Positions 1 to 64,000 of a stretch of 64,000 nucleotides of DNA are shown in pieces. The stretch is from Macrostomum lignano (Eukaryota). The stretch spans positions 518,855 to 582,854 of the forward strand of contig NIVC01000112.1 in the NCBI GenBank assembly GCA_002269645.1, in the 5' to 3' direction. The translations under genes were made by a program, and so were the position numbers. How positions within the stretch are numbered: the stretch's first letter is position 1; the number at the start of each line of letters is the position of its first letter. The notes under the pieces are model-generated. The model ran no database searches, was not told the origin of the DNA, and saw only the letters and a list, made by a program, of their open reading frames with translations.

Positions 1-310
1 GACAAAGTGCTGAGCATCTTCATTGTCGCACTCGCTAAAACGGCAAAGTTCACTCACGAGGTCGCCTCGAAGGAAGCAGTGTCTGGCGAGTTAGCCATGG
101 CCCGTAAAAATCATGACAAAGACTCGAATGTCCTTCCGATTTTGGTTCGTGATTGACAGCATTTCTGGGTCCCTGTGAAGGGAATCAGCCCAGTCATAGA
201 TCTGACGATTGATGACCGTAGAAGGGATAGGGACCAGAGGCTCAGGGTCTAGGAAGAGCCAGAGCCGCCCCTTTTGGCGAGGGTGTCTGCCAACTCGCTC
301 CTCAGAAACC
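1..310 (-). mobile_element. Degenerate non-LTR retrotransposon 3' fragment (end of RNase H region plus C-terminal Cys/His knuckle), continuing beyond the window start
   Basis: Manual minus-strand translation: ELADTLAKRGGSGSS / (frameshift) LDPEPLVPIPSTVINRQIYDW...RKDIRVFVMIFTGHG*LARHCFLRGDLVSELCRFSECDNEDAQHFV. It is collinear with the fragment at 9932-10444 (NTLAKVGASGSSLGPEPLVPIP...SGHG...CSFC...ETAEHFV). In-frame stop at 91-93. Confidence 0.75.
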
Positions 311-778
311 TCCTCGGATTTAGCCTGTTACATCTGGCTAAATCGGGGCGGATGAAATTAATTACGAGCGTATTAATATTGTTATTACTTAATAGCCAGT
401 AAATAATATACAAGTAAGCAAATAGAAATAGCTGTAAGTTACCATTGCCAGCGACAATCTAGACCAAACATGCCGATCAACTACTTGATCCCGTCTTTCT
501 CCAACCACAACAGTCGTGTTCAGTTGGCGCTAAGTCGTCGCAGATGTGGGTGCTGAAGCAGATTCACTCTTACGCTCGTAGATGTAGTTGAAGCAGGCAT
601 CACCGTCTCCAACATGATGCTTCAGTATACTCCAATATTGAAAACCGCGGCCAAGCAGCAGTGAAAGAGCAATTGACTTCACTCTTCGGGTTACGAATTG
701 TTTCTTTCCATCTATTTCCTACACATATTTGCTCAGCATGTGAGTAAAAATGCATTAGAAACTTACGAATCTTGTATC

Positions 779-1471
779 CAAGGCCGACTTAAGTAGAAGG
801 ACGGGAAAGCTTGTTTCTTAGAAAATTTTAGAAGGCAGGTCTTCCTGAAAAATACACTACGGAGATAGGAGTTTTCATTTTTTCAGCACAAAAGTTGCTA
901 TTGCTTTTGATAGGAGGCAGATCCAGTGTTTACCTTTTGATATGCTGTGCCTTTCTTATAGCTCTATTGATATTTATAAAGCTTTTCGTTCAGAAAATTA
1001 AATTTCTATGTTAAATTTTTATTCTACGTATATTTCCTGTATCTAAAAATCACAAAAATGTATGACACAGCTTTAATATTTGGTTTTATGAATCTATTTT
1101 ATCATCTGTTACAAATATTTGTTACACAGTCAGCTAAGAATTATAAAATAGACTCATAAAACCAAAAAGCCGAGCCGTGGCATTTAATGTATTTCAGGCT
1201 CAAGACGCGTGAAAATATACGTAGAATAAAAAATTAACATAGAATCCAAATTTTCTGAACGAAAAGCCTTATGAATATCGATAGAGCAATAAGAAAGGCA
1301 CAATATATCAAAAAATGAACACTGGATCTGCCTCCTATCAAAAGCAATAGCAATTTTTGTGCTGAAAAAATGAAAAATTCCTATCTCCGTAGTGTATTTT
1401 TTTCGGGAAAACCTGCCTTAAAAATTTTCTAAGAAACGAGGTTTCCCGTCCTTCTACTTAAGTCGTCCTTG
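779..1471. mobile_element. Foldback MITE (non-autonomous DNA transposon) with long TIRs and 8-bp TSD
   Basis: Starts CAAGGCCGACTTAAGTAGAAGGACGGGAAA and ends TTTCCCGTCCTTCTACTTAAGTCGTCCTTG. Arms ~779-1036 and ~1210-1471 are reverse complements, with further internal inverted matches. Exact TSD CTTGTATC at 771-778 and 1472-1479. Confidence 0.9.
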
Positions 1472-2154
1472 CTTGTATCTCGTACTACTTATTGCATATT
1501 CGTCGGTCGCAAATATGGTTAGATTACTTATAAAGGTAAGGTAAGGCTCAAGTTTTTAGTTAAATAGCAATAAACTTTCATTCTCTAGAAATATTTCACG
1601 AAAGAAAATTAGTCTGTAGTAAAAGCCCCGATGTCGCTCCCAGCTTTAGAGCACATAAGGAGTTGCTTGAGTTGCTTCAAGTCGAATTGAATGGATATTC
1701 GATATATTTTCAGCCAATTCACGGTAAAGACGGTATGGCAGTAAACACAGAAAGATCAGAAAAGTGAACTTGGCACATGCCAGAGCAACTTCAATACATG
1801 TATACCTTCTTCCACATTAAGGTTTGTCTATGGCCAATCCTACTTCATACTGCATCTCCACCCAGAAAGCTCAGTCTCGGTTGGCATCAAGATTAACTCG
1901 TAGAAGTTACGCCTAAGTAATAGTGAAGAGCACCCACGACCACAGAATATAGACAGAATGCCCGTTCGGCTGTCGTGGAATGTTTGGAAATTAATATGCA
2001 AACAAACTACTTTTGTGGTGAAGCGGAGCAGTAGTTATGAAAACTCGATATGCAAATGTATATTTATAATATATGTAGACTCTGCGTATGATTCTATAAA
2101 CTTAGATACTGCTTCAGAATTTAAAATTAACAGGTTTGGCAGTGCCTAGGCTGA

Positions 2155-2841
2155 TTAATGATTGATTCCAGGCTTTCCTAGTTCTACTTGAGCCACAGCA
2201 ACGATATCTGCCCAGTTTGCAGTTTTTCGAGTGCCGCTATAATCAAATTCAATGCAATGCTTATGCAGAGCATTTCGCATGTTCTTTAAGCAATGAGGAA
2301 CATCGATGAAAGCTGGAATCAGTGACTGAACTCCGTCTACTTCGATGCACACGGAAGGGCGATCAGGATTCGCACCTAACTGTCGCAAGCACTGCCACTG
2401 AGTAGACTCCTGGTCACACACGATGCCGGAAAGCGTGAGTCCCATTCTTTTAACTGCAGCGGTAAGGTTCTGCTCTTTCTTTGTACAGCTGGAGCGTCGG
2501 GTATGCCGTGGGCATCAGTCTGACCCCAGGCTCATGTCTCTGGTCAGGACACACGTACATGCTGTCGGGAAAATGGTGGCTGCACACGACAGCGTTCTTC
2601 CACCTCGCTTCGTTTTTCTTGCCCAAGAGGTCTGATCGGAAAATGCGCCGAGCCCAATCTTCACACCTACAGTAGTTAGGTTTCAGTGAATGACTGTGTG
2701 GCAATAGCAGGCAAGTCACGCATGTACATGAACATACCTTTCACGGTTTGCTGGGAAACGATGAAATCTCGTTTGTGCAGGACATTTGTTTGCGTAATTC
2801 TGGCAGCCATGAGCAGCGCATTGCCTTCTTGATGCTGTCAT
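2155..2841 (-). mobile_element. Internally deleted, 3'-truncated P-element/THAP9-like transposase (THAP zinc finger plus part of the RNase H-like catalytic region)
   Basis: Exon 2841-2738 MTASRRQCAAHGC...FHRFP, GT-AG intron 2737-2667, exon from 2666 CEDW...VVCSHHF...LMPTAYPTL give a complete C2CH THAP signature. A frame switch at ~2468 leads directly into LTAAVKRMGLTLSGIVCDQ...FIDVPHCLKNMRNAL...ANWADI, typical of P-element transposases (CD and DxxHxxKxxRN motifs). Confidence 0.85.
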
Positions 2842-5054
2842 AATGTTACAGTTGTCTCTGTTAATGCCTTCGTTGCTGCCAATCACTGCCTTATTAATGT
2901 CAGTAGCAGCAGCCGCTGTCACAGAATATACTGTATATTCTATGGCATCGGCTGCTGCTACTCGCAGTCTCAGTCGTCTATGGCAGAACCTTTCCGAGCC
3001 GCATACGAGTAAGTATAAGTGACTACTATCTTTCTTCATCACAAAAGTAGCTAAATATGCTAATACTTTTTGCGGCAGATTTTTCTGCGAGAGGGCTGAT
3101 CGGCCATTCTGTCTATATTCTGTGCCCACGACTGTGAAACAACCCCCAGAGGACCGTGCATCACTGCTGTGGTTACTTTATGCGTGAGCGCCGGTGGCAG
3201 GTGCTGGGTTGGGTTGTTTTGATGTCTCTCACTCTCGCTGAATGTACTTTGCAAGCGCGGGGTGGGGTTTGGGTGAGTCAGCTGATCGATAATAAAATAT
3301 CGATAAAGTTTCAGTATAAGCTGGCTTTTCGGCCTGCAACGTTGTTTTTTGGCTTTCGTGTCGCAATCTCGTAAAGTTCAGACTTCTGACTACTTGACTT
3401 TATTTCACTCCGCTTACACGGAGCGAATCCACGGATAACTCACTGATGCAGACTACTTTGATGATACTTTGATCTTGTTTGTTTTTTGCTGGAAGTGAAA
3501 TGTAAATGATTTGATTCCACTCCATCAATGCCTCCCATTGTTTACCTAAATAAGAAATCGCCTCACGGAAGTGGTCGGAGGGGTTTAGTACTTTGAGTTT
3601 GAGCTCAGTGGTATCGTATCATTCGGCGATGAAGCATTGGAGAGTGTTCGGAGCCCTATTTTGCATCTATCTCTTTGCAGCGAGTAGATGTTACGTAATA
3701 AAACTGCCTTTGAGTTCGATACAGGTTCCCAGACGAAACGATGAGATAACCAAACGGAAAACATAGCTCGGATTCACAGAGTTCTTAATATTTGAAATCT
3801 GGGGAGCAGTCTAATCTGACATTTACAATAAATACATAGATAATGATGCAAGGATCTTTAAAACATTTAAAATTGTTTCGATTTATTGAGAAATATCCCT
3901 TTTTAGACCTTTTTGGGTCTCAGCATGGTCGGCGAAAAACTACCATGGGATTACTGTAGAACTGCTCGGAGATTTGTGGCCATCTGCTCAGGGATTGTGA
4001 GAAACAGTGCTGGTAAACCATAGCTGGTGAGCCATTGCTAAACTTCTGATAAACCGTTTCTAAACCGTTGGTGAACCGTAGCCAAATTGTGGGTGAGCCA
4101 TTGCTAAACTGCTGGTGAACCATCACTAAATTTTTGGTGAACCATTGAAGGTAATTTTGAACTGCCGAGTGTGCATAAAAAGTGTTTCGAAATGTCATTC
4201 GAATACATTGGGTTGTTCAAACTGCTACACCACTGAATGTAATACGAATCTGATGATGATACAGTCTTTTGTAGTCAAGATATTTAGTCTGTGAAGGTGT
4301 GACAGCATGAAGGAATCTCTGACTTTTCAAAGCTGCATAAGTTTAGGCTGCAAACTCCTGAGGGTACTGCTCATGCTAAATATGCCAATAATGCCAGTGC
4401 TTTGTCGCAAATGCATCTCTGACATCAATAGCCCCAGCAACAGCGCTGCGGTGTGCAGGACGCCTGGCAGAACAGCCCGTGCCGATACCAGCATGCAAAA
4501 CTTTGGGTTCGCTGAATTGACGATAAACAAATTCCCTTGGAAGATAGACACAAATCAGCTTTAAAGTCCCGGGATCTCTGTCAACCTGACAGAAAATTTA
4601 TGGGCCAAAATATGCTGGGACCGAAAAAGCTTCCATGCGACGCAAGTCTGCAAGTGTGTGAGCGAACTCACAAGACTCGTAGGTAGAGTTCGGTAGTTTT
4701 CCAGACAATAACAGCTTCAACTCTCAAGCTCAACTGCTCAAGACTTGCTTATGCTGTTCTTGAGGCCACCTATTGTGAGTCTGACACTGAAGAGCCGCTT
4801 TTAATTACTGCTGCCTCAAGGCTAGGTAGCATTGAGTTGAGAAGGGGCCGTGAGAGAATTAATATCAGATATGTGGTTGCTGAAATTAAAATGGCAGCTA
4901 CTGCATGCATCTTTCGTTCTTTCTTTGAATGCAATTTGGACCATGAGGCAAAAGCATTCAAATTTCAACCCCCTATCGAGTCTTGAGAGCACGTTTTTTG
5001 GGGCTTCTGTTTTGCAGGTAAGCAAAAACGTGCCCCCGCCCCAGTTTGCGGGTC

Positions 5055-5060
5055 TATAAA
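5055..5060 (+). promoter_or_regulatory. TATA box of the 5148-5447 peptide gene
   Basis: CTATAAAT starting 93 bp upstream of the ATG; the paralog has the same motif at a similar spacing. Confidence 0.6.
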
Positions 5061-5147
5061 TTCGACCACCTCGAGCTCAAAACGGCCCCCAAGACCCAAG
5101 ACGGGATCAACTTTGCAAAGCGAATCTCTCTGAATTCAGCAGCAGCC

Positions 5148-5447
5148 ATGAAGTGGCAGTTCGCTCTCGGTCTCCTCCTGTGCGTGGCGCTGGCGGTCTA
5201 CGCCAGCCCGGCTGAGCACAAAGAAGACGACGAAGACTTTGAAAAGGTGGCCTCCGCCCTGGCCGACATGGCCGAGCCCGATCTGGCCGAATCCGACGAG
5301 GACGCGGATCCGGAAGAGAAGTTTAGGATTCGGTTCGGCAGGCGTCGCTACTTCCGCAGGCGCTACTTCCGCAGGCGCAACTTCCGCAGGCGCTACTTCC
5401 GCATCCGCAGGCGCTTCTTCCGCAGGCGCTACCACTTCTATGGCTAA
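5148..5447 (+). CDS. Secreted cationic peptide precursor (99 aa): signal peptide, acidic pro-region and Arg/Phe/Tyr-rich tail; putative antimicrobial peptide
   Basis: MKWQFALGLLLCVALAVYA-SPAEHKEDDEDFEK...ESDEDADPEE-KFRIRFGRRRYFRRRYFRRRNFRRRYFRIRRRFFRRRYHFYG*. The true ATG is at 5148 (the ORF-track GTG start at 5046 is upstream UTR). GC-rich coding island in AT-rich flanks, with TATA upstream and AATAAA at 5691. Confidence 0.85.
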   Translation: MKWQFALGLLLCVALAVYASPAEHKEDDEDFEKVASALADMAEPDLAESDEDADPEEKFRIRFGRRRYFRRRYFRRRNFRRRYFRIRRRFFRRRYHFYG

Positions 5448-6916
5448 ACGAAGCGGACCGTCTTCTGAATTATCGCCTTGGACAATATGGCTAATCTTTC
5501 TTTACTGATAATGTACACTTAATCAACAAAAAAATTTACTATATAATATCAGCTTAAGTGATTGTTGAACATCGTGAACTTTGAGAATCTGCCAGGCAGA
5601 AAATACACTTGGAATTTCATCGTTCGCAGTTTGCAAGCTAGCTCGTAATTATTAAGCATTGTTTTTTTAACTTTTTTAACTTTTAGTTAAAATAAATATT
5701 TAGCAGCAGGGTAACAGACTTCAGCATCTTTCTCACTTTTCTGTTTCCGATCGTGCTTAAGTTGCGTCACTCAAAACTGAGTCAGAAATCAATACTGAGC
5801 TGGAATTTACTGCGCACTTTCAAAGGTGGCGACTTTTTAATGTTGTTGAGTATATATGCTTCCTCTATTGCAGACTCGGGTCGCCTTTGAAAAATATTGG
5901 TAAATATTTATCAGATCTATAAAATAGTGTTGACGCATTGTTTAAATCTATTTATTAATTTAGGAAATTATTTAGTATATTGTGACTAGCGCACTAAGCC
6001 CACCATTTTCCAAATTTGCCAAGTAAGTCTGAAGTAATTGAACCCTTTAGCAACTGCCCCCATCTGCAACTGCGCCACCCTCTGTGTTCTAAAATAACAC
6101 AAACAAAATCAGAGCAGTGGCAAATGGGCAGAGCAGAGCAAGATGGGGATTGTGAAAAAAGGCTTGTTTCGTCCGCAAACACATCGCATTTCAGGCCAGC
6201 AGCTTTATAACCCCCTCTATTTCATCGATCGTCTATCAGACTGGTAAACGATAAAACTCAATCAACACCACAAATTGCGAGTCATAAAACGCCTTAGCTA
6301 TTGTGAATGTACATTCTACACTGTACATTGGCCAAGGTGAGACCTAAATGATTGAACTGAACAATTAAATTCAAACGGAGCGTTAAGCGTGAAAGCGTTA
6401 AAAACATCTTTTTCGAATATTTGACCCCACTAGTCATAATAGGAATTTTTCATCAAAAAAGTTATGCATGATCGTTGAAGAATTCGATATTTAAAGAGAA
6501 AGCCAAAAATCAACATGTAGGTTGTTACGACGCGTTTTGCACACGTTAGGTGCATCGTCAGGCATATGGTTTGAAACGAGAGAACTTCATTAACAGCTTT
6601 CTCTCGTTTCAAACAATCAAGCTCGTAGCTCCACCTCGTCGAATCTATAAATCCGAAATCTGGGAGCTTTCGCTTACCTACAAAACAGAGCCCCAAGAAG
6701 TCAAGCCAAATTTGGGTGAGCTGGTTAAGAGAATACTCAGCCCCTCAGGTAGTCTGCATGCTCAATGCGACCTAGCCTTGAGACAGCGGCAATGAAGAGT
6801 CGGTCTTTCCAGTGCCAGGCTCACAATGGGGTGGGGGTTCAGACTCAAATAAACAGTTCTTGAGCCTAACAGTAGAGCTTTTATTCTTGAGAGACTGCAG
6901 AACTCTTTCACATATC

Positions 6917-8206
6917 GCCTGCAGCGCTAATGACTGCCTGAGGCGCTAATGACTGCCAGCAGCGCTAAACTGAGTGACTGCCGCGCTAAAATGAGTGGCT
7001 GCGGCGCTAAAATGACTGCCTGCAGCGCTAATGACTGCCAGCAGCGCTAAAATGAGTGCCTGCGGCGCTAAAATGAGTGCCTGCCGCGCTAAAATGAGTG
7101 GCTGCGGCGCTAAACTGAGTGCCTGCAGCGCTAAAATGAGTGCCTGCGGCGCTAAAATGAGTGCCTGCGGCGCTAAAATGAGTGCCTGCCGCGCTAAAAT
7201 GAGTGGCTGCGGCGCTAAACTGAGTGCCTGCAGCGCTAAAATGAGTGCCTGCGGCGCTAAAATGAGTGCCTGCGGCGCTAAAATGAGTGCCTGCCGCGCT
7301 AAAATGAGTGGCTGCGGCGCTAAACTGAGTGCCTGCAGCGCTAAAATGAGTGCCTGCGGCGCTAAAATGAGTGCCTGCGGCGCTAAAATGAGTGCCTGCC
7401 GCGCTAAAATGAGTGGCTGCGGCGCTAAACTGAGTGCCTGCAGCGCTAAAATGACTGCCAGCAGCGCTAAAATGAGTGCCTGCGGCGCTAAAATGAGTGC
7501 CTGCCGCGCTAAAATGAGTGGCTGCGGCGCTAAACTGAGTGCCTGCAGCGCTAAAATGAGTGCCTGCGGCGCTAAAATGAGTGCCTGCGGCGCTAATGAC
7601 TGCCAGCAGCGCTAAAATGAGTGCCTGCGGCGCTAATGACTGCCAGCAGCGCTAAAATGAGTGCCTGCGGCGCTAAAATGAGTGCCTGCGGCGCTAAAAT
7701 GAGTGCCTGCCGCGCTAAAATGAGTGGCTGCGGCGCTAAACTGAGTGCCTGCAGCGCTAAAATGAGTGCCTGCGGCGCTAAAATGAGTGCCTGCGGCGCT
7801 AATGACTGCCAGCAGCGCTAAAATGAGTGCCTGCGGCGCTAATGACTGCCAGCAGCGCTAAAATGAGTGCCTGCGGCGCAAAAATGAGTGGCTGCGGTGC
7901 TAAACTGAGTGCCTGCAGCGCTAAAATGAGTGGCTGCGGCGCTAAAATGAGTGCCTGCCGCGCTAAAATGAGTGGCTGCGGTGCTAAACTGAGTGCCTGC
8001 AGCGCTAAAATGAGTGCCTGCGGTGCTAAAATGAATGCTTGTGGCGCTAAAATGAGTGTCTGTGGCGCTAAAATGAGTGCCTGCGGCGCTAAAATGAATG
8101 CTTGTGGCGCTAAAATGAATGCTTGTGGCGCTAAAATGAGTGCCTGCGGCGCTAAAATGAATGCTTGTGGCGCTAAAATGAGTGGCTGCGGCGCTAAAAT
8201 GAGTGC
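6917..8206. repeat. 21-bp minisatellite (GGCGCTAAAATGAGTGCCTGC)n
   Basis: Directly visible tandem array; the overlapping MSACGAK/LAPQALI ORFs are repeat artefacts. Confidence 0.95.
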
Positions 8207-9024
8207 TGACAACACCGATTCTGAAAATAATCTGTACATGATAATGTGCATTTCCCATATAAAAAATCCAACTCGATGGGGGGCGTGCGCCCTCCCCCCC
8301 CCCTAAATCCGCCACTGAACCTGGCCCCCCACTTTTTGAAACGTTCCTACGCCTACGATATTAATTTTATTCAAGCAACATTGCAGAGCTTGATGTGATG
8401 CTAACAGCAAACCAATAGCTGACCAAATTAAATGCCACTGTGTCAGCCTTGCTACCATAGACAAAAGCTCCATTACTTTACCAACCGTGTCTTACATTAA
8501 ATTAAATTTATCGCACGTAGGCCCTAATGGGCTGCAAAAGCTATAGTAAAAGTGTTTATCATATTTCAGAGGGACTCTGAACGATTGAATACAAACATAC
8601 TAAAAATCAATTCGAACTCTTGATCAAAGAGAACAGTCGAGTCTTCGCACAATCTCTGATTTAGCATGCCAGATCATCCAATCTAGGACACGGAATTCGC
8701 CTTCTCGGCGTGCAAGCCATCTTCAAATTCAATAAATAAAAACAAGATCTGCTGAGAGTAGCCCGTACGAGTTACCTGTACTTAAAATAAGAGTAGGAAT
8801 AGCAAAGTAAGTGTACGCTCGTGTATTACCATTCTTTTTGTATAAATCAGCTGCATTGACACGACAAGCTCATGCGATGGTGAAACATGCTCTTTTCGGT
8901 ATTGATAATTTTGCAAATGCAATACTTGTATCGATAATTCTACAAAGTACTACATACTGTGGAGAGCATATAGTATTACTCAGTACAATCAGTTCCGTTG
9001 CGGACAGTCCAGTGGCGGCCACAA

Positions 9025-9270
9025 TCAGCCATAAATCACGCGCCTCCGGTATCCGTGCCTCTTCAGATAGCGCTTGTAGGCGCGCTTCAGCTTGCGCTTG
9101 AAGCGCCTGTAGCGGCCTTTAGCCTGCAGGTGCTCGACCTCATCGCTCTCCATGGCCTCCTGCAGCTGGGCGAGCTCGGCCAGGTCCGAGTCCTCGGCCT
9201 CGGCCGACGGCGACGCCATGACGGCCACGGCGACGCAGGCGAGCAGAAGAGCGGCCAGCTGCCACTTCAT
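9025..9270 (-). CDS. Secreted cationic peptide precursor (81 aa), paralog of 5148-5447; putative antimicrobial peptide
   Basis: MKWQLAALLLACVAVAVMA-SPSAEAEDSDLAELAQLQEAMESDEVEHLQA-KGRYRRFKRKLKRAYKRYLKRHGYRRRVIYG*. It shares the MKWQ..L signal, SP start of the pro-region, acidic spacer and terminal YG. Confidence 0.85.
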   Translation of the reverse strand: MKWQLAALLLACVAVAVMASPSAEAEDSDLAELAQLQEAMESDEVEHLQAKGRYRRFKRKLKRAYKRYLKRHGYRRRVIYG

Positions 9271-9365
9271 GCTGATTGATGCTGCTGATGCTGCGGAAAT
9301 TCAACGAGAACAGCGGCGATTCAGACCTCCCAGTCAGCTGATAATGGAAGTGAAGCTGGGCGCCA

Positions 9366-9371
9366 TTTATA
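9366..9371 (-). promoter_or_regulatory. TATA box of the 9025-9270 peptide gene
   Basis: CTATAAAT on the minus strand, about 100 bp upstream of the ATG. Confidence 0.6.
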
Positions 9372-9931
9372 GCCTGTTCTGAGCACGTTTTCTGAGCAGA
9401 CCTACGACACGGGAGGCGCCTGCATGCGAAATGCCCCCGAGTGTGATTAAGAAGCGGATTGAACCGGCTTTTTATTCCTCGCTGGGCAAGTGAGTGTTAA
9501 ACTCAGCGAGACGAAAGTGCCAAGGGCACTGACAAACAACGATACAATTAATACGTATGGGGTACGATTGGGGTGCGATTAACACTGCGTACTTTGGTCT
9601 AGTACTCGTAGTTAATGCAAATTGAGCAGTTTCTTTTCCTTTCTATTGTAGTATTGAGGCTCAAAAGTATTTAATTCTGGGGTGCACAGTGTTCTTTGCG
9701 TCAGATAGGGCCTCACGTGTTTGCGTGATGATGAAATTTTATGACAGCAGGAGACAATAATTATATATTGCTGGAAGCAAGGTACGGTATGTTTCAAAAC
9801 TTCTGTAAATAAATATTGACAAGTATGGAAGGATTTCATAAAGATGAGATACAGAAACGAATGAGAGGAGATAGCAAGGAAAGGAGTGAGATAGATTCGA
9901 AATAGGGTGAGATAGATTCAGAATGGAGTGA

Positions 9932-10535
9932 ACACCCTTGCAAAAGTTGGTGCCTCCGGCTCCTCTCTCGGCCCCGAACCTCTTGTCCCGATTCCTGGCT
10001 GTGTCATCGACTCGCGCATCAAAGCGTGGATCAGGACTCTCCAGAGGCGCTGTCCCTCAGCCCTCTCACCAGCTCCGGAAGCTCCTCTTGCGCCTCTCGC
10101 GCAGAGACATCCGGGCTGCCACCATGACCCTCTCTGGTCACGGCTGCTTCTCCAGGCACCAGTACCTGCAGGGCAACGCCACCAACGCCACCTGTAGTTT
10201 CTGCAACTCAGGTGACGAAACCGCTGAGCATTTCGTCAGCATCTGTCCCGCCTTCACGCGGGCCAGACTCACTTACCTCGGGCCACACACATCTATTACT
10301 GAAGCGTGCAAACCCGAAAACTTTAATCAGCTCATGCGCTACCTTCGGGCCACCCGCAGGGCTGAACTCTCCTTTCCAGAGAGCACCATAGCTGCTGGCG
10401 ACACTGGGGGACCTCCCTGGGCGGCGCCAACCCTCCGTCCATAGCGACGCGTCGGCCGTTCAGGGACTAGCGGAATGGGCGCCCGCGCCTTCCCGCTGTG
10501 TCCCCTCCGGGACAGCCCTGCAGCTAAGTCAAGTA
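9932..10535 (+). mobile_element. 5'-truncated non-LTR retrotransposon (RNase H tail plus C-terminal CCHC-like knuckle, 3' UTR)
   Basis: NTLAKVGASGSSLGPEPLVPIP... then (frameshift) RRDIRAATMTLSGHGCFSRHQYLQGNATNATCSFCNSGDETAEHFVSICPAF, the GHG...CxxC...ETxxH...CP motif of I-group-type LINE ORF2 ends. Short AAGTC-like tail; inserted in a 21-bp minisatellite. Confidence 0.85.
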
Positions 10536-11120
10536 AGTCAAAGTGAGATAGATTTGAAATAAGTCGAGATAGATTCGGAATGGGGTGAGATAGATTCGGA
10601 ATGGGGTGAGATAGATTCGGAATGGGGTGAGATAGATTCGGACTGAGGTGAGATAGATTCGGAATGGGGTGAGCTAGACTGAATATAGGGTGAGATAGAT
10701 TCAGAATGGGGTGAGATAGATTCGAAATAAGTCGAGGTAGATTCGGAATAAGTCGAGATAGATTCGGAATGGGGTGAGATAGATTCGGAATGGGGTGAGA
10801 TAGATTCGGAATGGGGTGAGATAGATTCGAAATGGGTCGAGATAGATTCGAAATGGGGTGAGATAGATTCGGAATGGGGTGAGATAGATTGGGAATGGGG
10901 TGAGATAGATTGGGAATGGGGTGAGATAGATTGGGAATGGGGTGAGATAGATCTGGAACGGAATGAGATAGATTCGAAATGGGATGAGATACATTCGGAA
11001 TGAGGTGAGGTAGATTCAAGATGAGGTGAGATAGATTCCGAATAGGTTGAGGTGCCCACAGAAATGCCCACAGAGGTCGAGATAGATTCGGAATGGGGTG
11101 AGATAGTTTCGGAATGGAAT
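10536..11120. repeat. 21-bp minisatellite (GAGATAGATTCGGAATGGGGT)n, with a left remnant at ~9845-9931
   Basis: Visible tandem array on both sides of the LINE fragment. Confidence 0.9.
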
Positions 11121-11700
11121 GAGATGGGATAATAACTCGTATTGAAAGAGGATTTATAACTGATTCATAAGGGAACAAGTAGGATTAGTAGGAATAATCT
11201 TAATTGAAATGATGCTTCATCAAACGAAACAAAAGGAACCAAAAGGTTCAAGTTCGGCAGACTCCTTCAATCCAAAAAATCTGCTCTCAGACAGAATTAG
11301 AAGGATAATGGAGCCACCCTGTCTTGACTGCCGCACTTGGCAGTGAGAAGGAGCAGCATCACCCCATGCAGATGCTGGAGTGGGTCGCGAATGGCGCCAC
11401 TCGTTGCGAACTCTCAAGGCCCTACGTTAGAGTCGGTGCAGAAAAGTATGCTGCATCGCCTCATTGTCAGTTTTATTTTTAATTGCTTCTGTCTGCTGGC
11501 CTTACTGTCAAATTGTTTGCATGCTTTGTGAGCTCTAACTGGAAATGAAAGAATAGAAAAAACTTTATTGCTTGAGCACAATTTACTGGGTCTGCCTGCA
11601 ACGCACTCATCAGGCATCTTCGTGGCTCCTCTACAGGCACGTTTTCAAGTTTAGTTTCTCAAAACAACGTGAGACAAGTTTGGGGTTGGTGAGCGAACTC

Positions 11701-12265
<565 letters not shown>

Positions 12266-12944
12266 GTAGATGAATTTCTTACCCTAAATTACACTTTTCT
12301 AAATGGCAGCTGACTAAATTTGCATCTTACTACTGTAAGTAGAATAGTTTAATCGCGCCGTTGATAAATTGGCAATTGCAGGAAAAAGAATCAAGTTTTT
12401 ATGTTCGCAGATTTTGAGCTGAATACTTGATGCGGGGCGATGCGGATGCTGCTGGAGTAGCCCAATGCAATTACTCAGCTCCTGCTCGCTCAGTTTTTAT
12501 CAGAAAATTTGCCTCCCGTTGAGTGACACACGAAAGGTTGGGAAGGGGAAGAACACCGCTAGATTAGGGCCAAGGCTGCTGGGTACCGGCTTATCTGCCT
12601 GCTCCAGTGCGAGCAGGGGCTCCCGGTTCATTTCAAGAAACAATGTTTCAGAATTGTGTGCTCAATAGAACTTATTTGGTTAATTTGCCTCTGTTATAAG
12701 TATACTTAGTGACAGTATTGGACATTTCTTATGGATTTAATTGCTTACTTTCCTGATCAAGCTGATCTGCGGTCTATATTGGCTGAGAAAATACATTGCC
12801 TTGCAAAGAGCAAACAGCATAATAAGTACTTTGGCACTGATACTAGATTTTCTCGTTTTTGCCTAAATTCATGCGACAGAATTTCCTATGTTGCTCCACT
12901 ATTTTTGGAGGGCCTCAGAATCGAATGGCTTCTAAATCTTTACT

Positions 12945-13710
12945 GCAGCACCCACCTCACTCCACATCGCTTTTAACCCCCCACCGCAGCATCCACCTCA
13001 CTCCACATCGCTTTTAACCCCCACCCCAGCACCCACCTCACTCCGTATCCATTTTAACCCCCCACCGCAGCACCCACCTCACTCCGCATCGCTTCTAACC
13101 CCCCACCGCAGCACCCACCTCACTCCACATCACTTTTAACCCCCACCTCAGCACCCACCCCACTCCGTATCCATTTCAACCCCCCACCGCAGCACCCACC
13201 TCACTCCGTATCCATTTTACCCCCCCACCGCAGCACCCACCTCACTCCGTATCCATTCTAACCCCCCACCGCAGCACCCACCTCACTCCGTATCCATTCT
13301 AACCCCCCACCGCAGCACCCACCTCACTCCGTATCCATTTTAACCCCCCACTGCAGCACCCACCTCACTCCGTATCCATTTTAACCCCCCACCCAGCACC
13401 CACCTCACTCCGTATCCATTCTAACCCCCCACCGCAGCACCCACCTCACTCCGTATCCATTTTAACCCCCCCCACCGCAGCACCCACCTCACTCCGTATC
13501 CATTTTAACCCCCCACCCCAGCACCCACCTCACTCCGTATCCATTTTAACCCCCCACCCCAGCACCCACCTCACTCCGTATCCATTTTAACCCCCCACCC
13601 AGCACCCACCTCACTCCGTATCCATTTTAACCCCCCACCCCAGCACCCACCTCACTCCGTATCCATTTTAACCCCCCACCGCAGCACCCACCTCACTCCG
13701 CATCGCCTTT
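12945..13710. repeat. ~41-43-bp minisatellite (GCAGCACCCACCTCACTCCGTATCCATTTTAACCCCCCACC)n
   Basis: Visible tandem array. Confidence 0.93.
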
Positions 13711-14664
13711 AGCCATTACCACTGCATCGGCACAGTAAGCGTTGTTTTTACACTCACAAAGTTGTACCTACCTGACCTGAAAAATCAGCGTCATCTCTCT
13801 GCGACCAGGATTCTCAGAGCTTCTTTCTCAAAGCGAACTCGTGGGCGGCGTTAATACTGTGACTAATTTCGTGACGAACCAGTACTGAACTATCATAGGC
13901 TTTCTTGATGAAATCAACGAAAGCAAATGTGTAGAGGCAGAGGCACAATATGGTTAATGTTTTAATTGATTTTCCGCATTCAAGCCTCGAATTTCGCATG
14001 ACCCACGCAGATGCAGAAACTGATTGCTCATTGCTGGCTCTATAATATTTTGCTTCTTTGAGCACCTCAAGCCAACCGAACCTTCCTCACAAAAGACAAA
14101 ATGAAATTGCCGCGCAACTTTTGACGCAACACAAAGGCAAGGATGGGGAGATGGGTAGAAATTAATTGAAAATCCGCACGCCACGGAGCCACTGAGCCAA
14201 TGAGCTGGCCGAGCAATCTCATTGGCCGGGATCCTACTCTGCTCAAATCCTCATAAATAAAAAGGCGCCCTGAGACATCTTCGCGAGGACTGCGGTAAAT
14301 TCGAGTCGTTCATTAATTTCAAGTTTTTTTCGCTCTTCCGGTACTCGCCAAAGAAGGGGTCGAACTTAGGGATACAATTGCCGCCTGTGCAGGTGAGTTG
14401 AATGCAGTCTTCTCCTAGATGCATTGCCTCTCCGCTGGACAGTGGATCCACGGATTTCCCTGGGGGCATTTTTAATCTCATTAAATATTTATGATTTGAA
14501 CGGAAAAATCTTTTCAAGCTTTAAATGATCGCGGGTCAAGTTTCTAGGGCAAATTCTTAGTTTCGAATTTCGCATGCTGGTCTGATGAGGAAGAGCTTGA
14601 GAAGTTTTCGAGTGGCGTTACGAGAATTGCTGGCTTCTCGCCTTATAAGGATTGTGTGAGGTGC

Positions 14665-15215
14665 GCTGCTGGGTGGGCAGGGAGTGAGAAGAAGAGGACG
14701 AAGAAGGGTGAGAGATAAGGGAGAGTAAGGAGCAGAGAAATTATGGAGGGTAAGGAGGGTGAGAGATGAGGGAGGGTAAGAAGGGTGAGAGATGAGGGAG
14801 GGTAACGAGGGTGAGAGATGAGGGAGGGTAAGGAGGGTGAGAGATGAGGGAGGGTAAGGAGAAGGAGAGATGAGGGAGGGTAAGGAGGGTGAGAGATGAG
14901 GGAGGGTAACGAGGGTGAGAGATGAGGGAGGGTACGGAGGGTGAGAGATGAGGGAGGGTAAGGAGAAGGAGAGATGAGGGAGGGTAAGGAGGGTGAGAGA
15001 TGAGGGAGGGTAAGGAGAAGGAGAGATGAGGGAGGGTAAGGAGGGTGAGAGATGAGGGAGGGTAAGGAGAAGGAGAGATGAGGGAGGGTAAGGAGGGTGA
15101 GAGATGAGGGAGGGTAACGAGGGTGAGAGATGAGGGAGGGTACGGAGGGTGAGAGATGAGGGAGGGTAAGGAGAAGGAGAGATGAGGGAGGGTAAGGAGG
15201 GAGAAAATGACTGAA
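14665..15215. repeat. Purine-rich ~26-bp minisatellite (GAGGGAGGGTAAGGAGGGTGAGAGAT)n
   Basis: Visible tandem array. Confidence 0.9.
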
Positions 15216-15861
15216 AGATGGAAGATTAGGAAATGCAGGTCGAGAAGGGAGGGAGACAGGGAGAAGGAGAGAGAAGGGAGAGATTTGGTGGGATAGACAA
15301 CGATTCGCAGGCAGAGGTAGAACAGGCAGGGCCACCTGTCCCTATATCCATAGCAACCATCCGGTACGCGAGAATCTCAAGCCCCCATTCGCTCTCCCAA
15401 AAAAGGAGTTGGCGATCAGGAGGGCGCACTAGAGGTCGACTATGTGAGATAATGAACTGCGAGGCACCATGAGGTTGCTACTTTGAATGAATTTAGCACT
15501 AACTGACGGAGTCTAGGAGACAGAGAGACACAGGAGATTAATGAGTGAAGATGTGTGTGTGATGGAAGATGTGTGTGATGGAAGATGTGTGTGTGTGTGT
15601 GTGTGTGTGCTTGGCTCCTTCCGCAGTGAAAGATCTTCCCAAAAGGAAGCCGCGCTCGGTGAACAAAGCAGAACTGAAACAGGAGATGGTCTTGCGTGGG
15701 TGTGCTAAGCAGTGACGATACAGTCTGTGTGCGCTGCTTGCAGATACGGAAGGCTGACAGGAAGCCAAATTTATTAACTGCGTTAGGAATTACGCGTCTT
15801 TTGAGCCATAAATAATTATCTATTGATCTACGGATTTCATTTTGTTACTGTTAGTGACTGC

Positions 15862-18675
15862 TCAATCAGTCACTCTCAATCAGTCGCTCTCAATCAGTCA
15901 CTCTCAATCAGTCACTCTCAATCAGTCACTCTCAATCAGTCACTCTCAATCAGTCACTCTCAATCAGTCACTCTCAATCAGTCGCTCTCAATCAGTTACT
16001 CTCAATCAGTCACTCTCACTCAATCAGTCACTCTCAACCAGTCACTCTCAATCAGTCACTCTCAATCAGTCGCTCTCAATCAGTCACTCTCAATCAGTCA
16101 CTCTCAATCAGTCACTCTCAATCAGTCACTCTCAATCAGTCGCTCTCAATCAGTTACTCTCAATCAGTCACTCTCACTCAATCAGTCACTCTCAACCAGT
16201 CACTCTCAATCAGTCACTCTCAATCAGTCACTCTCAATCAGTCACTCTCAATCAGTCACTCTCAACCAGTCACTCTCAATCAGTCACTCTCAATCAGTCA
16301 CTCTCAATCAGTCACTCTCAATCAGTTACTCTCAATCAGTCACTCTCAATCAGTCACTCTCAATCAGTCACTCTTAATCAGTCACTCTCAATCAATCACT
16401 CTCAACCAGTCACTCTCAATCAGTCACTCTCAACCAGTCACTCTCAACCAGTCACTCTCAATCAGTTACTCTCAATCAATCACTCTCAATCAGTCACTCT
16501 CAATCAGTCACTCTCAATCAGTCACTCTCAATCAGTCACTCTCAATCAGTCACTCTCAATCAGTTACTCTCAATCAGTCACTCTCAATCAGTCACTCTCA
16601 ATCAGTCACTCTTAATCAGTCACTCTCAATCAGTCACTCTCAATCAGTCACTCTCAATCAGTCACTCTCAATCAGTCACTCTCAATCAGTCACTCTCAAT
16701 CAGTCACTCTCAATCAGTCACTCTCAATCAGTCACTCTCAATCAGTCACTCTCAATCAGTCACTCTCAATCAGTCACTCTCAATCAGTCACTCTCAATCA
16801 GTCACTCTCAATCAGTCACTCTCAATCAGTCACTCTCAATCAGTCACTCTCAATCAGTCACTCTCAATCAGTCACTCTCAATCAGTCACTCTCAATCAGT
16901 CACTCTCAATCAGTCACTCTCAATCAGTCACTCTCAATCAGTCACTCTCAATCAGTCACTCTCAATCAGTCACTCTCAATCAGTCACTCTCAATCAGTCA
17001 CTCTCAATCAGTCATTCTCAATCAGTCACTCTCAATCAGTCACTCTCAATCAGTCACTCTCAATCAGTCACTCTCAATCAGTCACTCTCAATCAGTCACT
17101 CTCAACCAGTTACTCTCAATCAGTCACTCTCAATCAGTCACTCTCAATCAGTCACTCTCAATCAGTCACTCTCAATCAGTCACTCTCAATCAGTCACTCT
17201 CAATCAGTCACTCTCAATCAGTCACTCTCAATCAGTCACTCTCAATCAGTCACTCTCAATCAGTCACTCTCAATCAGTCACTCTCAATCAGTCACTCTCA
17301 ATCAGTCACTCTCAATCAGTCACTCTCAATCAGTCACTCTCAATCAGTCACTCTCAATCAGTCACTCTCAATCAGTCACTCTCAATCAGTCACTCTCAAC
17401 CAGTTACTCTCAATCAGTCACTCTCAATCAGTCACTCTCAATCAGTCACTCTCAATCAGTCACTCTCAATCAGTCACTCTCAATCAGTCACTCTCAATCA
17501 GTCACTCTCAATCAGTCACTCTCAATCAGTCACTCTCAACCAGTTACTCTCAATCAGTCACTCTCAATCAGTCACTCTCAATCAGTCACTCTCAATCAGT
17601 CACTCTCAATCAGTCACTCTCAATCAGTCACTCTCAATCAGTCACTCTCAATCAGTCACTCTCAATCAGTCTCTCTCAATCAGTCACTCTCAATCAGTCA
17701 CTCTCAATCAGTCACTCTCAATCAGTCACTCTCAATCAGTCACTCTCAATCAGTCACTCTCAATCAGTCACTCTCAATCAGTCACTCTCAATCAGTCACT
17801 CTCAATCAGTCACTCTCAATCAGTCACTCTCAATCAGTCACTCTCAATCAGTCACTCTCAATCAGTCACTCTCAATCAGTCACTCTCAATCAGTCACTCT
17901 CAATCAGTCACTCTCAATCAGTCACTCTCAATCAGTCACTCTCAATCAGTCACTCTCAATCAGTCACTCTCAATCAGTCACTCTCAATCAGTCACTCTCA
18001 ATCAGTCACTCTCAATCAGTCATTCTCAATCAGTCACTCTCAATCAGTCACTCTCAATCAGTCACTCTCAATCAGTCACTCTCAATCAGTCACTCTCAAT
18101 CAGTCACTCTCAATCAGTCACTCTCAATCAGTCACTCTCAATCAGTCACTCTCAATCAATCACTCTCAATCAGTCACTCTCAATCAGTCACTCTCAATCA
18201 ATCACTCTCAATCAGTCACTCTCAATCAGTCACTCTCAATCAATCACTCTCAATCAGTCACTCTCAATCAGTCACTCTCAATCAGTCACTCTCAACCAGT
18301 TACTCTCAATCAGTCACTCTCAATCAGTCACTCTCAATCAGTCACTCTCAATTAATCACTCTCAATCAGTCACTCTCAATCAATCACTCTCAATCAGTCA
18401 CTCTCAATCAGTCACTCTCAATCAGTCTCTCTCAATCAGTCACTCTCAATCAATCACTCTCAATCAGTCACTCTCAATCAGTCACTCTCAATCAGTCACT
18501 CTCAATCAGTCACTCTCAATCAGTCTCTCTCAATCAGTCACTCTCAATCAGTCACTCTCAATCAGTCACTCTCAATCAGTCACTCTCAATCAGTCACTCT
18601 CAATCAGTCACTCTCAATCAGTCACTCTCAATCAGTCACTCTCAATCAGTCACTCTAAAGCAGTCACTCTCAATT
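15862..18675. repeat. 14-bp minisatellite (CAATCAGTCACTCT)n, ~2.8 kb
   Basis: Highly homogeneous visible array. Confidence 0.98.
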
Positions 18676-19080
18676 CCTACAATGCGACATTGCCAACCGG
18701 AATTCGCGCAGGTCACTCGAAGTCAAACTCGAATCAACCACAAGCTCGGCAGCCATGAGACTGGAGGCAGCTGCTGTCTCGCTGTGCCTTCTGGCCAGCC
18801 TGCTGTCAATCTGCATCAGCGCCCAGCCCGCGGACGTTCGAGACTCCTACTGGGTGAGCCTGTGGCCACTCGCTCAGCCGCCATTTTAGAGAGGCCAGAG
18901 TTTTGCTTGCTTTGAATGCTTTGAATTTCTCTTTTGTTCAGGAAAATTTCACCAACGGACATACAGGCTCTCTTCTTTGTCCCGGTTTCTTGATATTATT
19001 CTTCGGTACATTGTTGATATTAGTGATGTCAATGCGGCTGAGCTAGCTTGCAAATCTCCCACAATGGCACTGCTAATCTC

Positions 19081-19640
19081 TTTCTCCTCTCCCTCTCTCC
19101 TCTCCCCTCTGCCTCTCTTCTCTCTCTTCTCTCTCCTCTCCCTCTCACCTCTCCCCTCTGCCTCTCTCCTCTCTCTCTCCCTCTCTACTCTCTCCTCTCT
19201 CTCCCTCTCTCCTCTTTCCTCTCTCCTCTCTCCTTTCTCCTCTCTCTCTCCCTCTCTCCTCTCTCCTCTCTCTCCCTCTCTCCTCTCTCTCTCCTTCTCT
19301 TCTCTCTCTCTCCCTCTCTCCTCTCTCTCTCCTTCTCTTCTCTCTCCTCTCTCTCTCCCTCTCTACTCTCTCCTCTCTCTCTCCCTCTCTCCTCTCCCTC
19401 TCACCTCTCCCCTCTGCCTCTCTTCTCTCTCCTCTCCCTCTCTCCTCTCCCCTCTGCCTCTCTCCTCTCTCCTTTCTCCTCTCTCTCTCTCCTCTCTCCT
19501 CTCTCTCTCCCTCTCTCTCTCTCTCCTCTCTCACTCTTTCACTCTCTCTTCTCTTACTCTCTTGTCTCTACTCTGCCTCCCTCCTTCCTCCTCTCTCACT
19601 ATATCACCCCTCTCTCTCTTATCTCCCTCTCCTTGTTCTC
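19081..19640. repeat. Degenerate (CT)-rich low-complexity tract
   Basis: Direct reading. Confidence 0.9.
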
Positions 19641-20789
19641 GTAATATTTTACCCCTTCTCTGTTACCCACATTTGTTTATCACTGATAACCCTTCGCAGT
19701 TTTTTTCTGTCTTAAATTACCGTTTCGAATTTGGCGATTTTTCAATCCAAATGGGGAAACTTTTTTAGCAGTTATCTGTTATCGGCTAGATTAGCAATCC
19801 ACGAGCACCGACTTCAGGATTGCTATAAAAATATCTCAAAATGCAGTTCCCGGTGATGAAGTTGAGTCTATAGCAAAAAGTTGGCTGTGCCTGTAGCCCA
19901 CGAATCTCGCAATTCCAATATCAGTTTCTCAAGAAAGTTGAAAAGTTTTGCACAGAGCGCAGAGATAGCCATCAGTCACTTCTCCAGCTAAAAATAAACT
20001 TTCACTTCTCTATTTAAAGCTCAGCTCAAGTCAGAGATAGCAGGAATTGAGTCCAGTTAGCGTTCGGGATGCCAAGCAAAAAAAAATTAATTTTGTTATT
20101 TTCTTATCCGACTGATTTTTTGTTTTATCTGCCCTTGCGGAAAATCCTCGAAAAGAAGTCGTTTTCTTTCTGTTTCCTACCGGGGCGATTCCATCTGTGC
20201 TGCAATGATGAATGCCTCCTGCCGATGACGGGGAACAGCAGCGATGGCCGCGAGTGCATCAGCTCCGTGTCTTGTGTGTGAGTGCGGCATCGCTGCCCTA
20301 CCTGGAGCACTTGGCCCGCGCCACTCCATCTCTTCCCTCCATGCCGGAGAGGCCCTAGCGGCCCTGGGGATCGCAGGAAAATCGAGGAGATCTGGCGCCC
20401 TCAGCGCGAAGGGATATATTTTGAAGGAGGGGTTGGGGAGCAGAGAAAGCTGCCGCTGCTGCTGCAAGACAAATTTCTTTTAGCATTTCTTGCTCCAAAT
20501 TTAGCTCACAACTTATCATGCTCCGGGGCTGCTATGCAGGATCGGTATAAAATTTCTGCTATGAAATGCTGTCAATAAAACGAAATCCTTCATCAACTGT
20601 TTCCCAAATGAATTCCGTTTGCCAATGTTCAACAATCTATTTGACACGCCTGTTCCAGGTATGAGATGAGTGCTATCTGCTGCTAGACATTGGGGAGGCT
20701 GTGGTCGGGGACAGAGTGGGGGAGGTGGAGAAGGATTAGAGGGTCCCGGAAATAGTGGAATCAGGGGCGGAGAGGGACAGGAGGGAAGA

Positions 20790-21110
20790 GACAAAATGGG
20801 GAAATAGACAGTAGAAGTAGAGCTAGATATAATGAGAAGTAGATAGAAAAGGTAGAGTAGGGAGGTAGAGATGAGAAGTGGATAAGGAAGATAGAGTAGA
20901 GAAGAGATAGAGATGAGAAGTAGATAGGGAAGGTAGAGTAGAGAAGAGGTAGAGATGAGAAGTAGATAGGGAAGGTAGAGTAGAGAAGAGGTAGAGATGA
21001 GAAGTAGATAGGGAAGGTAGAGTAGAGATGAGGTAGAGATGAGAAGTAGATAGGGAGAGTAGGGAGGTAGAGATTGGAAGTATCTATGTATGGGAAGATA
21101 GCTAGGGGTG
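20790..21110. repeat. Purine-rich degenerate minisatellite (GTAGAGATGAGAAGTAGATAGGGAAGGTAGAGTAGAGAAGAG-like)
   Basis: Several visible near-identical units. Confidence 0.8.
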
Positions 21111-21487
21111 CCGGTAGACATTGAGAAGTAGATGGGAGGAAAGGGTAGAGAAGAGGGTAGAGGGAGACAACAGTGAAGAGAGATAAGTAGCGTGCACAGT
21201 ATATTGGAAGTGTACAACTGGAATATCATTATGCCAAAGGTAAAATTGGCTAAAGAGTTGACCAGCTCGACTTAGAGCTCTGGCCGCCAGGTAACACAGG
21301 GCCGCAATTTATGGCCGCATCGCAGGCTCTGGTCATGGAGATTATTGCGCAGTACTTCTCTGCAGGCCAAATAAAAAACAGTATAAAATGAGATAAATGG
21401 ATCTGCCAAATGTTATAGGCTAATGCGAGCTGTGATAGGTAAGAGAGAGATTTGTGCGGGCAACCGCTACAAAGCTGGGGTATAGGG

Positions 21488-22077
21488 CAGGGGTTGGCCA
21501 GCTCTTTATCTTCAGGGCCAGGTGGAGAATCTGGCGTATGACCGCGGGCCAGAGGAGGGGAGAGAGAAGATGGAATAGAAAAGAGAAGAGAGGAGAAAGG
21601 AGAGGAGAGGAAAGAGAAGAGGAGAGGAGAGAGAAGAGGAGAGGAGAGAGAAGAGGAGAGAGGAGAGAGGAGAGAGGAAAGGGGATAGAAGAGAGGAGAG
21701 GAGAGGAGAGGAGAGGAGAGGAGAGAAGAGAGAAAAGAAGAGAGGAGAGAGGAGATTAGAGAGGAGAGAGGAGATTAGAGAGGAGAGAGAAAATGAGAGA
21801 GGAAAGGAGAGGAGAGAAGAAAGAGGAGAGGAGAGAGAAGAGGAGAGAAGAAAGGGGAGAGAAGAGAGGAGAGGAGAGGAGAGAAGAAAGGGGAGAGAAG
21901 AGAGGAGAGGAGGAGGAGAGAGGAGAGAGAAAATAAGAGAGGAGAGAGGAGATTAGAGAAATGAGTTGAGAAGAGACACAAACCTTGAGACTATTGCGAA
22001 GTTTCAAAGGACCCGAGGGCCGGAGAGAGGCTTGGTGGGTCGCATGTGGCCCGCGGGCCGAAGTTTGCCAACCCCTG
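21488..22077. mobile_element. hAT (Charlie-like) MITE with an internal GA-rich tract
   Basis: Ends CAGGGGTTGGCCA... and ...GGCCCGCGGGCCGAAGTTTGCCAACCCCTG are inverted, and match the CAGGGG..GGCAAAC..GGCCCGCGGGCC termini of hAT/Charlie-type elements. No clear TSD. Confidence 0.7.
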
Positions 22078-22078
22078 T

Positions 22079-22340
22079 AAGAGGATAGAATATAGGATAT
22101 AGAGGATAGAATATAGGATATAGAGGATAGAATATAGGATATAGAGGATATAGAGGATAGAATATAGGATATAGAGGTTGGAATATAGGATATAATGGAT
22201 ATAGAGGATAGAGAATATAGGATATAGAGGATAGAATATAAGATATAGAGGATAGAATATAAGATATAGAGGATAGAGGACAGATGATAAAACATGGGAT
22301 ATAGAAAATATATGATAGAAGATAGAGAATAGAATATAGA
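22079..22340. repeat. 21-bp minisatellite (GAGGATAGAATATAGGATATA)n
   Basis: Visible tandem array. Confidence 0.85.
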
Positions 22341-22781
22341 CAAAAGAACTTCGTAATTTCCAATTTCATATCAAATAATTTATCCCATTTCCAATAGTAC
22401 ATCAAGGTCAACCCCTAAAGGCATGACAGGCTGAAGGCAAATCGGGATGAATGACTCACAAACGCGGCGATATGTTTGGAATTCCCCTCTTGTAGCCAAA
22501 AATTCAGGAACTCTGCGCTGAAGTGTTACCCGATACCCTCAGAATCTGAAGCAGTTCAGGTAGGGCTCTAGAAGAAGCCTCGTGTATGTGCGGGTTGCTT
22601 GTCAGAGAGCTGGATCTGCGCCAATAAACCCTTGGGGTGTCAATGTTGGCTTAAAAATGCAAGTGCAAACAATTGAGGCCTCTATGCTCAAGCTTTGAGC
22701 AGCTCTTTATCACAGTTTGCTGATATGCGGGCTTGGTGCAATGTGCTGAGGAAAAAAGTAGAAAAGTATATATAACTTAAA

Positions 22782-23030
<249 letters not shown>

Positions 23031-23304
23031 TCAAGAACTCCACAAGAAACTAAAAAAGATTGCCTGCTCTTGAAATGCGTTAAAAATCTTTTTGGATTCT
23101 ATTTTTTTCACATTTACGTGACTTTTGAGCGAAAACTTTGTTAAGTTTTTTATTTCATAGAATCTTCGCACTAGCTGCTATAAGAACTCAGTTTTTTAGT
23201 AATGAAGCTCATGCAGGATGATTTAAAAGTGCATAAAATTTCTGGAACGGTGGCTGAGCTGCACTCGGAGATGATATGCAACGTCAAACCTTCTCCATCG
23301 CTTC

Positions 23305-23575
23305 CGATATCTATCGATTAAGACTGATCCGGGTGACTTTCTGAGTTGTCTATGGCCTAAAGGCGTCACTCCTTCCTTATCGCTTCCGATATCTGTACTG
23401 ATCCGGGTGACTTTCTGAGTTGTCTATGGCCTAAAGGCGTCACTCCCTCCTTATCGCTTCCGATATCTGTACCGATCCGGGTAACTTTCTGAGTTGTCTA
23501 TGGCCTAAAGGCTTCACTCCCTCCTTATCGCTTCTAATATCTGTACTGATCCGGGTAACTTTCTGAGTTGTCTAT
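23305..23575. repeat. About 4 copies of a ~70-bp unit (GATCCGGGTGACTTTCTGAGTTGTCTATGGCCTAAAGG...TATCGCTTCCGATATCT)
   Basis: Visible tandem copies. Confidence 0.85.
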
Positions 23576-24137
23576 GGCCAAAAGGCTGCCGAGGGTGCAG
23601 GCTGCATTTTAGAAGAGGGAGATAATCCTAACTGCTTAACTCTTATCAAAATCGCCTCGTACCTGAACACCCACAGAAGGCAGTTCGCAACATCGCAGCC
23701 AAGCAACAGGAGTCCGAGGGTGCCGGCACAGCTGGGGCCCTGGCCGCTGACCTGGCCGAGCCCGAAGACCGCGTAGGCTGGCCGCGGATTCAACAGTCAA
23801 TGAATCCGGGAGGAGGTCGAAAAAGAGCATGGAAACGGCGTCGCAACGACTTCCGCTGCGTCCTGCACCCCATCAGCTGCTATGGGTAGAGGAGGCAGGT
23901 TGTGCTGCGCCTCAAGTCTCTGTCTGACTCTGAACATCCTTCTTCCTTCTCCACTTTCCTCCCCAAAGCATGCCGGAACTCGATGGGAAAAGTTGCTAAT
24001 TGGCTTCTCAGCGATCTCAAATTGTAGTAGCAAAAATTAATGGACTCGAACAAGCTGCCCTTCTCCTTCCTCTCCTAAGGCATTGTTGAATATAATTTTC
24101 TGTTTTTGACATTGAAACGTACTCTGTTGATCTTTTG

Positions 24138-25384
24138 GCTGCACGAACCCTCTCGAACTGTGACTCTGAATGCTAACATCTTCAGGTCAAAATAAAACTT
24201 TATCATTCTTCGGATTTCAACAAGATTGGTGGAGACTGTTGAGTTGCCACCCTGACTGCGAATTTAAACTGATTTGTGCTCTGAGGCAACGATTTGCTCC
24301 TTCCATACTGAATGATTTTGGGGGCGGAAGTAATGAAGGCCAGGGGCGGATATTGGGGGCGGAACTGAGGGAGGTTAGGGGCGGATATTGGGGGCGGAAC
24401 TGAGGTAGGATAGGGGCGGATATTGAGGCGGAACTGAGGGAGGTTAGGGGCGGATATTGGGGGCGGAACTGAGGGAGGTTAGGGGCGGATATTGGGGGCG
24501 GAACTGAGGTAGGATAGGGGCGGATATTGGGGCGGAACTGAGGGAGGTTAGGGGCGGATATTGGGGGCGGAACTGAGGGAGGATAGGGGCGGATATTGAG
24601 GCGGAACTGAGGGAGGTTAGGGGCGGATATTGGGGGGCGGAACTGAGGGAGGTTAGGGGCGGATATTGGGAGCGGAACTGAGGGAGGCTAGGGAGGGATA
24701 TTGAGGTATTGAGGGGCGGAATCAATAAATATCGTGGTACGAGTATAGGGCAAGCAAGAAAATGTACAAAATGTTGAGCTTTTTACGATAAAAACAAACA
24801 AATACGTACGAGCTGCACGAACCCTCTCGAACTGTGACTCTGAATGCTAACATCTTCAGGTCAAAATAAAACTTTATCATTCTTCGGATTTCAACCAGAT
24901 TGGTGGAGACTGTTGAGTTGCCACCCTGACTGCGAATTTAAACTGATTTGTGCTCTGAGGCAACGATTTGCTCCTTCCATACTGAATGATTTTGGGGGCG
25001 GAAGTAATGAAGGCCAGGGGCGGATATTGGGGGCGGAACTGAGGGAGGTTAGGGGCGGATATTGGGGGCGGAACTGAGGTAGGATAGGGGCGGATATTGG
25101 GGCGGAACTGAGGGAGGTTAGGGGCGGATATTGGGGGCGGAACTGAGGGAGGATAGGGGCGGATATTGGGGCGGAACTGAGGGAGGTTAGGGGCGGATAT
25201 TGGGGGGCGGAACTGAGGGAGGTTAGGGGCGGATATTGGGGGCGGAACTGAGGGAGGATAGGGGCGGATATTGGGGGCGGAACTGAGGGAGGTTAGGGGC
25301 GGATATTGGGAGCGGAACTGAGGGAGGCTAGGGAGGGATATTGAGGTATTGAGGGGCGGAATCAATAAATATCGTGGTACGAGT
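24138..25384. repeat. Direct tandem duplication (24138-24744 and 24812-25384), each copy containing a ~35-bp G-rich minisatellite
   Basis: Both copies start GCTGCACGAACCCTCTCG and end ATCGTGGTACGAGT; the ORF track gives near-identical 77-aa ORFs in both. Confidence 0.92.
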
Positions 25385-25568
25385 TATTATCACTTTTGTG
25401 CATTGCAGCAAAGATGCAATTAAAGCAGAAAAAGTAAGAAATGATATTTTATGTGAGTGCTACGGCTACTTCTTTAAAATGCGATAATGCGTGGCTGACA
25501 TTGCGATACAATATTAGCTCTCAACTCATCTGCACCCGTATTGTAAACAATGTCACTTTTTGAAGTAT

Positions 25569-25830
<262 letters not shown>

Positions 25831-26332
25831 CTAGATAGGTGCGCAGTTGCCGGCAGACAAAGTGTCAAATGCACTGCCGCATGCCATCGAGCCAGGTAAA
25901 TCTGGGCCTATGAAATAATCCCCCTCGCCACGCAGGCCCCTGGAGCCCCCTTCTCTCTCTGGCGCTCAGATAAAAGCAGCGGCTGTGACGCAGCCGACAG
26001 CCAAAGATGGAAAAGTTGCACCCGCGCACCCCTCCATCTCGTGCTTTAATTCGGGCATAAGAATCCCAACCCCCCTGCCCGGTATCCGACCGCGCCTGGA
26101 GGGAGTTGCTCAGTGCTTTGTGAAAGAATGCTATTAACCGGCTCTAGAAGCGAGCTGTCACGCTCCCAACTTTGTCACTTCTATCAAGAATTATCAATTT
26201 GTCTGAAACCACCGAGTAATTGCCGAACTTGCGGACTGAGTTCGCGTCTTTGGGACGCTTTTTCCATCATTAATTTCTTTTAAAAGCCCACTTTAATTCC
26301 GCTTTTGGATAGCACGTCTCGGCTTGAAGACG

Positions 26333-26620
26333 TCAAATTCAGAACAGGAGATGCTGAATTCAGAACAAGAGGCACCGAATTCAGAACAAGAGGCACCGAA
26401 TTCAGAACAAGAGGCACCGAATTCAGAACAAGAGGCACCGAATTCGGAACAAGAGGCACCGAATTCAGAACAAGAGGCACCGAATTCAGAACAGGAGATG
26501 CTGAATTCAGAACAAGAGGCACCGAATTCAGAACAAGAGGCACCGAATTCAGAACAAGAGGCACCGAATTCAGAACAAGAGGCACCGAATTCAGAACAAG
26601 AGGCACCGAATTCAGAACAT
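26333..26620. repeat. 21-bp minisatellite (GAATTCAGAACAAGAGGCACC)n
   Basis: Visible tandem array. Confidence 0.93.
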
Positions 26621-26920
26621 TTTTCTAAATATTTTATTGCTTTTAGTAATAGACACAATCGCAAGCAATTATGCAATAAACATGTCTATATTTACAAACT
26701 AAAATTGAATTAAAGAAATATAATCGATAGTGTCTGTATAATCACATCGTTGACTGTTCGTCAGTTTAACTAATCAAGGAAAAATTAAAAATTGAATGTT
26801 ATTTATTTTTATTCTTCAATATATATTTTTAGAAATAACTTCTTTATTGAAAAAAATTAGAAAGATTAAAACAAAAGACAAAAAATAGTCTATCAGTGAT
26901 TCAATATTTTAAACTGCATC

Positions 26921-27480
26921 TTGACCCCAATGCTACCTGACCCCAATGCTACCTGACCCCAATGCTACCTGACCCCAATGCTACCTGACCCCAATGCTAC
27001 CTGACCTCAATACTACCTGACCCCAATACTACCTGACCCCAATACTACCTGACCCCAATACTACCTGACCCCAATACTACCTGACCCCAATACTACCTGA
27101 CCCCAATACTACCTGACCCCAATGCTACCTGACCCCAATACTACCTGACCCAATACTACCTGACCCCAATACTACCTGACCCCAATACTACCTGACCCCA
27201 ATACTACCTGACCCCAATACTACCTGACCCCAATACTACCTGACCCCAATACTACCTGACCCCAATACTACCTGACCCCAATACTACCTGACCCCAATAC
27301 TACCTGACCCCAATACTACCTGACCCCAATACTACCTGACCCCAATGCTACCTGACCCCAATACTACCTGACCCCAATGCTACCTGATCCCAATGCTACC
27401 TGATCCCAATACTACCTGACCCCAATGCTACCTGACCCCAATACTACCTGACCCCAATGCTACCTGACCCCAATACTACC
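26921..27480. repeat. 16-bp minisatellite (CCCCAATACTACCTGA)n
   Basis: Visible tandem array. Confidence 0.95.
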
Positions 27481-27512
27481 CGACCCCCGCAGTGGCAGCA
27501 GGAGTCATTAGC

Positions 27513-30500
27513 TTATTCCCTCAGCGATGGCAGCAGTAGCGAGAACAGCAGGCGGTCCCTGGCCAGGTGGCGTCCAATCCGAATACCCGCGGCGTCCATG
27601 CCGTGCTTGGCCAGGCTCTCCATCCTGCAGTGCGCATCCCACAGCTCTGATGGCCGCATCGGGATGCTGCTGTCTGCATCACCGCTCGAGCTGGCTTCAT
27701 CGTGGTTGCAAGAAGAAAATCGCACCCGAGCCTGAGACCGCCCTGTCTGTCTCACCTGCCCATCCAGGGCTGGCAGGCGGAACGGCGCAGACGTCGTTGA
27801 GTCGTCCGGCTCCGACTCGAAGACTTGAGCTGGTTGCCAGGTGGCCGAGTAGCTGGTAGCGTCGGGCTGTTGACTTCGATCGCTGTAGCTGAAAAAATAA
27901 TATGAGTTCTCTGCTGACTACTGAGCTGAGTAGTGCGATTCCAACCAAACTGGAAAGTCAGCTCACTATCCGGAGGAACGATTGGACCAACGGGACGATT
28001 GATCAACTAGCCGAGGGCACCGATAGCTGCTGGCCGACTGGCGCGAGCGCTCAGCGATGGACTCGAGGTCCAGGCGCACAATCGGCGGCAAGTTCTGCAC
28101 AAGTCGCTTCAGTCGAAAGTCGCCCATCTGACTGAAATTTTAACCGCATACGTATAAAACTGAAAATAAGTTTCAAGTTATTCTATTGCCAGAGAGAGGC
28201 TCAGTGAGAAATGTCTTACTCGAACACCGTCTCCTCTTTGGCCTCGAAAAATACCGGCCTCCTTTGAATTGGTCGTGGCATCGGTGGCGGAGTTGGCACG
28301 GGAGGGAGCCAGTGCTTCTGCAAATTACGTAAGCAATTGGCGTCAGTTTCTATTTTTAGAAACAAGCATATAATCACTGAATGGCATCAGTTTCTATTTT
28401 TAGAAACACGCAGATAATCACTGAATAGCGTCAGTTTCTATTTTTAGAAGCAAGCAGCCAATGATCGAATGGCGTCACTTTCGGATTGCACAATCCTATA
28501 TATCAGTAGATATTTTCTAACGCACAAGTTTCTGCAGATTACCTCTTCGCTGTTTCCAGATTCCGAACCAATCGAGGTCTCTGGGGGCAGCATGAATCGA
28601 ACTGTGGACGCAGCGTCAGCTTCCTCTGTCTCGTCGATCGATGCTTCGTCCCGCAGCAGCAGGCCTTGTAGAGCTTCGGGCTCCTCATCCTCGTCAGCAC
28701 TGTCGTGTTTGCCATCGGCATCCAGGTCGCGCTGGCTCAAGCTGGTGGCAGCAGTCTGGCGTTCCTCCTCACTCAGGGCATTCAGCCTACGCTGCTCACG
28801 ATTTCGGCTGTCGCCCGACTCTGAAGTCTCTGTAGACTCGACGCTCTCCGTGCCCATGCCTGAGTCGGAGTGGCCGCGATGGCGTCTCCGTCGAGGTCTG
28901 CGATGCTGACGGCTGGCGTCCTCGGCGAGGGTTGCCGAGAGAAGAGCGCCGGTCCAACGCTGCAAAGGTATTGAGCTGGTGAAACTGGAACTGCTTACTG
29001 ATAGTACGATGAGGAGGCAAAGAGGAAAAGTAGAGGGAATGATGCAGAGCAGTGCAGTAAATCAAAGGGTCGGAGGGAATGATGGTGCAGCGGCACATCA
29101 AAGGATCGGAGGGAATGATTGTACAGCAGCATATCAAAGGGTCAGAGGGAATGATGGTGCAGCGGCACATCAAAGGTCGGATAGCCAAGCTGCTTTTCAA
29201 CTTTCCATTACCTTTCTGAGTTCGTCCGTCAAATCGTGCCCCATCTGCCGGAGCAAATCCAGCAGGTTGTCACCTTTGCACCGAACAGTGCTACTTCTGC
29301 TGCTGTTGTTATTGCTTCTTTCACCTCTTGAAGGTCCCAGCTTCCGGGCCTCATCGGCTAACTTCATCAGCTCGTCGATGAGTCTCTCTAGCTGGGAGAT
29401 CAGCTCCGATACCAGTTGCAGCTCAAAGTCTTCCCGGAGGTTGAGCTGTCTGATTTGAAGAGAAAACTTAATGAATATTTGGCATTAAAAAGTTGCAATT
29501 GTTAAACAAAGTCCTCACTGTTTAATGTCCAGCAGTCTTCGACACATCTCCCCATGCGACTCGAGACTGTTCGCAGACTCCGACATCATCTCAGTGAGAG
29601 CTCTGGCCACCGGCTCCGTCAGCAGCGGCACCTCCGGCTGGCGGAACCACGGCTCGGACACGATGGCCGAGAGCAGATCGGTCTGGTAGTCTGACTCTGT
29701 AGCAGACTTTCTGCTATCGTAAGACATTTCCTCAACCGTTTCTAGCTCCTGTAGTTCTGGCTCCTCTTCCGGTTCAGATTCCGTGTCTTCAGTTTCCAGT
29801 TCCACTTCCGGCTCAACCTCCGGTTCCACTTCCGGCTTAACCTCCGGTTCCACTTCCTGTTTCACTTCCAGCTCCACTTCTATTTCTCCTTTCGTTTCGT
29901 TTTGCGATTGCACTTCAGAATTTGGTTCCGACTTCACTTCCGGTTCTTGATTCGATTGAATATCCGGCTCCCCGGGGAGGGGGTTAGCAAAGCTGGGCAA
30001 ATCTTGCACCCCCTGGAGCGAGTCCAGCTCTGGCTGGCTTGTATCATCCTCGCTGCCAATGTAAAAGTCGGCGACATCGTCAGCCGTAACGATCACGACA
30101 GGAATTTGCGGAATCTTTGGAAGCGGCGGAGGCTGCGGACGTGACTGCGGCGACGGCAGCGATGGTGGCAGCGGCTTCTCCGCTGACGATGAAGAAGCAG
30201 ATGCCCGTCGTTGAAGAGGCGGTGATGCAGGCGGATGAGGAGGCGGCGGTGGTGGCGGTGGCGGTGGTGGCGGCGGTGGTGGCGGCGGCGGTGGCTTCAG
30301 CACCGGCGGCGCTCGCCTTCCAACTGCCTGTCGATTTTGCTTTCGCGCCCGTTTTGCCTCCGGCTTCTGTGCCGGCGGCGAGGCTGAGCTGGACGGTTGA
30401 GCTGGAGGCGGCTGCGGAGGAGTCGGCGGTGGAGGCTGCGTTGCCAGCGGAGGCGGCGGAGACGGCGGTAGTTGAGGAGGAGGCGGTCGGTCTTCCTGCT

Positions 30501-30989
30501 GCAGTGGTGGCTCCGGCGGCTGCACCTGCTGCTGCCGCTTCTGCCTGAGCAGCCGGAGCTGCTGCTGGCTCGGCAGCGGTGGAAGCCGCTCGACACCCCG
30601 GCCGCCCCCGCATTGATTGCTCGCCTCCGTTTTGAAGTTGCCGGCTGCTGAGCTGGAGGCTCCAAGCTCGTCGCAGGCTGAAGGCTTGCCGAGGCGGATG
30701 TGGAAGGCGTCTCCAACGTCCTCCTGGGCTCTTCCGGTAGCTCGACGAGCTGTTTGACTTCGCTGACTTCCGAAGTGTCGCTGCTCGACTCCGGTACATC
30801 ATCAAACTGCTGTTTGCTGCCGCTGTCATCGTCTGCCCAGGTGTCCCAGCGGGTTGTAACGTTGAGGTAGGACGCCTCGTCCACTGACATCTCAGCGGCA
30901 CCCTCAGTTGCGGGCTCCGGGATCGGCTCTGCTCGCGCGAATCGGCGCCGAAGGCGCAGCGGCTGTTTTGAGGGATGAAAATTCGACAT
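27513..30989 (-). CDS. Uncharacterised multi-exon Pro/Glu/Ser-rich protein with a coiled-coil-like central segment; apparent frameshift near 30600
   Basis: Phase-consistent GT-AG exons read by hand: ~30989-29519, 29449-29212, 28959-28543, 28317-28220, 28131-27967, 27888-27513 (stop). The first exon needs a frame switch between the 30297-30989 frame and the 29515-30825 open frame. The 5' end is uncertain. Confidence 0.7.
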
Positions 30990-30993
30990 GAGG

Positions 30994-31281
30994 CCGGGGT
31001 CTGATCACCTGGCTTAGCACCGGGGTCTGATCACCTAGCTTAGCACCGGGGTCTGATCACCTGGCTTAGCACCGGGGTCTGATCACCTGGCTTAGCACCG
31101 GGGTCTGATCACCTGGCTTAGCACCGGGGTCTGATCACCTGGCTTAGCACTGGGGTCTGATCACCTAGCTTAGCACCGGGGTCTGATCACCTAGCTTAGC
31201 ACCGGGGTCTGATCACCTAGCTTAGCACCGGGGTCTGATCACCTAGCTTAGCACCGGGGTCTGATCACCTAGCTTAGCACC
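30994..31281. repeat. 26-bp minisatellite (CCGGGGTCTGATCACCTRGCTTAGCA)n
   Basis: Visible tandem array. Confidence 0.95.
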
Positions 31282-31289
31282 GACAGTAA

Positions 31290-31885
31290 ATCCACGAGTC
31301 TGGCGCCAACAAAATTATCATTTCTGGAGCCAAAATCATCTATTCTGCTACCGAAATCATCTAGTCTGGCGCCAAAATCAACTGATCCGGCGCCAAAATC
31401 ATCTAATCTGGAGCCAAAATCATTTAGTCTGGCACCAACCAAAATCATCTCTAGTCTGGAGCCAAAATCATTTAGTCTGGCACCAACCAAAATCATCAAG
31501 TCAGGTGCCAAAAGCATCTAGTCTGGTGCCAAAATCATCTAGTCTGGTGCCAAAATCATCTAGTCTGGTGCCAAAATCATTTAGTCTGGCACCAACCAAA
31601 ATCATCAAGTCAGGTGCCAAAAGCATCTAGTCTGGTGCCAAAATCATCTAGTCTGGTGCCAAAATCATCTAGTCTGGTGCCAAAATCATCTAGTCTGGTG
31701 CCAAAATCATTTAGTCTGGCACCAACCAAAATCATCAAGTCAGGTGCCAAAAGCATCTAGTCTGGTGCCAAAATCATCTAGTCTGGTGCCAAAATCATCA
31801 AGTCAGGTGCCAAAATCATCCAGTCTGGTGCCAAAATCATCTAGTCTGGCGTCAAAATCATCCAGTCTGGCGTGAAAATCATCTA
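31290..31885. repeat. 21-bp-based minisatellite (GGTGCCAAAATCATCTAGTCT)n
   Basis: Visible tandem array with higher-order variants. Confidence 0.9.
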
Positions 31886-32324
31886 GACTTGTGCCATCCA
31901 AAATCACCAAACGGAAAATCTAAAAATGTCCTAAGAAATTCTAGGAAATGAGACTCGAGAAGTCAATAGCAAACCGAACTAAAAGACCAGAGTTTACAAT
32001 AACAGTTTTTTCCACTGGAGCCCAACACCCTAAAAGAGAAGCTCTTTCTTGATCAAAGTCGACTTACATTTTTATTTGACTTTCTACAGCAATTTCCTGA
32101 AAGCTCGAACGCAATATTTATCAGATGATAAGTTATGGCTTGTCTGCTCAGGTGTTTACTTACCTTTTTTAGCTTAGCAGGCACACTGCTGATAGCAGCT
32201 TTCGGCTCCGAAGGCTCAAATAGTTGACGTATGACAGAGTTCGGAATGTGGCCTGGCGCGTGCGGGTTGTAAATCAAAAATATTGTATATTGAGCTATTG
32301 ACGACTAAAAACTGCAATTTGTCA

Positions 32325-32640
32325 GGAGTAGGTCATTGCGAGTAGCCAGAATTTCTGTCAGGAGTAGGTCATAGTGATTAGCAAGAATTTGCCAGGAGTA
32401 GGTCATAGTGAGTAGCCAGAATATCTGTCAGGAGTAGGTCATAGTTTGTAGCAAGAATGTGTGTCAGGAGTAGTTCATAGTGAGTAGCAAGAAGGTGTCA
32501 GGAGTAGGTCATAGTGAGTAGATAAGTGTGTCAGGAGTAGGTCATAGTGAGTAGCAAGAATGCGTGTCAGGAGTAGGTCATAGTGAGTACCTAAGTGTGT
32601 GTGGAGTAAGGTCATAGTGACCAGCTAGAATATGTTTCAG
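32325..32640. repeat. ~37-bp minisatellite (TGTCAGGAGTAGGTCATAGTGAGTAGCAAGAA..)n
   Basis: Visible degenerate array. Confidence 0.85.
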
Positions 32641-33469
32641 CCTAGGGTCATGGTAAGTAGCTTGAAAGCGTCAGCAGGGGCTCATAATGAGTAGCCTAAC
32701 TGCTAAACTCTGCCAGAAATTAGCAAGTGTCAAAGCCATGCAGTCTGACTCACCATCCGGAGCAATTGGAAAACGCCGGCTCGACCTCCCCGCCTTGAAC
32801 AGGTCGAACATCCAGCACCGGCTGCCATCAGCCGGTCGACCAGGTGGAAAACCGGTATAGCGGTCACCGGGATCTCTAATCTGCTGCTGCTGCTCTGGCA
32901 TTGTGTAAATTTTGTTATAGATTGATAGATAGGGCAGCGTTTTCTTAGAAGCAGTCATACAGACAGGGACAAACCGAGTCCTTATTCTCTCGGGTTCATG
33001 CCGCATATATAGGTGTACTGATGCATGTCCAGTGCTTAGGAAATTACGATACCTTATCAACGTCCCACCCGCTCCCTCTCTCTCTCTCTCTCTGTTGCTA
33101 GGAGCAACTGAAACAAAGTTGCCAGATTGCAAAATGGATCGCTGAGTGGTTATGAGCTGTTAACAGGTGCGGCAGACAGGGCGAGGCAGAGAGGGACAGA
33201 GAGAGGGGAGGGTGGAGCGGAGAGAGATTTGGTCCTTCGGGGTTTCGGAGCGCTCGAACATTGCTATTGCAGGCAGTCGGCGCAAAATTAGTTTTTTTTC
33301 GGCCCCGGTTATCGGGAAAAGTGAAAAAACAACTGGCGCTGAGACACTCCGAGACTGGTAGGCTCAGGGCTGCTTTTTTTGACTCCGCCTGAGCTGCGAT
33401 GTCTGTGACAGATTCTTTCACCGTTGCAACAGGAGCGCTATCAGCTGCTGCATTCCAACTGGTGGGCCC

Positions 33470-33935
33470 CTAATGGCGCCCCTTACTGTGCCTCCAATGG
33501 GCCCCCAACGGAGCACCCAAAGGAGCACCCAACGGCGCCCCGAACGACGCCTCAAACGGAGCCCCCAACGACGCCCCCAACGACGCCTCAAACGGAGCCC
33601 CCAACGGCGCCCCCAACGACGCCTCAAACGGAGCCCCCAACGGCGCCCCCAACGGCGCCCCGAACGACGCCTCAAACGGAGCCCCCAACGATGCCTCAAA
33701 CGGAGCACCCAACGGAGCACCCAACGGAGCCCCAACTAAGCACCCAACGGAGCACCCAACGGAGCCCCAACTAAGCGACCCAATGGAGCACCCAACGGAG
33801 CCCCAATGGCGCCCCCAACGACGCCCCAATGGCACCCCAACGACACACCCCCAACGGCACCCCCAAACGGTGCACCCAACGGTGCCCCCAACGGCGCCCC
33901 AACGGAGCCTCCAATGGCACCCCACAACGGCGCCC
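33470..33935. repeat. GC-rich degenerate tandem repeat (CCCAACGGMGC..)
   Basis: Visible; gives repetitive ORFs in all frames. Confidence 0.85.
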
Positions 33936-34419
33936 CAGGCTCTCAAATCTGAAACCATGACCCTCACAGCTTAGACCTACATCAAGTAGAAAAAGAAGCC
34001 TTGATCCGTAACTGATTGAGTAGCAAGTTGCGACTATTCTTAACCAAATTTATTCTGACTAGAGTTGAACAGAAATTGGCTTATTACACTCGCCTATAGC
34101 AAGAATACTCAGTGCTAACGATGTGGCTTCACAGTTCCATTAATCCTGGCCCATGCCTAGAAAGAGTCAAGTTACCCAGCTAATTATTGTGTAACTGCGC
34201 ACACGATAGAATGCACAGGACTGCGTGTACACTGCCCAGAGCTATTTAGTGAAAGCTTGTTAATAACTGCTTGATTGACAGTTACAAGTGGCCAGTTGAA
34301 CCAAGTTGAAACTAGATTGAGAATTTGCACTGCTGAAAACTGATGGTGAAATTTGGTGTTAATTACTACCTGCATTCAAGGACTGATGAACTTGCCAATA
34401 GAGTCACGCCCATGCGAAA

Positions 34420-34815
34420 TAGCGCCACTTCCACACAGCGTCACTTCCACACAGCGTCACTTCCAACTACCGCCACTTCCAACTAGCGCCACTTCCAACT
34501 AGCGCCACTTCCAACTAGCGCCACTTCCAACTAGCGCCACTTCCAACTAGCGCCACTTCCAACTAGCGCCACTTCCACAAAGCGCCACTTCCAACTAGCG
34601 CCACTTCCAACTAGCGCCACTTCCACACAGCGTCACTTCCAACTAGCGCCACTTCCAACTAGCGCCACTTCCAACTAGCGCCACTTCCAACTAGCGCCAC
34701 TTCCAACTAGCGCCACTTCCAACTAGCGCCACTTCCACACAGAGCCACTTCCAAATAGCCTCAATTTCAAATAGCGCCACTTTCAACTAGTGTCAGTTCC
34801 AACTGGCGCCACTTT
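34420..34815. repeat. 16-bp minisatellite (AGCGCCACTTCCAACT)n
   Basis: Visible tandem array. Confidence 0.93.
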
Positions 34816-35334
34816 CAAATAGAGCCGCTCCCAACTATAGCGCTACGTCTACCCCTAACAACCATCGGCCATGAGCAGAATAGCCATGAGCAGAATAGCC
34901 ATGAGCAGAATTTCTTTTCCGAACCTTCTCCAACGAGCAGCCACAGGGAATGAGATCGCAGCCTCCCAGCATCCAGGGCTGACATCTGCAGCTGCGCATG
35001 CGGCCACAAATTGAGTGATGGAGCGGCAGGCAGCCTCGGGGAGGCAAGACTGGGATGGAAGCAATGATAAAGTAGGCTTGGGATTAGGAAGAGCATGTGA
35101 TAGACTGGCGAGCAGGCATTAAGGGATTTTATATTTTAACTCAGTTGCAATTCGGTTCTACTGCAAAGCTCTTTTTCTTTCGGGGGAATTTTACACCACC
35201 CACTGCGAGCTGTTACGCAATCGCGATAATTCGGAGTGGAACTGCATTTTGATTTGCGCAGCTGAGAGACAGATGATTTAATAAATTTTAGTAACTATCA
35301 GAATATTATCCGGGTCTTTCATTTACCCTTCACA

Positions 35335-36215
35335 GCCCTTATCTACACCTCAAAACCCTTATCTACACCTCAAAACCCTTATCTACACCTCACAACTCTC
35401 ATCTACACCTCACAAACCCTCATCTACACCTCACAAACCCTTATCTACACCTCACAAACCCTTATCTACACCTCACAAACCCTTATCTACACCTCACAAA
35501 CCCTTATCTACACCTCACAAACCCTTATCTACACCTCAAAACCCTTATCTACACCTCACAACTCTCATCTACACCTCACAAACCCTCATCTACACCTCAC
35601 AAACCCTTATCTACACCTCACAAACCCTTATCTACACCTCACAAACCCTTATCTACACCTCACAAACCCTTATCTACACCTCACAAACCCTTATCTACAC
35701 CTCAAAACCCTTATCTACACCTCACAACTCTCATCTACACCTCACAACCCTTATCTACACCTCAAAACCCTTATCTACCCCTCACAAACTCTTATCTACA
35801 CCTCACAAACCCTTATCTACACCTTACAAACCCTTATCTACACCTCACAAACCCTTATCTACACCTCAAAACCCTTATCTACCCCTCACAACCCTTATCT
35901 ACACCTCACAAACCCTTATCTACACCTTACAACTCTCATCTACACCTCAAAACCCTTATCTACCCCTCACAACCCTTATCTACACCTCACAACCCTTATC
36001 TACACCTCAAAACCCTTATCTACACCTCAAAACCCTTATCTACACCTCAAAACCCTTATCTACCCCTCACAACCCTTATCTACACCTCAAAACCCTTTTC
36101 TACACCTCACAACTCTCATCTACACCTCACAAACCCTTATCTACACCTCACAACCCTTATCTACACCTCACAACCCTTATCTACACCTCACAAACCCTTA
36201 TCTACACGTCACAAC
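35335..36215. repeat. ~21-bp minisatellite (TTATCTACACCTCACAAACCC)n
   Basis: Visible tandem array. Confidence 0.95.
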
Positions 36216-37611
36216 ATGCATTCAACTCAACTCAACTCAACTCAACAACTCAATCGGTCAACCTCACATTATTGCATTTCCATCATTATTCATATCAACT
36301 ACTTGCTTTCTGTTAAAAATGAAATTCCCTAACCATCGACTGTCAGAGTAAATATTGATGAAGGAAACTCGGCAAGCTAGTGAACTATGATTGCTACAAG
36401 TTTGTTTCACTTCCGATTGTAAAATCCATCAGAAATCAGGCGTTCGATAATAAATGGCTGCTTTAACCCTGGACTGTGATAAAAACATTTTTTTAAATCT
36501 CCTAAATCCGGAACAGCGATGTTTTAACAGAGTGGGTCAGATGTACATTACGGTTAAATCATGCTTTTATTGCCCACCTACCTCACGCTGCTACATAACC
36601 ACTCTAAGATAAACGCAATAATAAAACAATTAACTAGTTAACAGTTTCAATTACGGCAGGGTAATAAAATGCTAAATCAAGCAGGCTAAAGACTGCACGG
36701 TAAAGTCATTAATGCACGTACGATAGGTGTGTTAAGCTACTGCCAGCCCGAAGGCCTCTCCAGTTCGCGTGTTTATAGTTTGAGGGCAGTCAGTCGAGTC
36801 AGCTGCGCACACGGGCCGGGCCGGGCGGGAAGAGGAGGTGGGCGCTGCACCCTCCCCCTTCGCATGTCCTTCGCGCTCCTCTCCGTCTCTCTCGCACTGT
36901 CGTGTCCTCTCTCCCCGGGCCCTCCCTGTCTAACCCAGCGCTAACCCGACCGCGGTGTCAAGAGGAGAAGGGAGAGAAACAGGGGAGAGGACAGAGGGGG
37001 AGAGAGGAGCGGGAAACCAGGGCAGAGGGAAAGGCCATTTCCAAGGCAAGATAAAACTGAATGACGCACTTCGTTCAAGCTCCAGTTTTGGCCAGACAAG
37101 CCTTCCTTCCTGGGACCAAGGCTTAATCGCTTCCCTATAGCTGGAATCCGCCCCAGCCCCCTTCCTCATCTTACTTGCCCTGTCGCTCCGGAGCCACTAC
37201 ACAGCCAAAAGGTCTCCGGGTTCAGGGGCGGTGCAGGAGGCTGAATCTCCCGACTAGCAAGCTTAGCCCAGCCACCCAGGAGATCAGGAAAGGTGTCATC
37301 TTCTACCCGAGGTCGTGTCGCGATGAAGGACAAGAAGAGGACGGCCTCCCAGACGCAGCCGCGGCGGGGGCACCACCACCACAGTCTGCACCGGCAGCAC
37401 CAGATGCAGCAGCAGCGCATGAGCCAGCAGTCTTCTCACAGATCCTTGGCGGCTTCGCTGAGCTGCTTCAACAAGGCTGGCAGCTCCGGCAGCTCCCGTG
37501 ACGAAGACGAAGACGCGGCTAGGTTCACCGGGATGCAGGATGAGGAGGCCACGGCTCCCGGATCTCCCTGCGACTCGTGAGACTTCCTCTGAGATTTTCT
37601 GCTGGCTGAGA

Positions 37612-37872
37612 TGTTGCTTCTCATGCTTCTCATGCTTCCCATGCTTCTCATGCTTCTCATGCTTCTCACTAATATCATGCTTCTCGTGATTCTCACTAAT
37701 ATCATGCTTCTCGTGATTCTCACTAATATCATGCTTCTCGTGATTCTCACTAATATCATGCTTCTCATGCTTCTCATGCTTCCCATGATTCTCATTCTAC
37801 CCATGATCCTCATGCTTCCCATGATTCTCATGCTTCCCGTGATTCTCATGCTTCCAGTGATTCTCATGCTTC
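37612..37872. repeat. 9-bp-based repeat (CATGCTTCT)n with higher-order units
   Basis: Visible tandem array. Confidence 0.85.
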
Positions 37873-38499
37873 ACACCATTGTCTCTCTCGATTCTATTCG
37901 ATTCTTCCTGTGATCCATTCTGGCCTGTATTTATCCTAACCAACACAAACTCCCTACCCATGAAAGTAAAGTCACTCCTTTTCATTGTCAGCATATAAAC
38001 CTGTCCAACATCCCAGTCACAAAGCAAGAAGCGTCAAGAGTTGAGATATGTCTATATGCAGTGAGGCAGCGAGACCAGCTGTACACGCAGAGTACGCGAA
38101 CTCAAAACTTGGCTTGTTTGAAAGAAAAAACGGGAAAAGCTTTTTGCTAGGCAGGCAATCTCATTCATAGATTCCATTCCGCACCGTATCCCACACGCTT
38201 CAGATTATCCCTGAGCCGAAAACAGTCCCCAACAGCCAAGCAGGTTTTTTCGGCTTCTTTTTCTGTCCGTTGCTGGGCGAAAATCGATCCCCCTCCATGG
38301 CAAAAATAAAGAGCCAGTTGACAGCTCGCTTTAGAGCAGCCGTGTCCCCCCACACCTAATTGAATCTTGCCTGCTGGCCTGCCGCCACAACCAGTGAAAA
38401 TCAGTGGGCATCCCACCTGCCTTCTTCACTTCACCTTCACCTTGTTTACTCACCTCATTTCCTTTTCCTTTGTTTTCTTTTCTATTTTATACTTCTTAC

Positions 38500-38950
38500 C
38501 CTCCCTTCCTCTTCTCTTCCCTCTCTCCTTTCCTCTGATCTCTACCTACATCTTTCCCTCTCTCCCTTCCTCTTCTTTCATCTCTCCCTTCCTCTCTCCC
38601 TTCCTCTCTCCTTTCGTCTCTCCCTTCCTCTCTCCCTTCCTCTTTCCCTCTCTCCCTTCCACTCTCCCTTCCTCTCTCCCTTCCTCTCTCCCTTCCTATC
38701 TCCCTTCCTCTCTCCCTTCCTCTCTCCCTTCCTCTCTCCCTTCCTCTTTCCCTCTCTCCCTTCCACTCTCCCTTCCTATCTCCCTTCCTCTCTCCCTTCC
38801 TATCTCCCTTCCTCTCTCCCTTCCTCTCTCCCTTCCTCTCTCCCTTCCTCTTTCCCTCTCTCCCTTCCACTCTCCCTTCCTTTCTCCCTTCCTTTCTCCC
38901 TTCGTCTCTCCCTCCTCTTCCTTCCTCTCTCCCTTCCTCTCTCCCTTCCT
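38500..38950. repeat. Pyrimidine-rich 12-bp repeat (CCTTCCTCTCTC)n
   Basis: Direct reading. Confidence 0.9.
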
Positions 38951-39308
38951 CCCAAGCAATTGCATAATTTCTTTGCAGTCACGAGTCACTCCATATTGCA
39001 TAATTTGACAACCCAATAAAAACTGAAGGAAATACTCGAGAAAGATTTCTAGTCCGCAAGAGGTACTTTGGATTCTCCCAACTAATCTTATCTTTCAAGT
39101 CTTGATTGACGGATTGAGCTCGTGAGCAGTAATAAAATTAAGCCGGTTCGCTCATTTTTACCTTACCAGTCTCAAAGACGGTTTTTAAATCATAACAAAC
39201 CCACATCTGCAGTCAGAGGCATGCGGAACTCGGGACCATGAGTAGTCATGCACGAATTGATCATTTCCTTTTCTCCCACCCGCCCTCGCCAGCACCCGAG
39301 TCGGCTGC

Positions 39309-39613
39309 ATGTCGCTCCGTCGGGACAAGCGGCAGTCCGTGATGACGGCATCAGCTGCGGCGACGGCGACGGCAGTTGCCTCAGGTCTGGAACCCAGTCA
39401 CCTTGACGACGGCTGGTGCTACGCGCTGAGCTCGGAGGAGCACCTGATGCGTCTGGGGGACCAGCAAGTGCAGCAGCGAGCGTCTATTTTGTACGGCGAC
39501 GCTACGGCAACGCCGCGGCCACAAGCAGCTGAGGCGATGGCGGCAAATGGCAGCAGCGAACTGCCCTGCGGCAGGACGGAGCAGAGAGCGGTGAGCCCGA
39601 GCCGCCTGTCCTC

Positions 39614-39699
<86 letters not shown>

Positions 39700-39700
39700 G

Positions 39701-39743
<43 letters not shown>

Positions 39744-39744
39744 G

Positions 39745-39841
<97 letters not shown>

Positions 39842-42015
39842 ATATCTTTCTATCATCTGTCTGTCTATCTACCACCGTAAACTTGTTAGCGATGCTGTTA
39901 AATGCACAAACTCTAAGTACTTTCAATGCACCCGGAACCACTCGGGCCTGATCTGAAATCTGATACACCCCCAGAACCCCCTGCATCAGGCCAGGCAGGC
40001 AAATCAGCACACGGCAAGTCTGGGAAAGCAGCGGCTAGCCGTGGAATTTGCCTTGGCAGCGCATGAAAATGCACTTAACATTCTCCCTCTTGCGCCCTCA
40101 TTCACTCGGCTTAGTCTGGTTTGCAGAGGAGCAGCGGAACTCTGTGTGAGAAACCTGATGTCTAGTTTGGGGCCTCGGTAGTGACAGACAGACAGGCAGG
40201 CAGACAGCAGGTACAAGCGATTTATCGGAAAGAAACTGCTTCGCGGAAAGCTGCAGAAGGCGACTATGCAGGACCAGACTGCCGGCTCCATGGAGAGTTG
40301 CTTTTAACAGTCAGGGCAGCCGCAATTTCTCTCCCATACGCGTCGCTGTGTGTAAACTGTGCGAGGCAAAGTGCAGCAGGCAATGAAGAACGAAAGTAGT
40401 TGCCACCCCGTTGGCGTCACTGGCGCGCGCACCAAAATTGGTCGACAACTCCTGCTTGGACCGCAGGGCCCCGCCGCGCTGAGGGGTGAGGGATGATTGA
40501 GGATGTAGATGGGAACAGGAGGGAGAAGACCAGCAGTTCCTCTCCCTTCCCATCTCTCTGCTGCTGCCTCCCAGGCTCTGGGTTGTGAAACGAAAATGTT
40601 TGGGGGGACAGCAGTGCGCGAACTCTTCCACTTTTTATCAATAGTTCCCGTTTTTTATGGTGGGGAGATGTTCTGTGCAGCAAAAATGCGTATTAGTCAG
40701 TCAGAGAGATACAGCTGTACTTTAGAAATTAGAGAATTAAAATATCAACTTTTCAACCGTAAAGTCCCTTGTCGACGTGAAATTTCAACAACCAGAACCG
40801 GCCAGGTGTGTTAAATCAGTAATATCCTATGCAAACATTCGATAAAATTTAATTACTTGTTCGCGACGGGAAATTTCCTATGCCAGAGGGCACCTGCCGA
40901 TAAAATACCTGACTTCCTTCCACCAGGACCCCCATGTTTGTTCAAACCGACAGACAGTGTCAGTCAGAAAATCTCCCACCACTTGGTAAACAGATGGGAA
41001 GTTTGCTTTCCTGTTATCAGCAATTAGGTTTGCTTTGCTCGAGAGGGCGCGTGGGGGTTTTAATTATAAAGAAAGGATTGGTTGCACCCCGTTCTGAACA
41101 ATTTAATCCCTTCAGTAGTGCGTCTAAAGGCTAACAGAATTGGCGTGGTTGGTGTACATTCATAGAAAAATTGGGAGTGGGGGTAAAGAGACTGATTGCA
41201 GTGAGTCTACATTGACAGAACAGTGTGGAGTGAGGTAGTTGAGACTGATTGCAGTGAGTGTACATTGACAGAACAGTGTGGTGTGGAGTGGGGTAAGAGA
41301 CTGACGCAGTGAGTGTACATTGATAGAACAGTGTGGAGTGAGGTAGTTGAGACTGATTGCAGTGAGTGTACATTCACAGAACAGTGTGGAGTGGGGTAAG
41401 AGACTGACGCGGTGAGTGTACATTGATAGAACAGTGTGGAGTGAGGTAGTTGAGACTGATTGCAGTGAGTGTACATTCACAGAACAGTGTGGAGTGGGGT
41501 AAGAGACTGACGCAGTGAGTGTACATTGATAGAACAGTGTGGAGTGGGGTAAGAGACTGACGCGGTGAGTGTACGTTTGCAACATATTAAATCATAAAAG
41601 CGATAAGATAAGGGCAAGCTATAGATTTGTAACTTAGTAAACTGATCAAGCCCTTCAAACGAAAAAATAATTGATTTTTGTCTTCAGTTCACGCTGGATC
41701 GCAGCGGCACCAGTGGCTACGGATTCACTCTGGTCGGCTCGCAGCCGGTGCGGGTCGGCAAGGTGGACGCCGACTCATCAGCCGGCCGAGTTGGCATTCG
41801 CAGCGGCGACATCGTGGTCAGCGTCAATGGCGAGACTGTGCTCAGCTACAGCTGCGACCGGGTTGTGCACGCCATCAGGTGAGTTGGCAAGGAAGCATGG
41901 TGCGACTTCTAGATTTTGATTCTTCCCATTTGGCTTAATTTTTTTACTGACTGGGAGATACACGCGCAGACAGACAGAAAAACACTAAGACAGTCAGACA
42001 GAGAGACAGTCAGAC

Positions 42016-42102
<87 letters not shown>

Positions 42103-42183
42103 TAGACAGACAGACAGACACACGGACACACAGACAGAGAGAAAAACAATAAGACAGACAGACAGACAGACAGACAGGCACTA

Positions 42184-42236
<53 letters not shown>

Positions 42237-42243
42237 GGCACTA

Positions 42244-42318
<75 letters not shown>

Positions 42319-42332
42319 AAGACAGACAGAAG

Positions 42333-42364
<32 letters not shown>

Positions 42365-45300
42365 GGCAGACAGACAGGCAGACAGACAGACAGACAGGCA
42401 GACAGGCAGGCAGATAGGTACAAATACAGACAGACAGGCACTAAGACAGACAGATAGGTAGATAGAACAGTTGGTAGGCATTCGGAAAAGGCAGCTCTGA
42501 GAGATCAAGCAAGATGATCCCGAGCGAGCCGCTTGCATCAGAATGCTGGGGTGAGTCATACAAGGATCCGCTCCCACCCCAGCCCATGCGAGCAGACTCT
42601 ACGAGCAACGCTTAGAAAACGAATGCGGGAAGAGAGGAAGAGACGGGGCGAGCTCTGCCGGCTTCTGTGGAGAATTTTTCGTGGAGAAGAGGATGAGGGG
42701 AGAATTACCGCGGGAAAGACGAGAAGACAGAGGGTGTCGTCGGATCCCAGAACTCAATTATAGGCATGGAGCTCCCTTTCAACTCGCCTCTTCCTTTCTC
42801 CCGCCACCCAATTAGGGGAGAGTTCGTTGCCGGGTCAAAACGGGGCTGTGGATGACGACAGCTTGAGGCATTCCTGGGATTCGTACGCGTATTTACACAC
42901 CCTAGCTCATCATACTATTTATTTCCCATGTTGCCGTGCCGGTAACCGGGCCATGCATGAGTCATGTGCGGACTGCACTCGACCGTCCGTGGCTGCACCC
43001 TCTTCTCTGAATACGCCTTTCTCTCTCTCTCTCTTCCTCTTTGAGCATCTCTAAGTGTCCTCAGCTCGAGCCCGATATCTACTCTGGGGGGGGGGAATTT
43101 ATGGACCAGGGGGTTCTGAGTCCCGTTAGAGAAAAGAATCCTCAGTAAGGGTCTGCAGATAGCTAGCGGCAATAGTCAAGCATGATCGACTTTATTCCAA
43201 AAACATTGGGCGCATTTTACAAACCGCATGGTTAATCAAGGACAAAGGGCTATTGTTGACCAACGGTATACCGTCGGTTGCGCCGAAGCAATAATTTGAT
43301 GAAACTAATTGCGCTTCTTGGGAAACACACGTGGCGTTGCGCGGGGTCTGACAGACGCTTTTTCAGCTTCGGGCCTCAGTCGCAAGCCCCCGCCAAAAAA
43401 ATCCCGCCCAATTGCAGGCTGTGCCCGTATCGTTTGGATATCGGCGTTCAACGCTGGCTCGAAGCGCCAATCGACGATGTCGGCAAGTTGCCAACGGAGC
43501 AGCCGCTTCAGCCACAGCCGCAGCCGCAGGCGCAGCCCAGCTCGCCAGCTCCGCTCCAGCTGATGTCGAAGCCTCAAACTCCGACACCGCCGCACCTGCA
43601 AAATTTGGCGGCTACCGAGTTCGGCTCGCTCTCGATTCGCCGACGCGTTCAGCACCGGCCGCAGCGCAGCGCCGTCTCCCAGGTGGCCTCGGTGACCGCC
43701 GCCGGTGGCGGCGGCGGCGTCGGCGGCGGAAGCTGCCGATCCCAGCTGCTGGAGGTTCGCGGCTTCGCCACCCCATCGCCGACAACTGTTGGCGCCGTGG
43801 CCACCCTGGGCCGGGCCCGTTCTGCCGTGGTGCTCGAGGAGCTGCGCTACCGACCTCAGCAGCAGTACCTGTACCAGTACCAGCTGCAGCACCAGCAGCA
43901 GTACCAGCTGCAGCAACAGCAGAGAGTGCTCAGCCCGCAGCCTCAGCAATACCGCCGAATGCAGCAGCAGCAGCAGCCGATGCCGCAGGGCCAGTCCACC
44001 ATCAGCGATCCGGCCGACTGCTGCCAGCAACTCGGCCGTCAGCGCGCCGTTTCCCAGCTGGTGTTCCGCGAGGAGTCGTTCGCTCGCACCCTGACGGCCT
44101 GCCGCCGTCACTACCAGCGCAGACTGGCGCGTCGCCTCACCGAGGTCGAGATGCGGACGCTGTTCTTCAACCAGGACGCCTTGCTGGCGGCCAGCCGCAC
44201 CGCCCTGCAGCAGATTCGGAGCGCCGGCTCCGCCGAGGTGGACAACATCGGCCAGATCTACCGGGCCAGGCTGTTCCAGCTGTGCGACGACTACCGAGAG
44301 TACGCGGAGAACCTCGCCGAGGCCGGCCTGCCGCTGCTCGAGCGGCTCCGGGCCACCATTCCGAGCCTCGTTGCCGACGCGCGACTGCCAGCCGACCAGT
44401 TCGAGGCCGTGGGTGACGAACTGGAGGACGAAGATGACGATGATGACGACGACGACGATCTGCAGCCGCCGCCACCGCCGCTCCGCACCTGCCTGCTCCG
44501 CCCGGTGTCGCACCTCTCCGGTCTGGCGCGCGACTTCAGCGCCATTCTGGCCTGCACTCCGACCGCGCACTATGACCACCTGTTCGCCGAGGACGTTCAG
44601 CAGAATCTTGAGCACTGCGTCTCGTTGATGCCGCAGATGCCACCGGAGTTGCCGCCGAATCTGGCGATGTCGCTGACGGCCTCCGGCGGGAACTCCGCCT
44701 TGGGAGCATCGAACCTACCGCCGCAATCGCCGGCCGCTCAGCAGCGACACCCGACAACGTCGCCGACTGCGCACAGTCTCGTAGCCTCATCGTCCGGAGT
44801 TTCCAGCGAGCAGTCGGGCGTCGCCGCTGCAACCGATCACCAGCATCACGCGCACCTTCTGCATCACCAGCAGCACCAGCTGCATCAGCACTCGCAGTCG
44901 GACGTCCTCGGCGGCAGCAGCGGCAATGACTTGACGGCCCTGCAGCAGCGCCTGATCTTCCCCGGTCACGTGCGGCCGTTTCACCTGCCCGCGCCGGGTC
45001 GCCGCCTCGCCCTGTCCGGCGAGCTGCTCTGGCACCCGACTCCGCAGCAGCAGCAGCAGAAGATCATGCTGCAGTCCCGCCGGGTCCACGCCGTTCTGCT
45101 CACCGACCTCCTGCTGCTCACCCAGCGCCGGCCCGGCGACGCCTGCCTGCTGGCCCTGGCGGAGCCGTGCCGCCTCTCCGGCTGCTGCCAGGCCGCCTTT
45201 GACTGTCCCGGGCGCCTCTTCCAGCTGGCCTTCTCGCCGCTGACTATGGCGGGCTCTTCGACTACGTCGACCGGTGCGTCGGGTGGCGGCGTTGGCGGCC

Positions 45301-45395
45301 TCGTGCTGCTGCTGGAGGCGCCCAGCTGCGAGGCCAAACAGCTGTGGCGGCTGTGCATCGCCCAGCTGCTCCTGGGAGGCATCGCCGCCTGCTGA
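39309..45395 (+). CDS. PDZ + DH (RhoGEF-like) + PH domain protein, 3 exons, ~816 aa
   Basis: Exons 39309-39590, 41688-41878 and 43418-45395 join in phase at GT-AG sites. Exons 2-3 encode a PDZ domain ([51 protein letters not shown]...[16 protein letters not shown]). Exon 3 also has a DH-like region ([15 protein letters not shown]...[10 protein letters not shown]...YREYAENL...CLLRPVSHL) and a PH domain (RRLALSGEL...[12 protein letters not shown]...[18 protein letters not shown]). Confidence 0.85.
39612..39860. repeat. (CTAT)n microsatellite in intron 1 of the PDZ-DH-PH gene
   Basis: Direct reading. Confidence 0.97.
41175..41575. repeat. ~50-bp intronic minisatellite (GCAGTGAGTGTACATTGATAGAACAGTGTGGAGTG...)
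   Basis: Visible tandem array. Confidence 0.9.
41968..42460. repeat. (GACA)n intronic microsatellite
   Basis: Direct reading. Confidence 0.95.
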
Positions 45396-45484
45396 TGAAG
45401 GAGAGAGACTGGCTGAGTAGAAGGACGAACTGATTGGTTTGAGATTTATTAATTTTCATTTATCTTTGCCATACGCGGTGCAAG

Positions 45485-46036
45485 CAAGGACGACACTCAA
45501 CTAGAAGGACGGGAAAAATTGTTTCTTGGAAAATTTTAGGAGGCCGGTTTTTCCGAAAAATACACAACGGAGATGGGAAGTTTTCATTTTTTCGGCGCAA
45601 AAATAGTTATTGCTTTTGATAGGAGGCAGACCTAATGTTCATCTTTTGATATGTTGTGCCTTTCTTTTAGCTCTATTGATATTCATGAAGCTTCTTGTTC
45701 AGAAAATTAGGATTCTATGTTTACTATCTAAACATCATAAAAATGCGTGGCACAGCTCGACTTTTTGGTTTTAGAAGTGGATTTGATCATCTCTGTTAGA
45801 AATATTGTTACAAACTCGGCAAAGAATGACAAAATAGATTTTAAAACCGTGCCACTTTAATGGTTCTTAGACACAGGACATCTACAAATGTAAGTGGAAT
45901 AAAAATTATGAATAGAATCCTATTTTTCTGAACGAAAAGTGTCGGGAATATCAATGGAGCTATAACAAAAAGGCAAACATATAAAAAAAGATCAGCACTG
46001 GGCCTGCCTCCTGTCCTTCAACTTAATAAGTCCTTG
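45485..46036. mobile_element. Second, diverged copy of the foldback MITE at 779-1471, with a deletion in the right arm
   Basis: Starts CAAGGACGACACTCAACTAGAAGGACGGGAAA and ends ...CTTAATAAGTCCTTG. Collinear with 779-1471. TSD GGTGCAAG (45477-45484) / AGTGCAAG (46037-46044), 7 of 8 matching. Confidence 0.88.
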
Positions 46037-48295
46037 AGTGCAAGTGGGGGAGCAGCGTCTACTTGTCTCACTTGACGCTCAGTTGAGAGTTAAAACTCGA
46101 AATTTCAAAAGCTCCCCAAATACTCTCGTATAAAGCAAGACCTGTGCGTACGCCGTTATATCCAGATTTTAATGATAATTTCACATATCATTTTGGACAT
46201 TTTGGCATTGCTGTTCGTTTCCATTCGCAACACATGTACAGTTTTGCAGCACCCGACGAGTCTTCATCACGAACCCATCATTTACTACCAAGGCCCTTCA
46301 TTTTCATTGTGCAAATCGTTCACGCATTCGCAGGCTTGCTGTTTGTCTTTCAAGTTTGTTTGCGCGTATGGGGCTTGTGTTAACTTAATCCCGATTGCAA
46401 CTACTCTGGACTCAGCGGATGAAGCTCAAGATCCTGCATGGGCACAGAGGAGAGCGGGTGAGCTGGCAGATGGGGAGATTGTGTCCCAACAAGGGAAGGA
46501 GAATTAAGGAGCTCAGAACAGATACTAGAGTGGGGCTTGTCCGAGATGAGGCGATGGGGAGGCTGAGGCTGAGCTAGTGCACTCCCTGAGACGGATACTC
46601 CGCTCTGCCAGGAAGTGGCAGTGGATTTTCTGGGAGATTAGAGTACGGGTGCGTCCTGAGGCCAAGTGTGAGCAGTTCTCAAAGCTTAGCGATAATGGTA
46701 TGTACATTTCGTGAATACTAAAAAAGTGCCTATCCTGATTACGCCACTCTAGTGTGGTTAATTCTCTATTTTCGACATGACCCTAAGTCGCTTTGAACTA
46801 TTATTCTGCAACAATCTCTTTTTAATTAGAAGTAAATCACATTTCTTGTACACAGAACGGTATGAATTGTTAACCGATTGCAAAGTAGTACACAGAATTT
46901 CCATCAGTATGCACCAGATTAGATTGTACACAAACGGCTCCATTTAAATTTGTAAATTTCTCATTTTAACTCTAGCCTTTTTAGTCAGCTTTTCATGATC
47001 TAATTATACTCTTGAATTATACTCAAGCTATTTTCAAAAAGTTATTATTATCATTTTCAAGCACAAATGTTTGTAGAACCCTATATGTAGTTTTGCTGCA
47101 TACGACGCAGTAAAAAGTAGCACATATTTGTTATATTTTAGCGCAGTCACAACCCCGAGCTCTGAACTGTTTTTTGTTCACGGAAAGCAAATTTATTTTT
47201 CAAGCTATGTATATTTTCGAGTCCATGTCAATTCTATGTCAAAAGCTTTAACAATTATAAAGTCTTAATTCAAATATAACACTGTACACACTTTTAATAC
47301 TTCTTTTTTCAAAAACTAATTTAATTTATATCTATATAGAGAGCATAAAATGAAAACAAATCCAAATGTTTAATGGTTTTGTTGAGCTTTTTAAAAGTGA
47401 CACTGAAGAGAACAAAACATAAACTAACTTATGCTGAATATTCTTCGGATCGGGCTAACATACGAGTACATATGTACATATAATATAATCATATACATTT
47501 CCATATCAGTAGCTCGTATGTATACAAGTGTATTTCCGAAGAGTATATAAAAATAACTATATGAGGTCACGCAAAAAAAGCATTGGAAAAACATCTACAT
47601 CTGCATGTGGAATAAAAATATCAAAATTTTTAAACATAAAGCTACGCAAAAACAATAAGGTGTGCTTTTAATCAGCAAAAATAATAGTGCGCAAATAAAA
47701 AGTACGTACATGTTGAAACAGTTTTCCGGTGTTTTCAAAATATTAATAAGATATAACAAATAATTTTACAACATATATTCGCTGCTTGCAAAACAAACCG
47801 AAGAGACAAGTTAAAAAAGCTTTAAAATAAACTTTAAAAGCATGAAAATTATTGCTATTATATATTAGTACTTGGTTTTTATTCGCAAACAATATCTGCC
47901 GTTCTATCTCTGGAAAAAATAATACCGGAATTGTGTTAAAAATAATTTCCAGAGCCACAGACAGGCATCATCCCTTAAGAATTTAAAATTGGCCTCTAAG
48001 AAAATTCGCGCAATGCGCGAGTTTTGCACGTTTTCCTTTTTTAGCTGTCGATGGTTGCGGTGTCTGTGTTCAATAACATCACTAGGCGTTAATAATTATA
48101 GACACAAACAGGAGCTAAAAAACAAGCCTAGAATACGAGTCGTATTGTTGCGTACTGAAAGGAAGGGGCGGCTATAAAACGCTCCTATACAAACTGCTCT
48201 GCCCGAAAAACTAAGTAAAAGAGGCAACCAGACTCAACGAATGACAGGATCTCAACTCTTGCCACCTATTGGACTGGAATCCACCGGCCTAGGGG

Positions 48296-48470
48296 ACAGG
48301 GGCGCCCAGCCCACCTAATTAAGAGGGGCGCCCAGCCCACCTAATTAAGAGGGGCGCCCAGCCCACCTAATTAAGAGGGGCGCCCAGCCCACCTAATTAA
48401 GAGGGGCGCCCAGCCCACCTAATTAAGAGGGGCGCCCAGCCCACCTAATTAAGAGGGGCGCCCACCCCAC
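48296..48470. repeat. 26-bp minisatellite (GGGGCGCCCAGCCCACCTAATTAAGA)n
   Basis: Visible tandem array. Confidence 0.92.
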
Positions 48471-48904
48471 CAAAGGACAGGGGCGCCGACCTACAGACAG
48501 CTGGGCTCCCACCCCACCAAGACACCATAAGTATTGACGCCCCTTAGGGTTGCAGCACCTCCAATTAAAATTCCACTGCTATGTAGAACAGAATAACAAA
48601 AAACTCAATCAATCAAATTCAGCATCATCTGCCTGACTGCCATCCTGGTCGTCATTTCCGCCTGCGCTGTCCCGATCCTCGAGTCCCGAGGACAGCGCGG
48701 CCAAGTCTCGGTCGTCCAGCTGAAACTTCTCGCGAGCCGCTGCCGCTGTGCCATCCGAGGAGCTGCCGGCAACTGTGACCGCTGCCGAATGCGGCGAGTC
48801 CACACTGTAGCCAGGATGATGAGAGACCAGTGAGTGAGGCAAGTTATTTTAACACAAAGAACAGATTATTAATCGATCGAGCAGGAAATATGCAGGTGAC
48901 GAAC

Positions 48905-49925
48905 AAAAATATCAAGATGCAACCAGGTAGGTACTCAGGATGTAACCAGGAGATCAGGAAGAGACCAGGTGTCCAGGAAGAGACCAGGTGTCCAGGAAGA
49001 GACCAGATGTCCAGGAAGAGACCAGTTAATCAGGATGTAACAAGGTGATCAGGAGACCAGGTGATCAGGATGTAACCAGGTGATCAGGAAGAGACCAGGT
49101 GATCAGGAAAGGATCAGGTGGTCAGGAAAAGACCAGAAAGTGGTCAAGAAGAGACCAGGTGATCAGGATGTAACCAAGTGATCAAGAAGAGACCAAGTGA
49201 TCAGGAAAGGACCAGGTGGTCAGGAAGAGACCGGGTGATCAGGAAAGGACCAGGTGATCAGGAAAGGACCAGGTGATCAGGAAGGGACCAGGTGATCAGC
49301 AAAGGACCAGGTGATCAGGAAAATGCCAGGAGGTGGTCAGGAAGAGATCAGGTGATCAGGATGTAACCAAGTGATCAAGAAGAGACCAGGTGATCAGGAA
49401 AGGACCAGGTGGTCAGGAAAGGACCAGGTGGTCAGGAAGAGACCGGGTGATCAGGAAGAGACCAAGTGTTCAGGAAAGGACCAGGTGGTCAGGAAGAGAC
49501 CAAGTGATCAAGAAGAGACCATGTGATCAGGAAAGGACCGGGTGATCAGGAAAGGACCAGGTGATCAGGAAGAGACCAGGTGATCAGGATGTAACCAGGT
49601 GATCAGGAAAGGACCGGGTGATCAGGAAAGGACCGGGTGATCAGGAAAGGACCAGGTGATCAGGATGTAACCAGGTGATCAAGAAGAGACCAGGTGATCA
49701 GGATGTAACCAGGTGATGAGAAAGAGATCAGGTGATCAGGAAAGGACCAGGAGGTGGTCAGGAAGAGACTAGGTGACCAGGAAGAGACCAGGTCATCAGG
49801 AAGTGACGAGGTGATCAGTACTCCTATGTAACCATGCAGGTATTCAAGGAGTAACCAAATGTTCAGGATGTAGCCAGGTGCTTAGGATGAAACTAGGTGA
49901 TCAGGAAGCGACCAGCTTATCAGAA
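48905..49925. repeat. ~19-20-bp intronic minisatellite (ACCAGGTGATCAGGAAAGG)n
   Basis: Visible degenerate array. Confidence 0.92.
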
Positions 49926-50639
49926 ATAGAAAAGAAAGCGACTGGATGGTTAGTAGGCAATTCAAGAGATCATAACTCGTAGTAGTTTAAAGTGTAGCTG
50001 GGTTATCAGAAAGTGATTCAGAGGTACTCAGGATGCTGATCAGCATCAAGCAGTCCTATACCTGCAGCAGAACACGCTGCACATTCGCTCCAAATCAGCT
50101 ACAACTTCGGACTCCATCGAGTAGTCCAACTCCGAGCTGGAGTTCTCGCCGCCTTCACCGTCGGGTGCTCGCCGTCGCCACAGCCTGACGCAGTCGTGCT
50201 CAGCCCAGGACGCCAGACACCGGTCGTCGCGGCTCCAGCGCAAGCCCACAACCCAGGATCCGTGCCCGTCATCAACTGACATCAGCTGAACAAGACGGCG
50301 CCAATCCGCTACCGTGACTCGTCGATCGTGGCTGCCCCCGGTTGCTAGGAGACAGCTCTGACGCGCGAATGCTACGGCAGTCACCGGTGACTTGCCATTC
50401 TTACTGTTGTGCGCTCGATAGACCAACGAATTTGGCGCCCAAGATGGCGCCGGGTGAAAAACGGCGCGGCTTTTCAAGCGGCGCTCCAGCTGACGGCAGA
50501 CAGTGGCGTGAGCTACCGCCGCGCTCGCGTCCGTCGCTTGCCACAGACAGGTGAAAACGTCACCAGCGGATGTTCCGAAGGCCTGCGGTTTCGAATTTGG
50601 CATAGGTTTGCTCAAAGTCATTCTCATCAAAGCCTAATG

Positions 50640-51525
50640 AGATCAGGTGATCAGCGAGTGACCAGGTGATCAGTGAATGATCAGGTGATCAGTGAGGGAA
50701 CAGGTGATCAATGATTGACCAGGTGATCAGCGAGTGGCCGGTGATCAGTGAGCGACCAGGTCATCAGCGAGTGACCAGGTGATCAGCCAGTGACCAGGTG
50801 ACCAGCAAGTGACCAGGTGACCAGCAAGTGACCAGGTGATCAGCTAGTGACCAGTTGATCAGCGAATGACCAGGTGATCAGTGAGTGACCAGGTGACCAG
50901 CAAGTGACCAAGTGATCAGCCATTGACCAGGTGATCAGCCAGTGACCAGGTGATCAGCCAGTGACCAGGTGACCAGCGAGTGACCAGGTGATCAGCGAAT
51001 GACCAGCTGATCAGCGAGTGACCAAGTGATCAGCGAATGACCAGGTGATCAGCGAGTGACCAGGTGATCAGCGAATGACCAGGTGATCAGCCAGTGACCA
51101 GGTGATCAGCGAGTGACCAGGTGATCAGTGAGTGACCAGGCGATCAGCCATTGACCGGGTGATTAACCAGTGACCAGGTGATCAGCCAGTGACCAGGTGA
51201 TCAGCGAGTGACCAGGTGATCAGCCAGTGACCAGGTGATCAGCTAGTGACCAGGTGATCAGCCAGTGACCAGGTGATCAGCCAGTGACCAGATGATCAGT
51301 GAGTGACCAGGTGACCAGCAAGTGACCAGGTGATAAGCCAGTGACCAGGTGACCAGCAAGTGACCAGGTGATCAGCCAGTGACCAGGTGATCAGCCAGTG
51401 ACCAGGTGATCAGCGAGTGACCAGGTGATCAGCCAGTGACCAGGTGATCAGCGAGTGACCAGGTGATCAGCCAGTGACTGATCAGGTGATCAGTGAGTGA
51501 CCAGGTGATCAACCAGTGACAAGTT
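50640..51525. repeat. 19-bp intronic minisatellite (GACCAGGTGATCAGCCAGT)n
   Basis: Visible tandem array. Confidence 0.93.
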
Positions 51526-52382
51526 GATTCAGCCGAAATTAGAAATTTTATTTCATAGAAAACTCCCTATGAAACGTAGAAAAAGCCCTTTTCCTTTCCT
51601 TTTCCTTTTCCTTGTCCTTTTTCAACCTCTTTCACAAGCGCTAAACTTGACTTTGACAGTCACTTTCTTGAGCTCTGAACATTTCGTGGTTAAAAATGTA
51701 GCATTTTCTACAATACACGTGCAGTTTTCATCAATTCACGCAATGAAGCAACGAAGTTTGTCTTACAATGACGCGATTGTCAAACGAAATCGAGCAGGAC
51801 AAGCAGGGCCGCCGCAGATTCAACTCAAACAGGAGTTTCTCCTCCTGAAGAAAAGCAACAAATGCCTCTCCTAATTAGAATTGCCTGGACTAAAAACTGC
51901 ACTGGGTAAGAAACCACACGTAAAAAAAGGTTCAGTGGCACTTCAAAGCACTTGAAAGGATGCTAGCTAGCATAGCTCTTATGCCTATAGTCATAAATAT
52001 AAAATTTCGCAATGTCCAACCCACATCAAGGCTGTAGACGAGGCAGACACCGCAGGCTGAGGCGGATACAGACAGCTTGGAGTTGGCTGAAATCTGCACG
52101 GCATGGACCTAGTTCCTGTGGCCTGAAATAATAATTGGTCCATAAATTGTAATTTATACTACTGAACTTCATCAACTACGAGTAAAGCAAACGAATTTTG
52201 TGCATCAATACTCACCAGTGACTACTTGCTCCAAGTAGGCTGTTCGGGTTAGAAAGTTGGCGAGGGAGCCGGTGGCTCGGCCCACTGAGATCCATTTGGA
52301 GTCGGGCGATATGGCCAAGGCAGTGATGCTGGCTGCGGTTTAGGGATGGGGAGGCTCGGGTGTCTGTCCGCCTGTGTGTCCT

Positions 52383-52973
52383 GACACAGTGTCTGTCTGC
52401 CTCTGTGTCCTTGTGTCTGTCTGCCTCTGTGTCCTTGTGTCAGTCTGCCTCTGTGTCCTTGTGTCTGTCCGCCTCTGTGTCCTTGTGTCTGTCCGCCTCT
52501 GTGTCCTTGTGTCTGTCTGCCTCTGTGTCTTTGTGTCTGTCTGCCTCTGTGTCCTTGTGTCTGTCTGCCTCTGTGTCTTTGTGTCTGTCTGCCTGTGTGT
52601 CCTTGTGTCTGTCTGCCTGTGTGTCCTTGTGTCTGTCTGCCTGTGGGTCCTTGTGTCTGTCTGCCTGTGTGTCCTTGTGTTTGTCTGCCTCTGTGTCCTT
52701 GTGTCTGTCTGCCTGTGTGTCCTTGTGTTTGTCTGCCTGTGTGTCCTTGTGTCTGTCTGCCTCTGTGTCCTTGTGTCTGTCGGCCTCTGTGTCCTTGTGT
52801 CTGTCTGCCTGTGTGTCCTTGTGTCTGTCTGCCTGTGTTTCTTTCGGTCTGTCTGCCTCTGTGTCCTTGTGTCTGCCTGTTCATGTGTCCTTGTGTCTGT
52901 CTGCCTCTGTGTCCTTCGGTCTGTCTGCCTGTCTATGTGTCCTTGTGTCAGTCTCACTCAGTCTGTCTATCTT

Positions 52974-53032
<59 letters not shown>

Positions 53033-53035
53033 GCC
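52383..53035. repeat. 24-bp intronic minisatellite (GTGTCTGTCTGCCTCTGTGTCCTT)n grading into (TCTG)n
   Basis: Visible tandem array. Confidence 0.93.
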
Positions 53036-55021
53036 TGCTTGTCAATCTATTCCAAAATTCTCACCCGAATGCGCGGGCTCTAAGTCGGCAGAGTGGCGGC
53101 TTTTGACAACATTATAAATGGACACAACACCATCGTCAAATCCGAGCAAGAGAATCTCGAGATCGTCGGAGAAAGTGGCGCAGGTGACCTGTAAAATAGT
53201 TTGATTTGCAGTTTTTACAAATTTACATATTTTACGCATGTTGAAGTTACAGGACAAGGGTTTACTACAATAGAAGTGTAACATTAGTATGCTTGAATTA
53301 CTAATATCTTCTAGCTTCTTCCTAATGATATATATTATATCATTCAGCAATGAAATAAGATCCAAATAATGGCAAACAACTCGGACTTCTGGACATAGTT
53401 TGTAAACCTCAATTCTATGCATTTAAAGCTTCTAACACTAATAGAATTTGAAGCAAATAGGAGAAAGCATTGCTAACTGGGAAATAGTTAGTAAGGGTTT
53501 CATATACTTGCATAAATAACTTCTACTATGGCTTTTGTCAGCAGGCATGCATTCTGTTTTATATTTGAATCTGAATTAAAGAATAACAAATATTTTACTT
53601 TGAAATGAATAAAATAAGTCTCAGGCATTATTTTCAGCATTAGTAATAATAAATTTATCAATTTAATGTGTATTACCTATTAGTACATAATTTTACTTCT
53701 AACTCAAGTATATTCTATCTTCTGAAGAAGAAACTAACATGACGTGTAGAAGTGTATTTGATAGTATTTTCTATTTAAAAAGTTTTGTTAGTAGTATTAT
53801 TAGTAATTTTCGATTACCTCTTCCTCAACATCTTGATGAAATATTTCAGTTAATGTTCCCATTTACAAGAAAATGGGTTGTATTTAATCTGTGAATAAAG
53901 TTAACACAGAGTCAATAAAAAAGAAAACTTAAAACACATAATATATATTTTAGCTGTGAAGTACGAAATAAGTGGGTACTTTTAAATGCTTGATTAAAAA
54001 ACATTTAATTTGGAGAAATACAGCTAAAATGATGAGCTTGCAAGCAAAAATTTTGCTGTTGTTCACACAAAGTATTCGAGTAAAAATAGAAATTTAAATA
54101 GCAGTACACAAAATTAAATGATCCCAATCGAAATTTCTTCGGGAATAAGATGATTTGCTACAATAGGTTATAATCAGCTTTCAAAAGTCACTCAAAGAGT
54201 GGATTTGCTGTTAACATAATCGATCGCCATTCGCCATGGAAGAATCACCTAATTGTCCCAGATACAGGGTTCCAATTCTCACAATGCTTTTTTCTGGCTA
54301 AAAACTAATTTTGATATTAATCTTGAAAACATCTGATATGTCTAACAGACTGAGTTCTGGATCAGGATTCTCATTCTAAATTAGGCCCAAAAACGAAGTT
54401 ACATTGTGAAATTTCAATTTAATAAAGAAGAAAAAGTTAAAATACTTACATGAAAGCGTATTGTAGTTTAAATCCTGAATATTGTATTTAATTCTCAGAC
54501 TCTCAGTCTGGCCACTTTTACTTACGTTCCTTCCGTTTTGGTGAACTTTTGGAAAACAAAATTGAATCGTCTAAAGTTAAAAAAGCTAAAAAAGCTTGAG
54601 GCGTCTATGACAGAGAGTTCATCGTATCATATTTAAACAAAAACGTTTCGGTGCACACTCTAGCTTTATTATTACATACTGGTCCTTTAAGAATTTTAAT
54701 AAATAAGTAAAAATACAAGAAGCAGTAGAAAAAATAATGACAATTTTGATGATGAAGCCCTGAAACATTAAAACATTAAAGTACAAAATGACGATACCGG
54801 TACTTCTATAACTTATCTAAAGGAAATCTTTTTCATTCATTTGGTGGCACAGAAAAGAGTGTCAGTCAATCAGTAGCTATTAATTGCTGGCGACCGCTGA
54901 GTGAATAATCAAATCATGTCATTGTACGTGTACTGCAGAATTAGTCAAATCTATAAATGGGATTGATGGGAGATTTCGTAGATAATTTCACCTCTTTTTG
55001 GTTATATGCACATTTGCAAAG

Positions 55022-55530
55022 CTGGGGATGGCAAACTTTTTACTTCAAGGGCCAGATAAAGAATAGCGCACGACTGCGGGCCAAATGAGCTGGGTGAGAG
55101 GAGATACATGTATAAGAGCTAGAGACGAAGAGAGCATTGGCGCAACTATAATTTTGTTGAGTAAAGGGACTGGATTCTGGAGGGTATAATGACCTAAGGG
55201 GGGGGGGGCGGAGGGGATGGCTCTGAATTTTGACAATATCATGCGCACTGGGCCCCCCTTTCATTTTTAAATCTCCGCCGAAAAGGGGGTTCGACCGCCC
55301 CCCCCCCCCCCCGGGGGTATAACCGGCCGGCCTAGAAGAGAGATATAGGAGAATAGAGAGGCGAAGGAATAAAGGAGAAGAGAGGAGATACAAAATAGGA
55401 GAGGAGAGAGAAAAGACGAGAAGAGAGGTGAGAAGAGACGAATCTTCAGCAGGCCGGACTGCTATTGTAAGTTTCAAGGGGCCCGATCGAGGGCCGAATT
55501 AGAGAGGCGGCTCCGCGCGGCGAACCCCTG
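55022..55530. mobile_element. Diverged hAT-like MITE related to 21488-22077
   Basis: Left end CTGGGGATGGCAAAC...AGGGCCAGA...GCGGGCCA and right end GTTTCAAGGGGCCCG...GAGGGCCG...CGAACCCCTG parallel the 21488-22077 ends. It also has an internal GA-rich tract. Confidence 0.55.
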
Positions 55531-56073
55531 ATGCATGTAAGGGAACCTGAGCTACATGTAGACATGCCACAATGATGAACTATATTTTGACTAATTACAA
55601 TGCAATAGTGTGTTTTATTGTTAAAGGAATACATTTACTAGAAATACGAGTTACATGTACTTCAGTATATGATAGTAAATTGCGTTAACGCATTTAAACC
55701 AACAATAGCAGCTTATATACCAATCAAAGTACGTCACTTATAACACTATCTAATTACACTATAGTTATGGTTCATGGTTCATCGACAATTGAGCTAGGAA
55801 AATTAGCCTTAATTTGTATACGATGTGAAATTAATTAACTGAACATGTCAAGTTTTACTACGACATGGTATTAGCACTTGATCCTTGCTGTCACTTATCA
55901 ATCAAACAATTTTGGAAAAACACTGGAAACTTTGAAAAAAAAGTCTTAATAAAATATTTTCAGGCGTTTTGCAGATAGACAGAGAAATTAACTACGAGCT
56001 ATTTAATTGAAGACTGTTTTTTTGGCGGTTATAGAATTTTTCCTCGGTCATTTTCATAATTACCCGTTCACTG

Positions 56074-57985
56074 TCAGTCCCTATCAAAGCAGTTCATGAC
56101 CTCCCTGAACTGCATCAGGCCGGGCTCCGCGCTGATGCCTCCAGTGGCCGAGGACAGCAGAGCAGCAGTGTCTCCAGTCAGCAGTTTGCGGAACAGCTCG
56201 TCGGTCAGGGTGACCTTCACGTCCGGCTTGGCCTTCAGCCGCGTGTTGACCAGATCCAGGATTCCCTCGCGGATGTGGAACCTGTTGCATTTGCGGTCCA
56301 GCTTTTGAAAAATATCAATATTTTTTGCATCCTCATGCCACAATCTTGAACTGTATTTCAAGATCTCATCGTTTTGCAATTACGGATGCACTAAAAAACA
56401 ACTATCTAATCATGCATAAGAATTAAACGTACCTTATAACTTTTTTAACGTCGCTGAAGTTAAACTCAACCAGTCTGTCCATCTGGCTGCACTCTTCAAA
56501 GTTAAATCGATAGCGGAACATCTGGAACAGCGTCTCCAGGCTCACAGTGAAGATCGTCCTCGAGCGCACGTCCTGCCTGATCTTGGTGTCAATCTTTCCA
56601 AGCTCTTCGTACGCGCAAGTGACGTAGTAGTTATACCCATTGGCGCTAATCTGACCAGCCGCAAGCTCGAAAATCGCCTTCACTTTCAGTTCGCGAGCAC
56701 TGGTTGATGAAGGATTCGCGCGTTGGGCCGCTGATGCTAGTTGAAGCGCCCATTGAAAATCGCTCTTAGCCAAAGCGCTCGAGGCCGCTTCCAGAATTTT
56801 GTCCTCTCCGCCTGCAAGCTCAACCAAACGAACCGCTTGCTGTTCCGTGCTTAAGGGACTCAGCTCTTCCACGTAACCACTGAACCACCCCAGGTAGCCT
56901 GCGAACAGACCCTTCACTGACCAGGCAACGGTTCCGTAGAACTCCTGCAGGTAGTCGTGCTCTGAAAGACGTTTTGTTAAGCTTACCTTGTGAGCGATGT
57001 CATCTGGATGGAGACCACGGTTCATCCAGCGCACTGTTTGGTCATGCACCGTTTGTACAGCGTCGCGATAGGTTAGCAACAGTTCCGCGATCTCCTTCTT
57101 TCCCACAATGGGTCTGGTATGACTGGGAACCAAGTACTGGGCATTGAGCGCGTACATTCGATCCAACGACTGCGTCCACAGTTCCAGGCTGCGAAACGGC
57201 GTGCCTCTGATGGCGTACAGATTTGGAAAGGCTTTGTACACATCGTCAGCACAGAACAGGGCCTCCTTCTCGGGCCAATAGACAGCGATCTGGTCATCAG
57301 TTTCACCGGGGATGTGCACCAGCTTCAGCTTCAATCCGGCGATGGTTACATCCGCCTCGGCACCATCTAGGAATCGGTTCGGAGGAACGAAACCCGAGCG
57401 AAACTGCTTCTGACCGAGGTTGAGGCTGAAACCGATGCCAGAGTTTGGCGTGTTCTCTCGCTCAATCAGTGCACCGAACTGTCGCATGGCTCGCTTGTAG
57501 ATGATCGGTCCTGTGACGTAGTTTGTCAGTCTGAAGATGTCTATCAAACTGCGGTGGGACCAGATGTGTACAGAGGAATTCCCGTCAACGTCTTTGAGAA
57601 ATGCTTCAGCTCCGTTCACGTGGTCCTGATGGTTGTGCGTGTACACGATCGCTTTTATGGGAGACTTCGTCACCTGGCGAAAGGCCTCGTAAATCTTCTC
57701 CGCCGCGTCCATGGACTCCACGGTGTCGATGATGATGGCACCTTCGGGCGCTTCGATGAGGATGGAGTTGGCCAGGGCGTAGCCAATGGCTACGTAGATT
57801 CCCTCCGTAACCTTGAGTACCTCCGGCTTGTTGAACTCATTAGCATGAGTCTTGAGCTTCCTGGCGTTGTTGCTGTTAGCTCGGCCGTACTCCACAATGC
57901 GCTCGACTGAACGACGCTCCTGCCACTTGGTGCCCACTATGTAGGCTATGAGAACGACGCACAAAACTCGAAGTATGCGCTCCAT
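56074..57985 (-). CDS. Alkyl/aryl sulfatase, SdsA1/BDS1 family (metallo-beta-lactamase fold, dimerisation domain, SCP2-like C-terminus), 2 exons, ~586 aa
   Basis: Exons 57985-56433 and 56281-56074 (AG|GTACGT...CAACAG|G) give 1761 bp in frame. Motifs YTHNHQDHVNG (HxHxDH), HIPGETDDQ, NLYAIRGT, VPSHTRP, FYGTVAWSVK, DFQWALQL. N-terminal hydrophobic signal/anchor. Confidence 0.92.
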
Positions 57986-60173
57986 CCTTACCGTATAGGC
58001 TCAAACTTGACGATTTAATTCTTACTTCTTAGAAAAAGAGCTGAGGCTGTGGTATAACCTCTATTAATCAAAGTGGTCAATGAGTAAACTTTAATTCATG
58101 TGAAAGTGTTTTGAAAGGCGTTATCATTTGCTGCTGCTTGGTAAGCTCTCCATAAATCTGAAGCACTGAAATTTGAGAAAGCTTAACCATGAGTCGCAGG
58201 TCAGGCTCCTATCAAATTCGTATCAAATGTACAGTTTTGCCGTTAGTATACTCTAAACAAATAAAGTACCCCTCGGTCCAACTAAAATGAAGACCAGCGG
58301 GTGTACATGTAAGGTGTGTAAACCGTGTGGTTGCTTGATCTTATCAATGGAAAAACTGGCCCCAAGAGATTCAAGATTCATGTCAAGCACAGAAGGGAGT
58401 GGTCTGAAAGCAGTGTAAATAAGACTCAGACGAGTGCTAATTGCGATTGATATCGTAGTTTCAACCAAGGCCACTCTCGTACCTGGACTAAAATATAGTC
58501 TCTGTACACACACTGAAGGACTAACCTAAGAATTCTGGCATATATGAGAAATATATTAGATCGATGCAAGGCTCTTTAATGAGAATCCGAAAGCAAACTC
58601 ATCCCATTCCGAACGAGTCAGGCTCGATACCTTAAAGGACTTGATTGCTCGAATCAGCGTCTTCTGGTTCCCTGCGCGCCCTGCCTGTCCCCACGCTCAC
58701 CCTGTCCCCTCTCTCTCGGCAAACTAAACCAATTAAAGCATCTTCAATTCAATTGACCACTGATTCAGCGCTCAGCCTTGGCGAACGAGTCAATTAAAGA
58801 GTAGAGAGCTGCGGCATTTCCAGGAAGATGGGAAGTCTCTCTCTGGAGGCTGAGCTCGTCACGAGTCCCTAGGGGCACTGCTGGGACCCTTCTTACCGTG
58901 CCTACCCCAGTCTGAAGTCCAGGAATCTGGAAGGCGGTCCAATCGAGGAATGCTCAAGTATTTGGCACTGTCGATAAGAGTCCACCAATTGTCCGTCAAG
59001 TTTGCAGGTCTATTCGGATGTTTAGGCAGCTAACTATTGGATTGCAGCAATTCAGCAGAGTAATCATATATGGGGGAAGAGGAAGAGAACTAGACAGACG
59101 ATGGTAAGCCATGAAATTCGATTGCAATCCGTTTCAGGTGGAGTGTGTGATTTATTCGCATAGATGCTTCCGTTCTGACAGTGCTGCAGAGATGCAGAGA
59201 TGCAGATAGAGGATGGAGAGTGCTAGACGAGCGGGAGATGCTGCTGGTCCAGGGCCAATTGCGCAAAGTGTTTGGTGCTGCCTGCCGCGCTCTTCCACTT
59301 TTCCAATTCCCGTTCCAAGCCCGATTCGAACCCTACACCACTTCCTATTTCTCCTTTCTTCCCTCGCCTAGTTTCCTTGCGTTTTCCCTCATATTTTCCT
59401 TTTTCCTACGTTTTTTGTAGAAGCCGAGAGTAAGTTCGGCAGACATTCGGGAAACTTCCCGTCTCTCTCACTCTACATCCATCTACGCCCATCTCTGCCT
59501 CCTGCCGACTCCTCCACCTCCGCTATCAGCTGTAAGTATTAGTGTTTGCGCTGGTCGGCTGTAAAGCAGTAAGCGGGAACGGACTGGGCGCAGCAGCCGC
59601 GTGTCAAAATAAATCCTTCGCCTCGTTCGCCCGCAAGAAATCTGCCGGAGCATGGGGAGCGAGCGGAGAAAGTAAAAGCTAGTGATAGAGAGAGAGCCTA
59701 GGAAAGTAAGTTACTCCCAAGTTCGACTATAACCGAGCAGGGATAGTGTGATTGATTAGCACTTTAATCAAGACAACATCTTCCCGTGCTTCACTGAACA
59801 TTCCTTCGCGTTTGATTGTTTAACTCAGCGCCTGTTTTAATTTCTTGCACGATCGGTCATTTTTATCTACTTGTTCGTTGCGATGACATCGTGGCTGCTG
59901 AGAACGATCAGAAGTTCCCTTATCATCGCTCCGTAGACTTCAGCCGTTCGTCCAAGGGTTATCGATTCACTCTAGAGAGCAGCAGCCAACTGCCGGCCGC
60001 GCGAACGCTTCCCCTAAGGCTCGCCCAGTCGACTGCAGCCACTTCCTCCTAGTCGATACTTTATCGCACAGTATTTAGAGCGTCTCAACCGAACTGTGCT
60101 TGGCCATCTGCCTTTCTTGCTTCTCCCATCCGCCTGCTCCAAATTGCCCGAGATAATCAGCGAATAAAGCCGA

Positions 60174-61340
60174 ATGAACAGCAACAGCGGTAGCGTCTCC
60201 TCCCTAAACAAATCTCCATCCGTGATTCCGGGTGGCAGCGGCAGCAACAACAACAAATCAGCCAGCCTGACGGTTATCAACGAGCTCCCGGAAGGCGAGG
60301 CCATTACGCCGACTGCGGACTGTAGGAAATCGATGGGTCTTGACTCTGAATCGCCCGACGACGAAGAACCACCGCCTCCACCGCCGCCACCGATGGGCAT
60401 TTTCGGCGAGACGAGGCCGACGCTGCTGGGGCCAGCCGACCTGCGCCGTCTGCAGCGGAAGCATGAAAAGGCGCTGCGACGGGCCAACGAGAAAGCAGCG
60501 AACGCGGCCGCCGAGGCCAAGAAGCGAAAGAAGCTCAGGAAGCAGCAGCAGAAAATGCTAGCTGGAAACGGCAAAGCCAAGAAGCATAACACTAACCAGG
60601 ATGAAGATAACATTGAGGAGGTTGCCGAGGAAGTAAATCTTGATGATGATGATGATGATTGCAGCAGCATCCGTCGCCAGTTTCCAAAGGCTTCGACCTG
60701 CAAGAGCGCCCTAGTGAGCATCTACTATACGGCTACGATCTTGTCGGCTGTGTCGGCTGCTGCCCTGCTGTTTGTCGGTCTCCAGTACCGCGTCAAAGGT
60801 GCTCTTATCGCTGGGACTCTACTTGCGTTCTCAGCCTTCGGTCTGTGCACCAATCACTGCTTCAGCCAGAGCCTGGGAGTTGCCAGACAGCTCACGCCAC
60901 GGGAGGCAGCCGCTGCCAGCGAGGAGCGACAGATCGTGGATCGAAGTCTCAGCCTGGTACCGCAGAATCAGCCGCCTCACACGGAAGAAAGCACGGCGAA
61001 CGGAGAGAGGAAGAAGTCCATATCACCCTCGCTTGAACCTGCGTCCGATGGGCAGCAGCAACAGCAGCAACAGCAGCAACAGAGAGCGTCAGTTGCCAAT
61101 GCAGTAGACAGCATGCTGGCAAGGCGATTGTCAACATTGGCGGTTTTCCCCGATCCAGCAGCTCGACTGATGATGCGCCAGCAGCAGCTGCACCATCCGC
61201 AGCCGCTGCACCAGCGTAGACGCAGTTCTATGCTGCACTTGGCCAGATCGATGTCCTTGGCGGCGGCGGCTCAGCACGCTGATCCCGGATGGATTGGACA
61301 ACCGTCGGGAGGGCTTGAGGACTACACAGAGTACGTGTAG
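60174..61340 (+). CDS. Uncharacterised single-exon protein (388 aa) with two adjacent hydrophobic helices
   Basis: Long GC-rich ORF with basic coiled and acidic segments, two TM-like stretches (ALVSIYYTATILSAVSAAALLFVGL; GALIAGTLLAFSAFGLC) and poly-Q/P tracts like the other genes here. Confidence 0.72.
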   Translation: MNSNSGSVSSLNKSPSVIPGGSGSNNNKSASLTVINELPEGEAITPTADCRKSMGLDSESPDDEEPPPPPPPPMGIFGETRPTLLGPADLRRLQRKHEKALRRANEKAANAAAEAKKRKKLRKQQQKMLAGNGKAKKHNTNQDEDNIEEVAEEVNLDDDDDDCSSIRRQFPKASTCKSALVSIYYTATILSAVSAAALLFVGLQYRVKGALIAGTLLAFSAFGLCTNHCFSQSLGVARQLTPREAAAASEERQIVDRSLSLVPQNQPPHTEESTANGERKKSISPSLEPASDGQQQQQQQQQQRASVANAVDSMLARRLSTLAVFPDPAARLMMRQQQLHHPQPLHQRRRSSMLHLARSMSLAAAAQHADPGWIGQPSGGLEDYTEYV

Positions 61341-61975
61341 AGTGCGCCACAGAGGTTGAACTGCGCGCAACGTAGACTTAGATTCCAGAGTTACTGTTTA
61401 ATGCTAGTTTTTCCGTACATCGTGTGCCCAGCTGCCTATTTGATACTGAATTTTATTGCTGTAAAATTTGCGTGTTTCAAAGTTCATCTAAGTAAGGGAG
61501 AAATCAAACCATACGTCTTCGCTCAGCAATAGATTAATTCGCTACATGAACTGACTGGTTGTCCTGGCTGCACGCTACTGTAAAAGTTCCGAATATAAAC
61601 TATGCTACGATTACGGGATAAACCGCCTCTGTGTCCTTCATTTTAGTGCAATTTAGTCCGAGTTGAAGTCGGCAGTCGTGTGTTTACCACTTAGTTCTAA
61701 TCAAGTGCAGCCGGGGGACACTAGAGACTAAGTTAAAAACCATGCAGCTTAGCTAAAGGCTATTTTCACTAAGCCTCCGCTCGCCCTTATTTAGTCCGTT
61801 GGCATCTGCCAATCAAGATAATGTCGAAATTGAACAGCGGCATCGAATGTCTAGGATGCAGTCGGTTTCGGCGTTCAATGCTCTGCTGCACCGAAAGTTC
61901 CAAGTTGAAAAGGCACTATTTTACTTTTTTGCGTTTTCTGTTGGCTGCTATTTATCTGCTTTTTCTCACAGGGTT

Positions 61976-62315
61976 ACACTTGTCTATCCACATGTCTTCA
62001 ATATTCTCACTTGTCTATCCACATGTCTTCAATATTCTCACTTGTCTATCCACATGTCTTCAATGTTCTCACTTGTCTATCCACATGTCTTCAATATTCT
62101 CACTTGTCTATCCACATGTCTTCAATATTCTCACTTGTCTATCCACATGTCTTCAATATTCTCACTTGTCTATCCACATGTCTTCAATGTTCTCACTTGT
62201 CTGTCCACATGTCTTCAATGTTCTCACTTGTCTATCCACATGTCTTCAATATTCTCACTTGTCTATCCACATGTCTTCAATATTCTCACTTGTCTATCCA
62301 CATGTCTTCAATATT
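61976..62315. repeat. 31-bp minisatellite (TATTCTCACTTGTCTATCCACATGTCTTCAA)n
   Basis: Visible tandem array. Confidence 0.95.
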
Positions 62316-63363
62316 CTCTCTTCCGCCGCATTACTGCTCCGAACTCAGCCCTTCCCATGCATCATCCCAACTTGCTCAGAACCCAGGTCAGTCACTTCTC
62401 AGGCCTGCAGTAAACGCTCCAGCTAAAAAACATGTAGCAGTTTCCACTACCTAGCGAACGAATATTTGCAAGTGAAAATGTTTCGCCTCTTATCTCCATG
62501 TCTAAGTTCGCCATCGAGAGACTTCGAAGGACGCTAAACTCTCAATGCACCGAGCTAATCTGCTAATCCCTTCGGTTAAGCTGCAGAGGGACTGGCGCCT
62601 TGCCCTGGATAAAACTGCAAAGCCAAAATGTCGAGACGCGTCTTTCGCCAGGATCCAGTGGGGATTGGGAAGCGTGTCTTGCAAACATTTGAATTCTTAG
62701 TTCAAACCTTATCCCCGGCTTTCATTCTTACAGGATCAGAAATTTGAGATCGAATGGCTAAACTGGCACGATTCCATCTAGGATTCAGCTCCCTTTAGAG
62801 TGCACACAATGCGGCTCTCAAATTCAGGCAGCGCTTTAGCCAAGCATTAAGAAAGTCGTGTGAAAACTTCAACTTCTATACTTGGGTGGAGCGCAGTTCA
62901 TCCATCATAGGCACAACAGAATACATTACAAAATACTACGTGAAAGGGGCGTACATTTTGTACATTGTACATTACATTTTGTAATGTACTACGTGACATT
63001 AACTACGATAGCTCGTAGTTAAGTGACCATAGGTCTAAATTTTGAGCCATAGTGAGGTTGAAGCAGCTTTTGTTTTACCTGCTTGCCAAGCGTAGGTTTG
63101 TAATTTACGGCCGAATTCAGACTTTATTGACTCCAATTGGTAGCTCAGTAAAGACCCACTCTCCTAGAGTGTTACACGGTAGGCACCACCAGAGTCAATC
63201 TTCAAGCCGACCAATATCAGATTTGCGGCAGGAAGTGTTTCTCGCTCAATAGGAAAATCTGCGGCCATTAGCTGGAAAGAAATGTCCTGAATTCCTATAT
63301 CCGATAGCGTTTTGCTTGCTTTCGTTGACTAGCAACTGAGCTCTGCAATTTTTCCCCTAATGC

Positions 63364-64000
63364 TTGTTCGTGAGCCCTGCCGAGAACTTCTCCTGGTGCT
63401 CCGCTAATCGGCAGTGCGCGGCCATCGGAGGGGAGCTCGCCAACTCGTGCCAGACCGTCAAGAGCATCAGGATTGGAAACCGTCCCAATGCTAGCAGGTG
63501 CAACTGTCGGCTGTGGCTCGGAATCAGCGACCTAGCCGACGAAAGGCGGATAGAAAGGATGGTTGGCAGAGGATCAATGGAAACGGGATTTTTTCAACAG
63601 ATACAAGCCTCTTTAGAAGTGGAGAACCTTCGAAGGAAGGGAAGCAAAACTGCATTCGAACGACTACAAAAATGCTCTGGTTAGTGTCGAATGCGAGAGA
63701 GTTCGCGGATTTGTGTGCGAGTCCGAAGCCCTGGGAGCTACGAGGCCGATTCGGGGAGTCTGTAGTCTTCAGCGACCAGAAACTCAAATCCGAGTACTAC
63801 TGCTCCGATTAGCGCAGGTGAGCAGCGCTATCGAGTGCACTGCGGCTGCAATGAGTGCCAAAGGTACATCACGGACGTACTGTGCAACCGCAAGCTGGAC
63901 CTGCCGCCTGCTGCACTTCACGGAGTATCAAACTCCTCAAAATGTGACTCCACCAACAAAATCACCCTTAAGTGAGTTCAAGGGCATGTGGGGATCCGAG
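63364..64000 (+). pseudogene. Disrupted C-type lectin-domain gene with a possible PAN/Apple-like C-terminal part, running off the window end
   Basis: FSWCSANRQCAAIGGELA...LWLGISDLADER / (frameshift ~63550) RKDGWQRING...GEPSKEGKQNCIRTTTKMLW...EYYCSD / (frameshift ~63810) LAQVSSAIECTAAAM...YCATASWTCRL. CTLD hallmarks are present (WxxAxxxC, GGxLA, WLG, GEP, NC, W). Stops lie upstream in frame. Confidence 0.6.

Follow-up and report, generated by a model that had tools for sequence, protein, structure and literature searches.

The convergent gene pair and its surroundings

The window analyzed here is a 64-kb stretch of the Macrostomum lignano genome (GCA_002269645.1, contig NIVC01000112.1). It carries two small genes, A on the plus strand and B on the minus strand, which converge tail-to-tail and whose open reading frames (ORFs) are both unbroken.

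4815-4836, strand not applicable: near-palindromic 22-mer CTCAAGGCTAGGTAGCATTGAG, ~320 nt upstream of gene A
5026-5061, plus strand: core promoter of gene A, AAACGTG (5026-5032) followed by CTATAAAT (5054-5061)
5148-5447, plus strand: gene A coding sequence, 99 aa plus stop (ORF, translation, family alignment)
5148-5204, plus strand: gene A predicted signal peptide, 19 aa (sequence pattern)
5205-5321, plus strand: gene A acidic propiece, net charge -14
5322-5444, plus strand: gene A Arg/aromatic tail, 41 aa, net charge +21, Tyr-Gly end
5346-5432, plus strand: 15-nt tandem repeat coding (R)RRYF units within the A tail (TRF)
5445-5447, plus strand: gene A stop codon
5691-5696, plus strand: AATAAA, likely gene A poly(A) signal, 244 nt after the stop (pattern scan)
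6917-8206: minisatellite, 21-bp unit, 62 copies, 1.3 kb
9025-9270, minus strand: gene B coding sequence, 81 aa plus stop (ORF, translation, tblastn against A)
9027-9025, minus strand: gene B stop codon
9117-9028, minus strand: gene B Arg/Lys/Tyr tail, 30 aa, net charge +15, Tyr-Gly end
9213-9118, minus strand: gene B acidic propiece, net charge -9
9270-9214, minus strand: gene B predicted signal peptide, 19 aa (sequence pattern)
9365-9390, minus strand: core promoter of gene B, AAACGTG (9390-9384) followed by CTATAAAT (9372-9365)

The A protein consists of MKWQFALGLLLCVALAVYA (signal peptide), SPAEHKEDDEDFEKVASALADMAEPDLAESDEDADPEEK (propiece), and FRIRFGRRRYFRRRYFRRRNFRRRYFRIRRRFFRRRYHFYG (tail), and the B protein of MKWQLAALLLACVAVAVMA, SPSAEAEDSDLAELAQLQEAMESDEVEHLQAK, and GRYRRFKRKLKRAYKRYLKRHGYRRRVIYG in the same order. 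Both signal regions comprise MK, a 15-residue hydrophobic core, and a predicted cleavage site that obeys the -3/-1 rule (V-Y-A before Ser in A, V-M-A before Ser in B), and the AF2 model of A renders its signal peptide as a helix. The last 42 residues of A include 21 Arg and 1 Lys and end in FYG, the last 31 of B include 10 Arg and 6 Lys and end in IYG, and neither tail contains Cys. These counts are those given in the first-pass annotation, whose description of a tail-to-tail pair with a shared leader, an acidic spacer, and Cys-free basic tails ending in Tyr-Gly-stop was recovered from the ORFs in every particular. The proposed paralogy of the two genes was upheld by tblastn, in which B, as the query against the 64-kb window, matched A with E = 2.8e-12 and gave no other comparable match, and the label "single-exon" holds for the coding sequence, which is uninterrupted and is the part for which it is demonstrated. 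Downstream of B, a pattern scan found no canonical poly(A) signal within 600 nt. The 21-bp minisatellite between A and B is unrelated to both genes.

The octamer CTATAAAT, which had been placed about 100 bp upstream of both genes, was indeed found 94 nt from the ATG of A and 102 nt from that of B (counted from the octamer start), and it occurs just four times on the two strands of the window. The same module recurs in the gene family described below: of 12 family promoters that were inspected, 11 carry (A/C)ACGTG followed after 20-31 nt by a (C/T)ATAAAT box, 87-124 nt before the ATG, and the remaining one has upstream sequence too short to score. The promoter of the paralog P0002 carries the variant element ACACGAG. 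By blastn, A and B have no alignable upstream sequence beyond this module. The 22-mer CTCAAGGCTAGGTAGCATTGAG is present in two copies in the window (4815-4836 and 6761-6782), where none would be expected by chance, and these sit within a 47-nt inverted repeat (4790-4836/6761-6807); a single copy also lies upstream of P0002 at three loci, and there are none elsewhere. It is a possible regulatory element.

A second copy of the locus, 99.7% identical, is found on contig NIVC01000866.1; both ORFs are intact there as well, B differs by one R-to-H substitution in the tail, and a third paralog lies ~11 kb upstream of A. The exact B protein is a called gene on NIVC01000112.1, the window's own contig, whereas A is absent from the called genes of that contig and its exact protein is called on the duplicate contig. 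The gene models of this assembly are transcript-derived, from RNA-seq (PMC5730564), and A and B are real, transcribed genes.

A clustered family with a conserved leader and a hypervariable tail

A and B are members of a large, clustered, and previously undescribed gene family of M. lignano. A profile hidden Markov model (HMM) search of 1.84 billion representative proteins gave nine matches, of which only two, a Logan contig and a dubious metagenome protein, did not come from M. lignano, and a second profile search, over 5.8 billion clusters, extended the count of paralogs to 23 clusters with about 50 sequences, always annotated as "hypothetical protein" and again from M. lignano throughout bar one Logan contig. 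Neither search matched a Schistosoma or Schmidtea protein, and no relatives outside Macrostomum were detected in the two. Together with the many clustered paralogs (for example, L008 has five genes within 20 kb and L009 has two), this agrees with the lineage-specific family that had been suggested from the pair. The suggestion that the family is new also stood, as we found no named family, Pfam domain, PDB match, or paper covering it. Published supplement tables that were searched, including those of a reproduction-gene study, list no expression data for family members, a result whose weight is limited by differing identifier systems.

The precursors share one plan, in which the 19-aa signal peptide is followed by 30-40 aa of acidic propiece, Lys or Lys-Lys, and an Arg-rich tail. 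The leader is the most conserved portion of the family alignment; the tails are hypervariable, cysteine-poor, and nearly always Gly-terminated, spanning 7-47 residues and charges from 0 to +21. Propiece and tail charges are strongly anticorrelated across the family (Spearman rho = -0.86). The sole conserved tail position is the terminal Gly, which is present in A, B, and a total of 19 of 24 distinct members, with one further member ending in Gly-Lys, as against a Gly frequency of 1.9% elsewhere in the tails; the first-pass annotation had singled out this residue as an amidation signal, and its position across the family fits that role.

The tails themselves fall into different physical types. 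Those of B, P0011, P0004, and P0019 are classical amphipathic cationic designs, and residues 1-21 of the B tail are helically amphipathic (muH 0.65, z = +2.7). The AF2 model of B shows helices in propiece and tail (pLDDT ~90), with the acidic propiece helix adjoining the cationic tail helix, although for sequences of this type such helices are weak evidence. The tails of A, P0016, and P0015, on the other hand, are non-amphipathic repeats of Arg with Tyr, Phe, or His; that of A is an (RRRYF)n polycation without helical or strand amphipathicity and is extremely hydrophilic, which makes it atypical of membrane-active peptides. The short paralogs carry (VR)n tails, which are strand amphiphiles with FVRVRVRL-, IFRVRVRI-, and FVRVHVRF-amide as predicted products, and the tail of P0006 is built of Pro-Arg-Val-Arg repeats.

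With regard to the origin of this diversity, tail divergence in close paralog pairs is roughly 5-10 times leader divergence. For example, L008_10076 and L008_6726 have dS = dN = 0.083 in the signal peptide and propiece but dS 0.82 and dN 0.52 in the tail, and a blastn comparison of the A and P0002 loci finds homology between -160 and codon 58, none across the tail, and homology once more over the first ~50 nt past the stop. The proposed diversifying family is thus confirmed insofar as leader, propiece, untranslated region (UTR) edges, and promoter are conserved around a hypervariable tail, but positive selection is not demonstrated, because dN/dS does not exceed ~1 and tail dS is raised too (omega 0.2-1.2, the tails being short and repetitive and some comparisons saturated). 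As alternatives to selection for diversity, the raised tail divergence could reflect turnover of the repeats, low-complexity codons that were misaligned, or 5' halves homogenized by gene conversion. TRF resolves the repeat in the A tail as 3.9 copies of a 15-nt period with 95% matches at 5346-5403, running on to 5432, and its location inside the tail demonstrates growth through repeat slippage; P0006 has a comparable 15-nt repeat, and a 27-nt indel separates the tails of the P0001/P0016 copies. Tail divergence in the family arises in part by slippage of short (15-nt) codon repeats.

Proposed maturation, function, and alternative readings

The explanation that we consider best, while granting it somewhat less than an even chance as a whole, is that these clustered Macrostomum prepropeptides yield masked, cleaved, and amidated polycations directed most likely against microbial envelopes. 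The precursor would enter the endoplasmic reticulum, and during transport the polycationic tail would be masked by the acidic propiece, as the adjoining helices in the model of B suggest. From the shared plan, we infer a protease cut at the Lys junction, and the tails are probably amidated, the terminal Gly being converted to a C-terminal amide; flatworms do amidate peptides and process prohormones, as seen in the MS-confirmed amidated peptides of planarians (PMC2953531) and in the GYIRFamidergic neurons and PC2 homologue of M. lignano (PMC4490696). The free polycation would then be secreted to act on polyanionic targets, most likely microbial envelopes, in host defence at the epidermis, mucus, or gut. 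The B tail (+15) may act on membranes as an amphipathic helix, the A tail (+21) may resemble protamine or Arg-rich peptides and work via polyanion binding or cell entry, and short products such as FVRVRVRL-amide may act as strand-type amphiphiles. Survival of intact tails is an assumption here, since those of A and B are rich in dibasic and tribasic sites at which neuroendocrine convertases would yield di- to heptapeptides. The defence role of the family is a prediction.

It is highly improbable that A and B are chance ORFs, or pseudogenes in decay, that yield no functional product from repeat-rich DNA. The window is packed with minisatellites, part of the A tail is itself a tandem repeat, A is missing from the called genes of its own contig, and truncated family relics occur (MKWQFALEV in L003; P0015; P0028), but both ORFs are intact in the two 99.7% identical copies, homology links A and B not just with each other but with over 20 further intact ORFs sharing signal peptide, terminal Gly, and promoter module, and the gene models were built from RNA-seq. 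More weight, if still a rather low probability, is given to extracellular effectors of another kind, such as seminal-fluid or reproductive peptides, toxins or deterrents, or polycations that bind polyanions (mucus, rhabdite, adhesive, silica/diatom) via Arg-Tyr/Phe. Reproductive and venom proteins, too, are typically fast-evolving, lineage-restricted, and clustered small secreted proteins, numerous novel gland secretions are known from M. lignano, the repeat tails of A, P0016, and P0015 are better fitted to binding polyanions than to inserting into membranes, and we found no link of the family to immunity. However, B, P0011, P0004, and P0019 have the classical amphipathic cationic build, a charge-masking propiece with terminal amidation is usual in membrane-active peptides, and no member appears in the supplement tables mentioned above, with the same reservation about identifiers.

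It is also conceivable, although we regard it as unlikely, that the genes encode neuropeptide or peptide-hormone precursors, that is, expanded RF/RL/RI-amide relatives produced by neurons or endocrine-like cells, processed by PC2-type enzymes at basic residues, amidated, and recognized by receptors. A signal peptide, an acidic spacer, KK, a short peptide, and Gly-stop are equally the standard neuropeptide layout; the FVR start and VR(L/I/F)-amide end of the short paralogs are shared with npp-1 peptides (PMC2953531); the one internal K-FRIRF-G-RRR unit of A is a textbook -IRFamide site; and M. lignano has a PC2 homologue and GYIRFamidergic neurons (PMC4490696). Moreover, some neuropeptides and neuron-derived peptides of Hydra are antimicrobial (PMC10945409), so that both roles may be compatible. 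Against this, conservation is reversed, the peptide being the least and the spacer and leader the most conserved parts, tail length and charge vary over the wide ranges given above, B lacks an internal Gly-basic site, if A and B were cut at every dibasic site most of the products would be dipeptides, and the family profile found no match in Schistosoma or Schmidtea. A bolder proposal, for which we see only a slim chance, derives the family from ancient flatworm RF/RL/RI-amide precursors of the npp-1 FVRL/I-amide type that, freed from receptor constraint, would have expanded in Macrostomum and become secreted polycationic effectors by slippage of Arg-plus-hydrophobic codon repeats (FVRL to FVR(VR)nL to (RRRYF)n). 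If true, it would represent a transition from neuropeptide to defence peptide with the intermediates still within one genome, and the shared ACGTG-TATA promoter would identify one dedicated cell type, either secretory or neurosecretory.

Comparison with known peptide systems

The preferred reading, of amidated polycations acting on microbial envelopes, can be set against several known systems. Arg-rich linear host-defence peptides of the PR-39/bactenecin type and salmon protamine are very high in Arg, Cys-free, and of little amphipathicity, and the tails of A, P0016, and P0015 resemble them in these respects; the Pro-Arg-Val-Arg repeats of P0006 recall Pro/Arg-rich peptides, which in mammals derive from cathelin-domain precursors. 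Protamines are nuclear and have neither signal peptide nor propiece; a protamine-like sperm nuclear basic protein was ruled out for A and B, which have both. We know of no named counterpart to the RRRYF aromatic periodicity of A.

The npp-1 precursors of flatworms contain several copies of a 5-6-residue peptide, which is itself conserved from planarians to schistosomes; the MS-confirmed peptides include ASFVRLa, GFVRLa, and GFVRIa (PMC2953531). Like the A/B family, npp-1 and YIRFamide precursors combine a signal peptide, a spacer, a basic site, and a Gly-ended peptide; further likenesses are the FVR start and VRL/VRI/VRF-Gly end of the short paralogs and the K-FRIRF-G-RRR unit of A. Two profile searches, however, detected no homology. 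Each A/B precursor has one hypervariable tail of 7-47 residues, and those of A and B end in HFY-Gly and VIY-Gly, unlike npp-1 peptides. A and B depart from the npp-1/FLP class, whose peptides are short (4-7 aa), end in a conserved motif, and are more conserved than the spacer, in that their tails, at 41 and 30 aa, are the least conserved region and present in one copy, and in that no basic site follows a Gly apart from the single internal K-FRIRF-G-RRR unit of A.

As far as sequence comparison goes, the resemblance of the A/B family to dermaseptins and arminins is convergent, without detectable homology. In frog preprodermaseptins, a C-terminal Gly is often the amide donor, and a basic processing site precedes the peptide as it does in the flatworm family. 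Their signal peptide, acidic propiece, and 5' and 3' UTRs are conserved and the peptide domain is hypermutable (PMC3742671, citing Vanhoye et al. 2003), a pattern likewise found between A and P0002 and in the L008 cluster. The two families nevertheless belong to different phyla and have unrelated sequences; the flatworm genes have an uninterrupted coding sequence, a Lys or Lys-Lys rather than Lys-Arg junction, tails rich in Arg rather than Lys, and tail dN/dS not above 1.

The arminin comparison made in the first-pass annotation holds for layout and genomics but not for sequence, as two profile searches found no similarity. Flatworm tails are richer in Arg, often built of short repeats, and mostly Gly-ended; arminins have proven antibacterial activity and are expressed in the endodermal epithelium. 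Bipartite charge, paralog clusters, and genus restriction characterize arminins and the antimicrobial families of Hydra in general (PMC10945409), and the A/B family matches them on each count: the small secreted precursors have an N-terminal part that is anionic behind the signal peptide and a C-terminal peptide that is strongly cationic, and they are encoded by many paralogs in tandem clusters confined to one genus, with no homologues found elsewhere.

Genes A and B, their probable transcription and their surroundings

The first-pass annotation had described two convergent ORFs, each with a leader, an acidic spacer and a basic tail, and translation of the locus confirms them; its residue counts for the two tails are correct, and the boxes it had named upstream of each gene are present.

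5054-5061, forward strand: CTATAAAT box of gene A
5148-5447, forward strand: gene A, uninterrupted ORF of 99 aa
6917-8206: minisatellite between the two genes and unrelated to either (21-bp unit, 62 copies)
9270-9025, reverse strand: gene B, uninterrupted ORF of 81 aa, convergent with gene A
9372-9365, reverse strand: CTATAAAT box of gene B

The hydrophobic leaders are near-identical (MKWQFALGLLLCVALAVYA in gene A and MKWQLAALLLACVAVAVMA in gene B, each followed by SP), and in both proteins an Asp/Glu-rich stretch precedes a basic and aromatic tail devoid of cysteine, ending in ...RRRYHFYG in gene A and in ...YRRRVIYG in gene B. Across the whole window, a tblastn search with gene B matched gene A (E = 2.8e-12) and revealed no third copy. 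A word-seeded search with gene B alone gave no match, the only close paralog being the copy at a duplicate locus. A special meaning of the tail-to-tail orientation was considered and rejected, since other clusters of the family have mixed orientations.

That A and B are chance ORFs or pseudogenes is very unlikely. Their closest database proteins are hypothetical proteins of Macrostomum lignano, and the window matches NIVC01000112.1 at 100% identity. A duplicate of the locus, 99.7% identical, lies on contig NIVC01000866.1, where gene A is a called gene, as is a variant of gene B that differs by a single R->H change; gene B itself is a called gene on the contig of the window. Because the GenBank gene models of GCA_002269645.1 rest on transcripts assembled from RNA-seq and on TransDecoder ORFs (PMC5730564), we infer that both genes are transcribed. 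A Logan contig carrying the paralog P0006 was rejected as transcript evidence, as the presence of the promoter marks it as genomic DNA. In the GenBank model of another paralog, P0001 (96 aa; positions 10001-10318 of L003, the duplicate locus on NIVC01000866.1), 27 nt of Arg-rich repeat are excised as an "intron"; the genomic ORF there is uninterrupted over 105 aa and identical to P0016 of another contig, and the "intron" is probably not a product of splicing but reflects a different number of repeat copies in transcript and genome.

Across its 64 kb the window is rich in repeats, with over 30 distinct mini- and microsatellite arrays (e.g. a 14-bp unit in 200 copies at 15861-18674), which give rise to long spurious ORFs. 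Two further frames were noted.

43278-45395, forward strand: open frame of 705 aa with Gln/Pro-rich low-complexity stretches
56423-57985, reverse strand: intronless ORF of 520 aa with metallo-beta-lactamase and alkyl-sulfatase dimerisation domains (Pfam E = 1e-18 and 9e-35)

The 705-aa frame has no Pfam or NCBIfam match and is possibly part of a real gene; the best NCBIfam matches of the 520-aa ORF are weak and bacterial in type. A scan for bacterial promoters and terminators was disregarded because the organism is a eukaryote.

A clustered family with a common promoter module

A first profile, built from A, B and the first two relatives, matched nine of 1.84 billion representative proteins, all of them M. 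lignano "hypothetical proteins", the exceptions being a Logan contig of genomic DNA and a doubtful protein from a metagenome. A second profile of 12 sequences, run against 5.8 billion clusters, returned 23 clusters with about 50 sequences, so that the paralogs of the two genes, whose number the first-pass annotation had left to be counted, form a large family. Its members lie in clusters: at one genomic locus (L008) five family genes of mixed orientation occupy 20 kb, and another (L009) holds two. On the duplicate contig gene A is preceded, ~11 kb upstream and just beyond the window, by a third paralog (P0001/P0016). A truncated relic, MKWQFALEV-stop, at L003 12108 (forward strand), 2.1 kb downstream of the P0016 start, shows that genes are born and lost within the cluster.

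Against Pfam, NCBIfam-style models and the PDB, neither A and B nor eight of their paralogs gave a meaningful match, and a borderline "Lock_Gag1-like" match of 17 residues in the duplicated propiece of the paralog P0017 was spurious. Text searches that included family gene identifiers found no literature match for any member, and six family identifiers were absent from the supplements of published M. lignano transcriptome studies, the one match being an unrelated gene in the same transcript cluster. Neither Pfam, the PDB nor the literature therefore links the peptides, which the first-pass annotation had not recognised, to a described family. The doubtful metagenome protein, P0010 (JGI, 92 aa), combines a Tat-like leader with a tail rich in RRRY, WRRRRYRRFYRRRYRWGRRYLRRRYRWGW, close to that of gene A in composition; it was rejected as a relative and judged a compositional look-alike, being probably bacterial, with a likeness that is most likely convergent low complexity. 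Annotated members are called "hypothetical protein", except that in an older M. lignano annotation P0027 (UniRef A0A1I8G6Q8, 73 aa) is named "SERPIN domain-containing protein"; its sequence shows the leader and propiece of the family but lacks a serpin domain, and the name is evidently an annotation error. The genes thus constitute a new, sizeable and unannotated family, of a known type of architecture, in a genetically tractable flatworm.

In 11 of 12 family promoters, (A/C)ACGTG stands 20-31 nt upstream of a (C/T)ATAAAT box, itself 87-124 nt before the ATG; in the twelfth the available upstream sequence is too short, and P0002, a paralog of gene A, has the variant ACACGAG.

5026-5061: core-promoter module of gene A
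9365-9390: core-promoter module of gene B
Upstream of family genes in loci L003, L004, L007, L008 and L009: the same module

Because this module is essentially the sole similarity between A and B upstream of the genes, the sequences suggest that it may be under constraint and that the family may be co-regulated in one cell type. A near-palindromic 22-mer, CTCAAGGCTAGGTAGCATTGAG, occurs at 4815-4836 and 6761-6782 of the window and at L004 9739-9760, L005 9739-9760 and L006 7355-7376. It lies upstream of gene A and, as a single copy, of P0002, with a second copy downstream of A and none at B, P0016 or the short-tail genes. A mobile cassette bounded by inverted repeats around gene A was rejected, since the "repeat" is this near-palindrome and its second copy is found only at A.

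Anatomy and divergence of the tails

The leader MKWQ(L/F/I)ALGLLLC... is common to all members and is followed by an acidic propiece, 30-40 residues long, and then by one to three Lys. Among 24 members compared, the tail begins with Phe, Trp, Ile or Leu, with gene B (Gly) as the sole exception. A C-terminal Gly is present in 19 of 24 distinct members, with Gly-Lys in one more, and Gly makes up 1.9% of the tails elsewhere. The more negative the propiece, the more positive the tail (Spearman rho = -0.86, although the members are related, so that P is not a true probability), with propiece/tail values of -14/+21 in A, -9/+15 in B and about -5/+3 in short members.

Tail classes of the family
Alternating Arg/hydrophobic, 7-11 residues: FVRVRVRL-G, IFRVRVRI-G, FVRVHVRF-G, WLRVRARVRI-G
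Helix-like 24-30-mers: P0011, P0004, P0019 and gene B
Pro-Arg repeat peptide: P0006
Long Arg/Tyr/Phe/His repeats: gene A, P0016, P0015

The tails also differ in physical character. Over the first 21 residues of the gene B tail the helical hydrophobic moment reaches 0.65 (z = +2.7 relative to shuffled sequences), similar to the values that the same computation gives for magainin and LL-37. As strands, the short tails are perfectly amphipathic (z about +2.5). The gene A tail shows neither helical nor strand amphipathicity, only a 5-residue RRRYF period, and is nonetheless drawn as a helix by AF2. In the AF2 model of gene B the acidic propiece helix adjoins the cationic tail helix (pLDDT about 90), which may be taken as weak evidence for charge masking.

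The pattern of a conserved leader with a divergent mature region, proposed by the first-pass annotation, is real at the nucleotide level, as seen from identity and dS/dN by region. Over the stretch from 160 nt before the ATG to the end of the propiece, and once more over the first ~50 nt past the stop, the DNA of A and P0002 is ~77% identical, but their tails do not align; their dS/dN values are 0.36/0.24 for signal plus propiece and 0.94/0.87 for the tail. In close paralog pairs, dS and dN are both 0.08 for signal plus propiece and rise to 0.8 and 0.5 in the tail. A 15-nt repeat lies inside the tails of gene A (3.9 copies) and P0006 (3.5 copies), and the P0001 and P0016 copies differ by a 27-nt indel in the tail; part of the divergence thus stems from short codon-repeat slippage.

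Possible roles and comparison with known peptide systems

Our best reading, held tentatively, is that the family may comprise secreted, charge-masked, C-terminally amidated polycationic peptides, so far found only in Macrostomum, with host defence as the most likely role. Of the interpretation in the first-pass annotation, the secreted-precursor layout, the divergent tails and the lineage-restricted family stand; diversification by positive selection is not demonstrated, as omega was never clearly above 1. The main rival, a neuropeptide family, is unlikely. Like the npp-1 peptides conserved in flatworms (ASFVRLa, GFVRLa and GFVRIa; PMC2953531), the short tails have FVR... and ...VR(L/I/F)-Gly, and gene A contains a K-FRIRF-G-RRR unit, but the peptide is the least conserved part of these precursors, each carries a single tail of hugely variable length and charge, and profile searches found no precursor homology to other flatworms. 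If all di- and tribasic sites were cut, as in neuroendocrine cells, gene A would by computation yield FRIRF-Gly, YHFY-Gly and dipeptides, and gene B only scraps. Another extracellular effector role (reproductive, toxic or polyanion-binding/adhesive), which would suit the lack of amphipathicity in the Arg/Tyr tails of gene A and its nearest paralogs, is somewhat unlikely.

To our knowledge, almost no antimicrobial or other secreted effector peptides have been characterised in free-living flatworms, and for M. lignano literature searches yielded no account of such a peptide. The species is open to RNAi, in situ hybridisation and stable transgenesis, so that a compact and well-delimited family whose promoter module spans 120 bp can be put to the test at once. 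Minimal (VR)n and (RRRYF)n peptide designs would gain natural counterparts in this family; if the products are neuropeptides or reproductive peptides, a model organism would still have a large set of signalling or effector genes that is unannotated, and a neuropeptide-to-effector transition or a defence role, if shown, would raise its importance.

In layout and genomics the family resembles the antimicrobial peptide families of Hydra, which likewise combine bipartite charge, tandem paralog clusters and restriction to a genus (PMC10945409), and the frog preprodermaseptins, in which, according to PMC3742671, the prepro region and UTRs are conserved and the peptide is hypermutable. Since two profile searches found no sequence homology, these likenesses are convergent. 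If defensive, the family would be a third independent example of a design with conserved leader and hypervariable cationic peptide, after Hydra and frogs, with an unusually visible mechanism of diversification in short codon-repeat slippage.
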